The notes: generated by a model not told the origin, from the sequence alone. A stretch of DNA of 63,980 nucleotides, filler included, from Nitrospinota bacterium (GCA_030620925.1; 13 parts of 13 records of this genome joined end to end with filler, not necessarily neighbours in it); one strand, 5' to 3'. Positions 1 to 63,980 are shown, numbered from the whole stretch's first letter. Translations and numbers: made by a program.

Positions 1-567
1 AAAGAAGGCGACTGGCTGCCCCGCCCCATCCTGGAATATTTCACAAAGCTCGAACCGAGCGACAGACATTTATACTTAGAGAATGCCTTTAACTATTCCG
101 GTCTAACTTGTGATGAATATACAGAAATGGATACGCTGATATATCTGATTAGCCTTTACCTGATAGACAGGTTTGCACGCGCCGACATCGAGGTGTGGGA
201 CGGCAAGTTCGAGTTCGGCCGTATGGGAGGATTGGTGTTGGCAGACGCCATCGGCCCCGACGAGTTGCGCGTAATCAAGGAAGGCGTTCAGATCAGCAAA
301 GAGCCCCTTCGCCAGTATCATAAGATACACCGGGCGGACTGGTATAAGAATACACAGGAAGCTAAAAAGATAGACCCTGAAAACTGGATCACAATCTGTA
401 AGGGAAATTTCAACTCAGAGCCGGAATCGATGGACCCCGAATTCAAGAACCTATGCGAAGATATGTATCAGGCCCTCACAAACGCCCTCACCGGCCACGC
501 ATGGTTTCCCGAAGCTCTTCCCCTTGACGAAGTAGTCAAACAGCTCAAAAAGTCCGGTATCGTTTGA
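1..567 (+). CDS. purC: SAICAR synthetase (phosphoribosylaminoimidazole-succinocarboxamide synthase), 5'-truncated by the window edge
   Basis: Frame appears open from base 1 (KEGDWLPRPILEYFTKLE...). Motifs DGKFEFG, LADAIGPDELR and SKEPLRQY match the PurC C-terminal signatures. Confidence 0.8.
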   Translation, partial: KEGDWLPRPILEYFTKLEPSDRHLYLENAFNYSGLTCDEYTEMDTLIYLISLYLIDRFARADIEVWDGKFEFGRMGGLVLADAIGPDELRVIKEGVQISKEPLRQYHKIHRADWYKNTQEAKKIDPENWITICKGNFNSEPESMDPEFKNLCEDMYQALTNALTGHAWFPEALPLDEVVKQLKKSGIV

Positions 568-739
568 TCGAAGTATTGTGCGGCGGTTCTCTGTTCTGGT
601 AGTAAATCTACAGGCGCAATAATCGGTTGCCTTCTTGCCCTTCACTCGGTTAATATCTAGCTGTGTGGTTAAACCATCGGATTAATCAATTTTAATTGAA
701 ACCCGTTGAGGAAAATAAAAACCGCAGGGGGATACAAAG

Positions 740-2413
740 ATGCAAGATGAAGAGATAAAAAATGAACGTGCCCGGTGGGAGCAGGAGACGCTCAAGAAAG
801 CGGTGGAGAGGTATCCGGAAAGAGAGGAACAGTTCACCACCTACTCCGGCATACCCATCAAGCAGATATACACCCCCGAAGACGTGGAGGGAATCAATTA
901 CACCGAAGACATAGGTTTCCCCGGTGAATACCCCTACACCCGCGGCATCCAGGCCACCATGTACCGGGGCCGACTGTGGACCATGCGCCAACTGGTGGGT
1001 TTCAACAGCATCGAAGAGACCAAAGCCCGGCAGCAGGAGTTCCTCGACCAGGGTGTAATTTCTGTTGCCATAAGCTCCGGAAGCTGTTTCGGCGGGGTCT
1101 ACGATTCGGACGACCCCCTTATGGAAGGGCTTCTGGGCCAGGGCACCACGGTGGCACGGGACACCCTGCAGGACACCAGGGATACTATGGAGGGCTTCGA
1201 CCTGGAGCAGGTCAGCGTCAATTTCCCCGGCGGCCAGCCCACGGCGGTGATAGACCTGGCGAAATTTCTGGTGGTCGCCGAGGAGCACGGCACGCCCTTC
1301 AATCTCCTGCGGGGGACGCTCCAGAACGACACCCTCTCCATGTTCATCTCCAACCACTACTACGAGTTCCCCGTGAAGCATGCCATGCGCCTGATGGTGG
1401 ATATAATAAAGTACTCCTGCGAGAACCTGCCACAGTTCAATCCCATCAGCATCAGCCCCCAACACCAGCGCGAGGCGGGGGCAACGGCTGTTCAGGAAGT
1501 GGCAATATCCTTCTGCAACGCCATCTCATACGTCCAGGCCTGCATCGACGCCGGTATGGACGTGGACACGTTCGCACCCCGATTTTCGTGGAACTTCGGT
1601 GTCTACATGGACCTCTTCGAGGAGGCGGCAAAATTCCGCGCCGCACGGCGGGTGTGGGCCAGAATAATGAAAGAGCGTTTCGGAGCAAAAAATCCACGGT
1701 CATGGATGCTGAGGGTACATGCTCAGACTTCCGGTTCGGCGTTGATGGCCCCCCAGCCGGAGAATAACATCATGCGAGTGACCATTCAGGCCCTGGCGGC
1801 GGTGCTGGGCGGAGTCAACTCGCTGCACACCGATGGTTTCGACGAGCCCTTAGCTATCCCCACGGAGCGTGCGGCGCGCCTTGCCATCCGCACCCAGCAG
1901 ATAATCGCGCACGAGAGCGGGGCCGCAAAGGTGGTGGACCCGCTGGCGGGGTCTTACTATGTGGAGTCGCTCACCAATCAGATAGAAGAAGAGGTGAGCG
2001 ATTTTATAAAGAAGGTGGACGATATGGGGGGTGCCGAGACGGCTGTGGAGAACGGTTTTTTCCAGCAGGAAATCGCCAGGTCGGCCTACGCACATCAGAT
2101 GGCCGTGGAACGCAAAGAAAGGATAATAGTCGGCGTTAACGATTTCAAGGTCGAGCAGGATTACCCGGTTGAAGTCTTCGAGGCAGATCAGGAAGCGGGC
2201 AGAAAACACCTTGAAAAGTTGCGCCGCATAAAAGAAGATCGGGATAAAGACCAGCTACGCCAGTCACTGGAGAAACTTAAAGGGGCCGCCGGGGGAGATG
2301 AAAACCTCGTACCCTATACCATGGAGGCGGTAAAAGCTATGACCACCACCGGTGAAATTATAGAAGCGCTGCGGGAAGTCTTCGGAACCTACACCAAACC
2401 CGCCACCTTCTGA
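740..2413 (+). CDS. Adenosylcobalamin-dependent acyl-CoA mutase, large (substrate-binding) subunit with non-canonical specificity residues
   Basis: PGEYPYTRG, WTMRQ, GTLQND, FAPRFS, AKFRAARR, HAQTSG, NSLHTDGFDE and DPLAGSYYVE motifs of the MCM/ICM family; 557 aa. Confidence 0.95.
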   Translation: MQDEEIKNERARWEQETLKKAVERYPEREEQFTTYSGIPIKQIYTPEDVEGINYTEDIGFPGEYPYTRGIQATMYRGRLWTMRQLVGFNSIEETKARQQEFLDQGVISVAISSGSCFGGVYDSDDPLMEGLLGQGTTVARDTLQDTRDTMEGFDLEQVSVNFPGGQPTAVIDLAKFLVVAEEHGTPFNLLRGTLQNDTLSMFISNHYYEFPVKHAMRLMVDIIKYSCENLPQFNPISISPQHQREAGATAVQEVAISFCNAISYVQACIDAGMDVDTFAPRFSWNFGVYMDLFEEAAKFRAARRVWARIMKERFGAKNPRSWMLRVHAQTSGSALMAPQPENNIMRVTIQALAAVLGGVNSLHTDGFDEPLAIPTERAARLAIRTQQIIAHESGAAKVVDPLAGSYYVESLTNQIEEEVSDFIKKVDDMGGAETAVENGFFQQEIARSAYAHQMAVERKERIIVGVNDFKVEQDYPVEVFEADQEAGRKHLEKLRRIKEDRDKDQLRQSLEKLKGAAGGDENLVPYTMEAVKAMTTTGEIIEALREVFGTYTKPATF

Positions 2414-2433
2414 TCGCATAGGGGGAAATTCTC

Positions 2434-2862
2434 GTGGGACAAAGTGATACGATTCGCATTCTGTTGGCCAAACCGCCAATAGACACCCACGACCGGGGAA
2501 TAATGATCCTGGCCAGGGCTCTCAGGGACGCCGGCATGGAGGTCATCTACGCCGGTCTGCGGCAGACCTGGGAGCAGATAGTCAATACCGCCATCGAGGA
2601 GGACGTAGACCTCATCGGTATCAGCTCCCTGGCCGGGGGTGAGCGGGTGCTCATCCCTAAATTCTGCAAACTGCTCAAGGAGAGCGACGCCGCGGACATA
2701 CCGGTCATAATTGGTGGTTCCGTCCTGGATAGAGAAATACCCGTCCTGGAAGAAGCGGGCGTTATAAAATGTTTCAAGAGCGGCACCAGCGCCGGCGAAG
2801 TGATAACCTACATACAAAACGCGTTCAAAAAAGGCCCTTCCCAGGTCGAGAGCAGCCGCTGA
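2434..2862 (+). CDS. Cobalamin-binding small subunit of the acyl-CoA mutase
   Basis: DTHDRG (DxHxxG) B12 His-on motif, plus LRDAGMEVIYAGLRQT, IGISSLAG and IIGG. Confidence 0.95.
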   Translation: MGQSDTIRILLAKPPIDTHDRGIMILARALRDAGMEVIYAGLRQTWEQIVNTAIEEDVDLIGISSLAGGERVLIPKFCKLLKESDAADIPVIIGGSVLDREIPVLEEAGVIKCFKSGTSAGEVITYIQNAFKKGPSQVESSR

Positions 2863-2878
2863 TCCCGTGGAGGTGGCC

Positions 2879-2995
2879 GCTGCCGGACACCGACAGATCA
2901 AGAACGCAGAACTGGCACTTCAGGAGAACGGCGGCGGGATAATCGGTCTCGAAGAATCGGCCTGCTCGGTAATTATCCTGCAAAAAGACAGATAA
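2879..2995 (+). pseudogene. Relic C-terminus of an SCP2-type thiolase
   Basis: Translates to AAGHRQIKNAELALQENGGGIIGLEESACSVIILQKDR*, matching the thiolase tail pattern (AGxRQ...ENGGG..G.EEA...IL). The rest of the gene is absent. Confidence 0.7.
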
Positions 2996-3079
2996 TCGCC
3001 GCGGGCTCAGGCCTGGGACATGGCGATGAAGGACTTTCCATTTAACAGGATTAATGGTTTGATATTCGGTTGAGGAGAG

Positions 3080-3889
3080 GTGTTGATTATGGGCGCCAGG
3101 GATATGTCCAAATGGGAGACAGCCATTTCTGAAGTAGTAAGCAGTGAAGATGAAGAAGAAGTTATCATTCGCGGGCACAAACTAAGCGACCTGGTGGGTA
3201 AGGTGACGTTTACAGAGATGATGTTTCTTCTCATCAAGGGCGAATTACCTTCGGAGGGACAAGCGAAGGTTCTGGATGCCTTGCTGGTGGCATCGATGGA
3301 GCATGGGATTGCACCGCCTGCGATGATGAGCCGGTGTCTGGCTTCATACGGGTCACCGATTCAGGCGGCGGTTGCGGCGGGGGTTCTTGTTTTTGGTGAC
3401 TGGACGGGAGGTGCGGGAGAGCAGTTTGCAAAAATGTTGGTGGCACACGTTGAAATGCTGAATAATAAACAAACAGGTATTAGTGATGAGAGTCTTAGAG
3501 ACGAGGCGAAAAAGATAGTCGAAGAAGCTCTCAGAACAGGACAACGGGTGGCCGGTTTCGGCATTCCTCTTCACAAAGAGGACCCGCGTGCGCCGGTATT
3601 ATTAAAAATAGCTCGTGAGGAAGGCATATTTAATATTTATTGTCGGTTCGCGAAGTTAATAGAAGAAGAATTAGGAAAGGCAGTTGGACATCCTATTCCG
3701 ATGAACCTTGATGGAGTGGGTGGAGCCATAATTCTGGATCTAGGATTTTCATGGCAATCGGCTCGCATATTTATAATCACTCCCCGAACCGTAAGTATGG
3801 GAGCGCATTATCTGGAAGAATCAGGGCAGGAAACAAGGTGGCGTCACATAACACAAGACCGGGTGGAATACGTTCCGGAGAAGCCATAG
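3080..3889 (+). CDS. Citryl-CoA lyase-like protein (citrate synthase fold)
   Basis: W(E)TAIS..., IRGHKLSDLVG, EHGIAPP, GFGIPLHKEDPRA and PMNLDG motifs; about 265 aa, the size of this subfamily. The start may be at 3089 or 3104. Confidence 0.85.
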   Translation: MLIMGARDMSKWETAISEVVSSEDEEEVIIRGHKLSDLVGKVTFTEMMFLLIKGELPSEGQAKVLDALLVASMEHGIAPPAMMSRCLASYGSPIQAAVAAGVLVFGDWTGGAGEQFAKMLVAHVEMLNNKQTGISDESLRDEAKKIVEEALRTGQRVAGFGIPLHKEDPRAPVLLKIAREEGIFNIYCRFAKLIEEELGKAVGHPIPMNLDGVGGAIILDLGFSWQSARIFIITPRTVSMGAHYLEESGQETRWRHITQDRVEYVPEKP

Positions 3890-4463
3890 GTTGATTCGTA
3901 GAAATGCGCTTGAGATTCGTCAGCCGAGGTCTAGTCCCTCACAGACTAAAGAAAAAACAAAGGGCAAGGTGGTGTGCCCTGCCCTTTGCGTTGTCGGTGA
4001 AGGTTATCAGTGATGACGGTCTCTTTTTTACAACCGGGAAGGTTTCGATATCCAGATTTTATTGTTGGTTTGAAAACCCTCAATAGTGGCAAGATATCGA
4101 AACTTATAATCCGATCTAACCTACCACAAGATCTTGTGTCTGCCATGCTTTGTGTTGAAGTTCAGCGAGGTGTGGACAAAAGGGAGCCAATCGCAATATT
4201 GATAACCGTAGAGTATCTCTTGAAAAAGAAATAGCCAATATGGGCAAAGAAATGCGTTCTGAGAAGGTTACCTACTTCCGCGATATTGCTATACTGAAGC
4301 GAGACTTAAGACAGTTCCAGAGAGAGTATAGGAATGAACTGAGGAGGGTTAAGATGTTGGGGGGGTAGCTAAAAGATTTCTTAAGGAAGGTTGGAGCGAA
4401 AAAGGATTAGTCACAAAAACTTAAAGTATTTTAGGGGTAAATGAATTGTAGATTTCTCCTATC

Positions 4464-4492
4464 TTGACATAAGCGCATAGTTACTGTTAAAT
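4464..4492 (+). promoter_or_regulatory. Putative sigma70 promoter for the DUF502 gene
   Basis: TTGACA-17 nt-TTAAAT, about 115 nt upstream of the ATG at 4606. Confidence 0.5.
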
Positions 4493-4605
4493 GGTTTTTC
4501 ATGGTCAGTAAAGTGTTTAAACCGGAGCAGGTAATGGGGCAGTAATTATCAGTCTGGGTTTTGTTATCTTTTATCCTCAACCGAACTTAGAAACGGGATA
4601 TACGG

Positions 4606-5298
4606 ATGCCGGACAAGAAAGGGAGCAGAAGGGCCTCATCTATCAGGAGGTACCTCCTGGCCGGATTATTCACTGTCATCCCCATCTGGATCACCTGGTT
4701 GGTGATAAAGTTCCTGCTCGGCCTGTTGAAGGGCGCCGGTGGCCCCATAGTAATTCTGATCTCCGATGCCGTGCGGCCATACGTACCGGCACTCGCCGAC
4801 TGGCTGTCCAACCCCTATTTTCAGTCCATAATCGCTGCTGTTATCATTTTCCTGGCTCTGTATCTGCTAGGTTGGGTCACCACACGGGTGGTGGGGAAGC
4901 GGCTCCTCAGGCTTTTCGACAGCATCATGGATCGGATACCCCTGGTGAGCACTATCTACGGCTCGGTTAAACAGCTTCTTACTTCGCTCGAGCATAAACC
5001 GGAGGGCGTTCAGCGTGTGGTTCTCATCGACTTCCCCTCACCCGAGATGAAGGCGGTGGGCTTCGTAACCCGCACACTTGTTGACGAGGACACCGGGGAA
5101 GAGCTGGCAGCCGTATACGTCCCTACCACGCCCAACCCCACCTCTGGTTACCTGGAAATCGTGCCCCTGGACAGGGTAACCTCCACCAACTGGACGGTCG
5201 AAGAGGCCATGACGTTCATAGTCTCCGGCGGGGCCGTTGCCCCTGAAACAATGAACTATAGCAAAAGCGCCGAGAAACCCGAAGAGCAGGCCCAGTGA
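4606..5298 (+). CDS. DUF502 family membrane protein
   Basis: Two TM helices followed by RIPLVSTIY, VYVPTTPNPTSGYL and EEAMTFIVSGG. Confidence 0.9.
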   Translation: MPDKKGSRRASSIRRYLLAGLFTVIPIWITWLVIKFLLGLLKGAGGPIVILISDAVRPYVPALADWLSNPYFQSIIAAVIIFLALYLLGWVTTRVVGKRLLRLFDSIMDRIPLVSTIYGSVKQLLTSLEHKPEGVQRVVLIDFPSPEMKAVGFVTRTLVDEDTGEELAAVYVPTTPNPTSGYLEIVPLDRVTSTNWTVEEAMTFIVSGGAVAPETMNYSKSAEKPEEQAQ

Positions 5299-5446
5299 GA
5301 CGCAGTTCACTCTACCTGACGCTTTAAACCGGATCGATGGCTCAAATATTCTCCTTTCGATTGAGACTCACGACAGGTTACGTTATACGCAAGCTGCGAC
5401 CTGGTAGTATCCCATCGACAAAGCATTAACCCCGAGTGGGACCTGT

Positions 5447-6001
5447 TTAGCCAAGTCGGCGTGTGTTCAATCGACGCCGCACGAATGGCACCCAGGAAGC
5501 TCGCGCCAGTACAACAACTATAATGGTCATGAGACCAGCGTTGACCGTCATCAAAGGCAATGGATCGATAGGGTGAAGATGGAAAGCCGGTGGAGTGTAA
5601 TGGATCTCGGGCTGCCAACCTACCGTATTTGATGCGAACACGAAGGTCCGCCCCAACGCAGACAAGGTCAGCAGCATCGCCAGCTTCTCTTGTACCCAAG
5701 CGCCAATTCTTTCAGACCGCTCATGAGGAGTTCCAAGCCGGCGGGCAAGTGCCGCAAAGACCTGATCCCCTTTGTAGATGAGAAATCCGAAAAGGAGAAA
5801 GAATGGCACGGCGAAGAAAAGTCGCGCTACCTCAGAGTATCGGCTTGGTGACGTAAGCCCAGGTGTGAACAGGGTGATAATTATGACCGGAACGCCAACC
5901 CCAATATAAACCGCCGCGGCTTGTCGGTATCTTGCCGCTCCCTGGTTCTTTCGGACCGGGTTCAACTCTTCCGCACCGCCCGTTATTTTCCTGCTCATCA
6001 C
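5447..6001 (-). CDS. Hypothetical membrane protein (about 4 TM)
   Basis: 184-aa ORF with four hydrophobic segments; no family recognised. Confidence 0.6.
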   Translation of the reverse strand: MMSRKITGGAEELNPVRKNQGAARYRQAAAVYIGVGVPVIIITLFTPGLTSPSRYSEVARLFFAVPFFLLFGFLIYKGDQVFAALARRLGTPHERSERIGAWVQEKLAMLLTLSALGRTFVFASNTVGWQPEIHYTPPAFHLHPIDPLPLMTVNAGLMTIIVVVLARASWVPFVRRRLNTRRLG

Positions 6002-6421
6002 AAACTCACATGTTGATCAACCGGTTAATGTCTATGCAGAGGAATACTATATCGAGCCACATGATGAAAAGAACATTTTTGCCCTGCAAATCCTCCTTGG
6101 TTACCCGCGGGAAAGCACATGGCGGGATATGCGGGCCTATGGAAAATTATGATAGCAGATGGAAACCTTTAGTGGGAAAGGCATTCATACTGGTTGCTGC
6201 CTTGGCAAGATATTGAAACTTTTTGCCTGAGCCAGTGATATACCATATCTTGTGCCTGCCCCTGATGAGCCAAAAAAAGGATACCTCCCTTGATCCTTCC
6301 CCTAAAATAATCTTGTTAACATCATAACCAGATTTTGCTATGGTAGTCGTAGAATTCATCTGCGATTAACTCCCAAGACAGAATAGAGTGCATCCGCACC
6401 AGTTCTGGAGGGTCGTCATAG

Positions 6422-7259
6422 ATGAAATGCCCACAATGCCATTCAGATTATAGAGAAGGAGCCAAGTTCTGCAAAGAATGCGGAACTAAATTGAAGTTAG
6501 CTTGTTCATCATGCGGAAGCGAGATTTCCCCTGACAGCAAGTTTTGTGAGGAATGTGGGCATAATTTAGCTAAGCCCGCGGAAACCACTCCGGTCGATTA
6601 CGACCGCCCAGAATCCTACACCCCAAAATTCCTGGCCGACAAGATACTCACCACCCGAAGCTCCATCGAAGGAGAGCGGAAGCTGGTGACGGTACTCTTC
6701 GCCGACGTCGCCGATTTCACTTCCCTTTCGGAGAAGCTGGACCCCGAAGAGGTCCATCAGATAATGGACGGCTGCTTCAAAATCCTGATGGACGAAATCC
6801 ACAAGTACGAGGGGACCGTCAACCAGTTCACCGGCGACGGGATCATGGCCCTTTTCGGCGCTCCGCTGGCTCACGAGGACCACGCCCAACGGGCCTGTCA
6901 TGCGGCGCTGACCATTCAGAGAACGATGGAGGAGTACGGCGAGAAGATAAAGGCGGAGCACGAGGCGGAGTTCAGGATGCGCATAGGTCTTAACTCCGGG
7001 CCGGTTATAGTCGGCTCCATCGGCGACGATTTGAGGATGGACTATACAGCCGTGGGGGATACCACCAACACCGCGTCACGAATGGAGAGCATGGCCGGGC
7101 CGGGAAGCGTCCTTTTATCTCAGAGCACGCACAGGATAGTCCGGGATTTCTTTGAATTTGAGGACAAGGGGGCGGTTGAGGTCAAAGGAAAAGAAGAGCC
7201 GCTGGAAGCATACGAGCTGTTAAGGGCCAGCGAAGTGGAGACCAGGCTCGACGCCTCCG
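6422..7259 (+). CDS. Double zinc-ribbon + class III adenylate/guanylate cyclase protein, 3'-truncated at the contig end
   Basis: Four CxxC motifs at the N-terminus; VTVLFADVADFT, FTGDGIMALFGAP, RIGLNSG, GDTTNTASR and VKGK. Confidence 0.93.
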
Positions 7260-7359
7260 NNNNNNNNNNNNNNNNNNNNNNNNNNNNNNNNNNNNNNNNN
7301 NNNTTAATTAATTAANNNNNNNNNNNNNNNNNNNNNNNNNNNNNNNNNNNNNNNNNNNN
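7260..7359. other. Artificial contig linker (first of 12)
   Basis: 44 N + TTAATTAATTAA + 44 N. Identical linkers at 12742-12841, 16647-16746, 20591-20690, 23680-23779, 27020-27119, 30265-30364, 32996-33095, 41047-41146, 49215-49314, 53177-53276 and 61028-61127. Confidence 0.99.
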
Positions 7360-7691
7360 AGGTGCTCGACCAATTCAAAGAGCTCACGGTCTTATTGGCC
7401 CATTTAGGCCGCGGATACGAAGACGAAGCGGCGGAGTTGGCCGCCGGGTACCCCAACGTATACTTCGATCTCTCCGCCTGCATTTCCGGCGCCGAGGCCG
7501 GCGATACCAAAGGGGACGACGAGGCGATGGAAATCATAAACAAAATCGGGGTGGAGAGGATAATGTTCGGCTCCGACTACCCGTGGTACGACCCCATACG
7601 CGACGCCCGGCGCATCATGGCCCTCCCCTTGACGGATGATGAGAAGCGGCTCATATTGAGCGAGAACGCCAAACGAATCCTTAACCTATAG
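7360..7691 (+). CDS. Amidohydrolase_2 family protein, C-terminal part
   Basis: LAHLG, YPNVYFDLS, RIMFGSDYPW and ILSENAKRIL motifs. Confidence 0.9.
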
Positions 7692-7702
7692 GAGGAACGC
7701 AA

Positions 7703-7930
7703 TTGGCGCTGGTAACAAACGTTGGCAGGACGGAACGGATCATTCGCATCTCCGCAGGCATAGTGGCAATTCTACTCTTCACTCCACTGGGGGGCGCAGC
7801 TCAGTGGGTATCCCTGGGCTTGGGGGTATTCTTTCTGGCGACAGGCGTAATGAACTACTGACCGTGAAAGCAGATGCTGCTGAGGTCCTCAGCGCAAGAG
7901 AGTTCGGAAAGCGAGAAGAAGGAAGAATAA
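7703..7930 (+). CDS. DUF2892/YgaP-like small membrane protein, candidate selenoprotein with two in-frame UGA (Y-U-P-U)
   Basis: GGAGGA RBS overlapping the upstream stop, then a TTG start. Translation: MALVTNVGRTERIIRISAGIVAILLFTPLGGAAQWVSLGLGVFFLATGVMNY-TGA-P-TGA-KQMLLRSSAQESSESEKKEE-TAA. NVGxxERxxR and LxTG...CP are DUF2892 hallmarks. Not in the ORF track. Confidence 0.7.
7875..7896 (+). promoter_or_regulatory. Candidate bacterial SECIS hairpin
   Basis: TGC-(bulged T)-GCTGAG-[GTC]-CTCAGC-GCA. The apical loop lies 17 nt after TGA 7865-7867 and 23 nt after TGA 7859-7861. Confidence 0.55.
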
Positions 7931-8135
7931 AAAACGTGGGGGGGAATCTTTCAGGCAGTTCCGCCTTCCGCGGGATTGTCCGGGGGAGAATCACCCCGCC
8001 ACAAGTGACGGCGTTCGAGCCCCGCCTGAAGGCAGGGTCATCAAATACCCACCCATGAATGAGTGGGTATGTAGGGTGGAACTGTACCAACTCGTTAGGC
8101 ATTACCTTTCTTAAATTAAGGTTCCCCTGAGAAGC

Positions 8136-9272
8136 TCATTTAAGTAAAGCTCTCGATATCACCACTTTCTGTATCTGATTGGTGCCGTCGAATATCTGCA
8201 ATATCTTGGCGTCCCGCATCATGCGTTCCACCGGATGGTCCCTCATCACCCCGTAACCCCCCAGGGCCTGCACGGCGTCCACGGTAACGCTCATGGCCAT
8301 ATCCGAGGAGAACAGCTTGGCCATGGCGCAGAACTTAGGCGCCTCAGCGTCGTCGGTCTCCATTCGTCGGGCGGTTTCATAGGTGAGGGAGCGAGCGGCT
8401 TCGAGGCGCGTGGCCATGTCCGCAAATAGAAACTGCATCCCCTGGAAATCGGCCACGGGCTGTTTGAACTGAACCCTCGACCTGGCGTACTCCATGGCGT
8501 AGTCCAGAGCCCCCCGGGCCAGGCCCACGCCCATGGCCGCCGCGTCGAGGCGGGCCTTATCCAGCGTCGTCATACATATCCTGAACCCTTTACCTTCCTC
8601 TCCGATCATGTTCTCTGCGGGGACCCGCACATCCTCAAGGCTCAATTCCGACACGTTGGAGGCCCGCAGGCCCACCTTGTCCTCAATGCGGCCTGGAGTC
8701 AGGCCCGGCGTTCCCTTCTCTACAAGGAAGCAGGAGATTCCCCGCGCCCCTTCCCCCGGTCGGGTCACGGCGAAGATGAAGTAGAGCATCGCCACCGAGC
8801 CGTTGGTGGCGAAACATTTGCTGCCGTTGATCACGTAATCGTCCCCGTCTTTGACCGCTCTTGTTTCCATGCCCGCCACGTCCGATCCCGCGTTGGGTTC
8901 GGTGATGGAGAGGCAGACAACCCCCTTTTCTTTGATGAGCATGGGGATGTACTTGCTCTTCTGTTCCTCGGTGCCCGCAATCAGGACGGGATGGCGGCTG
9001 TTGGCGACACCGCCGAAGGAGTGCGCGGTGGCGGTGTTGAAGCTGGCTATTTCCTCCACCACCATGGTGTTGGTGATGAGGTCCTTCCCCAGACCGCCGT
9101 ACTTCTCCGGGAAGAACATTCGGGTGAGGTCCGCCTTGGCAAATTCCTCGAGGATATCCCAGGGGTATTCACACGTCTGGTCAACTTCCGCTACCTTCGG
9201 CGCCAGTTTTTCCCGGCATATCCTGCGCACCGTCTGCCTTATCATCTCCTGTTCTTGCGTGAATTCCACCAT
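8136..9272 (-). CDS. Acyl-CoA dehydrogenase
   Basis: ITEPNAGSD, INGSKCFATNG, GLRAS, QALGGYG, RDAKILQIFDGTNQIQ. Confidence 0.95.
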   Translation of the reverse strand: MVEFTQEQEMIRQTVRRICREKLAPKVAEVDQTCEYPWDILEEFAKADLTRMFFPEKYGGLGKDLITNTMVVEEIASFNTATAHSFGGVANSRHPVLIAGTEEQKSKYIPMLIKEKGVVCLSITEPNAGSDVAGMETRAVKDGDDYVINGSKCFATNGSVAMLYFIFAVTRPGEGARGISCFLVEKGTPGLTPGRIEDKVGLRASNVSELSLEDVRVPAENMIGEEGKGFRICMTTLDKARLDAAAMGVGLARGALDYAMEYARSRVQFKQPVADFQGMQFLFADMATRLEAARSLTYETARRMETDDAEAPKFCAMAKLFSSDMAMSVTVDAVQALGGYGVMRDHPVERMMRDAKILQIFDGTNQIQKVVISRALLK

Positions 9273-9412
9273 AATTTCTCTCCCGTAATGCTGATCATCA
9301 GCCGCCTCTGTTTTGCAGCTAAAAAGAGTTTGCCACCCTGAGAGTCCGTTGCTATTATAGCACCCGTTCGAAATCGGAAGTCAAAGTATTACCATTATTT
9401 CAAGGAGACATC

Positions 9413-10078
9413 ATGGACGTCTACAAAGCCGTAACAGAGAGACAGAGCATCCGCGCCTTCAAGGAAAAGTCCGTCCCCAAATCTCTGCTCAAGAAGATAT
9501 TTGAAACAGCCCTCCGGGCACCGTCCTGGGCGAACTCGCAGCCCTGGGAGTTCGCCATCGTGGGCGGGGAAACGCTGCAGGCCCTGGCGGAGGAACTGTT
9601 TGAGCTGGGCCAGACGGAAGTCCCCGGCAACCCCGACCGCCCCATGCCGGAAAAGTGGCCCGACCTGAACAATGAGCGCATCCGCGGCCTGGGGAAGAAG
9701 ATGTTCGAGGCCATGTCCATTCCCCGGGAGGATAAGGAGCGCCGCAAGGAACATTACAGCCGCAACTACAGGTTCTTCGGGGCCCCCAACATAATCTACA
9801 TATACCTGGACCAGGAACTGGGCGTCTATTCAATGCTGGACGTGGGTATAATCGTCCAGACCATCGCCCTGCTGGCCACCGCCGAGGGTCTGGGCACCTG
9901 TTTCCTGGCTTCATCCTCACGCTACCCGGACGTGGTTCGTGAAAAAGTGGGCATTCCCAAGAGTAAGGACATCGTGTTGGGCGTCGCCATCGGCTACCCG
10001 GACAGCAAGGATGCCTCCAACAAGTTCCGCTCCGACCGGGGGGAATTTGACGAATTCGTCCGCTGGGTGGACGTCTAA
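9413..10078 (+). CDS. Nitroreductase family protein
   Basis: RQSIRAFK, APSWANSQPWEF, RFFGAP, EGLGTC, AIGYPD. Confidence 0.93.
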   Translation: MDVYKAVTERQSIRAFKEKSVPKSLLKKIFETALRAPSWANSQPWEFAIVGGETLQALAEELFELGQTEVPGNPDRPMPEKWPDLNNERIRGLGKKMFEAMSIPREDKERRKEHYSRNYRFFGAPNIIYIYLDQELGVYSMLDVGIIVQTIALLATAEGLGTCFLASSSRYPDVVREKVGIPKSKDIVLGVAIGYPDSKDASNKFRSDRGEFDEFVRWVDV

Positions 10079-10079
10079 A

Positions 10080-10733
10080 TCATAAGCCCAACCAGGCGGT
10101 GAACTCGTCTACGGTGCCCCGGTCCGTTCTGGCGCTGTTAATGGGCGCATCAGGGTCGGGATAACCCAGGGCCAGGCCCAGTAATAATTTCTTCGATTCG
10201 GGCAGCTCCAGGAACTCCCTTATCTGGTTGGAGAAGAGTATCACCGACCGCTCGGCGCAGGTGCCCAACCCCTCGTTTACCGCCGAGAGCATGAGTGTCT
10301 GCACGAAGAGGCCGGCATCGAAGGTGGAATAATCCCCCATGCTCCTCTCCACCCACACCATGACGGCCACCGGGGCATCGAAGAAGCGGAACATCTCCAG
10401 GGGGTAGGAAGTGCCCGGCTCCGGGGGGGCGAGATATTCGCCCAGCTTGGCGTGCACCTCGTTCCGCCTGGCCAGCATCTTCTCCGGGATGTCCTGGGGG
10501 ATGGGCACATCGGGGTCGGGCTTCACCCCCTTGCGGATGCAATCCACCAGAATGGAATCCAGCTCTTCTTTTTTGTCCCCGGTCACTACCGCAAGCTCCC
10601 AGGGCTGGGTGTTGGAGCCCGAGGGAGACCAGAGCGCTGTATCGATAACCCTTTCCAGCACCTCCCTGGGCACGGGGTCCGGCTTATAAGCCCGGACGCT
10701 CATCCTTGCCTTCACCACTTCTACGAAATCCAT
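10080..10733 (-). CDS. Nitroreductase family protein
   Basis: RMSVRAYK, SPSGSNTQPWE, RFFDAP, EGLGTC, ALGYPD. Confidence 0.93.
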   Translation of the reverse strand: MDFVEVVKARMSVRAYKPDPVPREVLERVIDTALWSPSGSNTQPWELAVVTGDKKEELDSILVDCIRKGVKPDPDVPIPQDIPEKMLARRNEVHAKLGEYLAPPEPGTSYPLEMFRFFDAPVAVMVWVERSMGDYSTFDAGLFVQTLMLSAVNEGLGTCAERSVILFSNQIREFLELPESKKLLLGLALGYPDPDAPINSARTDRGTVDEFTAWLGL

Positions 10734-10996
10734 GAACGTCTCCTCCCCATAAATGGCGAAAAGTTTTTACCGGTTGCTCCTCACGTCTGATGCCTGGCTT
10801 CCGTCCCCCGCTGATATATCAGAGGGTGCTTCCTGCGGTCAACTGAATTTTTATAGTGATTAGCACTTTCGCTGCGGGTTGACATTAATTTCCGCGGCTA
10901 GGCGAGAAAAAAAGTGTGTGCTGCGTGCCAGTCGTACTCACCGGTTCCGCAGCAAACGATTTTGCCCACCCCCTCGACCTCAACAAGGGGAATGAA

Positions 10997-11284
10997 GTGA
11001 CTAAAGGGCGCAACAGGAAAGGGAGTCTACTGCCGTGGATTATTCTCTTCCTGATTGTAGGAGGGGGTTTGATGCATTGCGGCCACCCCGGCAGTCCATG
11101 CGGCTTTTCCCAGCTTAACGACATCAAACACCATCAGATAACATCCTTCCATTGCTGCATGGTGGTGATTTCCATACTGTTTATTTTTCTCTTCAGTTCT
11201 CCCGTCTTCTTCTACCCGGCGCTGAAGGAGGGGAATAAGCTCCAGCGGGGCTACCTCATCCTTCCCTTCAGACCACCTCGATAA
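10997..11284 (+). CDS. His/Cys-rich small membrane ORF ending in PFRPPR (putative DUF2946/CutF/CruR-like leader)
   Basis: GTG start after AAGGGG; hydrophobic N-terminal segment, HCGH..PC..HH..HCC, a second hydrophobic segment, and a C-terminal RPPR. Confidence 0.6.
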   Translation: MTKGRNRKGSLLPWIILFLIVGGGLMHCGHPGSPCGFSQLNDIKHHQITSFHCCMVVISILFIFLFSSPVFFYPALKEGNKLQRGYLILPFRPPR

Positions 11285-11506
11285 GAATCCGGTTATTGCC
11301 CCGGCGTCAGCCGAACCCCCGGAAGAAGTCGTTTCCGTAGCCTTTTCCAGAGCGATCCCTATTCGTGTTGTCTTCCCGTTCGTCGCTCTATTCACCTCAC
11401 CTTCTTCCATCCCTGAGGGGTTAATGGTTTCATTTCGGAAGCAGGCTGTCGCCGGGGGTATTCACATCGCAACAAAAACCTTATGCTTGTAAAGGGGAAA
11501 CACACA

Positions 11507-12718
11507 ATGACGAAAAAAAGCATAATCTTTTGCTTGAGCCTTGTAGCCGCCCTGTTCATCGGCAGCGGGATATCCTGGGGATTCCAGGATGAAGGCACCA
11601 TCAGGATAGGGCAGATGGAAGTGTTGAGCGGGCCCTTTGCGGAAGCAGGTATGGAGGCTATCTTCATTTCAGATTTCGCCGTCAAAGAGATTAACGCCAT
11701 GGGGGGAGTGAAGATTGGCGGCAAGATGGTGAAGCTGGACAAGAGGAACTATGACTCCGCCTGCAACCCCGAACAGGGCATCAACGTCACCCGCAAAATG
11801 GCCAATGAGGACAAGGTACTGGTGATGGTAGGGCCTTCATGCTCCAGCGTGGCGGAGCCGGTATACGGGCTGTTCCAGAAGAAGCTGGGCGACGCCAACG
11901 ACATCGGCCTCCGGGTGACCATCTTCACCGATATAGCCACCAAGTTCGGACTGGAGCGGCTGACTCCGTGGGCTTTCCGCAACACCGGCAACGAGAAGCT
12001 CATGTATGATGACGTGTTCGGGAAGATGAAAAAGTATTACGGGGTAAAGACGATAGCCGCGGGCTACGAGAAGAATTTCTCACACTCACGGGGCACCTAC
12101 GAGTCGGGCTTCGTGCCTGCGGCGAAGAAACATGGCCTGAAAATCATAGAGGTCCAGAACTGGCTGCTGGACGACACCGATTTCTCGGTCCAGATAACCA
12201 AGCTGCGCAGAGCCAAGGCGGACATGCGGGCCACCGGCGCGCACCATCCCTCCATGTGCCGGGCCTTGCAGGAGGCCAGGAGGCAGGGCTGGACGCCCAA
12301 GGTCCACGTGGCCATAACCAGCGCCACCCTCCAGGATACCCTGGACGTGTGCGCTGACGTGGCGGAAAACATCATCATCCCCACCAATTTTCTGGCCCTG
12401 CCCGGCCGCCCGCTGGAGGTATACACCAAAATCCTCAAGGCCTCCGGCGACAAGTACTACATGACCCACCACAACTCGGCCAGCTACGAGGTCATCTGGA
12501 TCATCAAGAAGGTCATCGAGGATGCGGGCATAAAGAACCGTCCCGATACCCTTCAGGAGGACCGCCGGAAGTTCAGGGATGCCCTGGCCAAGATAAAAAA
12601 CTTCCCCGGCCTCCTGGGATCAATCAGTTTTGACAAATGGGGCCAGGCCGAAAAGGAGTTTGTCATAGGGACGGTGAAAGGCGGCAAGTGGGTCGAATGG
12701 AAGCCGCCGGCAAAGTAA
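11507..12718 (+). CDS. Branched-chain amino acid-type ABC transporter substrate-binding protein (LivJ/LivK-like)
   Basis: Signal peptide; IRIG...LSGPFA, EINAMGG, VGPSCSS, DTDFSVQITKL, FPGLLGSISFDKWG. Confidence 0.9.
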   Translation: MTKKSIIFCLSLVAALFIGSGISWGFQDEGTIRIGQMEVLSGPFAEAGMEAIFISDFAVKEINAMGGVKIGGKMVKLDKRNYDSACNPEQGINVTRKMANEDKVLVMVGPSCSSVAEPVYGLFQKKLGDANDIGLRVTIFTDIATKFGLERLTPWAFRNTGNEKLMYDDVFGKMKKYYGVKTIAAGYEKNFSHSRGTYESGFVPAAKKHGLKIIEVQNWLLDDTDFSVQITKLRRAKADMRATGAHHPSMCRALQEARRQGWTPKVHVAITSATLQDTLDVCADVAENIIIPTNFLALPGRPLEVYTKILKASGDKYYMTHHNSASYEVIWIIKKVIEDAGIKNRPDTLQEDRRKFRDALAKIKNFPGLLGSISFDKWGQAEKEFVIGTVKGGKWVEWKPPAK

Positions 12719-12841
12719 CCGGTTAAGAAGACAAAGGGTTCNNNNNNNNNNNNNNNNNNNNNNNNNNNNNNNNNNNNNNNNNNNNTTAATTAATTAANNN
12801 NNNNNNNNNNNNNNNNNNNNNNNNNNNNNNNNNNNNNNNNN

Positions 12842-13838
12842 CCAGGAAACCATCTCCTGTGGCGTCCATCTCGCGGCCTTGAAACTTGATGAGCTCTGTG
12901 CGCACCATGGCCCGATGATCCTCCAGAAGCTCTTTCCACCGGCTGTCTCCCAATTCGGCAGCTTTTTCAGTGGAGCCGACGATATCCGTGAACATTAGGG
13001 TGACCAAAACCCGGCCACTCTCTGTCGTAATCGGATCACCAAGGAACTCACTAATGGCCCTCAGCACGGGATCAGAATTACCCAACCAAGGGAAGTGAAC
13101 ATTTCCTTCAAGAGGTATAAATCTGGCATCGGGAATAGATGCCGCCAATTCTCTGCCTTGTTGAAAAGGCATAGTTCGATCTTTCTTGCGATGCATAACT
13201 ATCGCAGGGACGCGGAGTGTAGGGAGAAGGTGGGCTATGTCTATTTGGTAAACGGCGGCCATTGAGTCAGCGGTAAACTCAGCAGAAGCAGCTTCTCGTT
13301 GGAATTTGGTAAACCGTTTCGCTTTTTCGCTATCTGCATCGGGCATAAAGACGTCCGTCATAATCTTTGAACCAAACCCCCAATGGGCTCGGGCCAAAGA
13401 TATCATCAACTCCTTTACCTCATCTTTGGCTACCGCATCACCACGCGCATAGGTGCCGTAAAGGGCCAAGTGGGAGATACGTGGAGGGTATTTACTGGCG
13501 AACGCTATAGCCAGAGGACCACCTCGATGAGTGCCTAATAGTGCCATGCTCGATAACCCAAGATGCTCGATTACAGTTTCTAAATCTCGAAGTTCTGCTT
13601 CCAAAGAGAAATCTGTCTTTTCCCTGTCTGAAAGACCCACACCACGTCTGTCATATCTGACGATAGTATGATAGCGCGCCAATTTCTCGAAGAACGCACT
13701 CCAAGACTGGTCTTCCAATTCCAACTCCAGATGGCTAACGCACGCCCCAAGATAAACCAGCGCAGGCCCCTGGCCCACGGTGGCGTAAGCTAACCGCGCG
13801 CCGTCGGGAGTGGTGCAGAAGCGAATCTGCTGTTCCAT
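12842..13838 (-). CDS. Alpha/beta-hydrolase fused to class III nucleotide cyclase (LipJ/Rv1900c-like architecture), 3'-truncated
   Basis: IRFCTTPDGARLAYA, YDRRGVGLSDR, then LVTLMFTDIVGST and TGDGFL. Start MEQQIRF follows GGAGGGAAGG. Confidence 0.9.
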
Positions 13839-13977
13839 CGCCTTCCCTCCCTGGGTTTCACGCCAAAGGACATTAGCGAACATCTAAAAAAAATACTCTT
13901 ATTCGCGCCTGAAAGGAAAATAAAACCTGTTTCCATGGTCTCATCCCCCCCTGATACTTCAGAGCATAAGTTACTCC

Positions 13978-15063
13978 TTAAGGGACGCTGGTTGGGTATT
14001 CGGTCTTGAGGGTCAGAACGCCTTCCCGGATGGGCACCACCTTCTCGCCCACGTCGGAGGGCACGTTGATGGTGCCGCCTATGCTGGAGTAGGTGAACAG
14101 CCTGGAGTTGAGGTGAGCGTGCACCGGTATACCGGGGGCGCTGTGCACCTCGTAGTCCAGCGGGATAGCGCCGTGGTGGGTGAGTATCCGATGCAGCGCG
14201 CCGGAAAATTTAAGGAGTTTCTCTTTGCTCAGCTCTGTGAGCGAGCATCTTTCTCCCGGCATGACCACGTCGAAGCTGCGGGGGAACTTTCCGTAGGGGC
14301 TCCAGTAGGATAACACGTCTTCATCTTCCTCTACGATCAGGCCCAGCTCCCTGATCACCTCAACCCCTTCCTCCCAGATGCCCGGCTCCGACTCGGTGAC
14401 GCGCAACTCCTGCAGCACGTCCGGGTAGTGCTGATCTGCGCCCAGCACCTGATTATGTATGTGAGGCTGGGAAGCGCCCGACTCCGGCCCCTGGTTCTTC
14501 CTGATGATTACTGAATGGACGTGGGGGTTGGAATAGGCGTGGCGCATCACCTCCACGTCGAACTCCATGAGCCGGTAGAAATGGATGGGCGCCAGGGCCC
14601 CCGAATATATAAGCTCTTTCATCTGCGCGGCATGGGGATGAAAATGGCGGCTGTCCTCGATCACCACGTAGGACTCGTTGGAGCCGCCGGTGCAGACTTC
14701 GGGCACGCGGGGGATCAGGTTGTGCACCGCACGCATGGCCCATCCGCCGGGATCAACGCCGTCGGGCAGAGTATCATGGTCTAAAATTTCACCCCAGCTC
14801 ACCCGCAGTGCTTCTCCCGGGGTTTTATCTTCATTGCCGGGGCAAAACACGCACTGCCTCACGGCTTCTTCCATCTGCCTCCTGATTTCCGGCGCGGGCT
14901 CTCTTCCAGGCTCCGGCTCGCGCAGCATGGTATCCATAAAGCCGCCCTTGCTGACGACAGCCATGGTCTTCTTGTGTATGTCGTTGAAGTAGGTGGTGCA
15001 CCCATTGAAGGGGTTCTTCACCCACACAATCACCCCGTCTTTTTTCCCATGCTCTACAGGCAT
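13978..15063 (-). CDS. GalT/HIT-superfamily nucleotidyltransferase-like protein
   Basis: CVFCPGNE, NLIPR and KNQGPESGASQPHIHNQ (HxHxQ active-site motif). Confidence 0.8.
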   Translation of the reverse strand: MPVEHGKKDGVIVWVKNPFNGCTTYFNDIHKKTMAVVSKGGFMDTMLREPEPGREPAPEIRRQMEEAVRQCVFCPGNEDKTPGEALRVSWGEILDHDTLPDGVDPGGWAMRAVHNLIPRVPEVCTGGSNESYVVIEDSRHFHPHAAQMKELIYSGALAPIHFYRLMEFDVEVMRHAYSNPHVHSVIIRKNQGPESGASQPHIHNQVLGADQHYPDVLQELRVTESEPGIWEEGVEVIRELGLIVEEDEDVLSYWSPYGKFPRSFDVVMPGERCSLTELSKEKLLKFSGALHRILTHHGAIPLDYEVHSAPGIPVHAHLNSRLFTYSSIGGTINVPSDVGEKVVPIREGVLTLKTEYPTSVP

Positions 15064-15096
15064 ATCCCAATATCCTGCTTCGGATAGATCAGACTT

Positions 15097-16038
15097 TTAT
15101 ATTTCAGGGTTGACCAGGATTTTAATTTCGTCCTTTATATCCTGGGAGAGTTTCTCCATTCCCATGGTGACGATGTCGTCCAGTCCGATTGTGCTGGTGA
15201 CGATCCGGGCCGAGGGTATCTTCCCCTCGGCGATGAGAGGAACGGTAGCGTCAAAATCGGCCCCCAGGGTGAATATCAATGAGATGTCTTTCTCCAGTAA
15301 ATGGAAAACGTCCAGGCTGACTTCCTCCATGAACACCCCCTCGACGACGATCCTCCTGCGGCGGCGCGTGGAGTTAATGCAGTCCATGAGGGAGGGCCTG
15401 ATTCCCACGCACTCGAACGACACATCCACACCCTTGCCGCCGGTTCGCTTCTTCATCTCCTCCACCAGGTCGCACTGAGTGGGATCGAACACCTCGTCCG
15501 CTCCCAATTCCCCCGCAAGCGCCCTCCTCGTTGGAGCCGATTCGCTCACGTAAACGGGCCCCGCACCCGCCGCTTTCAAGGCCATCACGGTCAGCAGACC
15601 TATCGGCCCCGCGCCCACAACCAGGGTGTTTTCTCCCGGCTGCAAGGATGCTTTGCCCACTGCGTAGCAGGCTACGGTCGTCGGCTCGGTTACCGCCCCG
15701 TCTTCGTAGCTCATTGCGTCGGCCATCTTATGGAATAACCTCGAAGGCGCCGCCACGTATTCGGCGTAGGCCCCTGTCACGGCCTTGCCCACCACCCTGT
15801 CGCCTGGCTTATAATCATCGACTTTGGGGCCGACTTCCGCCACTTCGCCCGAGAATTCATGGCCCCATACTCCGGGTGCGAAAACCCCTACGAAGGGGCC
15901 GTGATGATACTCATGCACGTCCGACCCGCAGATGCCGCAGTATTTCACCTTGACCAGAAGTCCGTCATCCGGCACCTCCGGCACCGGAACATCTTCCACC
16001 CTTACGTCATGCACACCGTAATAGACCGCTTTTTTCAT
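15097..16038 (-). CDS. Zinc-dependent medium-chain dehydrogenase (2,3-butanediol/sorbitol dehydrogenase-like)
   Basis: CGICGSDVHEY, GHEFSG and GAGPIG; lacks the structural-Zn Cys lobe. Confidence 0.9.
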   Translation of the reverse strand: MKKAVYYGVHDVRVEDVPVPEVPDDGLLVKVKYCGICGSDVHEYHHGPFVGVFAPGVWGHEFSGEVAEVGPKVDDYKPGDRVVGKAVTGAYAEYVAAPSRLFHKMADAMSYEDGAVTEPTTVACYAVGKASLQPGENTLVVGAGPIGLLTVMALKAAGAGPVYVSESAPTRRALAGELGADEVFDPTQCDLVEEMKKRTGGKGVDVSFECVGIRPSLMDCINSTRRRRRIVVEGVFMEEVSLDVFHLLEKDISLIFTLGADFDATVPLIAEGKIPSARIVTSTIGLDDIVTMGMEKLSQDIKDEIKILVNPEI

Positions 16039-16216
16039 GGCGCCCTCCGACCATACCATTCGAGCAATTCGCAACGCCGATGTATGTTTTACGTTGACTG
16101 AACACCCCTATTGCGTTTACATTATTGAGCATCCCAGGAACAAAGTCAACGTAGTTTCCCATTAAGACTTAAGCGCCTTGACCGACAAGAGAGCGGTCTG
16201 AGGCAGGAGGGAAGAT

Positions 16217-16646
16217 ATGGACTTCAAGTTCACCGAAGAGCAAGAAATGTTGCGTCAATCAGTAGGCAAACTAATGGACAAGGTATGGTCCAAGGAGCTT
16301 GAGCGTGAGCACGACCGTACCGGCGAATATCCCTACGCGCTGTGGGACGCCTTTGCCGAAGCGGGATTCATGGCCCTTCCTTTCCCCGAGGAATACGGCG
16401 GCAGCGGAGGGAACGTAATAGACTTCTGCATCATGTCCGAGGAGTTGGGGAGCAGAAGCGCCGCCGCCAGGGGAGCCTATATCGGGCCTGTCCTCTTCGG
16501 GGGAATGAAGATTTTCTACAACGCCAGCGAAGAACAGAAGAAACATTATCTGCCCGCCATCGCCAGAGGCGAGCTGCGCTTCGCCTTCGGGCTCACCGAG
16601 CCCAACGCCGGATCAGACGCGGCAAACACGCAGACCCGCGCCGTGC
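16217..16646 (+). CDS. Acyl-CoA dehydrogenase, N-terminal part
   Basis: MDFKFTEEQEML, PEEYGGSGG, LTEPNAGSD; cut by the linker. Confidence 0.93.
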
Positions 16647-16746
16647 NNNNNNNNNNNNNNNNNNNNNNNNNNNNNNNNNNNNNNNNNNNNTTAATTAATT
16701 AANNNNNNNNNNNNNNNNNNNNNNNNNNNNNNNNNNNNNNNNNNNN

Positions 16747-16889
16747 AGAGCCTTGCCTCGGCCAAAGCCCTGTCTGTGCTGGATAAAGTGGTGGGTGGGC
16801 AGGCCCTGGTAAACTCCTTCAACGATTGCTTCCTGCTCATTTCGGTCATGGTGGTAATAGTGATCATACCGGCTCTCCTCGTTAAATGA
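16747..16889 (+). CDS. C-terminal fragment of a DHA2-type MFS transporter
   Basis: ...KALSVLDKVVGGQALVNSFNDCFLLISVMVVIVIIPALLVK*, resembling the tail of the MFS at 61128-61719. Confidence 0.6.
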
Positions 16890-17048
16890 TGGTTTTTGAT
16901 ACGACTTGCCCCTCTGAAATCCGTCCGGAGTCTATATCAGGATTTGTACCCAGCGAGGATACCTCAATAACCGGGGTCAGGCTAAACGTTGGTTTCCGGC
17001 CTGTTCGATCGGCCTTTTACCCGCCAAACAGACTGGTTCCGCCTTCCC

Positions 17049-17786
17049 TTACCAGACGGCGCGGGCAAGCGTCAAGACGTGCACTTCAGCGGCTCCGCCC
17101 TTTTTAAGCGTGCGGGCGCATTCGTCCACCGTGGCGCTCGAAGTGAGAACGTCATCCACCAGCAACACCGATTTCCCCTTCAGCTCTTCAGTGTTTTCGG
17201 CGCTGAAAGCCTTTCTGACGTTTTTCCGCCTGTCCTTAACGTCGGTCTGGCTCTGAGTGTTGACCACCCGGGTGAGCAGATGCGTCGCAACCGGTATCCC
17301 AAGGGCATCCGCCGCCGCCCTGGCCAGCAATGCCGACTGGTCGAACTCCCGCCTCAACAGCCGCCACCGGTGCAGGGGAACGTTAAGCACCAGGTCCAAC
17401 CGCCTGCGCTCCATGAGGCGGCCCGCATGCTGTTCCATAAGAAACGAGCAGTCGCCCCCTGCAGTCAGCCTCCCCCGGAGTTTAAAAGCCAGTATCAACT
17501 CCCGCAGCGGGCTTTCATACCTGCCCACGGAGCGTGCGGTATCGAAGCGTTGCTTTAGTTGGCGGCAATCGCGGCAGAGGTGGTCAGGGCTCCACTGGAG
17601 AGCGTATTCGGATTTAAATGGAACCCCGCAGCGGGGGCAGAAGGGGGATTTTATGAAGGGAAGTCTATCCCAGCAGGCTTCGCACAGGGAGCGGTTTTCT
17701 TCCCGGGCCAAAATCGAAGCGCAGAATAGGCAGTGTCTGGGGTATACAACATCCAGGGCGACCTTGGGCAGGTCTCTGAGCTTCAT
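17049..17786 (-). CDS. comF: ComF family amidophosphoribosyltransferase-like protein
   Basis: N-terminal CxxC ribbons, VPLH...RREFDQS and LLVDDVLTSSAT. Confidence 0.92.
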   Translation of the reverse strand: MKLRDLPKVALDVVYPRHCLFCASILAREENRSLCEACWDRLPFIKSPFCPRCGVPFKSEYALQWSPDHLCRDCRQLKQRFDTARSVGRYESPLRELILAFKLRGRLTAGGDCSFLMEQHAGRLMERRRLDLVLNVPLHRWRLLRREFDQSALLARAAADALGIPVATHLLTRVVNTQSQTDVKDRRKNVRKAFSAENTEELKGKSVLLVDDVLTSSATVDECARTLKKGGAAEVHVLTLARAVW

Positions 17787-17816
17787 TTTGAACTCTGAGT
17801 CTAATAAGGGCTCTTT

Positions 17817-18695
17817 TCAGCAGCAGCCTTTTCGGGCCAGCCCTTTAACTTTTATGCTTGAGAGCACGGGATCGTTCCTGTCCAGCTCTTCTTCGACTTG
17901 TTTTCTGACCTCTGCATCCAGGTTGTCCAATGAACAGCCCAACATTTTCTTTAGCTGTTTTCCGGTGAGGTCTGACCGAGCGACCACCTGGACGTCGCTG
18001 AAACCGGCATACCTGATGGCCCCCAGGTACTCCTCCTCCGGTATAGCGCCGCCGATGCAGCTCGCCCACGAATTGATGTCCTGCCGCAGGGCCTGGGGCA
18101 TATCGAGGATAACTATGTCGGAGACCATGAGCCTGCCTCCATCCCGGCACACCCGGAAGGCTTCCTTGAAAACTTTGCCCTTGTCAGGGGCCAGGTTGAT
18201 GACGCAGTTGCTTATTATCAGGTCCACGCTGTTATCTCCGGCGGGCATCGCTTCCGCTTCGCCCAACCTGAATTCAACGTTATCGGCTCCCGCCTGGGCG
18301 ACGTTTTCCTTCGCCCTGTCTATCATCTCCTGAAGCATGTCCATGCCGATAACTTTGCCTTTCGGCCCTACTTTCTTCGCCGCCAGGATGACGTCTATGC
18401 CCGCGCCGGAGCCGATGTCCAGCACCACGTCGTCCTCACGGATTTCCGCCAGTGCGACGGGGTTGCCGCATCCGAAAGCGCTATCCACCGCATCCTGCGG
18501 CAGCTCGGCGAGCTCTTCCTCGGTGTAACCTATGGCCTTGGCATACTTCTCCTTCTCGCTGGGGGTAAAGGGGTCCTGCTGTTCACAGCACGAAGGGGGT
18601 GAAGTATCGCAACAAGATGAGGGCTTTTCCCGCCTGGCCAGCTCGGAGTAATGCTCCTTAACCACTTCTTTTACTTTTTTATCATTCACCGCCAT
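17817..18695 (-). CDS. arsM: Arsenite S-adenosylmethyltransferase-like protein
   Basis: FGCGNP, VLDIGSGAGID, ISNCVINL, WASCIGGA and terminal CC pairs. Confidence 0.85.
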   Translation of the reverse strand: MAVNDKKVKEVVKEHYSELARREKPSSCCDTSPPSCCEQQDPFTPSEKEKYAKAIGYTEEELAELPQDAVDSAFGCGNPVALAEIREDDVVLDIGSGAGIDVILAAKKVGPKGKVIGMDMLQEMIDRAKENVAQAGADNVEFRLGEAEAMPAGDNSVDLIISNCVINLAPDKGKVFKEAFRVCRDGGRLMVSDIVILDMPQALRQDINSWASCIGGAIPEEEYLGAIRYAGFSDVQVVARSDLTGKQLKKMLGCSLDNLDAEVRKQVEEELDRNDPVLSSIKVKGLARKGCC

Positions 18696-19015
18696 TTCCT
18701 ATCCCTCCTCTATAAATCTTTATAAATTATCACTGAACCTTTTCTCTAAAATACCCTATCTCTCAGGTCGCGCCTGGAAGGCGCTCATAAAATGGTACCT
18801 AAAAGCGGCATCTCGCGGCGACAGCCGGGTGCACGGCAGATTACCGTCTTTTGAGCGTCATTCTCAAAGGATTCCTATATATTGTATCATACAACAATAT
18901 CCTTAATATCCTTCATGCAAGGACAATCTGTCAACAAAAAAACTATCCGGAAACCGTATTTTAAAAAAAAAGTGTCCATTTATTAACACAAAATAGAGTT
19001 ATAAACGAAAAACCG

Positions 19016-19044
19016 TTGCTACATGCCAACGCGTAAATTATAAT
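19016..19044 (+). promoter_or_regulatory. Putative sigma70 promoter for the bacterioferritin operon
   Basis: TTGCTA-17 nt-TATAAT. Confidence 0.55.
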
Positions 19045-19144
19045 TTATGGGAGCATGGTAAAAGCCCGCTGTTATGAAGCGGAATTGGATAATACCACCT
19101 TAAGACGAAACCATCGGCGTTTTGTAACAAAGGAGGAGAAAAAG

Positions 19145-19561
19145 ATGAGCAAAGAGAAGTTGATTGATGCATTGAATCAGGATAGAGCAGATGAGCTTGG
19201 GGCTATTTATCAGTATATGGGCCACCACTACGAGGCGGAAGGACTGGAGAGCCCTGAATTGGTGGAGATATTCAAGGAAATTTCCATCGACGAGATGAAA
19301 CACGCCGAAAAGCTGGCCGAGCGAATTATTTACCTGGGCGGCGAGGCCACCATGAAACCCTCGGAGATAAAGCGGGGCGGTGATTTGAGAAAGATGATCC
19401 GGGACGATCTGGACGGCGAGCTCGCCGCCATCGAACAGTACAAGGCGCACATCAAGCTGGCCGAGGAGCTGGGGGATTACGGCACCAGGCACATGCTGGA
19501 AGAAATCCTGCTCGACGAGGAGGACCACGCCGACAGGTTCACCCACTACCTGGCCCGATAA
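19145..19561 (+). CDS. Bacterioferritin-like protein
   Basis: ELGAIYQYM, IDEMKHAEKLAERI, ELAAIEQY and ILLDEEDH ferroxidase motifs; AAGGAGG RBS before the ATG at 19145. Confidence 0.9.
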   Translation: MSKEKLIDALNQDRADELGAIYQYMGHHYEAEGLESPELVEIFKEISIDEMKHAEKLAERIIYLGGEATMKPSEIKRGGDLRKMIRDDLDGELAAIEQYKAHIKLAEELGDYGTRHMLEEILLDEEDHADRFTHYLAR

Positions 19562-19591
19562 CCGCCAATCAAAAATAATAATCTTAAGGGG

Positions 19592-20446
19592 ATGAGTATG
19601 AGTGGTGCGGAAAAAGTTGCGGAAGCAGGTTCCATGCAGGAGACTGCCCGGCTCATAGGCGAGACCCTCGGCGGTGAGCTGGACGACCTGACGGTCAGGG
19701 AGGTCGTATCGGGAGTATTTTTCACGGGGGCCGTCCTGAGCAGCGGCCACGCCGGAACGGCCTTCACTCCTATAGGGGAGATGCCCGAAGCGGTCTGCTG
19801 CCCCCGCACGGCTTCCCGAATGCCTCAGGCGGGAAAACTGGCCGGGATGGATGCGCGTGAGTTCCTCCCCTGGGCCCATGAGGAGAACGTCCTCAAAGCC
19901 GCCATAGGCGTCGCCGTGTTAAACGCCCTCTCACACTATCTCTGGGATCGGCGGGGCGTGCAAGGTTATCGCATAATCCCCGGCGCCGACGCCGTGGAGG
20001 GCCTGACCTTCGGGCCGGAGGATAACGTGGTCCTGGTGGGGGCGCTGGTCCCCTACATACGGATGCTCCGCGAGAAAAACTGCGCCTTCTCCATCCTGGA
20101 GAGAACCCCTGAAACACTCAAGGGGGACGAGCTGAACTACTACGTGCCGCCCGAACGGGCCTCTGAAGCCCTTTCCCGGACCACGGCGGTAATAGCCACC
20201 GGCGCCACCCTGGTCAACGGCTCGGTGGACCAGCTCCTGGAGTGGACGCCCCGGGAGAGCAAAGTGATCATAGTGGGGCCCACCGCCAGCATGCTGCCCG
20301 ACGCGCTGTTTCAGCGCGGCGTGGACGTACTCGGAGGCGTTCGCGTAACCGACCCGGGGGCCGTCATGCGGATCATAAGCGAAGGAGGCTCCGGCTATCA
20401 CATGTTCGGCAAGTGCGTGGAGAAGATAGTCATTTCAAATATTTGA
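19592..20446 (+). CDS. DUF4213/DUF364 Rossmann-like putative heavy-metal chelation protein
   Basis: AIGVAVLNALS, VVLVGAL, TGATLVNG, VGPTAS and LGGVRV. Confidence 0.85.
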   Translation: MSMSGAEKVAEAGSMQETARLIGETLGGELDDLTVREVVSGVFFTGAVLSSGHAGTAFTPIGEMPEAVCCPRTASRMPQAGKLAGMDAREFLPWAHEENVLKAAIGVAVLNALSHYLWDRRGVQGYRIIPGADAVEGLTFGPEDNVVLVGALVPYIRMLREKNCAFSILERTPETLKGDELNYYVPPERASEALSRTTAVIATGATLVNGSVDQLLEWTPRESKVIIVGPTASMLPDALFQRGVDVLGGVRVTDPGAVMRIISEGGSGYHMFGKCVEKIVISNI

Positions 20447-20690
20447 CAACTTCGATTTAGTCATAGTCCAATTCGGTACGCACCTCCCGTCCCGATGGGA
20501 ACGCTGTTCAATTTCCGGGAGTTCCCCTTGTCCATACCCATATAGATGCACCGCCCCCTTTTCCCGCGCCCGGCTTTTTAATTCTCAAATNNNNNNNNNN
20601 NNNNNNNNNNNNNNNNNNNNNNNNNNNNNNNNNNTTAATTAATTAANNNNNNNNNNNNNNNNNNNNNNNNNNNNNNNNNNNNNNNNNNNN

Positions 20691-20785
20691 ACCCCGCCAT
20701 CGCCACCGGCCCATCGCTTACCACCACGGTGGACGTGCTCGCTATTTTGACCTATTTCACAATCGCCAGCACCCTGCTGTTCTAG
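20691..20785 (+). CDS. mgtE: C-terminal fragment of the MgtE magnesium transporter
   Basis: PAIATGPSLTTTVDVLAILTYFTIA matches the final MgtE TM motif (DPA..GP..TT..D). Confidence 0.75.
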
Positions 20786-20844
20786 GGTCCGGAGAATGCA
20801 GCGTAACTTGCAGTTGAATCTCACTCGGTTAGGAATACTTTGAA

Positions 20845-22173
20845 GTGGGCTCCTTACGGGAAAAAGCGCTGGACATATACGGGCACGCCCTGCGGGCGGT
20901 CGATGCGGAGAAGGCGGTACTGAACAAGCTGTCAGTGCGAGGCGACGCTCTCTCAGCGGAGGGAGTGGAATACGATCTGCAGCGATATAGCAGGATCATC
21001 GCCGTGGGTGCCGGCAAAGCCTCGGCGGGCATGGCCAGGGCGCTGGAAACTCTGCTGGGAGACAGGCTCAGAGAGGGCATCGTCAACGTCAAATACGGCC
21101 ACGGCCTTTCTTTAAATACGATAAGGATAAACGAGGCGGGGCATCCGGTGCCCGATGAAAACGGCGTCCGCGGGAGCGGGGAAATAGCAGGTACGATTGC
21201 CCGGGCCGGGGAGGGAGAGCTGGTCCTCTGCGTCCTCTCAGGCGGCGGCTCCGCCCTGCTCACCCTGCCCGTACCGGGGATCACCCTGGAGGACAAACAG
21301 GACATCACGCGCCTCTTGCTGGGTTGTGGGGCGCGCATAGAAGAGATAAACGCCATCCGTAAGCACCTCTCCTCGCTCAAAGGGGGACAACTGGCTAAGC
21401 TGGCCTCCCCGGCGCAGGTTATTTCCCTCATTCTTTCGGATGTGGTGGGGGACCGGCTGGACGTGGTGGCCTCGGGTCCCACGGTGCCGGATGTCTCCAC
21501 TTTCCAGGAGTGCCTTCAGATACTGGACAAGTTCGACATCGCTGATAAAGTTCGCCCTTCGGTGAAAGATCACCTGGAAAAGGGTTCCCGGGGCGAAGCC
21601 TCTGAAACGCTGAAGGCGGAAGACCAGGCATTCAGTAAAGTGCAGAACGTAGTGGTCGGCTCTAATACTGTCGCAGTGGAAGCGGCTCACAGCAGGGCGA
21701 AAGAGTTGGGTTTTAACTCGCTGGTCCTGACGTCGTATATTACCGGCGAAGCGAGGGAAATCGCCCACTTGTTTCCTGCCGTGGCCAGGCAAATAATCGG
21801 GAGCGGCTCGCCGGTAAAAGCACCCGCCTGCGTTCTGGCCGGCGGTGAGACCACGGTGACCCTCCGGGGAGAGGGCAGGGGAGGGCGTAACCAGGAGATG
21901 GCCCTCTCCGCCGCCATGGAGATGGAGGGTCTGGAAAGGGCGCTTCTGCTGTGCGGCGGCACCGATGGAACGGACGGACCTACGGACGCCGCGGGCGGCA
22001 TAGTGGACGGGGGCACGGTGGGGAGGGCGGCGCGGAAAGGGTTTGCTCCCATGGAATATCTTCGCTCAAACGATTCGTATTCTTTCTTCAAGGATATGGG
22101 CGAAAAGTTTGTGACCGGCCCCACCAACACCAACGTTATGGACCTCTATATTCTGCTTGTGGGTGAAGAATAG
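20845..22173 (+). CDS. Glycerate 2-kinase (MOFRL family)
   Basis: GAGKAS, AGHPVPD, LSGGGSAL, RKHLSSLKGG, GGETTV, GRGGRNQE, TDGTDGPT and GPTNTNVMD. Confidence 0.95.
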   Translation: MGSLREKALDIYGHALRAVDAEKAVLNKLSVRGDALSAEGVEYDLQRYSRIIAVGAGKASAGMARALETLLGDRLREGIVNVKYGHGLSLNTIRINEAGHPVPDENGVRGSGEIAGTIARAGEGELVLCVLSGGGSALLTLPVPGITLEDKQDITRLLLGCGARIEEINAIRKHLSSLKGGQLAKLASPAQVISLILSDVVGDRLDVVASGPTVPDVSTFQECLQILDKFDIADKVRPSVKDHLEKGSRGEASETLKAEDQAFSKVQNVVVGSNTVAVEAAHSRAKELGFNSLVLTSYITGEAREIAHLFPAVARQIIGSGSPVKAPACVLAGGETTVTLRGEGRGGRNQEMALSAAMEMEGLERALLLCGGTDGTDGPTDAAGGIVDGGTVGRAARKGFAPMEYLRSNDSYSFFKDMGEKFVTGPTNTNVMDLYILLVGEE

Positions 22174-22266
22174 TGGGGTAAGATTCGTCCATAGGTTTGG
22201 GTAAACCCGTTGCGTTCATCAGCGCTTCCATAATAATTATCCGCATCATTAATCGGGAAGAAAACA

Positions 22267-23112
22267 ATGTTCAGACGGAGCAGGGCACTACGAATAATTC
22301 TTTTAATGTTAGCTCTGCTTATGCTGACCCGGGGTGCACCCTCCGGCCCCCTGGCCACAGCCGCAGGGGAAGGGGTCAGCCACGCCCGCCATAAGAGCGA
22401 CGGCAGGGCGGTAGTACCCTTTTCCATGAGCGAACGCCTTCTCTACCGCGGCTACTGGATGGGCATCCCCGTGGGCTGGGCGGAGCTCAGCGTCAGCTAT
22501 GAGGAGGATGAGGAAGGGAGGCCCATTCTCCATTTCAGGTCCAGGGCCTGGTCATCGGGCATCTTCGGTCGCATCTACCCGGTAGAGGACCAGGTGGATT
22601 CCTACTTTGATCTTAATAACCTTCGCCCGCTGCGCTACCGGATAAAGCAATCGGAGGGCAATCACAAGCACGATAAACGGATAGATTTCGATCACTCATC
22701 GGGCAAGGCGACCTACTCAAAAGACCAGGAACCACCCAGGGTATTCGACGTGACGCCAGGTATTCAAGACCCCCTCTCCTCCCTCTATTACTTACGCATG
22801 CAGGAGATGGAAGTGGGCAAACCGGTCGAGGTGAAATCATTCGTCCGGCGGCAGAATGCGGTAATAGAAGTTGAAGTGTTGAGAATATCGGTGATCGAAA
22901 CTAACTTTGGAATACTCGATACTTACCTCGTCTCTCCCTCCTCTCAGTATGAGGGTATCTTCAAAAAGAGCGGCCGCATCAAGGTCTGGCTCTCCGCCGA
23001 TGAGCTGAAGATACCTATACGCATAGAGGCCAGGATCGCGGTGGGAGCCATTATGGGGGTGCTGAAGGAGGTGGACGAAGAGACGGCAAAGGTGTTCCCC
23101 CGGCCCAGGTAA
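22267..23112 (+). CDS. DUF3108 family exported protein
   Basis: Signal peptide; ERLLY..WMGIPVG, QDPLSSLYYLR and VWLSADELKIPIRI. Confidence 0.8.
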   Translation: MFRRSRALRIILLMLALLMLTRGAPSGPLATAAGEGVSHARHKSDGRAVVPFSMSERLLYRGYWMGIPVGWAELSVSYEEDEEGRPILHFRSRAWSSGIFGRIYPVEDQVDSYFDLNNLRPLRYRIKQSEGNHKHDKRIDFDHSSGKATYSKDQEPPRVFDVTPGIQDPLSSLYYLRMQEMEVGKPVEVKSFVRRQNAVIEVEVLRISVIETNFGILDTYLVSPSSQYEGIFKKSGRIKVWLSADELKIPIRIEARIAVGAIMGVLKEVDEETAKVFPRPR

Positions 23113-23195
23113 CGGCATCAGAGAGAGGCCGCTCTAATGATACCGGCATAGTTTTGGATATTCGCAAGAAGCGTCTGTTTACTGATGATTGCGTG

Positions 23196-23679
23196 CTAAA
23201 AGAAGTTGTAAAAAATTCCGACGCTTATTTCCACTAGATGCAAGAAATCTTCCGCGCCGGCGCCCCAGAACTGTTCGTCTGAGACGAATACAATGTGATC
23301 GCGGAGATCGAAACGCAGCCCCATGTTATGGTTCACAAAGTATTTAAAGCCACCGCCCAGGTTTATTTTGAACTGGGTGGTATTATCATCAGTTGCCACG
23401 CCTGGTATGGGGTCATCCATGGCTATCGCCACAAAGCCCAAACCGAGATAGAAAAAGGTCTCGAGATTATTATTGATCGGATATTTGATGATGGGCCCCG
23501 CGTCAACGTGGTACTGGCCGCTGTCCATATCTATGGATAGGCCGGGGGAATTAAAATCGACATTATTACTGGAAACACTTATATTCACTTCAATGCCGAG
23601 TTTATCCTGGAAAAAATAGTCGGCCCGACCAGTGAGAATGAAGCCCAGATTCAGTTCGCTGTTGGCAGTAGCGGTTCTC
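23196..23679 (-). CDS. Outer-membrane beta-barrel protein, 5'-truncated
   Basis: Amphipathic strands, NLGGGFKYF, GLRFDLRDHI and a C-terminal Phe. Confidence 0.8.
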
Positions 23680-23779
23680 NNNNNNNNNNNNNNNNNNNNN
23701 NNNNNNNNNNNNNNNNNNNNNNNTTAATTAATTAANNNNNNNNNNNNNNNNNNNNNNNNNNNNNNNNNNNNNNNNNNNN

Positions 23780-24568
23780 GGGTCGATCGCGGAATGGGAG
23801 TGTGCCGACCAGCGGCTGCTGCGGGGGCTCATTCCGGAGAATCGACTGCGGGTATACAATGTTAGGTCGGTCATCGAGACGCTGGCGGACAGCGGCTCGA
23901 TGCTGGAGCTGCGGCCCCACTTCGGCCTGGGCATGGTGACGGCTTTTATCAGGATAGAGGGCCGCCCGTTGGGCGTAGTAGCCAACAACCCGACGCATCT
24001 CTCCGGCGCAATAGACAGCCCCGGGGCGGACAAAGCCGCCAGGTTCATGCAGTTGTGCGACGCGTTCGACGTTCCCGTGCTGTTCCTGTGCGATACCCCG
24101 GGCATCATGGTCGGCCCTGAAATTGAGAAGACGGCGCTGGTTCGCCACTGTTCCCGCATGTTTGTGGTAGGAGCGAACTTGAACGTCCCCTTCTTTACCA
24201 TTATACTGCGCAAGTCTTACGGGCTCGGCGCACAGGCTATGGGCGGCGGCAGCCACAAAGCCACTTCCTTTACGGTTTCCTGGCCCACCGGAGAGTTTGG
24301 CGGCATGGGCCTGGAGGGGGAGGTGAAGCTGGGCTTCCGCAGAGAGCTCGAGGCGGTCGAAGACCCCGAGGAGCGCAAGGAGTTGTATGAGGATATGGTA
24401 ACGAAGGCTTACCAGCGGGGCAAAGCCCTCAACACGGCGACACATTTCGAGATCGACGACGTGATCGACCCGGCCGAATCGCGGCGCTGGATTAACAGCA
24501 TCCTGATGTCGACGCCTCCACCTCCGCCTCGTACACACAAGAAGCGTCCCTGCGTGGATACATGGTGA
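23780..24568 (+). CDS. Acyl-CoA carboxylase carboxyltransferase domain, 5'-truncated
   Basis: GRPLGVVANNP, KAARFMQLCDAF, DTPGIMVGP, LRKSYGLGA and EIDDVIDPAESR. Confidence 0.92.
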   Translation, partial: GSIAEWECADQRLLRGLIPENRLRVYNVRSVIETLADSGSMLELRPHFGLGMVTAFIRIEGRPLGVVANNPTHLSGAIDSPGADKAARFMQLCDAFDVPVLFLCDTPGIMVGPEIEKTALVRHCSRMFVVGANLNVPFFTIILRKSYGLGAQAMGGGSHKATSFTVSWPTGEFGGMGLEGEVKLGFRRELEAVEDPEERKELYEDMVTKAYQRGKALNTATHFEIDDVIDPAESRRWINSILMSTPPPPPRTHKKRPCVDTW

Positions 24569-24634
24569 GTGGCTACAGCGTGTTTTTCGGCAGCCGTCAA
24601 CGGTATGGTGATACCGTCCCGCTCCTTCAAAGAT

Positions 24635-26428
24635 TCAATCGATAGCCTTTTCCATGTGGATGAAGTTCCCCCTGGAGAACCCCAGGGACCGAAAGTAGTC
24701 TACCAGGTCTGCATCGTCCCAGTTGATCATGGCGTGAACGCTGCGGATGTTGTTTTTCCTTAAATATTCCAGAAGTGTCTCGGCAAGTTTCCGCCCTATT
24801 CCCTTGCCCTGATAGTTCGGGTCTACACCTAAGATTTCTATCCAGCCGCTCAACGGAATGTTAAACTCCCAGCCGCGCACGTCTCCCAAGATAAACCCCA
24901 CCATATCGCCATTGATTTCGGCGGCCAGGTAGGCGGCGGGGTTCCTGTCGATATAGTTGGCTACTACTCCCTCCCAGTAGATTTCGTGTTTGCTTCCGGT
25001 AATCTTCTCGTCTATGCGCAAGACGCTCTCTATATCCTGCATGCGCAACCTTCTCACCGTAATCTCTTCCATGATTGTGGCCTTTCTATTCAAAAAAACG
25101 GTCAACTTTTTCCTGTAACGCAGGCCGACGCTGAAGAAACGGTTATGCTGAATCCAAAAGCGCCCGAACCTGAGCAGGGTTTTTACCCTGATGGAAGCTT
25201 TGAGGATGTTCCTGAATGTATCGTGTCCGGAGACTGATTTGAACAGAGCCTGGTAAGCCTCCGGGTTTTCCTTGGCAAATTCGAGGATGACGTTCATTAC
25301 ACCCAATCTGGACGCCAGCCGGCAAAAATTTCGCACACCTCTTCCGTAGAATCGGTCCTGAAGGAACGCATCGCACCTTCTTTTGTAATTACCCAGGGCT
25401 TTCTCTGTGGTCCCCTGGTGGACGATGGAGTCCGCCGCCTCGACGCCGGTGAAAATTGCGGTGGTGATTCCCTTGCCTTTAAAGGGGCGAAGCCAGCCGG
25501 TGGAGTCCCCCACCAGGAGATAATCTTTCCCGTAAGCCCCTTTGCAATGGCCGATAGGGAACCGGCCGACGTAGTAGACCAGCTCCTCCCTCTGCATATC
25601 GGGCAGGTATTTGCTGATTTCAGGCAGTTTCAGGAAACGGTCCATATCAATCGATCTTACCTTCTCACCAGCGATATTTATTATTATATGGTCGCCCTTG
25701 GGGGTGATGGCTGCGAACTCGATGCGGGGAATCTCTTGAGGGAAAACGAAGGCGTAAATGATGTTGCCCAGCTTCTTCTCGATGAAGCCCTGTTGTATAT
25801 GAAACTTGGTCACGAAGGCTTTAAGATATCTGTCCGGGCGTCCGTAACCGATGCCGGCGCGCTCAAAAATGTCTATCATGGCCTCGTCATTGCCGAAGGC
25901 CCCCACTACGAAATCGGCCCTCACGTGATCGCTCTCGCTGTAGACCCTGATGCCTCCCCCCTGGGAATCATCCATGAACTCTACGCCCGTGACCCTGCCC
26001 CGCCTTATATCCACCCCCGCAGCAGCCGCCCTGCTCAGCATAAACTCATCAAGCTTGGCACGCCGCAGGGTGAACGTAGGCCCGCCGGGGTCTTCACCTA
26101 TCAGGAGGATGTTATTCCCGCCGGTATGCAGCCTGTATCCGTAAATCTGACGCTTCAGCAGCTCCATGGGCAGGATTATATCCAGCTTTTCCGACAGCAG
26201 GCTCTCTATTGGAGGGGACAGCACACCCACGCACTGGTTATGATGGACGCTGAAATCTTTACCTTCGTAGAGTATCACCTCGATGCTCCGGCCCGCTTTG
26301 CGAGACTCTTTCATGAGCCTGATGGCGCAGCTCGTACCGGCGGGACCGCCGCCGATGACCACCACCGTGGCGCCGTCCTCCAGCATGCCGCTGCTGGATT
26401 TACCGGTTTTTGAAAGGTTCTCCTCCAT
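24635..26428 (-). CDS. FAD-dependent oxidoreductase (geranylgeranyl-reductase-like) fused to a C-terminal GNAT acetyltransferase
   Basis: VVVIGGGPAG, NQCVG and LVGDSTG...PFKGKGI in the N-terminal ~450 aa; GVDPNYQGKGIGRKL and FRSLGF in the last ~145 aa. Confidence 0.85.
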   Translation of the reverse strand: MEENLSKTGKSSSGMLEDGATVVVIGGGPAGTSCAIRLMKESRKAGRSIEVILYEGKDFSVHHNQCVGVLSPPIESLLSEKLDIILPMELLKRQIYGYRLHTGGNNILLIGEDPGGPTFTLRRAKLDEFMLSRAAAAGVDIRRGRVTGVEFMDDSQGGGIRVYSESDHVRADFVVGAFGNDEAMIDIFERAGIGYGRPDRYLKAFVTKFHIQQGFIEKKLGNIIYAFVFPQEIPRIEFAAITPKGDHIIINIAGEKVRSIDMDRFLKLPEISKYLPDMQREELVYYVGRFPIGHCKGAYGKDYLLVGDSTGWLRPFKGKGITTAIFTGVEAADSIVHQGTTEKALGNYKRRCDAFLQDRFYGRGVRNFCRLASRLGVMNVILEFAKENPEAYQALFKSVSGHDTFRNILKASIRVKTLLRFGRFWIQHNRFFSVGLRYRKKLTVFLNRKATIMEEITVRRLRMQDIESVLRIDEKITGSKHEIYWEGVVANYIDRNPAAYLAAEINGDMVGFILGDVRGWEFNIPLSGWIEILGVDPNYQGKGIGRKLAETLLEYLRKNNIRSVHAMINWDDADLVDYFRSLGFSRGNFIHMEKAID

Positions 26429-26529
26429 TTATTACCCCTGAAGACGTTATCGGGCCTGCCGCAGCATAATCACCTATTATACTAACTCATAATTCATCAT
26501 TACAAAGATAAAGTATATTGACGTATCTT

Positions 26530-27017
26530 ACCACGAAGGCACAAAGATACCCTTTAGTAATGATTTTGGAGTTAGGTTAAGAATTTAATATAGGGCAAAA
26601 AAATAACCCCAAAATCATCAAGACACTATCCTTTGTGGCTTTAGTGCCTTTGTGGTGGAAGTGTAGGGGCAGTCCCGCGGAAGGCGGGATATCCCCTACA
26701 TTACTAGCAACTTAAGCCCCCTCCCCTTAATCCCCTCTACCGGAACGGCCCGCGACAGGAGGTTGCCCCTACCCACCCCCTTGCTTAAGCAACCTCCAAT
26801 CGCTCAAATTGGTTTAATATTCAATGGTTTATGCCGCGCAGCCCTGCAACCGTTAATAACCCGTAAATCCTTTATAATCAATCATTTACCGCCAATAATC
26901 CAGCATAAATCGGGGTTGCTTGAACCTCTTTTTCTTACCACTGATGAACACAGATAAACACGGATAGTAATTTGCGCTTTGTATTCAAATCGTAGGGGCA
27001 GGCCCCTGTGCCTGCCC
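26530..27017. repeat. Cluster of REP-like and MITE-like dispersed repeats
   Basis: TGTAGGGGC...CCCCTACA palindrome (26662-26700) and GTAGGGGCAGG..CCTGCCC (26992-27017). TTAGTGCCTTTGTGGTG and TTGCTTAAGCAACCTCC are shared with 38133-38314. Confidence 0.75.
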
Positions 27018-27214
27018 AANNNNNNNNNNNNNNNNNNNNNNNNNNNNNNNNNNNNNNNNNNNNTTAATTAATTAANNNNNNNNNNNNNNNNNNNNNNNNN
27101 NNNNNNNNNNNNNNNNNNNAAAGAGATGGAGCTCACTTCAAGGTCACGTTTCATTCTGAATGCCATCAAATCGCAAGGTTGAGGGAATGGGGGTTTATGA
27201 CCATCACAGTTGAC

Positions 27215-27830
27215 CTAAAGCGTTTCTATATCCTTCTCGCCGAAGAACCCGGTGGGCCGTATCATCAGTACGATGATAATGATGACGAAGGGGACGATAT
27301 AACCTGCCGATACGCTTTCCGTTGCGCCGACTATAAGACCTGCGAGGATGGTGCCCGAAATGCTGGTCATCCCCCCCATGATCACCACGGGGAACACCTT
27401 TAACCCTATGGTGGAAAGATAGACGTCTACGCCCAGCATATTCCCCCAGACAATGCCGCCGATGGCCGCCACCAGCCCTGTTAACGCCCAGGCAAAAGCG
27501 ATGAAACGCCTTACATTGATCCCCATGAGATGGGATGCCGCATTGTCGTCAGCCACTGCGCGGAGGGCCATCCCCGTTCGGCTTCGCAGGAAGAGATAAC
27601 TGAACTCGGCCAGGAAAGAGATGCTTATAACAGACCCCACGATGGAGATGGGTTTCACCAGCATGTCGAGAAAAATGATGGGGGCGGTTCTGGTGGGGAG
27701 GTTTATGTTAAGGACCACTGGCCCCCAGATTAAAAGATTCACCCCTTTGAGTATGTAGGCTAACGAGAGTGGCCATTATAAGGGGAATGTGTTCCGCTCC
27801 CTTGTTGATCAAAGGACGCCATATCTATTA
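27215..27830 (-). pseudogene. Degraded LivH-type ABC permease
   Basis: SRTGMALRAVADD, MGINV and VVIMGGMTSISG are present, but the N-terminal ~90 aa are missing, there is a frameshift near 27763 (IMATL / LAYILKG in different frames), and an internal segment appears deleted. Confidence 0.7.
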
Positions 27831-27892
27831 ATCCTTAATAAAGGCCTGAGCCTCTTTTTGAAAGCCTACATCGCTCCTGTAAAGCCCTCCAT

Positions 27893-28567
27893 TTAATCGA
27901 CCACCGCCATGACCCTTGCCGGCGCACCGCTCTCCTTGTGCAACTTCACCGGCAGAGCGAAGAGCTGAACGTTGCGGCCCAGTAGTTTGTCCAGATTGGT
28001 GACGTTTTCTATCAGGGGTATCCCGCTTCCCAGGAGTATGCGGTGGACGGGGTGGCTGTCGGGGGAAGGCTTTCTCCCCGCCGGCTTCGATTGGTCTACG
28101 CTGGAATCGAGCGCCAGGGCCCTGATGCCGCTCTCCGCCAGCCAGCTGGCGGCGTCTGTGCTCAGGTAGGGGTTATCCACGTAGTATTTCTCAGTGTGGT
28201 AAGCCTTAGCCAGCCAGCCGGTATAAAGAACGATGATGACGTCTTTCAGGGAACTCCTGCCGGGGATACACGCTTCAAAATGATCGATGGTGAGGGCCAC
28301 CCCCTCCCCCGCCACTTCCCTTAAATCCGCAACCAGCGCCGGCCCCACCACTCTGTCGAGGGGCAACTGGTCGATGGTTATCCCGTCGGCGCAGAAATGG
28401 TAAGGGGCGTCAACGTGTGTTCCTGTATGCAGGCTGAAGGACACCCGGGCGTTTGAAAGGTAATGCTCCTGGTGGGTGTTTATGGGCTGGAAGGTTGGAG
28501 GCTGGTGTCCCCCAACCATGGCCGCTCCCGGCTCCCCCAGCGTCACTGATAAGTCCACTATCTCCAT
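27893..28567 (-). CDS. Cyclase family metal-dependent hydrolase (kynurenine formamidase-like)
   Basis: HTGTHVDAPYH, LIENVTNL and GAPAR motifs. Confidence 0.93.
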   Translation of the reverse strand: MEIVDLSVTLGEPGAAMVGGHQPPTFQPINTHQEHYLSNARVSFSLHTGTHVDAPYHFCADGITIDQLPLDRVVGPALVADLREVAGEGVALTIDHFEACIPGRSSLKDVIIVLYTGWLAKAYHTEKYYVDNPYLSTDAASWLAESGIRALALDSSVDQSKPAGRKPSPDSHPVHRILLGSGIPLIENVTNLDKLLGRNVQLFALPVKLHKESGAPARVMAVVD

Positions 28568-28677
28568 CGTCTCTCCTCCCTCAATGTCCGTGCTTCTCCC
28601 CCACCCGTCCCTGCTGAGGGCGGGGAAACAAAAGATGCTCTTGTCTTAAAGTCGATGATACCGCTTTATCCCGTCGT

Positions 28678-29169
28678 TCACTGGGTGGGCACCGACTCGT
28701 GATAATGGATGATTTTCCACCGCCCCTCTTTTTTCCGTAATACCAATGTGGTCCTGCCGTCACTGATTAACGGCGTGCCGTCCCACTCGTATTCGAAGCG
28801 CCACATAAATGCCGCATAGGCGGTATCGCCGAAAGCTTCGGCCCTGACTCCCCTGATGATCAGTTTCACTTCAGAAAGGCGATTAACGGCATCCTTCAAA
28901 TAGGTTCTGATGCCCTCCCCTCCCTCGTGAACCTTCATCATCTCCGCCGGGTAGTATTCCATGTTCTGCTCAAGGTCGAAAAGAGCCTCCAAACGGGCCA
29001 TGTCCAGAGCTTCCCAGGCGGCTTTCAATTCGTTGACAACGGAGACGACCTCATCCCGGGAGGGATCGGCGAAAACCGGCGCAGCGAACCCTGCGCCCAC
29101 GGCTATGGCGCACACGCAAAGAAGAACGGTTATGGATTTTAGGGGCCTGGATTTATGATTAGAAAACAT
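28678..29169 (-). CDS. Exported NTF2/SnoaL-like protein
   Basis: Signal peptide; C-terminal RTTLVLRK..GRWKIIHYHES. Confidence 0.85.
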   Translation of the reverse strand: MFSNHKSRPLKSITVLLCVCAIAVGAGFAAPVFADPSRDEVVSVVNELKAAWEALDMARLEALFDLEQNMEYYPAEMMKVHEGGEGIRTYLKDAVNRLSEVKLIIRGVRAEAFGDTAYAAFMWRFEYEWDGTPLISDGRTTLVLRKKEGRWKIIHYHESVPTQ

Positions 29170-29429
29170 CCTTCTTCCTCCTCCCCTTGCTTCGTTCAAA
29201 GTGTAATCACCGCCACTCGGTGAAAGAATAAGAACACTTTAACCGATAGACTCACAAAGTTTAACAAAAAGACACCGTCTGAAACAACTTAATAGGTGTC
29301 CCCGGGAAAATAAATTGATATACTCTCCCCTTATCATTTCAGCGTCACCTGAGTCAACAGTATAGAGCACAGCTTCAAAAAACACACTCCTGTAGGGGAT
29401 CAATCTTTACTAGTTGCCGGTGCGGTTTT

Positions 29430-30264
29430 ATGACTGATAATAAAAACAGCGGGGCTCAAGATAACAAAATATTTTACGGCTGGGTGATAGTCATCGCTTC
29501 TTTCTTCTCAGTGGCTATCATGATGGGATTGGTCTTTTCGTTCGGGGTCTTTCTGAAACCCCTCCAGGAGCACTTTCTGTGGAGCAGGGCCTCGATATCC
29601 ATCACCACATCCATCAACTGGACGACGCTGGGGCTGTTCTCTCTGCTGTTCGGTTTTCTGTCGGACAGGGTGGGGATCAGAAAAGTCGCCTACACGGGGG
29701 GGGTGATCTTCGGCGCCGGACTCCTGCTTACCAGCCAGGTAGAGGAGTTATGGCAGCTTTATATAACCTTCGGGGTAATGACCGGCGTGGGCATGGGGGC
29801 CTTCTATGTGCCCCTGAATTCCCTGGCCGCCAAGTGGTTTGATAAGAAACGCGGAATCGCAGTGGCCACCGTTTCTTCAGGCAGCGGGCTGGGTGTTCTG
29901 ATATTCTCCCCCTTCAGCCGGTTCCTTATCGATACGGTGGGATTCCGTTGGGCTTACGTAGTGCTGGGATTGATAGTATTGGGGGTGGTCCTTCCCCTAT
30001 CCAGATTGCTGCGCAACGCACCAGGGGATACAACCGAAAATAATGCCGGGGATGGTTTTCAGTCAGGAACTGTTGAGGTTAAACAGGAGGTCAGCTCCAG
30101 CTTCAAAACTCCCGCTTTCTGGGGATTGACGCTGACCCATTTCCTGTGCTGTACGGCGCATTCCGGCCCCATCTATCATCTAGTGGCCTTCGCCACCGAC
30201 TCGGGCATCCCCAAAATGACCGCGGCAACCATTTTCGGGGTGATGGGAATATCCAATTTTCTGG
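29430..30264 (+). CDS. MFS transporter (OFA/MCT-like), 3'-truncated
   Basis: FYGWVIV, FGVFLKPL, GFLSDRVGIR and WFDKKRGIA. Confidence 0.92.
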
Positions 30265-30364
30265 NNNNNNNNNNNNNNNNNNNNNNNNNNNNNNNNNNNN
30301 NNNNNNNNTTAATTAATTAANNNNNNNNNNNNNNNNNNNNNNNNNNNNNNNNNNNNNNNNNNNN

Positions 30365-30702
30365 AATTCAGCAAGTACAAGCTGGTGGCCGAAGTCACCC
30401 AATCTTCCAACTGTACCTTCAGCCTCAAAGAAGGGGAGAAGCTGGTATTCGCTTCCAACGGCCTGCTTCTGCCTGAAGAATGTACGGCGAACCTCTGTCT
30501 GTGGGCGATGGCTCCTCTGCTTCCCTTCAGTTTCATGACTTACGATCACCTTTACCACGGGATAGACCCATGTTCATTTTTCCCGGACACGATTAAGTGT
30601 GCCGACACCGGTGTGGGCTGTGGCGGCTTCGGTGAGGTGGCGTTCAAGGTCTCTTGCATCGAGAGCCCCTGGACGCTGAAAGAGATACTGGGCGGGCAAT
30701 AG
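30365..30702 (+). CDS. Cys-rich hypothetical protein, 5'-truncated
   Basis: Open frame from the contig start with C...LCLWA...CADTGVGCGGFG; appears co-transcribed with the crotonase. Confidence 0.7.
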
Positions 30703-30752
30703 ACGGAGCGGCTTCACTATAGTTCAGCTTGATAAAGGCGAGGAGATTGTTG

Positions 30753-31556
30753 ATGAGCAAGGTGATAACTGAGAGGGATGAAAAGGTTTTCATCATAACC
30801 GTTAACCGGCCGGAAAAGGAAAACTGCATAGACCGCGAGGTGGCTTCCAAATTGGAGGAAGCCTGGAAAGAATTCCGCGACGATGAGGAGCTTTACGTGG
30901 CTATTATCACCGGCACCGGTGATAAGACGTTCTGTTCCGGCGCAGACCTCAGCGCAGTGACCGAACTCGGCCCTGAACCAGAGACCAGCGCCCACCGCAT
31001 GCGGTGGCTGATAACTCACGGTCCCGGATACATAGGCTATTCTCGCGGCGTTGATATCTACAAACCCATAATAGGAGCCATCAACGGCTACGCGCTGGCG
31101 GGGGGATTGGAGCTGGCCTGCATGGCCGATATTCGTATAGCCTCGGAGAACGCACAGTTTGGAGTGGCCAACCGCCGCTGGAACGTGCCCCTGGTGGACG
31201 GGGGAACGCAGCGTCTTCCCCGCATTATCGGTATGGGCAGAGCCCTTGACCTGATCATCACCGGCCGCTTTATCGATGCCCAAGAAGCGCATTCCATGGG
31301 CCTGGTGAACGAGGTGGTTCCAAGAGGAAAAGCCCTGGAGAGGTCATTGGAGCTGGCCAAACATATATGCCTGCTTCCGCAGGGGGCCATGCGCACGGAT
31401 AAGCAGGCGGCCATGATGGGTTTCGGCCGTCCGCTGGAGGAGGGACTCCGCATAGAAGCTGAAGTGGGGCAGGGCTCGATGAGGAGTCAGGATATGCTCG
31501 AAGGCGCCAGGGCCTTCGTCGAGAAGCGTAAGCCCAAATTCATCCAGGACGCTTGA
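30753..31556 (+). CDS. Enoyl-CoA hydratase/isomerase (crotonase family)
   Basis: NRPEKEN, FCSGADL, KPIIGAINGYALAGGLELA and GGTQRLPRIIG. Confidence 0.95.
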   Translation: MSKVITERDEKVFIITVNRPEKENCIDREVASKLEEAWKEFRDDEELYVAIITGTGDKTFCSGADLSAVTELGPEPETSAHRMRWLITHGPGYIGYSRGVDIYKPIIGAINGYALAGGLELACMADIRIASENAQFGVANRRWNVPLVDGGTQRLPRIIGMGRALDLIITGRFIDAQEAHSMGLVNEVVPRGKALERSLELAKHICLLPQGAMRTDKQAAMMGFGRPLEEGLRIEAEVGQGSMRSQDMLEGARAFVEKRKPKFIQDA

Positions 31557-31644
31557 GGAGTTGGGAAAACCTTTCTGAAGCATCGCCTGCCGCGGGACTC
31601 AGATTGACAGGAGGGGCAAGGCTTGCCTTGCCTTTGCTTCTAAA

Positions 31645-31920
31645 GTAGGAGCGGCATCCCGTGGCAGGTGGGATCGTGACCAAATATTTATATTCACCCT
31701 CTCACACTCACACCAAAGGAACGCCCCGTGGATAGCTGGGCTCCCCACTTGAAGAGAATCAATATATGCGAAACCCTCTTTTTCATGTAGAGACAATTCA
31801 TGAATTGCCTCTACGAGTGGTTGCATTTCAACTGAGTAGGGTTTCACATATTTTTTGATCGCGCCTGGAAGGAGCTACTACAGGGGTTTCGCGGCGTAGG
31901 AGCGGCATCTTGCCGCGATA
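31645..31920. repeat. GTAG-type REP palindromes
   Basis: GTAGAGACAATTCATGAATTGCCTCTAC (31787-31814), GTAGGAGCGGCATC (31645 and 31896) and TCGCGCCTGGAAGG (31859); related copies at about 18767-18822. Confidence 0.75.
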
Positions 31921-32021
31921 GTTTTATCCCGGTGTTTAAAAAAAAGGCCCTCAGGTATTCTGAGGGCCGGAGAGAAATTAAATTATAGACTCGCCTGCCA
32001 AGCGCTTTTATGCTTATATCT

Positions 32022-32995
32022 CTATCCGATGGTGGCCATGGGGACACCGACTCCGTAAACTTCCTGCAGCGCAGTGACTACCTCGCCGTGGGTTACGTCG
32101 GCTTGCACCGCCTGGATGACCGCCTCGAACAAGTTAGCGTCTTCATCCTCAGCGGCTCCTTTGAGGTCGTCAATGGCGGCCCTGACCCTGGCCTGATCGC
32201 GGTCTATTCTGAGTTTTTTAATGCGCTCGATGTGCCGGTTAACCGCCTGAGGGTTGGGTCGTGGTATAGGTGGCCTTACGTCTTCTTTCTCCGGGATTAC
32301 GTAGTCGTTGAGGCCCACTACTATGCGCTCTTTGTTGTCAATCGACCTCTGGTATTCCAGCGAGGACCTCTCGATCTCGGACTGAATGAAAACTTTCTTA
32401 ACCGCCTCTAACATGCCTCCCAGGTCGTCTATCTTGTGGATATATTCCCAGATTTTTTCCTCTATCTGATCGGTGAGCGTCTCCAGGTAATAGGAGCCGC
32501 CCAGGGGGTCTATGACGTCCGCCGCCCCCGTTTCTTCGGCGATGATGTTCTGTGTCATCAAGGCCACCCGGGCAGCTTCCCGCGAGGGACTGCTAAGGGC
32601 TTCGTCGTAGGCGTCGGTATGCAGGGATTGGGCGCCGCCCAGTACCGCCGCCAGGGCCTGGAAAGCCACGCGGGCGATGTTGTTCTGCACCTGCTGCCTG
32701 GTAAGCTCCCGGCCGGAGGTCTGGGCGTGGAACTTCATTCTCATTGAGCGCGGGTCTTTTGCTCCGAAACGCTCTTTCAGGAGCTTCGCCCAGACTCTTC
32801 TTCCCGCCCTGAACTTGGCCGCTTCCTCGAAGATGCTTATAGTCACGTCGAAGAAGAAGGAGAAGCGGGGTGCGAAATCGTCCACGTTCATGCCCTTTTT
32901 CACGCACTGGTCGATATAGTATATGCCAGAGGCGATGGTGAAGGCCATCTCCTGAGCCGGCGTGGCCCCCGCCTGCTGCATGTGCTGCCCTATGA
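32022..32995 (-). CDS. Second B12 acyl-CoA mutase large subunit, 5'-truncated
   Basis: IGQHMQQAGATPAQE, FAPRFSFFF, AKFRAGRR, HAQTSG, QSLHTDAYDE and DPLGGSYYLE. Confidence 0.95.
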
Positions 32996-33095
32996 NNNNN
33001 NNNNNNNNNNNNNNNNNNNNNNNNNNNNNNNNNNNNNNNTTAATTAATTAANNNNNNNNNNNNNNNNNNNNNNNNNNNNNNNNNNNNNNNNNNNN

Positions 33096-33367
33096 GCGCC
33101 ATCGGGTTTATGGTCTCCATCAGCACCAATCAGATCACCCCCACCTTCGGCCTCACCGCCACCATAAAGGGGCTTGTGGTGATGATACTGGGGGGCATAG
33201 GAAGCATTCCGGGCGCCATCATCGGGGGGCTGTTACTGGGCGTGGTGGAGTTTCAGGGGTTGTGGTTCCTGGGGGTGGACTACAGGGACATGCTGGCATA
33301 TTCGCTCCTCTTCGTCTTCCTGGTGTTCAGGCCCTGGGGCCTGATGGGCAGACCGGAGGAAATGTAA
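33096..33367 (+). CDS. livH: Branched-chain amino acid ABC permease, C-terminal part
   Basis: KGLVVMILGGIGSIPGAIIGG and FRPWGLMG. Confidence 0.85.
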
Positions 33368-33390
33368 ATAATAAAAGGGAGCTTTTAAAC

Positions 33391-34311
33391 GTGGAATATT
33401 GGATCAGCGTCTTCAGCCTTCTGGGCATACATGCGATGATGGCCCTCAGCGTCTACATAATCATGTCCACCGGCCAGATCACCTTCGGGCAGCAGGGTTT
33501 CTTCGCCATAGGGGCCTATCTTTCCGCCTTTGCCACCGCCATGTGGGGTTTCTCTCTGTTGACCGCCATGATTCTGTCCGGCCTGGTAGCGGCGGCCTTC
33601 GGGCTTGCCGTGGGTTTCCCTGCACTGCGCATCAGGGGCTTCTACCTGGCCATCGCCACCCTGGCTTTTGCGGAAATCGTGCGCCTCTTTTTTCTGAACC
33701 TCACCTACCAGAAGGAAATAGGAGGCAGGCTCATAGGCCCCGACGGAGCCCACGGCTTCCGGCACATCGACTATATCGTCCATCACCAGTTAACCCTGCC
33801 GAAATATATGGGCATAATCTACCTGACGTTGGGGATTTTCGTGGTTTTCTTCATTCTGCTGGAGAGGTCACGCGTGGGATCGGCGTTCAAATCCGTGGAA
33901 GAGGACGAAACGGCCGCTTCCATGCTGGGGCTCAACATCACCACCATAAAAGTCTCCGCCTTCACCATGGGGGCGTTCATCGCAGGTGTGGCGGGGGCGC
34001 TTTACGTGCATTACATGCAGTTCGTGGTGCAGGATTTCTTCGGCATTAACATCGGCATCTTCTTCATGGCCTACGTCTTGATAGGGGGCGTGGGCTCTTT
34101 TGTGGGGCCGCTGCTGGGGGCCACCATGCTGGTTCTTTTGACCGAAGTCCTGCGATTCATGCAGGATTACAGGATGATCCTGTATGGAGGGCTAATCATA
34201 GCGGTGGTCATCTTCCGGCCTCGGGGCATAATAGACGAAGTCCTGGTTCACAGGCTTCGGATGCTGCTGAAGAAAACGCCCCCGATTCCGGAACAGGTTG
34301 AAGATAAATAG
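33391..34311 (+). CDS. livM: Branched-chain amino acid ABC permease
   Basis: GQITFGQQGFFAIGAY, LRIRGFYLAIATLAFAE and RPRGI. Confidence 0.9.
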   Translation: MEYWISVFSLLGIHAMMALSVYIIMSTGQITFGQQGFFAIGAYLSAFATAMWGFSLLTAMILSGLVAAAFGLAVGFPALRIRGFYLAIATLAFAEIVRLFFLNLTYQKEIGGRLIGPDGAHGFRHIDYIVHHQLTLPKYMGIIYLTLGIFVVFFILLERSRVGSAFKSVEEDETAASMLGLNITTIKVSAFTMGAFIAGVAGALYVHYMQFVVQDFFGINIGIFFMAYVLIGGVGSFVGPLLGATMLVLLTEVLRFMQDYRMILYGGLIIAVVIFRPRGIIDEVLVHRLRMLLKKTPPIPEQVEDK

Positions 34312-34366
34312 GGCGTATAGAGATACGCCCAGGTTCATATAAATAGACTCAGGGAGGCGACCAGGA

Positions 34367-35143
34367 ATGGAGCAGACGAAAAACGGACCCATATTAGCGC
34401 TGGACAAGGTGACCAAAAACTTCGGCGGGCTCACGGCCTTGAATAAAGTGGACCTGGAGGTACAGGAAGGGGAGATATTAGGCCTCATCGGGCCCAACGG
34501 CTCTGGCAAGACCACCGCCTTCAACGCCATAACCGGCGTGTTTCCCGCCACCTCGGGGAAAGTGCTTTTCAAGGGTCAGGACATCACCAGGATTAAGACT
34601 TATAATATTGTGAGAAGCGGCATCGCCCGCACCTTCCAGAACATCCGCCTGTTCAACAGGATGACCGTTTTCGACAACGTCAAGATCGGGCAGTACCACA
34701 GGGGCAAATCGGTCTTCACCAGCATAGTCTCCTTCGGGTCCAAAGATGAACGATTACTCAGGGAAAAGGTCGAGGAAATACTGGAGTTCACCGGCCTGAA
34801 GGACATGCGATACAGCCTGGCTGCCAGCCTCTCATACGGTGATCAGCGCAGGCTGGAAATAGCCCGCGCTTTCGCCACCGACCCTGAGCTTCTCCTTCTT
34901 GACGAGCCCGCTGCGGGACTCAATCCCAAAGAGGCCGAAGAGCTGATGGAAGAGATACTGAAAATCCGCAAACAGGGGAAGACCATACTCCTCATCGAAC
35001 ATGACATGAACGTGGTTATGGGCCTATCGGACCGACTGGCCGTTCTCAATTTCGGCGAAAAGATAGCTGAAGGCTCTCCCGGGCAAATACAGGAGAACCC
35101 GAGAGTCATCGAGGCATATCTGGGGAAGGAGAAAAAGTACTGA
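34367..35143 (+). CDS. livG: Branched-chain amino acid ABC ATPase
   Basis: GPNGSGKT, RTFQNIRLF, LSYGDQRRLEIARA, LLLDEPAAG and VIEAYLG. Confidence 0.95.
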   Translation: MEQTKNGPILALDKVTKNFGGLTALNKVDLEVQEGEILGLIGPNGSGKTTAFNAITGVFPATSGKVLFKGQDITRIKTYNIVRSGIARTFQNIRLFNRMTVFDNVKIGQYHRGKSVFTSIVSFGSKDERLLREKVEEILEFTGLKDMRYSLAASLSYGDQRRLEIARAFATDPELLLLDEPAAGLNPKEAEELMEEILKIRKQGKTILLIEHDMNVVMGLSDRLAVLNFGEKIAEGSPGQIQENPRVIEAYLGKEKKY

Positions 35144-35871
35144 TGCTGAAAATAAAAGACCTTGTTACCCGCTACGGCAACATTACCGCAGTGAAGGGCA
35201 TTTCCCTCGAGGTGAAACAGGGGGAGATCGTTTCCATCATCGGCGCCAACGGCGCCGGCAAGAGCACCACGCTGAAGACGATATCCGGCCTGCTGAAGCC
35301 CTCGGAAGGATACATCGAGTTCCAGAACCAGAACATAGCCGGGTGGTCTCCCGATCGCATCCTCCGCGCCGGAATAGCCCAGGTGCCCGAGGGCAGGTGG
35401 ATACTGGGCGAGCTCACCGTGAGGGAAAACCTCCTCATGGGAGCCTATACCCGGAGAGATAGAGAGTCCATCAAAAAAGACATGGAACAGATACTGGAGA
35501 GTTTCCCCCCCATCGCCGACAGGATAGGCCAGTACGGCAACACCCTCAGCGGCGGCGAGCGGCAGATGCTGGCCATAGGCAGGGCGCTCATGTCCAGACC
35601 CTCGCTCCTCCTCCTTGATGAACCCTCGCTGGGACTGGCCCCCATAATCGTGGAGGAGATTTTTCGCATCATCCGTGAGCTTCACGAACAGGGGACCACC
35701 ATCCTGCTGGTGGAACAGAACGCCAGGCAGGCCCTGGAGTTCTCCCACCGGGGATACGTGATGGAGGTGGGAAAAGTTCTTCTCTCCGACAGCGGACAAA
35801 ACCTGCTGGATAACGATATGGTGGTCAACGCCTATTTAGGCGTCCGCAGGAGTGAGACTTCTCAAAACTGA
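35143..35871 (+). CDS. livF: Branched-chain amino acid ABC ATPase
   Basis: GANGAGKST, VPEGR, LSGGERQMLAIGRAL and LDEPSLGLAP. Confidence 0.95.
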   Translation: MLKIKDLVTRYGNITAVKGISLEVKQGEIVSIIGANGAGKSTTLKTISGLLKPSEGYIEFQNQNIAGWSPDRILRAGIAQVPEGRWILGELTVRENLLMGAYTRRDRESIKKDMEQILESFPPIADRIGQYGNTLSGGERQMLAIGRALMSRPSLLLLDEPSLGLAPIIVEEIFRIIRELHEQGTTILLVEQNARQALEFSHRGYVMEVGKVLLSDSGQNLLDNDMVVNAYLGVRRSETSQN

Positions 35872-35974
35872 GGCCGGACTCTCTCTAATTCAAACTTCTC
35901 CAACGGCCCCCCAGCTTTCTGAAAGCACCTTCCCGGAAACGCTAAGGAAGGCCGAAAGCTCCGTCTATTCTTTC

Positions 35975-36997
35975 TCAAGGCTCGATGATCACCTTGATGG
36001 AATCATCGGCTTTGGCCACCAGTTGAAAGCCCCGGGCTGTTTCCTCAAGGCCCAGCCTGTGGGTAATCATATCTTTAACGTTAACCGTCCCTGCTCGTAT
36101 AAGCGCCAGTGCCGTCTCGTGGTCCGCAGGGCTGCCCGCATAGCTGGTGGTGAGGGTTATATCGTTGCGAAAGAAAAGGTTGTTAATTGAGATGGGGACG
36201 GTTACACCTTCATCGGTGGGGGCGAAGAAAAGGACCGTGCCCCCCCGCTCGACCGATTGCAGGGCCTGCTCGTTGGCCGACAGGGCGCCGGTGCACACTA
36301 TCACCAGGTCCGCAAGCCTGCCATTGTTGAATCGCCGGAAAAGGGCCGGTGCGTCTTCTTTTGCATTGATGGCCAGCTCGGCGCCGAACTTCTCGGCGGC
36401 TTTAAGCCGGTAGTCGCTGATGTCCGTGGCCGCTATGCGGCCCGCTCCCAGGGCCCGCGCAAGGTTTATATAGAGCAGGCCTGCGATGCCGCTCCCCATA
36501 ACCAGGACGCTATGGCCCGGCTTCAACCCCGCCATCCTCGCGCCCCTCAGAACGCAGGCCAGCGGCTCGGTGAAAGTGGCCTCTTCATCAGTCACTTCAT
36601 CGGGTATCAGGTAAACGCCCCGCTCCGTATTTATGGGCGGCAGCCGGACGAACTCCCCGAACCCTCCGGGGTCGAAAGAGGTGGAGCGCAGGGTGTCGCA
36701 CACGGTGTGGTGGCCGCTCAGGCAGTAGTAGCAGGTGTTGCAGGGCACGTGGTGCGAGGCGGATACCCTGTCGCCCTCCTTGTAGCGGGTTACTCCCTCA
36801 CCCACTTCCGCCACCTCACCGGCTATCTCGTGGCCCAACACCAGCGGCGCTTTGGGGAGGCGATACCATTCCATAACGTCGCTGCCGCAGATGCCGCCGG
36901 CCCTGATGCGCACCAGCATCTCACCGGGCCCTATTTGCGGCTTGGGCATCTCCTCCAGCCGCACGTCGCTGTTGTTGTAATACATCGCTACGCGCAT
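35975..36997 (-). CDS. Zinc-dependent dehydrogenase (sorbitol/L-iditol dehydrogenase-like)
   Basis: GICGSD, GHE, CNTCYYC..C structural Zn site and GSGIAG. Confidence 0.92.
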   Translation of the reverse strand: MRVAMYYNNSDVRLEEMPKPQIGPGEMLVRIRAGGICGSDVMEWYRLPKAPLVLGHEIAGEVAEVGEGVTRYKEGDRVSASHHVPCNTCYYCLSGHHTVCDTLRSTSFDPGGFGEFVRLPPINTERGVYLIPDEVTDEEATFTEPLACVLRGARMAGLKPGHSVLVMGSGIAGLLYINLARALGAGRIAATDISDYRLKAAEKFGAELAINAKEDAPALFRRFNNGRLADLVIVCTGALSANEQALQSVERGGTVLFFAPTDEGVTVPISINNLFFRNDITLTTSYAGSPADHETALALIRAGTVNVKDMITHRLGLEETARGFQLVAKADDSIKVIIEP

Positions 36998-37009
36998 TGT
37001 GTATTAATT

Positions 37010-37142
37010 GAGTAACCCTTTTTGAAAAAAGGGTTACTCAAACTCCTCCCTAAAACTATTTGACATGGCATACATAAAAGTCTTTGGAGGGGGTTTAAGG
37101 GGCCCCGTGTTCCGCGGGATTCGAGAAAGGTTCCCCCTTAAC
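37010..37142. repeat. Intergenic palindromic element
   Basis: GAGTAACCCTTTTT-G-AAAAAAGGGTTACTC inverted repeat followed by further stem-forming arms (CTCCCTAAAACT...AGTCTTTGGAG; TTAAGGGG...CCCCTTAA). Confidence 0.6.
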
Positions 37143-37150
37143 ATTTCCTG

Positions 37151-37945
37151 TTAAACTCCGCTCTTGGCCCCGGCAAGGCTGTTGAAGAGGTCGAAAGCTT
37201 CTTCGGGTTTGGCGTTCTCGTGGACCACGGCCCGCACGGCCTGGATCATGGCCGTCGGGTGTTCGGACTGGAAGATGGTCCTGCCCATGTCCACCCCGGA
37301 AGCGCCTTCCTGGATGGCGTTATAGCTCAGCTTGAGCGCTTCGAGCTCTTCTATCTTCTTGCCGCCCGCCATGACCAGCGGCACCGGGCATCCACCCACC
37401 ACCTGCTCGAAATCCTCGCAGTAGTATGTCTTGACGAAGTGGGCGCCCAGCTCCGCCGCTATGCGGCAGGCCAATCCCAGGTAGCGGGCGTCGCGGGCCA
37501 TCTCCCTGCCCACAGCGGTTACCGCCAGCACCGGAATGCCGTATCTCTCGCCTTCGTTCACCAGTTTGGACAGCGATACCAGCGTCTGCTTCTCATGTTC
37601 CGCGCCCACGAATATGGAGAGGGTCACCGCCGCTACGTTCAGGCGGATGGCCTCTTCCATGCTGGTGGTGATGTCCTCATTGGACAGCTCTTTGAGGATG
37701 CTGCTGCCGCCGGACACCCTCAAAACTATGGGCACATCGGCTCCGGGATCGACGCTGGTGCGCAGCACGCCCCTGGTGAGCATGAGCGCATCGGCGTAGG
37801 GGACCAGCGGACTGATGGTGCCCGCAGGCTGTTCCAGGCCGGTGGTCGGCCCCTGAAAGTAGCCGTGATCGATGGCCAGCATGACCGTCCTGCCCGTTTG
37901 CGGTTTAATGACCCGTGCGAGGCGGTTTCTCATTCCCCAGTCCAT
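37151..37945 (-). CDS. lsrF: 3-hydroxy-5-phosphonooxypentane-2,4-dione thiolase LsrF (class I aldolase fold)
   Basis: [43 protein letters not shown] and GVDMGR. Confidence 0.92.
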
Positions 37946-38132
37946 GATGGTTACTCCTATTTTATAAACATAACTTAAGTGCCGGTAAATCCACCCCTTT
38001 TCGGAACCTCAGTAGCGGGGCTGCCGCCCCGGGTAATCCTTCAGACTCTATAATACACAAGCGCGCCGAAGGGGGCAAGCTCGTTGTAACCTGCCGGGGC
38101 AGATGCATCCTTTGAGAACATCTCCCCTGCCC

Positions 38133-38314
38133 GGGGTTGCTCCTACCCCCCCCATTGCTTAAGCAACCTCCGCCTAAAATTTTCACCACCAGGACACAAA
38201 GACACGGTAAGAACTACAGATAAATACCGATTCTCAATAACTTTGTGCCTCTATTCCCTTAGTGCCTTTGTGGTGAATCTTTTCTATCTGTGTCAATCTG
38301 TGTTCATCTGTGGT
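38133..38314. repeat. Second copy of the dispersed MITE-like repeat cluster
   Basis: Shares TTGCTTAAGCAACCTCC, TTAGTGCCTTTGTGGTG and (inverted) ACCAC(A/T)GATGAACACAGAT with 26530-26965. Confidence 0.75.
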
Positions 38315-38489
38315 TTAAAACCACCTCTATAGAATAGATACACAAATCCAAGGTTCGGGCGGGATATATCTTTAGATTCAATCAGTTACGGACCTGAAAT
38401 ATGATCTTTGAGAGGGGGATAATCCAAGGTCCCTTTTTAGCGAAAAAGGCAGGATACCATCCATAGATTGAGGAGCATGGCGGGGTGGT

Positions 38490-39524
38490 TCATTTTTTTC
38501 TTCCTGAGGCTTTACTGAGGGCTTTCAGAAACCCTGGATGGACTTCCATGCCCAAACTCTGCGCCTTATGGACGTCTTCCCATGCTCTATCGTATTCATT
38601 TTTATAATAAAAAGAGATTGCCCTGTTATTGTAGGCCGAAGCATGGGTGGGGTTTATTTTTATGGCTTCGCTGTAATCGGCGACGGCAAGATCGTATTGG
38701 CGCCAGCGGCTGTAGATAAACCCACGATTGTCATAGGCAACTACAAACTTGGGGTCAAACTCTATGGCTTTGCTGAAATCGACGACGGCAAGATCGTATT
38801 GGCCCTTGTCTCTTGCGCGGGAAACCCCCCGGTTATAGTATGCCTTAGCATATCCCAGGTTCAGCTCTATGGCTTTGCTGAAATCGGTTATGGCAAGGTC
38901 GTGTTGACCTTTGCGGGAGTAGACGAGCCCTCGATTGTAGTAGGCAATCGCATGCCCTGGGTTAAGCTCAATGGCCTTGCTGTCATCAGCGAGGGCAAGA
39001 TCATATTGGCCCTGGTCATCATAGGCGTTCCCCCTGTTCAAATAAGCCCCAACATACCCCGGGTTCAGCTCAATGGCTTTGCTGAAATCGGCGATGGCTT
39101 TGTCATGTTGGTCTTTGCTATCATAGATAATTCCCCGGTTGTTGTAGGCTTTAGCGTAGTCGGGGTTCAGTTCTATGGCCTTTGTAAATTCCGCAATTTG
39201 TTTATCCAGCATCCCTTCATTGCCGTATGCTGCCCCTTTGAACAGATGAACGGCGGTTTCTTTTTTTATCCTTCGGGTAGTTGCGTCTTCAATGACTTTC
39301 AGGCTCACTTCAGCAGGTTTTACGAACCTGCCGGCTTCCACCGCTTTCTTGAATTCTATCTTTGCTTCTTCAAATTTCCCTTCAGCGGCGTAATCCACAC
39401 CTCTAAAGTAGCTTTCTTGGGCAGGGCTCCGGGCATGCCCGACGCCGACCGCTAAAAGCAGTGCCACCAAAACCGGTGCAAATGATCTGGTCGGAATTTT
39501 CACGGTATCCCCCTCTATCCGCAT
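38490..39524 (-). CDS. Exported TPR-repeat protein
   Basis: Signal peptide and about seven 34-aa repeats AYxNRG...AIADFSKAIELNP. Confidence 0.93.
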   Translation of the reverse strand: MRIEGDTVKIPTRSFAPVLVALLLAVGVGHARSPAQESYFRGVDYAAEGKFEEAKIEFKKAVEAGRFVKPAEVSLKVIEDATTRRIKKETAVHLFKGAAYGNEGMLDKQIAEFTKAIELNPDYAKAYNNRGIIYDSKDQHDKAIADFSKAIELNPGYVGAYLNRGNAYDDQGQYDLALADDSKAIELNPGHAIAYYNRGLVYSRKGQHDLAITDFSKAIELNLGYAKAYYNRGVSRARDKGQYDLAVVDFSKAIEFDPKFVVAYDNRGFIYSRWRQYDLAVADYSEAIKINPTHASAYNNRAISFYYKNEYDRAWEDVHKAQSLGMEVHPGFLKALSKASGRKK

Positions 39525-39550
39525 ACAACCAAGGTTGGAATCCGTCCGGT

Positions 39551-41011
39551 TTATTGTTGTCTGCCCGAATCTTCGCGGAGAGACTTTAAAAACTCTTGTG
39601 GTACTTTATCGCCCAGGCTTTCAGCCTTATGGACGTCCCTCCAGGCTCTGTCATATTCTCCCGTTGAATAGTAAGCTATGGCCCTGTTGCTGTAGGCTTC
39701 GGCATACCCCGAGTCCAGCTCGATGACTTTGGTGTAATCGGCGATGGCTTTGTCATATTGCCTTTTATCCTCATAGGCGAGTCCCCGGTTGTTAAAAGCC
39801 AGCTTATACCCTGGTTTTATCTCTATGGCCTTGGTGTAATCGGCTATGGCTTTGTCCAGTAGGCCTTTGTTATCATAGGCCACTCCCCGATTATGGTAGG
39901 CTCTAGAATACGCGGGTTTTATCTCTATGGCCTTGGTGTAATCGGCTATGGCCTGGTCATACTGACCTTTGTTATCATAGGCAAACCCCCTGTTTTGGTA
40001 TGCTTTAGCGTACCCGGGGTCTATCTCTATGGCCTTGCTGTAATCGGCTATGGCCAAGTCGTACAGACCTTTTTTATTGTAGGAAAGCCCCCGATTGCTG
40101 TAAGCCAACGCGTAGTTGGGTTTTATCTCTATGGCCTTGCTGTAATCAGCTATGGCGAGGTCATACTGGCCTTTTTTATAGTAGACATTTCCTCGGTTAT
40201 TGTAGGCTTTATTATATGTTGGCTTTATCTCTATGGCCTTGTTGTAATTAGCTATGGCCTGGTCATACTGACCTTTTTTCTTGTAGGCAAGCCCCCGATT
40301 GCTGTAAGCCAACGCGTAGTTGGGTTTTATCTCTATGGCCTTGCTGTAATCGGCTATGGCGAGGTCATACTGGCCTTTTTTATAATAAACATTTCCTCGG
40401 TTGTTGTAGGCGCTATTATACCTGGGTTTTATCTCTATGGCCTTGCTGTAATCAGCGAAGGCGAGGTCATACAGACCTTTTTTCTTGTAGGCAAGTCCCC
40501 GATTATTGAAGCCCAACGCGTAGTTGGGTTTTATCTCCATGGCCTTGGTGTAATCGGCTATGGCCAGGTCGTACAGACCCTTTGCATAGTAGACATTCCC
40601 TCGGTTGTTATAGGCTTTATCATACTTGGGGATTATCTGTATGGCTTTGTTGTAATCAGCTATAGCCAGGTCATACAGACCTTTTTTCTTGTAGACGAGC
40701 CCCCGATTATTGTAGGCTTTAGCATACCCGGGGTCCAGCTCTACGGCCTTGGTGTAATCGGCTATGGCCTGGTCATTGTTACCCAATTTTTTATAGGCCA
40801 GCCCCCGATTGTAGTAAGCCCAAACATACCCGGGGTCCAGCTCTACGGCTTTGCTGTAATTAGCGATGGCTTTGCCATACTCACCATTATTATAGTAGTC
40901 GATCCCCTGATCGTTGTAATTTGAGGCGGTAGGGCTCTGGCCGTAGCTGACGCCGACCGTTAAAAGCAGGCACACTGAAATCGCCACACATATTCTGGTT
41001 AACGCTTTCAC
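39551..41011 (-). CDS. Exported TPR-repeat protein (about 13 repeats)
   Basis: Signal peptide and highly similar 34-aa (102-nt) repeats. Confidence 0.95.
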   Translation of the reverse strand: MKALTRICVAISVCLLLTVGVSYGQSPTASNYNDQGIDYYNNGEYGKAIANYSKAVELDPGYVWAYYNRGLAYKKLGNNDQAIADYTKAVELDPGYAKAYNNRGLVYKKKGLYDLAIADYNKAIQIIPKYDKAYNNRGNVYYAKGLYDLAIADYTKAMEIKPNYALGFNNRGLAYKKKGLYDLAFADYSKAIEIKPRYNSAYNNRGNVYYKKGQYDLAIADYSKAIEIKPNYALAYSNRGLAYKKKGQYDQAIANYNKAIEIKPTYNKAYNNRGNVYYKKGQYDLAIADYSKAIEIKPNYALAYSNRGLSYNKKGLYDLAIADYSKAIEIDPGYAKAYQNRGFAYDNKGQYDQAIADYTKAIEIKPAYSRAYHNRGVAYDNKGLLDKAIADYTKAIEIKPGYKLAFNNRGLAYEDKRQYDKAIADYTKVIELDSGYAEAYSNRAIAYYSTGEYDRAWRDVHKAESLGDKVPQEFLKSLREDSGRQQ

Positions 41012-41433
41012 GACATCTCCTCCTTTAAATTGCGCACGTAGACAAANNNNNNNNNNNNNNNNNNNNNNNNNNNNNNNNNNNNNNNNNNNNTTAATTAATT
41101 AANNNNNNNNNNNNNNNNNNNNNNNNNNNNNNNNNNNNNNNNNNNNAGCTCACATGCCTTGTGTATTTTTCACCATAACTCATGAAAAATTAGAATTCGG
41201 TCGATAAAAAGTATAGTTCAGAAAGCAGGGCCATTTCAAGGCGTTTCTGATAAAAGACGGAAAAGTTAAAATTTGTGAGACCCAGAACCGTTTTATCGGG
41301 GAGGAAAAAAGATATTTAACTTGACTTATTTTTTTTCTTATTGATTTTCAGCTAGTTATTTGATATAAGTTCAGTAACCTTGCACGGGCGTATTACGATG
41401 CTGATTCTATATTTCCTCAAACATAGGATGTAA

Positions 41434-42462
<1,029 letters not shown>

Positions 42463-42501
42463 CACTGAAGAACTTTACATTCAATTCCTTTTATATTTGC
42501 C

Positions 42502-43359
42502 TTGAATAGTTTCAGCAGCCCATTAATCCAGAATGAAACGGACCCCAGGATTGTTAGCGCACGACGTTGGCAACTCCTGGTGGTTCTTATTGCGGTATCC
42601 CTGGCGTTGACCATCACCTCCATCAAAAGTCGCGGGAACCCCAATTTAGTCCAATCCCTGATATTAAACGTTTTCTCTCCCTTCCAGTGGACGTTCTCCA
42701 GCGGGACACGCTCCATTGGAGGCTGGTGGCGCGGCTACGCCAATCTGGTGGGTGTAAAAAAGGAGAACGAGAAACTTTCTAATAGAGTCAGACAACTACA
42801 GAGCGAAGTCAACAAGCTCAGGGAAGCGGAAATCAAACTCTGGCGGCTTCAGAGGTTGATGGGTTTTAACGTTGAAAAACATATAGAGGCAGTGCCCGCC
42901 GAGGTGATCGGCAGAGAAGCCGACAACTGGTCCCGCATGATTCTTCTCAACAGAGGCACGGAGGACGGTGTGGAAAAGAGCATGGCCGTAATAACCTCAG
43001 AAGGGTTATTGGGGAGAGTGGCGCAGGCGTCAGATAACAAGGCGAAGGTACTTCTTATAACAGACTGGCGCAGCTCCGTAGACTCTCTTGTTCAAAGGAC
43101 TCGCGCACGGGGCATCGTGGTGGGGAAATCATCACGAGCGGGCGAAATGAGGTATATCCCCTTGAACGCCGACGTGAGGGTGGGGGATAAAGTGTTATCC
43201 TCCGGTTTAGGCGGCGTCTTTCCCAAAGGGCTGATGGTAGGGATGGTCATAAAAGTGACCAAAGAGAGAAACGGTCTGTTTCAAAAAGCCACCGTGATCC
43301 CCTTCGTCGATGCAGGCGAAGTTGAAGAGGCCCTGGTGGTACTTCGCTATGGAGGATAA
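42502..43359 (+). CDS. mreC: Rod shape-determining protein MreC (start uncertain)
   Basis: TM segment plus coiled coil, GLLGRV and SSGLGGVFPKGL; operon position. Confidence 0.93.
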   Translation: MNSFSSPLIQNETDPRIVSARRWQLLVVLIAVSLALTITSIKSRGNPNLVQSLILNVFSPFQWTFSSGTRSIGGWWRGYANLVGVKKENEKLSNRVRQLQSEVNKLREAEIKLWRLQRLMGFNVEKHIEAVPAEVIGREADNWSRMILLNRGTEDGVEKSMAVITSEGLLGRVAQASDNKAKVLLITDWRSSVDSLVQRTRARGIVVGKSSRAGEMRYIPLNADVRVGDKVLSSGLGGVFPKGLMVGMVIKVTKERNGLFQKATVIPFVDAGEVEEALVVLRYGG

Positions 43360-43364
43360 GCGGC

Positions 43365-43952
43365 TTGTCCCTTCAGTTATATGGCCAGAGGTTTTATACA
43401 GGGAAAAAGACGAGTATCGCCCGCATCGCCATCCTGATCTTTGTCTTTGCACTGCTGCAGACAGCCGTTCTGGGGAGAGTTTCCATCATCGGGATTAAGC
43501 CCGAGCTGCTCTTGATTCTGGCCTGCTATTTCCTGCTTCATCTACCCGACAGGGAAGCACTCATATCGGTTTTTATCCTGGGGCTCATCAACGATGCTTA
43601 TTCGCTGGTCCCTTTCGGTCTAACCTCCTTATCCTTCTTGATCATCGCCGCTATCCTGCTTAAAGCCAGGGACGAGCTGATCGAAACAAACCTCTTAACC
43701 TGGTGTGCGGTGCTGTGTGGAGCCACTCTGTTCAACGCCATGCTTCAGATTGTATCGATGCGTCTGGTACTATGGGAACCACTCCCCATACTGAACTCTC
43801 TGGGCAAACATCTGCTGGTGGTGGTTATAAACGTGGCCCTGGGAGTTGCCCTCCTCCCCATTCTTATCCGTATGAGCAGCGGCCCGGCGGCCTCCCACAA
43901 GAAGGTGGGCGAAGACCAGTCTGAGCACTTGAAAATGCGGAAGTTCGTGTAA
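43365..43952 (+). CDS. mreD: Rod shape-determining protein MreD
   Basis: Polytopic membrane protein with KPELLLI and GLINDAYS..PFG; operon position. Confidence 0.85.
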   Translation: MSLQLYGQRFYTGKKTSIARIAILIFVFALLQTAVLGRVSIIGIKPELLLILACYFLLHLPDREALISVFILGLINDAYSLVPFGLTSLSFLIIAAILLKARDELIETNLLTWCAVLCGATLFNAMLQIVSMRLVLWEPLPILNSLGKHLLVVVINVALGVALLPILIRMSSGPAASHKKVGEDQSEHLKMRKFV

Positions 43953-43953
43953 C

Positions 43954-45798
43954 ATGCTTTTCGGCAATATAGAAACACTAGAAATTACCGAGATAAGGAA
44001 ACGCCTCCTCATCCTTTCAATACTGGTCCTTATATCTATGGGGGTTCTGTTTATCCGGCTGTGGCAGCTTCAGATATCTCAGAGCGAAAAATACAGAACC
44101 CTCTCTGAGAGCAACCGTATAAGAGTCCTCCCGGTTAAAAGCCCGCGAGGTTATATCACGGCTCGAAACGGAGCACCACTGGTGGAGAATCGGCCCGAGT
44201 TTAAACTCTATCTCATTCCCGAAGAAGTACCCGATGTGGAAGAACTGCTGTCCCGCATGGAGGGCAACATAAGCGTGGACATGGAATTGGTAAAGGAGCG
44301 GCTGGCTTCTTCCAGAAAGTTCAAACCGGTGCTGGTTAAAGACGATTTGGGCCGCAACGAACTGGCCTTCCTGGAGGAACACAGGCCCGACCTCCCGGGC
44401 ACCTTCATACAGGTTGAACCGGTACGGTTCTACAGGTACGGCCCCCTGGCCGCCCATCTACTCGGCTACTTGGGCGAGATAAGCGAGAAAGAGCTCAGAA
44501 ACCGCACCAGAGACAGGTATATGATCGGCGACTATACAGGAAAATCGGGCCTGGAGAAAGCCTACGATCGGGAGTTGAGGGGGCTCAAGGGCCGCAAGTT
44601 CATGGAAGTGGACGCCCTGGGCAGGGAGCTTCGACCCCTGGGAAACATAGAGCCTACCATAGGCAACATCGTTACCCTCACTTTGGACCTGGACCTCCAG
44701 ATTCTGGCCGAAGACCTTCTACTTGACGAGCGGGGAGCTATTCTGGTCATGGACCCCAGAGACGGACAGATTCTGGCCTACGTGAGCAAACCGGCGTTCG
44801 ATCCCAACCTCTTCGTCAGCGGTTTGAGGAAGCAAGATTGGGAAGAGCTGAGTACCGACAAGACCCACCCCCTGCAGGACAGGGTTATGCAAGGTCAGTA
44901 TCCGCCCGGCTCGGTGTTCAAGATTATAACGGCCGTGGCCGCCCTGGAAGAGGAAGTCGTCAACGAAGAAACCACGGTCTACTGCCCCGGCCACTATTAT
45001 TTCGGCAAAAGAATCTACAGAGACTGGAAGAGATCGGGGCACGGAGTGGTCAATCTGCACCGGGCCCTGGTGGAATCGTGCGACGTATATTTTTACCAGG
45101 TGGGTGAAAAGGTAGGCGTCGACACCATACACAAATATGCCAAAGGGTTCGGATTTGGAAAAGCATTGAACATTGCCCTGGGCCGCGGCCAGCCAGGCTT
45201 GATACCATCCACCACCTGGAAGACCGAGGTAAAGAACGAACCCTGGTTCCCGGGAGAAACCCTCATAACGGCTATCGGCCAGGGTTATGTGCTGGTCACC
45301 CCCATGCAGCTTGCCATCATGATCAGCGCAATAGCAAACGGAGGCACGCTTTACCTTCCTCAATTTGTGGAACGTGTAGAGAACCAGGAAGGGCGAATCA
45401 TTAAAAGGTTCAAACCCCAGGAACTGGGCACCATACCCGCCACCCCCGCCACCCTGGCAATAATAAGAAAGGCATTGTGGGGAGTGGTCAATGAACCGAA
45501 GGGAACGGGAAAAGGGGCCAAGCTCCCCTGGGTTGAGGTGGCCGGAAAGACAGGGACTGCCCAGGTGGTGAGGTATAAAAAATGGAATCGTAAGCAGATT
45601 GGGACACCGAAAGAATTGCTGGATCATGCCTGGTTCGTTTCTTTTGCACCCCTGGAAGAACCTTCCATAGCCCTGGTGATTCTGATTGAAAACGCGGGCA
45701 AAGGGGGCAGCAGATACGCCCACATAGCAAAAAAGATCATCGAGGCTTATCTGAGCAAACAGACGAAAACCGGCGTCAATGAAACTTCGAGTAGATAA
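43954..45798 (+). CDS. mrdA: Penicillin-binding protein 2
   Basis: PGSVFK (SxxK), SCD and KTGT motifs; operon position. Confidence 0.96.
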   Translation: MLFGNIETLEITEIRKRLLILSILVLISMGVLFIRLWQLQISQSEKYRTLSESNRIRVLPVKSPRGYITARNGAPLVENRPEFKLYLIPEEVPDVEELLSRMEGNISVDMELVKERLASSRKFKPVLVKDDLGRNELAFLEEHRPDLPGTFIQVEPVRFYRYGPLAAHLLGYLGEISEKELRNRTRDRYMIGDYTGKSGLEKAYDRELRGLKGRKFMEVDALGRELRPLGNIEPTIGNIVTLTLDLDLQILAEDLLLDERGAILVMDPRDGQILAYVSKPAFDPNLFVSGLRKQDWEELSTDKTHPLQDRVMQGQYPPGSVFKIITAVAALEEEVVNEETTVYCPGHYYFGKRIYRDWKRSGHGVVNLHRALVESCDVYFYQVGEKVGVDTIHKYAKGFGFGKALNIALGRGQPGLIPSTTWKTEVKNEPWFPGETLITAIGQGYVLVTPMQLAIMISAIANGGTLYLPQFVERVENQEGRIIKRFKPQELGTIPATPATLAIIRKALWGVVNEPKGTGKGAKLPWVEVAGKTGTAQVVRYKKWNRKQIGTPKELLDHAWFVSFAPLEEPSIALVILIENAGKGGSRYAHIAKKIIEAYLSKQTKTGVNETSSR

Positions 45799-45800
45799 CC

Positions 45801-46898
45801 ATGCTGATAACACGGATTTCAATAAAAGACCTGGACTGGGTTCTCCTGGCTCTGACCTTGAGCCTCGCTTCGATAGGCTTACTGGCCATATACAGCGCCA
45901 CCCACGGGAAGGGGGTCAGCTCGGTAGACGTTTATTACATCAGGCAGATATGGTGGCTGGCGATAGGTGCACTGTTTATGGCCTTCACCACCCTGGTGGA
46001 TTACAGGACTCTGGGAAGATATGCCTATGTCTTCTATGGGATCATAGTGCTTTCTCTCGCCTACTTACTTCTGTTCGGAAAAGCCGTCTCAGGAGCTCAG
46101 CGCTGGATAGAGCTGGGCTCGATAAACTTTCAACCTTCAGAGTTGTCCAAAGTCATACTGGTGCTGGCCTTGGCCAAATGCCTCCAGGATAAAAGCCGCG
46201 GCGGCCTGTTAGGGTTCCGCAGTCTCCTCTTGCCCGTAGGTCTGGTGCTACTGCCTTTCGCACTGGTGGTCAAACAACCGGACCTGGGTACGGCCCTCCT
46301 GCTGGCTCTCATGGCGGTGATCATGGTCTTCCTGTGCGGCATAAAACGCCGCACTCTTATTTATATGCTGGTGTTGGCTCTTGGGCTCACACTTCTGTTG
46401 TGGTATTTCATGGAAGACTACCAGCAAGGGCGGGTAATAAACTTCCTCTACCCCAACGCCGACCCCAGCGGTGCCGGTTATCAAAGCCTGCAATCCAAAA
46501 TAGCAGTGGGCTCGGGAGGAATCACGGGCAAAGGGATCATGGCCGGCACACAAAGCGGCCTCAATTTTCTCCCTGAAAAACACACGGATTTTATTTTCGC
46601 CGTGGTGGCTGAGGAACTGGGATTTTTTGGCTCCTCTCTGGTATTATTTCTATATCTTGCTATAATAATCAAAGGGCTGAACATAGCTTTCAGCGCCAGG
46701 GACCTCCTGGGAGTATTGATGGCCGGCGGCGTGGTGATCATGCTCTCCCTTCACGTGGTACTGAATATCGCCATGACCGTGGGAATGGCGCCGGTGGTGG
46801 GAATACCGTTGCCGCTCATGAGCTACGGCGGCTCCTCGGTGGTCACTACCATGGCCGGCATCGGCCTGTTGATGAACGTCAGGATAAATAAGTCTTGA
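45801..46898 (+). CDS. rodA: SEDS peptidoglycan polymerase RodA
   Basis: GAQRWI, FQPSELSK, QPDLGT, PEKHTDFIF and PLMSYGGSS. Confidence 0.97.
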   Translation: MLITRISIKDLDWVLLALTLSLASIGLLAIYSATHGKGVSSVDVYYIRQIWWLAIGALFMAFTTLVDYRTLGRYAYVFYGIIVLSLAYLLLFGKAVSGAQRWIELGSINFQPSELSKVILVLALAKCLQDKSRGGLLGFRSLLLPVGLVLLPFALVVKQPDLGTALLLALMAVIMVFLCGIKRRTLIYMLVLALGLTLLLWYFMEDYQQGRVINFLYPNADPSGAGYQSLQSKIAVGSGGITGKGIMAGTQSGLNFLPEKHTDFIFAVVAEELGFFGSSLVLFLYLAIIIKGLNIAFSARDLLGVLMAGGVVIMLSLHVVLNIAMTVGMAPVVGIPLPLMSYGGSSVVTTMAGIGLLMNVRINKS

Positions 46899-47074
46899 AC
46901 GATGGATAGGGCGATTACCCCCCTGAAAAGGGGAGGTAACGGTAGGTCGATTAAAATAAATTATTTAACGAACAAGCTTAACCCCGCCTATGGCGGGGTG
47001 GGTTTTTCCAATAAAAGGTTCTCTCGAAAGTCTTACTCCTTCGAGACGATTAAGAAGGGTTTACCTGCGCCTCT

Positions 47075-48355
47075 ATGACCGTTCATAAGATCATCATCGG
47101 TGATTCCAGGGATATGAAGGAGGTTCCCGACGGGGCCGTCCACTTCATAATCACCTCGCCGCCTTACTGGCAATTGAAAGATTACAACCACGCAAACCAG
47201 ATAGGCTTCGGCGACAGCTACGAAGACTATATAAACAACCTCAGCCTGGTCTGGAATGAATGCCACAGGGCGCTCCACGATGGGTGCCGCCTCTGCGTCG
47301 TGGTGGGAGACCAGTTTGCCCGCTCCGCGTACTACGGGCGTTACAAGGTCATACCCATCCGTACGGAGATAATAAAATTCTGCGAGACTCTGGGGTTCGA
47401 TTACATGGGAGCCGTCATCTGGCAGAAGGTCACCACCTGTAACACCTCAGGTGGCGCAACCATTATGGGCTCCTATCCCCATCCCAGAAACGGCATACTG
47501 AAAATCGACTACGAATTCATCCTCAACTTCAAGAAACCGGGAAAACCGCCGAAGGTCAGCCCTGAAATCAAGGAAGCCTCCAGGCTCTCACTGGAAGAAT
47601 GGAACGAATACTTCGCAGGTCACTGGAATTTCAGCGGGGAAAAGCAGGATAAGCACCTGGCCACCTTCCCTGAGGAGCTCCCCCGACGATTGATCAAGAT
47701 GTTCAGCTTCCAGGGGGAGACGATCCTGGACCCTTTTTTGGGCAGCGGCACCACCACCGCGGCCGCCGCAAGGCTGGGCAGAAATTCCGTCGGCTATGAG
47801 ATAAACGCGGAATACCGACAAACCATCGAGGACAGACTGTCAGAGACCGTCAGCCTCGCAGGGAATAACCACGATGTAGAAGTAATTGAACAACGGCCTG
47901 AAAAAATCGACTTCAATAAGAAAATAGAAAAACTGCCTTACGTTTTTAAAGACCCTGTGTGTTTTCGGAGAAAAATCCACCCCGGGGCATTGAACTTCGG
48001 TTCCAAAGTAGACGGTTCGGAAAAGGAGCCTGAGACGTATCACAGAGTCCAAAAGATAGTTTCCCCCTGCGAGGTAGTCCTGGACAGCGGCCGAAAAATC
48101 AACCTCATGGGAATTAAGCCCAACGGGAGGACGGATGCCCAGGCCCGACAACTATTGGAAAAACTCACTAAAGGAAGTAAAATATATTTACGGTTCGATG
48201 GTAACGATAATGGAACGAATTGCTACCTCTACCTCAAGAACAAGACGTTTGTCAACGCCCATCTGGCGAAAAGCAGTCTTGTGGATGTAGACACGACTCA
48301 AGATTACAAATTCAAACAAAAATTTCTTAAATACAAAGAATCGGCTGTCGCCTGA
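47075..48355 (+). CDS. Beta-class N4-C/N6-A DNA methyltransferase with a C-terminal nuclease-like (SNase-type) extension
   Basis: TSPPYW precedes DPFLGSGTT; HLATFPEEL; about 100-aa tail (INLMGIK...CYLYLKNKTFVNAHL). Confidence 0.9.
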   Translation: MTVHKIIIGDSRDMKEVPDGAVHFIITSPPYWQLKDYNHANQIGFGDSYEDYINNLSLVWNECHRALHDGCRLCVVVGDQFARSAYYGRYKVIPIRTEIIKFCETLGFDYMGAVIWQKVTTCNTSGGATIMGSYPHPRNGILKIDYEFILNFKKPGKPPKVSPEIKEASRLSLEEWNEYFAGHWNFSGEKQDKHLATFPEELPRRLIKMFSFQGETILDPFLGSGTTTAAAARLGRNSVGYEINAEYRQTIEDRLSETVSLAGNNHDVEVIEQRPEKIDFNKKIEKLPYVFKDPVCFRRKIHPGALNFGSKVDGSEKEPETYHRVQKIVSPCEVVLDSGRKINLMGIKPNGRTDAQARQLLEKLTKGSKIYLRFDGNDNGTNCYLYLKNKTFVNAHLAKSSLVDVDTTQDYKFKQKFLKYKESAVA

Positions 48356-48389
48356 ACAATGTGGAACAAGAAGGGTATTATCGCAAACG

Positions 48390-49214
48390 ATGAGTGTTTA
48401 TGACGAGCTGCTGCCTCACGTAAAAAAACCATCCAGATACCTGGGATACGAGATAAATGCAGCAGCTAAAGATTTGAGCAAGGTGACCGTTAAGGTGGCC
48501 CTGGCCTTCCCGGATTTGTATGAGATAGGTATGTCCCATCAGGGGCTTAAGATTCTCTATCACATCCTGAACTCTCGGCCCGATTCCGCCGCTGAGAGAG
48601 TTTTCATCCCCGATGAGGACTACATCGCCCTCCTGGAGGAAAGAGGGCTCGAGCTCTGCAGCCTCGAGTCTCAACTGCCCCTTTCCCGATTCGACCTGGT
48701 CGGCTTCACGCTGCAGTATGAGCTCAGTTACACCAACATACTTCACATGCTGCGGCTGGGCGGCATACCGTTGCGCCGGGAAGAGCGAGGCGAAAAAGAC
48801 CCCTTCGTCATTGCCGGAGGCCCCTGCGCTTTCAACCCCGAACCGCTCGCTGACTTTTTCGACGCCGTGGTTCTCGGCGACGGCGAGGAAGTGATACTGG
48901 AGATAGTGGAGGCTTATCGCCGACACCGCAAAGAAGGGGGGGAAAGGACGGACTATCTGGAGCGCCTTGCCGGCATTGAAGGGGTATACGTCCCCTCGTT
49001 TTTCGAAGTGAGAGACGGCCTGGCGGAGGTCCGTCCCCTTCTCGACGGCTGCACCACCGTGACCGGCCGGTTGGTGGAAAACTTGGACGTCGCCCCCTAT
49101 CCCACCAGGCCTGTGGTCCCCTTCATGGAAATCGTGCACGACAGGCTAACAGTGGAGGTCGCCCGGGGGTGCACCAGAGGATGCCGCTTCTGCCAGGCGG
49201 GGTGCATCTGCAGG
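48390..49214 (+). CDS. TIGR03960-type B12-binding radical SAM protein, 3'-truncated
   Basis: KPSRYLG, FPDLYEIGMSH, AGGPCAFNPEP and RGCTRGCRFCQAG (CxxxCxxC). Confidence 0.92.
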
Positions 49215-49314
49215 NNNNNNNNNNNNNNNNNNNNNNNNNNNNNNNNNNNNNNNNNNNNTTAATTAATTAANNNNNNNNNNNNNNNNNNNNNNNNNNNNNN
49301 NNNNNNNNNNNNNN

Positions 49315-49531
49315 GGTCCGCCCGGGTCAGGTCCGCCCGGGTCAGGTCCGCCCGGGTCAGGTCCGCCCCGGTCAGGTTCGCCCGGGTCAGGTCCGCCCCG
49401 GTCAGGTCCGCCCAGGTCAGGTCCGCCCCGAACACTACGGCGATTTCTACACACAGTTTAAAAGATCCACACTTGAAAGCGAAAAGCTGCTTGTTTGTGG
49501 CTTTGTGCCTAATTACGAATGTTTTTTCCAT
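49315..49531 (-). CDS. Pentapeptide-repeat protein, 3'-truncated
   Basis: A(D/N)LT(G/R/W) repeats encoded by a 15-bp tandem repeat at 49315-49430. Confidence 0.88.
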
Positions 49532-49757
49532 GTTAATTTCCCTGTAAAAGGTGAATGGTTGAGAGCTTCGGGCGGTATTTGTTGCCCGGATGAATTGCTG
49601 TAGATGCCGAGTTTTTCCCGGTCAGCATCGGTCAGCCCCTGCAATTGTTTCTTTACCCAGGATGTGGACCGCTCGAGTTTTGCGGCCACGTCTTTTACGC
49701 TTAAGGTTTTAATTGATTGCTCCTCCCCGACGCCCCCCGGAGAGGGCGGGTATACGG

Positions 49758-49973
49758 TTAGATAGCGACCTCGTAATAATCGTGGTCTACGGTGTAGGAT
49801 ACGAAATCGGGGTGAATGTTGACCGTACAGTAGGCGAGGGCGCAGCCACGGGGACCGGTTGCCCTTTCGTTTGATCTAAACCCACCAAAACACTTAACCA
49901 CATCAAGCGCAAGCGAGAGGAAAAGTTTTGTTGCGAAAGTGTTTATTTTGTTTGTTCTTGTTGAGTTTGTCAT
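49758..49973 (-). CDS. Small phage hypothetical protein
   Basis: 71 aa with an AAGGGG RBS, directly downstream of the promoter at 50042-50070. Confidence 0.55.
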   Translation of the reverse strand: MTNSTRTNKINTFATKLFLSLALDVVKCFGGFRSNERATGPRGCALAYCTVNIHPDFVSYTVDHDYYEVAI

Positions 49974-50041
49974 TTTTGTTTTCCCCTTGGTTGTTTTAGT
50001 GTTTGGCCTGCCCTGCGCCCTTTCCGCTCACTCTTAAAACC

Positions 50042-50093
50042 AATATACCCGACCGGGTATTACCTGTCAAGAACTATTTTACCTGATCAGGTA
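50042..50093 (-). promoter_or_regulatory. Sigma70 promoter with two palindromic operators
   Basis: Minus strand TTGACA-17 nt-TATATT. Palindromes ATACCCGACCGGGTAT (50045-50060) and TACCTGATCAGGTA (50080-50093). Confidence 0.75.
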
Positions 50094-50123
50094 TTATCCC
50101 GTAAACGTGTATAAACTCCGCCT

Positions 50124-50309
50124 TCACCCAGAGGTCACCGTCGACTCTAAAATCCGGGTGTTCAACCCGGAAAGCGGTTTTGTGATCTCCGAGAGCTCCG
50201 ACTTTGACACGCCATAGCCCGGCCCCGGGAGTACCTCTCGGAGGATACGCGCCGCCGTATCAAGGCGAACCGGATTTTCCATTTTGAGATATTCGGTCTC
50301 TGTCAACAT
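50124..50309 (-). CDS. Small phage hypothetical protein
   Basis: 61-aa ORF tightly packed after the preceding ORF. Confidence 0.5.
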   Translation of the reverse strand: MLTETEYLKMENPVRLDTAARILREVLPGPGYGVSKSELSEITKPLSGLNTRILESTVTSG

Positions 50310-50316
50310 TAGGACT

Positions 50317-50475
50317 CTATTCGGTATTTAAAAGTTTAGAAAGGTGGTCCCTGAGCTTAATCACTTGTTTTCTGCTAAGTGTCGCCCCATTCGGGTGGGC
50401 GACAATTAAGAGTTTCCCTTTTAGTAGAACACCTCCAACCTGAAACGCCTTTCCGTCCTCGTCGAACATCAACAT
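50317..50475 (-). CDS. Small phage hypothetical protein
   Basis: MLMFDEDGKAF... begins a few nt after the polymerase stop. Confidence 0.5.
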   Translation of the reverse strand: MLMFDEDGKAFQVGGVLLKGKLLIVAHPNGATLSRKQVIKLRDHLSKLLNTE

Positions 50476-50480
50476 GCTGA

Positions 50481-52877
50481 TTAATCCTTCCGGTACCGTT
50501 TCCCCCGCCAGCCGCCAGCAGCCCGAACCGGCCAGCCCACAGCCCACGGAGGCATGGTACCCATTATAGTTTCAAGTTCTTCAATGCTTTTTGTGCCCGC
50601 CGGAACCTCGGCGATAAGTTCGTCGTGGACTCGGAGCACGAGGAGATACCCGGCCCGTTCTAAAGCCGGTACCGCGTGGGCCATTATGTCCCGGGCGGTC
50701 GCCTGGATCACATTTTCGGCGATTCGGCCCCCATATGTCTGGATGCGTATCCAGCCAATAGGGCCCATTTTAGGGTTGCTGTTCCACCCCTCGAAGGAGA
50801 GTTCGAGCTGATTGTCCCACCTCTCAGACGGAGACAGGCGGGGCCGGTGGTACGTGAGACGCCGCCCGGAGGGTAACTGGCAGTACAGGGCGTCACCTCG
50901 GACCTCGAACTCTATTCCGTTGTAGGCGAAAACCCGTCCGGGGTTCTGCACCGCCGAAATGGCCATGCCTTCCAGGCCGAACAGTTCGAAGCTCTCGGGT
51001 GCCCAAGGTTTACCCCGGACTTGGCCGCCCCACAATTCCACAATCTTCGGGGACGCCTCTCGCCAGGCGACAATAATTTTCTTTACTTCGTCGTCCGAGA
51101 AGGTATCCGAGCTGTCGAATTGCCTCCACGCCCCTATCCAGCCGCCGAAACCGAGCCCGAGTTCCGCAATTTTACCGATCTTGTTCCGGTCGGGGTGCCG
51201 CTCCCCGTGTTCGACCTCGTGGGCTTTGTACTCTTCGTAGCTTATGCCGGTAACGCCGGAGGCGCCCCGGAGGTAAATATCCTCCTTACGGTTGAACGCT
51301 TCGACCCTCCAATCCTCCCCGGCGAGTACTGCCGTGACCACGGCCTCTATACTGCTATAGTCGGAGCACAGGAAATCATACTCGGGCGCCGGGGTGAACA
51401 TTCCCCTGATACAGCCTGAGAGCGTGAGGAGGGCGTCCCCGAATATCCGCTCGACATGTTCAAGGCTACCGGTTCGGATCGCTTTGACCGCATGGGGTAC
51501 CGCTTCCCAAGACCAGGACTTCGGCTTGACGTCCAGACCGGGGATAAATCCGCAGTGGGCGCACTTTACAAACCGGGCCCCGTAGGGTTCCCCACACTGG
51601 CCGCACCAGATCAGTTTCGGCCCGTTCTTAACGAGGTTTTGGGGCTGGATGTCCTGGCCGCCGTCCCGTCCCGTCCGGGCCGCATGGTATGCGATGAGAT
51701 CATGCGCCCGTCCGGCCTTACTCGCCATCCTTTGCATGGCGTACAGCTTTTTAACCCCGGCAGAGCCCACCAGCTGCCGTATTTCGAGAGCGCGGCGGGC
51801 GTCGGGGGGTAGAGTGGGGTTTTTCAAGAGGAGCTCAACACCGTCGGCGTCAAGGGACTGAGTGTGGACGCCCCTGGATGCCAGCCACACCATCAGCTTT
51901 TTAACTTCGGAGGCTTTTTTGATGCCCCCGGTTTCGACTGTTGTGCGGATAATGTACTCGGCGGGCAGGGCTCCCCCGGCGCCGGGTACGAGTTTAGCCA
52001 CCTTTTTAGCTCGGGCATACGCCGGGTTACGAACCTGACGAGTTACCGGCCCCTCGCACCAGGTCAGCCGCTCAAGCTCAGCATTATATTTTATAAGAGC
52101 CTGGTCCAGGATAGCGACACCCGCGTGGATCGATATCATGTCCAGCCCGAGCCCTCGGACGTTTGCGGCCTGCGTACAGAGCCAGAACTCAGTCTCCGAG
52201 GGGGAAAGGTCCGGGCACAGCAAAGAGACGCCCGACTCAGCTTTGATATCCCCTATGCAGTAGTTGTACAGCTTCTGCCCATCTTGGGCGTCCTCTTCCG
52301 GGCGGATACGTCGGCGGTTACTTTTCTTTGTGGGTTTCCGGGGAACACAAAACTTATTAATAAGCCGCGTACCTTCCGTCATTTTCTGGTCAACCGTTCC
52401 GGCTACTTTGGCCGCGTTTTTCAAGGCACCGGGCCATGCGTGCGCCCGGGACTTTGCCATGGCGTCACGGAGCTGCCAGAACGGAAGCTCGGGCCAGCCC
52501 ATGCGGGCGGTACAGACATTTTTCCATATCCAGTACTCAAACGCGCAGTTCCAGGCCTCGGCTAATCCGCCGGCGGCCATATGGTCGAATAGCTCCCGGG
52601 GCGGGATCATGCCGGGAATCCACAACCTAGGGCCCTGGGCGTCTTTAAGGTCGTACGCGAGGCTCAGTACTTCAGTGGTGTGGTGTTCTGAATAGACCGC
52701 GCCGCCTACCGCAAAGATACCTTTTTTAGTTGCCCCTTTCGGGGCCGTATACGATTTGGTAAGCTCGTTCCAGTTGAAACCCGCTTCGGAATACGTCTCA
52801 AAATCCATATCTGGCAGGACCGTGGAAAAGCCGCAACCGGACGGGAGGCGCGTTCCGGCTAAAAGGTTAGGACTCAT
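50481..52877 (-). CDS. Phage family A DNA polymerase with 3'-5' exonuclease domain
   Basis: Exo I DFETYS, Exo II AWNCAFE, Exo III YCIGD; motif A DYSSIE, motif B KIAELGLGFGG, motif C VHDE. Confidence 0.93.
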   Translation of the reverse strand: MSPNLLAGTRLPSGCGFSTVLPDMDFETYSEAGFNWNELTKSYTAPKGATKKGIFAVGGAVYSEHHTTEVLSLAYDLKDAQGPRLWIPGMIPPRELFDHMAAGGLAEAWNCAFEYWIWKNVCTARMGWPELPFWQLRDAMAKSRAHAWPGALKNAAKVAGTVDQKMTEGTRLINKFCVPRKPTKKSNRRRIRPEEDAQDGQKLYNYCIGDIKAESGVSLLCPDLSPSETEFWLCTQAANVRGLGLDMISIHAGVAILDQALIKYNAELERLTWCEGPVTRQVRNPAYARAKKVAKLVPGAGGALPAEYIIRTTVETGGIKKASEVKKLMVWLASRGVHTQSLDADGVELLLKNPTLPPDARRALEIRQLVGSAGVKKLYAMQRMASKAGRAHDLIAYHAARTGRDGGQDIQPQNLVKNGPKLIWCGQCGEPYGARFVKCAHCGFIPGLDVKPKSWSWEAVPHAVKAIRTGSLEHVERIFGDALLTLSGCIRGMFTPAPEYDFLCSDYSSIEAVVTAVLAGEDWRVEAFNRKEDIYLRGASGVTGISYEEYKAHEVEHGERHPDRNKIGKIAELGLGFGGWIGAWRQFDSSDTFSDDEVKKIIVAWREASPKIVELWGGQVRGKPWAPESFELFGLEGMAISAVQNPGRVFAYNGIEFEVRGDALYCQLPSGRRLTYHRPRLSPSERWDNQLELSFEGWNSNPKMGPIGWIRIQTYGGRIAENVIQATARDIMAHAVPALERAGYLLVLRVHDELIAEVPAGTKSIEELETIMGTMPPWAVGWPVRAAGGWRGKRYRKD

Positions 52878-52931
52878 AGTGCCGCCTTTCGGTCCGCCCG
52901 GAGCGAGACGCTCCGGGCGGTTAGGTTTGTT

Positions 52932-53176
52932 TTAGTACGGAATATCGTCGTCATACTTCTCGGCAGCGGCGATCTGCTCTGGGGTCCAATTAAACCCTAT
53001 CAGCTGCTCTCGGGTGTAGACCTGGCCCTGAACCCTAAACTGTTCAACCGGGGGCGCAGAGGGACCACCGGTCGGAGGGGGACCACCGGTCGGAGGGGGA
53101 CCACCGGTCGGAGGGGGACCACCGGTCGGAGGGGGACCACCGGTCGGAGGGGGACCACCGGTCGGAGGGGGACCAC
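52932..53176 (-). CDS. C-terminal part of a phage ssDNA-binding-like protein
   Basis: (GPPPTG)n-GPSAPPVEQFRVQGQVYTREQLIGFNWTPEQIAAAEKYDDDIPY*, directly upstream of polA. Not in the ORF track. Confidence 0.7.
53061..53176. repeat. 18-bp tandem repeat (coding, GPPPTG)
   Basis: GGGGACCACCGGTCGGAG repeated about 6 times up to the contig end. Confidence 0.95.
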
Positions 53177-53276
53177 NNNNNNNNNNNNNNNNNNNNNNNN
53201 NNNNNNNNNNNNNNNNNNNNTTAATTAATTAANNNNNNNNNNNNNNNNNNNNNNNNNNNNNNNNNNNNNNNNNNNN

Positions 53277-53480
53277 GGGGCTTCCTCTCATGAGAATGAG
53301 GAGGACGATCACTTCCAGATAGGCAAAAGGAACTTTACCATCTTCAGGAAGCTTCTCTGGAAAAACGAGGTGTTGCTTAGAGCGCAAGAAGTGGGCGGGA
53401 CTGTATCCAGAACGTTATCTCTGGAAGTAGGCAGCGGCAACGTCAATGTTAAGATAAACGGAGTGGTATCAGAGCTGTAG
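53277..53480 (+). CDS. cheD: Chemoreceptor glutamine deamidase CheD, C-terminal part
   Basis: FQIGKRN...RKLLWKNEVLL..EVGGTVSRTLSL. Confidence 0.85.
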   Translation, partial: GASSHENEEDDHFQIGKRNFTIFRKLLWKNEVLLRAQEVGGTVSRTLSLEVGSGNVNVKINGVVSEL

Positions 53481-53529
53481 TATTTTTAGTGCGTTAGTAT
53501 AAGGTGCGCAGGAAGGGAGGGACCAACCC

Positions 53530-55447
<1,918 letters not shown>

Positions 55448-55889
55448 ATTATCTTACTTTTTTTGATCCCCCTTCATTTCAGGCATGGCCGAGAAATATA
55501 ACCCCGCCGCACAATGGGCAAGAGAGACAATTTGTTGCAAAGCAGTTTTACGTTTATACAAAAAGATTGATGGTGCGGGCCGTTGATCACGATTCTTAGC
55601 CTGGCGTCAGTAGAGCGGCACAATCTTGTTGACTTTCCCTCCGCGCCGTCTAAAATAGAGGGTAATGGGACGGCATGTAACAGGACTCCTTCCGATAAGA
55701 GACCCTGATGCCCGGCGATGTTTTCATTACTCAGTGTTTAGAGCGCCAGGGGGCGGCTCTACCTCCCGCAATGCCGATAAAGTCTTCAACCCGTTATGAT
55801 GAATGTATCTATACGTTTGTGCGTTTTCCAGGAAAAATCCGGATGCACAGCCTTTTTTCTCCGCCCCTGCGCTGGAGGCCGGTGAAACC

Positions 55890-56663
55890 ATGAAGGTGGT
55901 GGCCCTCATACCGGCGCGTTATGCCTCCACACGCTTTCCGGGGAAAGTGCTTGCGGATATATGCGGCAAACCCATGATAGAGCGTGTCTATGAGGGGGTG
56001 CGGGGCTCGTCGCTGCTGGAGAGGGTGATAGTGGCCACCGACGACGAGCGCGTCCGCGCCGCGGTGGAGGGATTCGGCGGCGAGGCGGCCATGACTTCCG
56101 CCGACCACCAGACGGGCACCGACAGGATAGCGGAGGTGGCGGAGGGGTTAGACGCGGAAGTTGTGGTGAACGTCCAGGGCGACGAGCCGCTCATCACCGG
56201 GGAGGTCATAGAAGCTGCGTTGCGGCCGATGTTGGAAGAGCCGGAGCTTGAGATGTCCACGCTGATGTGCCCCATAGACAACGCCGGAGAGTTTTTCGAT
56301 CCCCACGTGGTAAAAGTCATCACCGACAGCCGGGGATACGCCATATACTTCTCCAGATGGCCCATCCCTTTTCACATGGAAGATTGGTCCGGCTGCATCG
56401 GCGAAGATGGGGTGCGTGTTCCTGAGAGGGTCCCTCAGATAGCGCATCGGCACATAGGTCTCTACGCTTACAGGAAGGACTTTCTCCTCCGCTACGCAAA
56501 GATGCCCGCCACCCCGCTGGAACGGTTGGAGAAGCTGGAGCAGTTGCGCGCCCTGGAGAACGGGCATAAGATAAGGGTGGTGAAGACCGAATACCGGGCA
56601 ATAGGGGTGGACGTGCCGGAGGACCTGGAGCAGGTGAAGGCGCTGCTTGCGGAAGCAAAATAA
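55890..56663 (+). CDS. kdsB: 3-deoxy-manno-octulosonate cytidylyltransferase
   Basis: IPARYASTRFPGK, NVQGDEP, HIGLYAY and EKLEQLRALE. Confidence 0.97.
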   Translation: MKVVALIPARYASTRFPGKVLADICGKPMIERVYEGVRGSSLLERVIVATDDERVRAAVEGFGGEAAMTSADHQTGTDRIAEVAEGLDAEVVVNVQGDEPLITGEVIEAALRPMLEEPELEMSTLMCPIDNAGEFFDPHVVKVITDSRGYAIYFSRWPIPFHMEDWSGCIGEDGVRVPERVPQIAHRHIGLYAYRKDFLLRYAKMPATPLERLEKLEQLRALENGHKIRVVKTEYRAIGVDVPEDLEQVKALLAEAK

Positions 56664-56721
56664 ACGAATCGGCGGTTATATTTAAGATTGATCGGGTTAT
56701 AATAGGATGTTTAAGAACTGA

Positions 56722-59228
<2,507 letters not shown>

Positions 59229-59269
59229 GAGCTGTAATCAGCTCGATTATTGAGGGTTAAAGGTTAGCA

Positions 59270-59899
59270 ATGGATTTCATGCGGGATATAAGCATCAAGA
59301 TACTCCCTCTGCTGTGGGCCATCACCATACACGAAGTATCGCACGGTTGGGTGGCCAACAGGCTGGGAGACCCCACGGCGCGGCTGGCGGGACGGCTCAC
59401 CCTGAATCCCCTAAAGCATCTGGACCCCTTCGGCATGCTGGCCTTCTTTCTGACCAGGATGATAGGATGGGCGAAGCCCGTGCCGGTGGACCCCCGGCAT
59501 TTCCGCGACCCCCGCAGGGGCATGATATGGGTGGCCCTGGCAGGGCCCGTGTCTAACTTCGCCATGGCCTTCATAAGCGCGGGGATATATCATGCGCTGC
59601 TTCCGGTATTTCAGGCCATGGGGCCCGCCGCCGAGAAGAGCATGCTTTTTCCCGTCTTTCTGATGGTGGGCTGGAGTGTTAGAATAAATGCAATCCTGGG
59701 TATCTTCAACCTGGTGCCCATACCACCGCTGGACGGGGGAAGGATACTGGTGGGCGTCCTTCCAGAGAGTGCGGCGGAAGGATATTCAAAAATAGAGCCT
59801 TACGGTTTCTTTATAATACTCTTTCTTCTGTTCACAGGCGTACTTTCTATGTTTATCTTTCCCATTTATCGGGATTTCATGTCACTGCTCATACGGTAA
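59270..59899 (+). CDS. Site-2 (M50) membrane metalloprotease
   Basis: HEVSH, AGPVSN and NLVPIPPLDG. Confidence 0.95.
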   Translation: MDFMRDISIKILPLLWAITIHEVSHGWVANRLGDPTARLAGRLTLNPLKHLDPFGMLAFFLTRMIGWAKPVPVDPRHFRDPRRGMIWVALAGPVSNFAMAFISAGIYHALLPVFQAMGPAAEKSMLFPVFLMVGWSVRINAILGIFNLVPIPPLDGGRILVGVLPESAAEGYSKIEPYGFFIILFLLFTGVLSMFIFPIYRDFMSLLIR

Positions 59900-59935
59900 A
59901 CCGTCTGAAGCCTGGTCGTTACACAGGGAGATGAG

Positions 59936-60925
59936 ATGAACGAGTCCAAACGGGTGCTGAGCGGGATGCGGCCCTCGGGTAAGCTGCATCTTGGGAACTT
60001 GATGGGCGCCCTCAAGAACTGGAAGGAGTTGCAGGATGAGGGCTACCACTGCCACTATTTCGTGGCCGACTGGCACGCCCTCACAACCGACTACGAGGAT
60101 ACCAAGGAGATAAAGGAAAACGTGATGGAAATGGCGGTGGACTGGCTCTGCGCAGGCCTTGACCCCGGGAAGAGCACCCTTTTCGTGCAGTCCTGGGTGC
60201 CCGAACACGCAGAGCTGCACCTCATGCTCTCCATGGTCGTCCCCCTGCCCTGGCTGGAGAGGAACCCCACCTTCAAGGAACAGCTTAAAGAAATAGAGGG
60301 CAAGGAGATATTCAATTACGGCTTCCTGGGCTACCCTGTGTTACAGGCCGCCGACATAATCATATACAAGGCGCATTACGTGCCCGTGGGGGCGGACCAG
60401 CTCCCCCACCTCGAGCTCACCCGGGAGATCGTTCGCAGGTTCAACAACCTTTACCGCGAGGTGTTCCCCGAGCCGGAAGCCCTGCTGACCGAATACCCCA
60501 AACTACCCGGTACGGACGGCCGCAAGATGAGCAAGAGCTATGACAACGCTATTTACCTTTCAGACCCCCCCGATGTGGTGCGGGAGAAGATACGCACCAT
60601 GATGACCGATCCCGCCAGGGCCCGTCGCAAGGACCCCGGAAACCCTGAGATATGCCCGGTGTTCGACTTCCACAAGGTTTTTTCCTCGCCTGAGCAGATA
60701 AGCTGGGCGGAGAAGGGCTGCAAAACGGCCGGAATCGGCTGCGTGGACTGCAAAAAGGTTATGGGTGACAATTTGGCGAGTGAAATGAAGCCCTATTTCG
60801 AGAAGCGGGCTGAGATAGCCTCCAAACCCGAGAAGGTGGCTGAGATGCTGCGCGAGGGCAGCGATCGCGCCAGAAAGGAGGCCGGAAAGACGTTGAAGGA
60901 AGCCAGGGAGGCGATGAATATTTAG
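59936..60925 (+). CDS. trpS: Tryptophanyl-tRNA synthetase
   Basis: SGMRPSGKLHLGN, YPVLQAADI, GADQ and KMSKS. Confidence 0.98.
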   Translation: MNESKRVLSGMRPSGKLHLGNLMGALKNWKELQDEGYHCHYFVADWHALTTDYEDTKEIKENVMEMAVDWLCAGLDPGKSTLFVQSWVPEHAELHLMLSMVVPLPWLERNPTFKEQLKEIEGKEIFNYGFLGYPVLQAADIIIYKAHYVPVGADQLPHLELTREIVRRFNNLYREVFPEPEALLTEYPKLPGTDGRKMSKSYDNAIYLSDPPDVVREKIRTMMTDPARARRKDPGNPEICPVFDFHKVFSSPEQISWAEKGCKTAGIGCVDCKKVMGDNLASEMKPYFEKRAEIASKPEKVAEMLREGSDRARKEAGKTLKEAREAMNI

Positions 60926-60958
60926 GGGAGCAAATATATATCCGGTTGGCAGCGAGGG

Positions 60959-60994
60959 GCGGGTTTCCTTGTCCGAAAGGGAAAACCCGCTTTT
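60959..60994 (+). terminator. Intrinsic terminator after trpS
   Basis: GCGGGTTTCC...GGAAAACCCGC followed by TTTT. Confidence 0.7.
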
Positions 60995-61127
60995 CAATTT
61001 TATACAGGGCCGCCGACAATAGTAAAANNNNNNNNNNNNNNNNNNNNNNNNNNNNNNNNNNNNNNNNNNNNTTAATTAATTAANNNNNNNNNNNNNNNNN
61101 NNNNNNNNNNNNNNNNNNNNNNNNNNN

Positions 61128-61719
61128 CTTCAGCTCCCTCATGTTCGGGCGGTTGGGGGATTACATAGACACCAAGTATCTCATCATTCTGGGAATGACA
61201 TTCAGGGCTTTCGCCATCTGGCGCTTCACTTTTCTGAACATATACACCCCTATGGCCGTGATACTCTCCATCGTGATGCTGCGCAGCGTGAGCAACGGGT
61301 GGCTCATGCCCAACTTCGCCAAGGGGATTATGAGGTCGCTGCCCGATGAGAAGCGGCGTGAGGGCTCGGGCCTCATGACCCTCATCCGGGGCATCGGCGG
61401 CGTTACCGGCGTAGCCGTTCTCACGGCGATTCTGACCCAGCGCACCGACTATCACACCACGATTCTCGCCGAGAGGGCCAACCTCTCCGTTTTCGGCATC
61501 AAGCAGGCTCTCTCTGCCCTCTCCGGCACGTTCCAGCAGGGAGGGGACACGCAGGTACTGGCCAATATGAAGGGGCTTTCCCTCATTTTCGGTAAACTCA
61601 TCGAGGAGGCCATGATGTTCGCCTATCAGGACACCTTCTTCTTCATGTCCTCCCTCCTCATCGTGGCCGTTCTGCCTGCAATACTTCTCAGGCGCTCACC
61701 ACCGGTACCCGGTACCTGA
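61128..61719 (+). CDS. DHA2 (EmrB/QacA-type) MFS efflux permease, C-terminal part
   Basis: GRLGDYID, RGIGGVTGVA and AYQDTF. Confidence 0.85.
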
Positions 61720-61918
61720 TATTTCAAGTATGAGAAAAAACGCCTCCGGGGGGGTGGTCTATATCTAAGGCCGATAATTTTCGGGTCAGGTTGTATTACG
61801 GTCGATAAAGTGATAAAAATAAGTAAAGTTTAAATTGTCCGGTCATTGGGAGCACGTCTCACCGTAATTAAGAACTTCAATGATTCAGTTACCCTGCCGA
61901 TAAGATTTCTGAGAGACC

Positions 61919-63076
61919 ATGAGAACTGAATTTAAAAATAAGCTGACCATAACGACAGGGATTACTATCGGCCTGCTGATCTTCTGGTGTGCGGCCGTTT
62001 ATGCCGGAGGACCTTCGATTCAATCAGCGGCCGGTGCCGTAGCACTCCTGGAAACCTTTGATGAAGCCGGTAAGCCCCTTTTCAAGGGAACGGCTTTTCT
62101 GGTGTGGAACAAGGAGGTAGCGGTTACACGATATCATGCCATCGCCGACGCCCACGCTGCGAAAGTCACCTTCGCCGGCGGGGGGACGGCCGAGGTGGAG
62201 GGCGTTATCGGCGTCGACCGGGCCATGGATGCCGCTCTTCTTAAAATCGGAGGCGGAGGTTCCATATGCCTGGAGGAAAACGTCGGAGAAGTTAAGCGTG
62301 GTGATCAGGTGACGGTGGTCGGCTACCCTTACGGAGAATACAGGGCCACAAAAGGCATGGTGACGGCGCTCGGAGATATAAGCGGCGGGGGAGGGAAGGA
62401 GATACTTATCGTGCTGGAAGCCCCCCTGGGGCCTGGAGCGAGCGGTGGGGTGGTGCTGGACGCCCGCGGGGCGGCGGTGGCCGTGGTGGGGATCGGGTTA
62501 TCCGTGAACGGCTATGAGGTGCTGGGGCTTTTGGTTTCTGAGGTTCGGCCGCTCATGAAGGAAGGACAGGTTATCGGGCTGTCCGATCTGGCCGTCCGGG
62601 ATGAAGAAAACCCTTATCGCCTCTATCATCTGGGTAATCTCTTCGATCAGCAGGGCAATACCAAAATGGCCGTGGAATACTACCTCCGCTCGCTGAAGGC
62701 GAACCCAGACTATCCGCCCGCGCATCTGGCCCTGGGTCTCGTCTTTCGCCGTACCGGCAGGCTCGATGAGGCGGCGGAGGAATATAGAGAGGCGCTGCGC
62801 ATAAAACCAGACTATGGCCCGGCTCATAACAATCTGGGAGTTATCTGCGGTATTCAGGGGATGTTTGAGGAGGAGATGGCCCACTACAGGGCCACCCTGG
62901 GGATTAACCCGTGGGATGCGCAGGCGCACTACAATTTGGGTGAGACGCTGATGAGAATGGGCAGAATAGATGAGGCCATGGAGGAATACCGGGCCGCGCT
63001 CGATATAAACCCTCACCTGTTTAAAACGCTGGAGCTTCCGGCCAGAACCCACCTATTAATCACAAACTCCCCTTGA
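61919..63076 (+). CDS. Exported trypsin-like serine protease domain + TPR repeats
   Basis: Signal peptide; H (TRYHAI), D (DAALL) and S (GASGG); four C-terminal TPRs. Confidence 0.85.
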   Translation: MRTEFKNKLTITTGITIGLLIFWCAAVYAGGPSIQSAAGAVALLETFDEAGKPLFKGTAFLVWNKEVAVTRYHAIADAHAAKVTFAGGGTAEVEGVIGVDRAMDAALLKIGGGGSICLEENVGEVKRGDQVTVVGYPYGEYRATKGMVTALGDISGGGGKEILIVLEAPLGPGASGGVVLDARGAAVAVVGIGLSVNGYEVLGLLVSEVRPLMKEGQVIGLSDLAVRDEENPYRLYHLGNLFDQQGNTKMAVEYYLRSLKANPDYPPAHLALGLVFRRTGRLDEAAEEYREALRIKPDYGPAHNNLGVICGIQGMFEEEMAHYRATLGINPWDAQAHYNLGETLMRMGRIDEAMEEYRAALDINPHLFKTLELPARTHLLITNSP

Positions 63077-63117
63077 GGGAAAGAGCCCTGTAACTATTTA
63101 CCAACGGGGATTTAGAT

Positions 63118-63161
63118 GAAGCCGGCGCCCGGAAACGATCGGGCACCGGCTTCTCTTGTTT
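63118..63161. terminator. Hairpin terminator between convergent genes
   Basis: GAAGCCGGCGCCCG-loop-CGGGCACCGGCTTC with a T-rich tail. Confidence 0.7.
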
Positions 63162-63980
63162 TCAGATGTTCAGCTCTGTGGGTTGGGTTACATGACTCCA
63201 GGCGATGGTATTAGGCACCTTTTCTATAAGCTCTTCCACGGTCCATATACCCTTCTGATTGAAGGCTGAGGAGATGGGGCCGGGATTCACCCACAGGGAT
63301 ACCCTTCCTCCGTTCACGCCCAGGCACTGGCCGTTTATGAATTGAGCTTCGTCCGTGGCCAGGTAGCAGATGACGGGGGCGATAGCAAGGGGGCCGCTTG
63401 TTTCCGGCATGCCGGAGCCCTCTCCGCTCGACTGCTGTTCTGAGGGGGGGCGCTGGGAGTCGAGGTCATCAGTCATGCGGGTAATGGCTGCGGGGGCCAC
63501 GGCGTTTGCGGTGACGTTGTATTTGGCCAGGTCTTTGGCGGCGGTGCGAACGAAGCCCAGGATGCCCGCCTTGGCCGCGGAGTAATTGATCTGGCCGATG
63601 TTTCCCCTTGCCGAATCGGAGGTGAGGCAGATGATGCGGCCGCTCTTCTGCTGGCGCATGTAGGGGGATGCGGCGCGGGTGGTGGTGAAGCAGCCTTTGA
63701 GATGGGTGGCTATTACGCCGTCCCACTCTTCTTCACTCATGTTGAATACCATACGGTCGCGCAGGATACCGGCGTTATTGACCAGGATGTCTATCCTGCC
63801 GAAGCTGTTGATGGCGGTGTTGATGATGTTTTCGCCGCCCTCCATGGTGGTTACTGAGTCGTAATTGGCCGCCGCCTCTCCGCCCTTGCTCTTGATTTCG
63901 GCAGCCACTTCATCGGCCACTGCGCTGGAATCACCGTAGCCGTGCCTGTCCCCGCCTATGTCGTTTACCACTACTTTGGC
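63162..63980 (-). CDS. Short-chain dehydrogenase/reductase (3-hydroxyacyl-CoA dehydrogenase-like), 5'-truncated
   Basis: VVNDIGG, NNAGILRD and YSAAKAG (YxxxK). Confidence 0.95.
   Translation of the reverse strand, partial: AKVVVNDIGGDRHGYGDSSAVADEVAAEIKSKGGEAAANYDSVTTMEGGENIINTAINSFGRIDILVNNAGILRDRMVFNMSEEEWDGVIATHLKGCFTTTRAASPYMRQQKSGRIICLTSDSARGNIGQINYSAAKAGILGFVRTAAKDLAKYNVTANAVAPAAITRMTDDLDSQRPPSEQQSSGEGSGMPETSGPLAIAPVICYLATDEAQFINGQCLGVNGGRVSLWVNPGPISSAFNQKGIWTVEELIEKVPNTIAWSHVTQPTELNI

Follow-up and report, generated by a model that had tools for sequence, protein, structure and literature searches.

In Escherichia coli, the SECIS element of fdhF is a short hairpin that lies shortly after the UGA codon, presents the letters GGUC at its apex and contains a bulged U. 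For bacterial elements of this kind (bSECIS), the model quoted in a 2026 review (PMC13188914, section 5 and the legend to Fig. 2) describes an apical loop of 3-9 nt on an upper stem of 4-16 bp, a G in the first two loop positions, a distance of 16-37 nt from the UGA and a minimum free energy of -7.5 kcal/mol or lower. Table 1 of that review, which covers 119 families and subfamilies, lists motifs of the UxxU, UxC and CxU types, where U is selenocysteine (Sec). On the protein side, E. coli YgaP is described in PMC4730233 as a dimeric integral membrane sulfurtransferase, and a DUF2892 gene of Azospira is given in PMC5358917 as being induced approximately 10-fold under sulfide-oxidising conditions.

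The gene considered here lies in a stretch of DNA of 63,980 nucleotides from a Nitrospinota bacterium (GCA_030620925.1), referred to in the following as the window, in which 13 contigs of one bin are joined by N-linkers; the gene is found on the contig spanning 7360-12741. It encodes a member of the DUF2892/YgaP-like_TM family whose first in-frame UGA occupies the family's Cys column, and both of its in-frame TGA codons, the tail that follows them and a SECIS-like hairpin are conserved in relatives. This is best explained by a real di-Sec selenoprotein gene in which both UGA codons (53 and 55) would be decoded as Sec, yielding Sec-Pro-Sec (U-P-U), a reading drawn from sequence comparisons and assigned a probability of about 0.7. 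The features of the locus are as follows.

7362-7691, + strand: C-terminal part of an Amidohydro_2 gene (PF04909, 72.9 bits), its 5' part being cut by the contig start at 7360
7691-7696, + strand: Shine-Dalgarno sequence GGAGGA, read directly, 6 nt upstream of the TTG start
7703-7930, + strand: coding sequence of the DUF2892/YgaP-like_TM protein, 75 residues and TAA if both TGA codons are taken as Sec
7727-7780, + strand: predicted transmembrane helix 1 (residues 9-26), from AlphaFold2 on alignment A5
7796-7849, + strand: predicted transmembrane helix 2 (residues 32-49), from AlphaFold2 on alignment A5
7859-7861, + strand: first in-frame UGA, codon 53, probable Sec at the invariant Cys of the family's C-P motif
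7865-7867, + strand: second in-frame UGA, codon 55, putative second Sec (U-P-U)
7868-7927, + strand: C-terminal tail of 20 codons, a short hydrophobic stretch followed by a Ser/Glu/Lys-rich end
7876-7895, + strand: SECIS-like hairpin of 3 + 6 bp with a bulged U at 7878 and apical GGUC at 7884-7887, -11.1 kcal/mol

The architecture of the gene had been proposed in an earlier sequence-only reading of this DNA, and closer inspection agrees with it. The frame opens with TTG at 7703, just downstream of the amidohydrolase gene, whose TAG stop (7689-7691) shares its last base with GGAGGA, and runs through Y-U-P-U (TGA 7859-7861, CCG 7862-7864, TGA 7865-7867) and 20 sense codons to TAA at 7928-7930. 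Conventional gene calling ends the gene at 7861 and, as that reading had anticipated, the database entry is a truncated protein of 52 residues. Its further point that TGA acts as an ordinary stop elsewhere also holds, as TGA ends 12 of the 25 Pfam-supported ORFs of the window; the genome is thus not globally recoded. Elsewhere in the window, tandem arrays of 15-nt and 18-nt G+C-rich units were noted at contig ends (49315-49445 and 53034-53177).

The assignment to DUF2892/YgaP, likewise part of the sequence-only reading, is confirmed by Pfam, in that the read-through protein matches PF11127 (YgaP-like_TM, formerly DUF2892) with 53.3 bits against a cut-off of 25.3. The match covers residues 5-64 and so extends past both TGA codons; the 52-residue form scores 36.5 bits. 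When 1.84 billion representatives were searched with HMMER, 56 hits were obtained at E <= 0.001, of which 31 were aligned, with longer multi-domain hits and the lower-ranked rest being left out. The best hit and only close relative (P0003; 66% identity to the window protein) is 52 residues long and hence ends at the same codon as does the 52-residue form of the window. In all 30 full-length homologues of the alignment, the thirty-first sequence itself being of 52 residues, the column of the first TGA is occupied by Cys, precisely where the earlier reading had placed it, and this column is also invariant across the 56-sequence alignment A5. The Pro of the Cys-Pro pair conserved after helix 2 is present in the window protein and the Cys column corresponds to the TGA, such that the pair is complete only if the UGA is Sec; the 52-residue form is without this invariant Cys-Pro. 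Where the window has its second TGA, Cys is absent from all 30 Cys-type homologues, L, I, V, A or M being found instead; in two of them, a Cys lies one position beyond. Word-indexed protein searches yielded no truncated members beyond the 52-residue form of the window and P0003, everything else returned being full-length Cys forms. No model of NCBIfam release 20 fits these proteins and no matching chain was found in a PDB profile search with A5 at E up to 1.

The AlphaFold2 model has a mean pLDDT of 62.9, i.e., low to moderate confidence, and shows a break at residues 50-53 and a short helix at residues 54-63 in addition to the two predicted membrane helices, both of which are hydrophobic stretches in the sequence. 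On the basis of these low-confidence helices (residues 9-26 and 32-49), Sec-Pro-Sec would lie where the second membrane helix ends.

Relatives for which DNA is available were reached via the CTP synthase of the window, whose best hits among GTDB genomes are 66-70% identical and come from Nitrospirota, Nitrospinota and Desulfobacterales MAGs. A search with P0001 of 401 genomes from the phylum holding 'Desulfobacterales bacterium CG2_30_60_27' gave 11 matches (E <= 1e-5), 5 of which contain two in-frame TGA codons. With a profile (A3) built from six two-TGA proteins, two-TGA genes were detected in 14 of these 401 genomes, as well as in 3/17, 8/13, 7/22 and 3/8 genomes of four orders; a fourth matching genome of the last order (G827) has one TGA, with TGG as the second codon. 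Once duplicates had been removed, 25 distinct relatives remained (loci L119-L182), contributed by 24 genomes of a single phylum. The first codon is TGA in every one of them, such that the tabulation called for by the sequence-only reading gives, at the first site, Cys in 30/30 Cys-type homologues and TGA in 25/25 relatives. At the second codon, 24 of the 25 have TGA and one (L155) has TGG, the codon between the two encodes Pro in 18 and Leu in 7, and at neither place does any of the 25 carry TAA, TAG or a Cys codon. In all 25, a purine-rich Shine-Dalgarno sequence precedes the start, which lies 4-6 residues ahead of the N-x-G motif. The window protein is 23-43% identical to this two-TGA clade and 28-41% identical to Cys forms, and is thus no closer to the former.

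For the second UGA, the claims of the earlier reading fared less evenly. Its suggestion that this codon is read through as well is borne out by the TGA in 24/25 relatives and by the conserved frame downstream, but not by the Cys-type homologues (0/30 with Cys) nor by the single TGG. Likewise, of the two findings that it had named as fatal to a second Sec, TAA or TAG at this place was not encountered, but a non-Cys residue was, namely, L, I, V, A or M in 30/30 Cys-type homologues and Trp in L155.

Several observations concern individual relatives and their surroundings. In L155 (G827), positions 1651-1659 read TGA-CTT-TGG, with Trp replacing the second UGA while the hairpin and tail are intact; the gene is flanked by a disulfide oxidoreductase-rhodanese gene and a gene for a metallo-beta-lactamase-fold protein. 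Genome G719 contains two diverged two-TGA copies, L152 (C74) and L156 (C363), both U-L-U and both with Cys-containing tails. Gene neighborhoods are heterogeneous across the relatives, with no universal partner; in the U-L-U subclade, a pyridine-nucleotide-disulfide oxidoreductase with a rhodanese domain and metallo-beta-lactamase-fold proteins are neighbors, and the other neighborhoods are unrelated. TGA-x-TGA members were found neither among the 30 loci listed for 401 Nitrospirota genomes searched with P0001 nor in 151 genomes of the same phylum searched with the profile. The 120 genomes searched from the phylum of G003 gave 16 matches, none with stops, and a P0001 search of the genome contigs revealed no related loci. 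Two metagenome-contig loci from a search with profile A2 were taken to match a signal-peptide-like stretch by chance, and a ninth, weak match in the second order (L139 in G809; a partial match of 31.9 bits with 3 TGA codons) was dropped, no family gene being found there.

Whether the region beyond the second TGA is translated can be considered from codon-position conservation among the 25 relatives. Over the 48 codons preceding the first TGA, mean pairwise identity at codon positions 1/2/3 is 0.55/0.70/0.40. Directly after the second TGA, the corresponding values are 1.0/1.0/0.67 for the first codon (Lys, as AAA or AAG), 0.85/0.78/0.29 for the second (mostly Gly, with all four GGN in use) and 0.65/0.92/0.45 for the third. 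Such third-position variation is the signature of a translated frame. In agreement with translation of the tail, the true final stops vary freely (TAA 5, TAG 11 and TGA 10 in 26 sequences) while the second codon stays TGA, and L155, which has a sense codon there, retains the same tail in frame.

Independent DNA adds to this picture. A contig from metagenome run X1, spanning 7600-7997, matches the window at every base of the gene and has 5 differences in the 23 nt that follow TAA, with 0 of 63 bases of the tail having changed (Fisher p ~0.001); the same downstream differences are seen in run X2 (7860-8022). Because the X1 and X2 strains differ downstream of TAA, they are not the source of the window, and they confirm both TGA codons. 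Sequencing error, raised in the earlier reading as something that would undo the claim, is hence contradicted by an independent contig. As to the contigs themselves, Logan contigs of X2 and X3, which belong to different studies, end exactly at 7859 and another X2 contig begins at 7860, while X1 reads straight through 7859/7860; these ends may be due to strain variation at the first UGA, where the assembly graph would divide, or may have no significance. Further downstream, at 7968-8047, contig depth rises from approximately 7 to approximately 60 in X1, a comparable rise is seen in X2, and short contigs and loose ends are numerous. Such a pattern resembles that of a dispersed repeat lying shortly after the gene; within the window, 7968-8047 has no further copy.

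These data bear on the alternative that survives best, in which only the first UGA is Sec and the second is a true stop, such that the product would be of 54 residues ending Tyr-Sec-Pro and the SECIS would lie in the 3' untranslated region. The absence of Cys from the second column in all 30 Cys-type homologues is what would be expected in that case, and the distance of 22-23 nt between the first UGA and the hairpin loop falls within the 16-37 nt of the bSECIS model, which would allow the hairpin to act for the first UGA only. Yet a true stop sits poorly with three following codons that vary mainly at third positions, with the lack of TAA or TAG in 25 relatives whose final stops use all three codons, with the sense TGG and in-frame tail of L155, with a strain that has accumulated no change up to TAA and five in the next 23 nt, and with a Pfam match that reaches residue 64. 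This alternative is accordingly considered unlikely, and the decoding of both UGA codons as Sec remains the preferred reading.

The hairpin had been described in the sequence-only reading as containing a bulged U and beginning 7 nt after the second TGA, which is correct if an optional U7875-A7896 pair is counted. It satisfies the bSECIS model quoted in PMC13188914, with a loop of GUC or GGUCC, a stem of 6 bp + 3 bp and a folding energy of -11.1 kcal/mol. Taken alone, the window hairpin is within chance (z-score -1.13; 25 of 200 shuffles fold as well), and a lenient scan of the window gave 5 sites with a TGA and a GGUC hairpin against 4.2 expected, three other such sites lying outside ORFs. What lifts the case above chance is the Pfam match (53.3 bits) together with the conservation seen in relatives. 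Indeed, all 25 relatives have a 16-nt hairpin in which a 6-bp stem closes a GGUC loop and which starts 11 nt after the second TGA. Its sequence is the same in 23 of them; in L143, one U-A pair has become U-G, and of the two changes in L182 one disrupts a pair, leaving only -6.4 kcal/mol. In keeping with the earlier claim that a single SECIS would serve both UGAs, one hairpin at a fixed distance is shared by 25/25 relatives. Of the features likened earlier to a known SECIS, the GGUC apex and bulged U are present in the window, but no relative has the bulged U. No Rfam family was matched.

Conservation of the hairpin appears to act on RNA. Within it, identity at successive third codon positions in the 25 relatives is 1.0, 1.0, 1.0, 0.92 and 1.0, against 0.40 upstream, and such frozen third positions suggest that the RNA itself is under constraint. 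The core in the window lies at the same distance as in the relatives and has one base fewer in its 5' arm, which shifts the window hairpin into another reading frame, where it specifies a different peptide; the same core in a different frame argues that RNA, not peptide, is conserved. Covariation, which the earlier reading had suggested examining, was not seen, as 178 of 181 cells pair but none of the pairs has compensatory changes, two cells having gone from U-A to U-G, with 500 of 500 shuffles being as good; the hairpin is conserved without covarying.

The distance from UGA to loop in the window is 22-23 nt for the first UGA and 16-17 nt for the second, the latter at the lower edge of the 16-37 nt range, the respective values in the relatives being 23 and 17 nt. 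In the 7 SelD genes of five carrier genomes, the distance, read from folds, is 16-21 nt. Together with the 17 nt of single-UGA DUF2892 genes (see below), this makes the hairpin canonical for the second UGA and acceptable for the first.

Spacing is also what speaks to a second alternative, in which the first UGA is Sec and the second is read without selenium, either by a near-cognate Trp-tRNA or as a leaky, regulated stop giving rise to a short and a long isoform. The Trp codon of L155 and the lack of a Cys counterpart at the second site would suit such read-through, but TGA has been kept in 24 of 25 relatives even though one transition would give Trp, and the loop lies 17 nt from the second UGA, matching SelD and the single-UGA genes, as SelB-directed decoding predicts. 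Selenium-free reading is therefore judged improbable, slightly more so than a stop at the second UGA, and Sec at both positions is again favored. That the gene specifies an ordinary protein of 52 residues, or is a DUF2892 gene truncated in the course of decay, with the TGA codons and hairpin due to chance or to sequencing or assembly errors, is very improbable, since, for all that the database form has 52 residues, the hairpin alone is not significant and contigs of two runs break at 7859/7860, TGA-x-TGA, tail and hairpin recur in 24 other genomes, the truncated form would lack the family's invariant Cys-Pro and an independent contig, derived from a strain with downstream differences, carries an identical gene.

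Components of the Sec machinery were sought in five carrier genomes (G607, G803, G708, G719 and G569). SelB scored over the cut-off in all five and SelA in four, the fifth SelA being a fragment (230.8 bits against a cut-off of 267.9). SelD was present in all five, in each case with an in-frame TGA, and in two copies in two of the genomes. All seven of these SelD genes (L198-L204) are selenoprotein genes, with the TGA lying in the N-terminal G-U-x-x-K loop. In the window, no sel gene was found among the 26 ORFs run through Pfam and no tRNA was detected by ARAGORN; the use of Sec and the presence of selABCD in the organism from which the window derives are assumed. No other convincing Sec gene turned up in the window, either in the hairpin scan or in a scan for in-frame TGA codons (33 candidates). 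The one candidate of these 33 that was followed up (17049-18695, - strand), an ArsM-like methyltransferase ending Cys-Cys-TGA followed in the same frame by a ComF-like ORF of 245 residues, was read as two adjacent genes.

From the above, we infer that Sec, rather than another residue, is inserted at each UGA and that one hairpin serves both codons. The product would be a two-helix inner-membrane protein of 75 residues in which Sec53 takes the place of the family's invariant Cys. The bSECIS, a SelB-binding hairpin inside the coding sequence, would serve the two UGA codons in turn. With the ribosome at UGA53 and the downstream hairpin bound by SelB and Sec-tRNA, a first Sec would be inserted; two codons further, UGA55 would come to lie at the canonical distance from the same hairpin, allowing a second SelB complex to deliver the second Sec, after which translation would melt the hairpin and end at TAA.

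As for function, which is the weakest step, it is proposed by analogy that the pair of selenols at the membrane interface may be a site for redox chemistry or for the handling of chalcogens or soft metals. The proposal draws on the sulfurtransferase YgaP, on the sulfide-induced DUF2892 gene and on the persulfide-type neighbors of one subclade. The fuller picture, namely, that one in-frame SECIS programmes two Sec residues one codon apart, that Sec-Pro-Sec lies at the membrane interface, that the second Sec arose de novo with no Cys ancestor and that the pair may pass sulfane sulfur, selenium or soft metals at the membrane as a vicinal selenol or diselenide, in the manner of Cys-Pro-Cys motifs of other proteins, is held to be true with somewhat better than even odds.

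A search for precedents gave the following. In Table 1 of PMC13188914, there is no entry for PF11127, DUF2892 or YgaP and no UxU motif, and no spacing of two Sec residues tighter than one codon was seen in this catalogue of 119 families. The names DUF2892 and YgaP were not found in the main text of that review or of the BSepDB description (PMC13326102), nor were they found in the deep-Sep article (PMC12013277) on looking for YgaP and for the prefix 'DUF', although the supplementary lists of these sources may differ. In full-text literature, where DUF2892 is rarely named, no article was returned for DUF2892 with selenoprotein or for PF11127, and those returned for YgaP with selenocysteine are, judged by title and abstract, unrelated. 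If the di-Sec reading is true, a widespread family of small membrane proteins would join the bacterial selenoproteome, gene callers and databases would be systematically cutting the family at residue 52, and a natural test case would be at hand of one SECIS and SelB serving UGA codons 6 nt apart. As the second Sec has no Cys homologue, the usual strategy of searching for Sec/Cys pairs would miss it; annotation pipelines could recover such genes by a signature of TGA-NNN-TGA-AAR and a hairpin.

Comparison with known systems places the locus as follows. The UxxU families listed in Table 1 of PMC13188914 (the metal-binding NF041115, the FmdB-family TIGR02605 and Prx-like proteins) also have two close Sec residues in a small bacterial protein, yet they belong to other protein families and space the two by two residues rather than by the single residue of UxU. 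E. coli YgaP, a membrane-bound rhodanese (PMC4730233), has the two-helix transmembrane domain that gives the Pfam family its name. The window protein is without a rhodanese domain and is related to YgaP through Pfam only.

Cys-type DUF2892 proteins (PF11127; e.g., P0004, P0011 and P0013) resemble the window protein in their length of approximately 65-80 residues, in N-V-G-x-x-[DE]-R, in two hydrophobic helices and in a T-G/A motif followed by the conserved position and Pro, with 28-41% identity. They differ in having Cys for the first UGA and L, I, V, A or M for the second, with no hairpin required, and in a tail of the form x-Y-x-L-L-G-I-S-T, in contrast to the K-x-hydrophobic tail of the window. 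Single-UGA DUF2892 genes of Nitrospirota (L163, which is the same as L104, in G118, and L177 in G122) share the UGA at the same Cys column and present a loop 17 nt after it, but have only the one UGA, a hairpin of 7 bp with a 7-nt loop and a tail, U-P-L-W-K-V-L-G-I-S-T, that is like that of the Cys forms. Another Nitrospirota DUF2892 hit (G285:C4:40636-40836; 71.4 bits) contains 1 TGA.

The two-TGA clade (L119-L182) has in common with the window the U-[PL]-U-K motif, a core of CUGA..GGUC..UCAG at matching distances from the two UGAs, a short basic tail and a Shine-Dalgarno sequence with a start 4-6 residues before N-x-G. Apart from its 23-43% identity to the window protein, it differs in a 4-nt GGUC loop without a bulged U, the 5' arm of the window hairpin being one base shorter and the tail of the window protein being different. 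The window hairpin, finally, resembles the SECIS of fdhF in its GGUC apex and also has a bulged U; the bulge is absent from all 25 relatives and, in contrast to fdhF, one hairpin here follows two UGAs.
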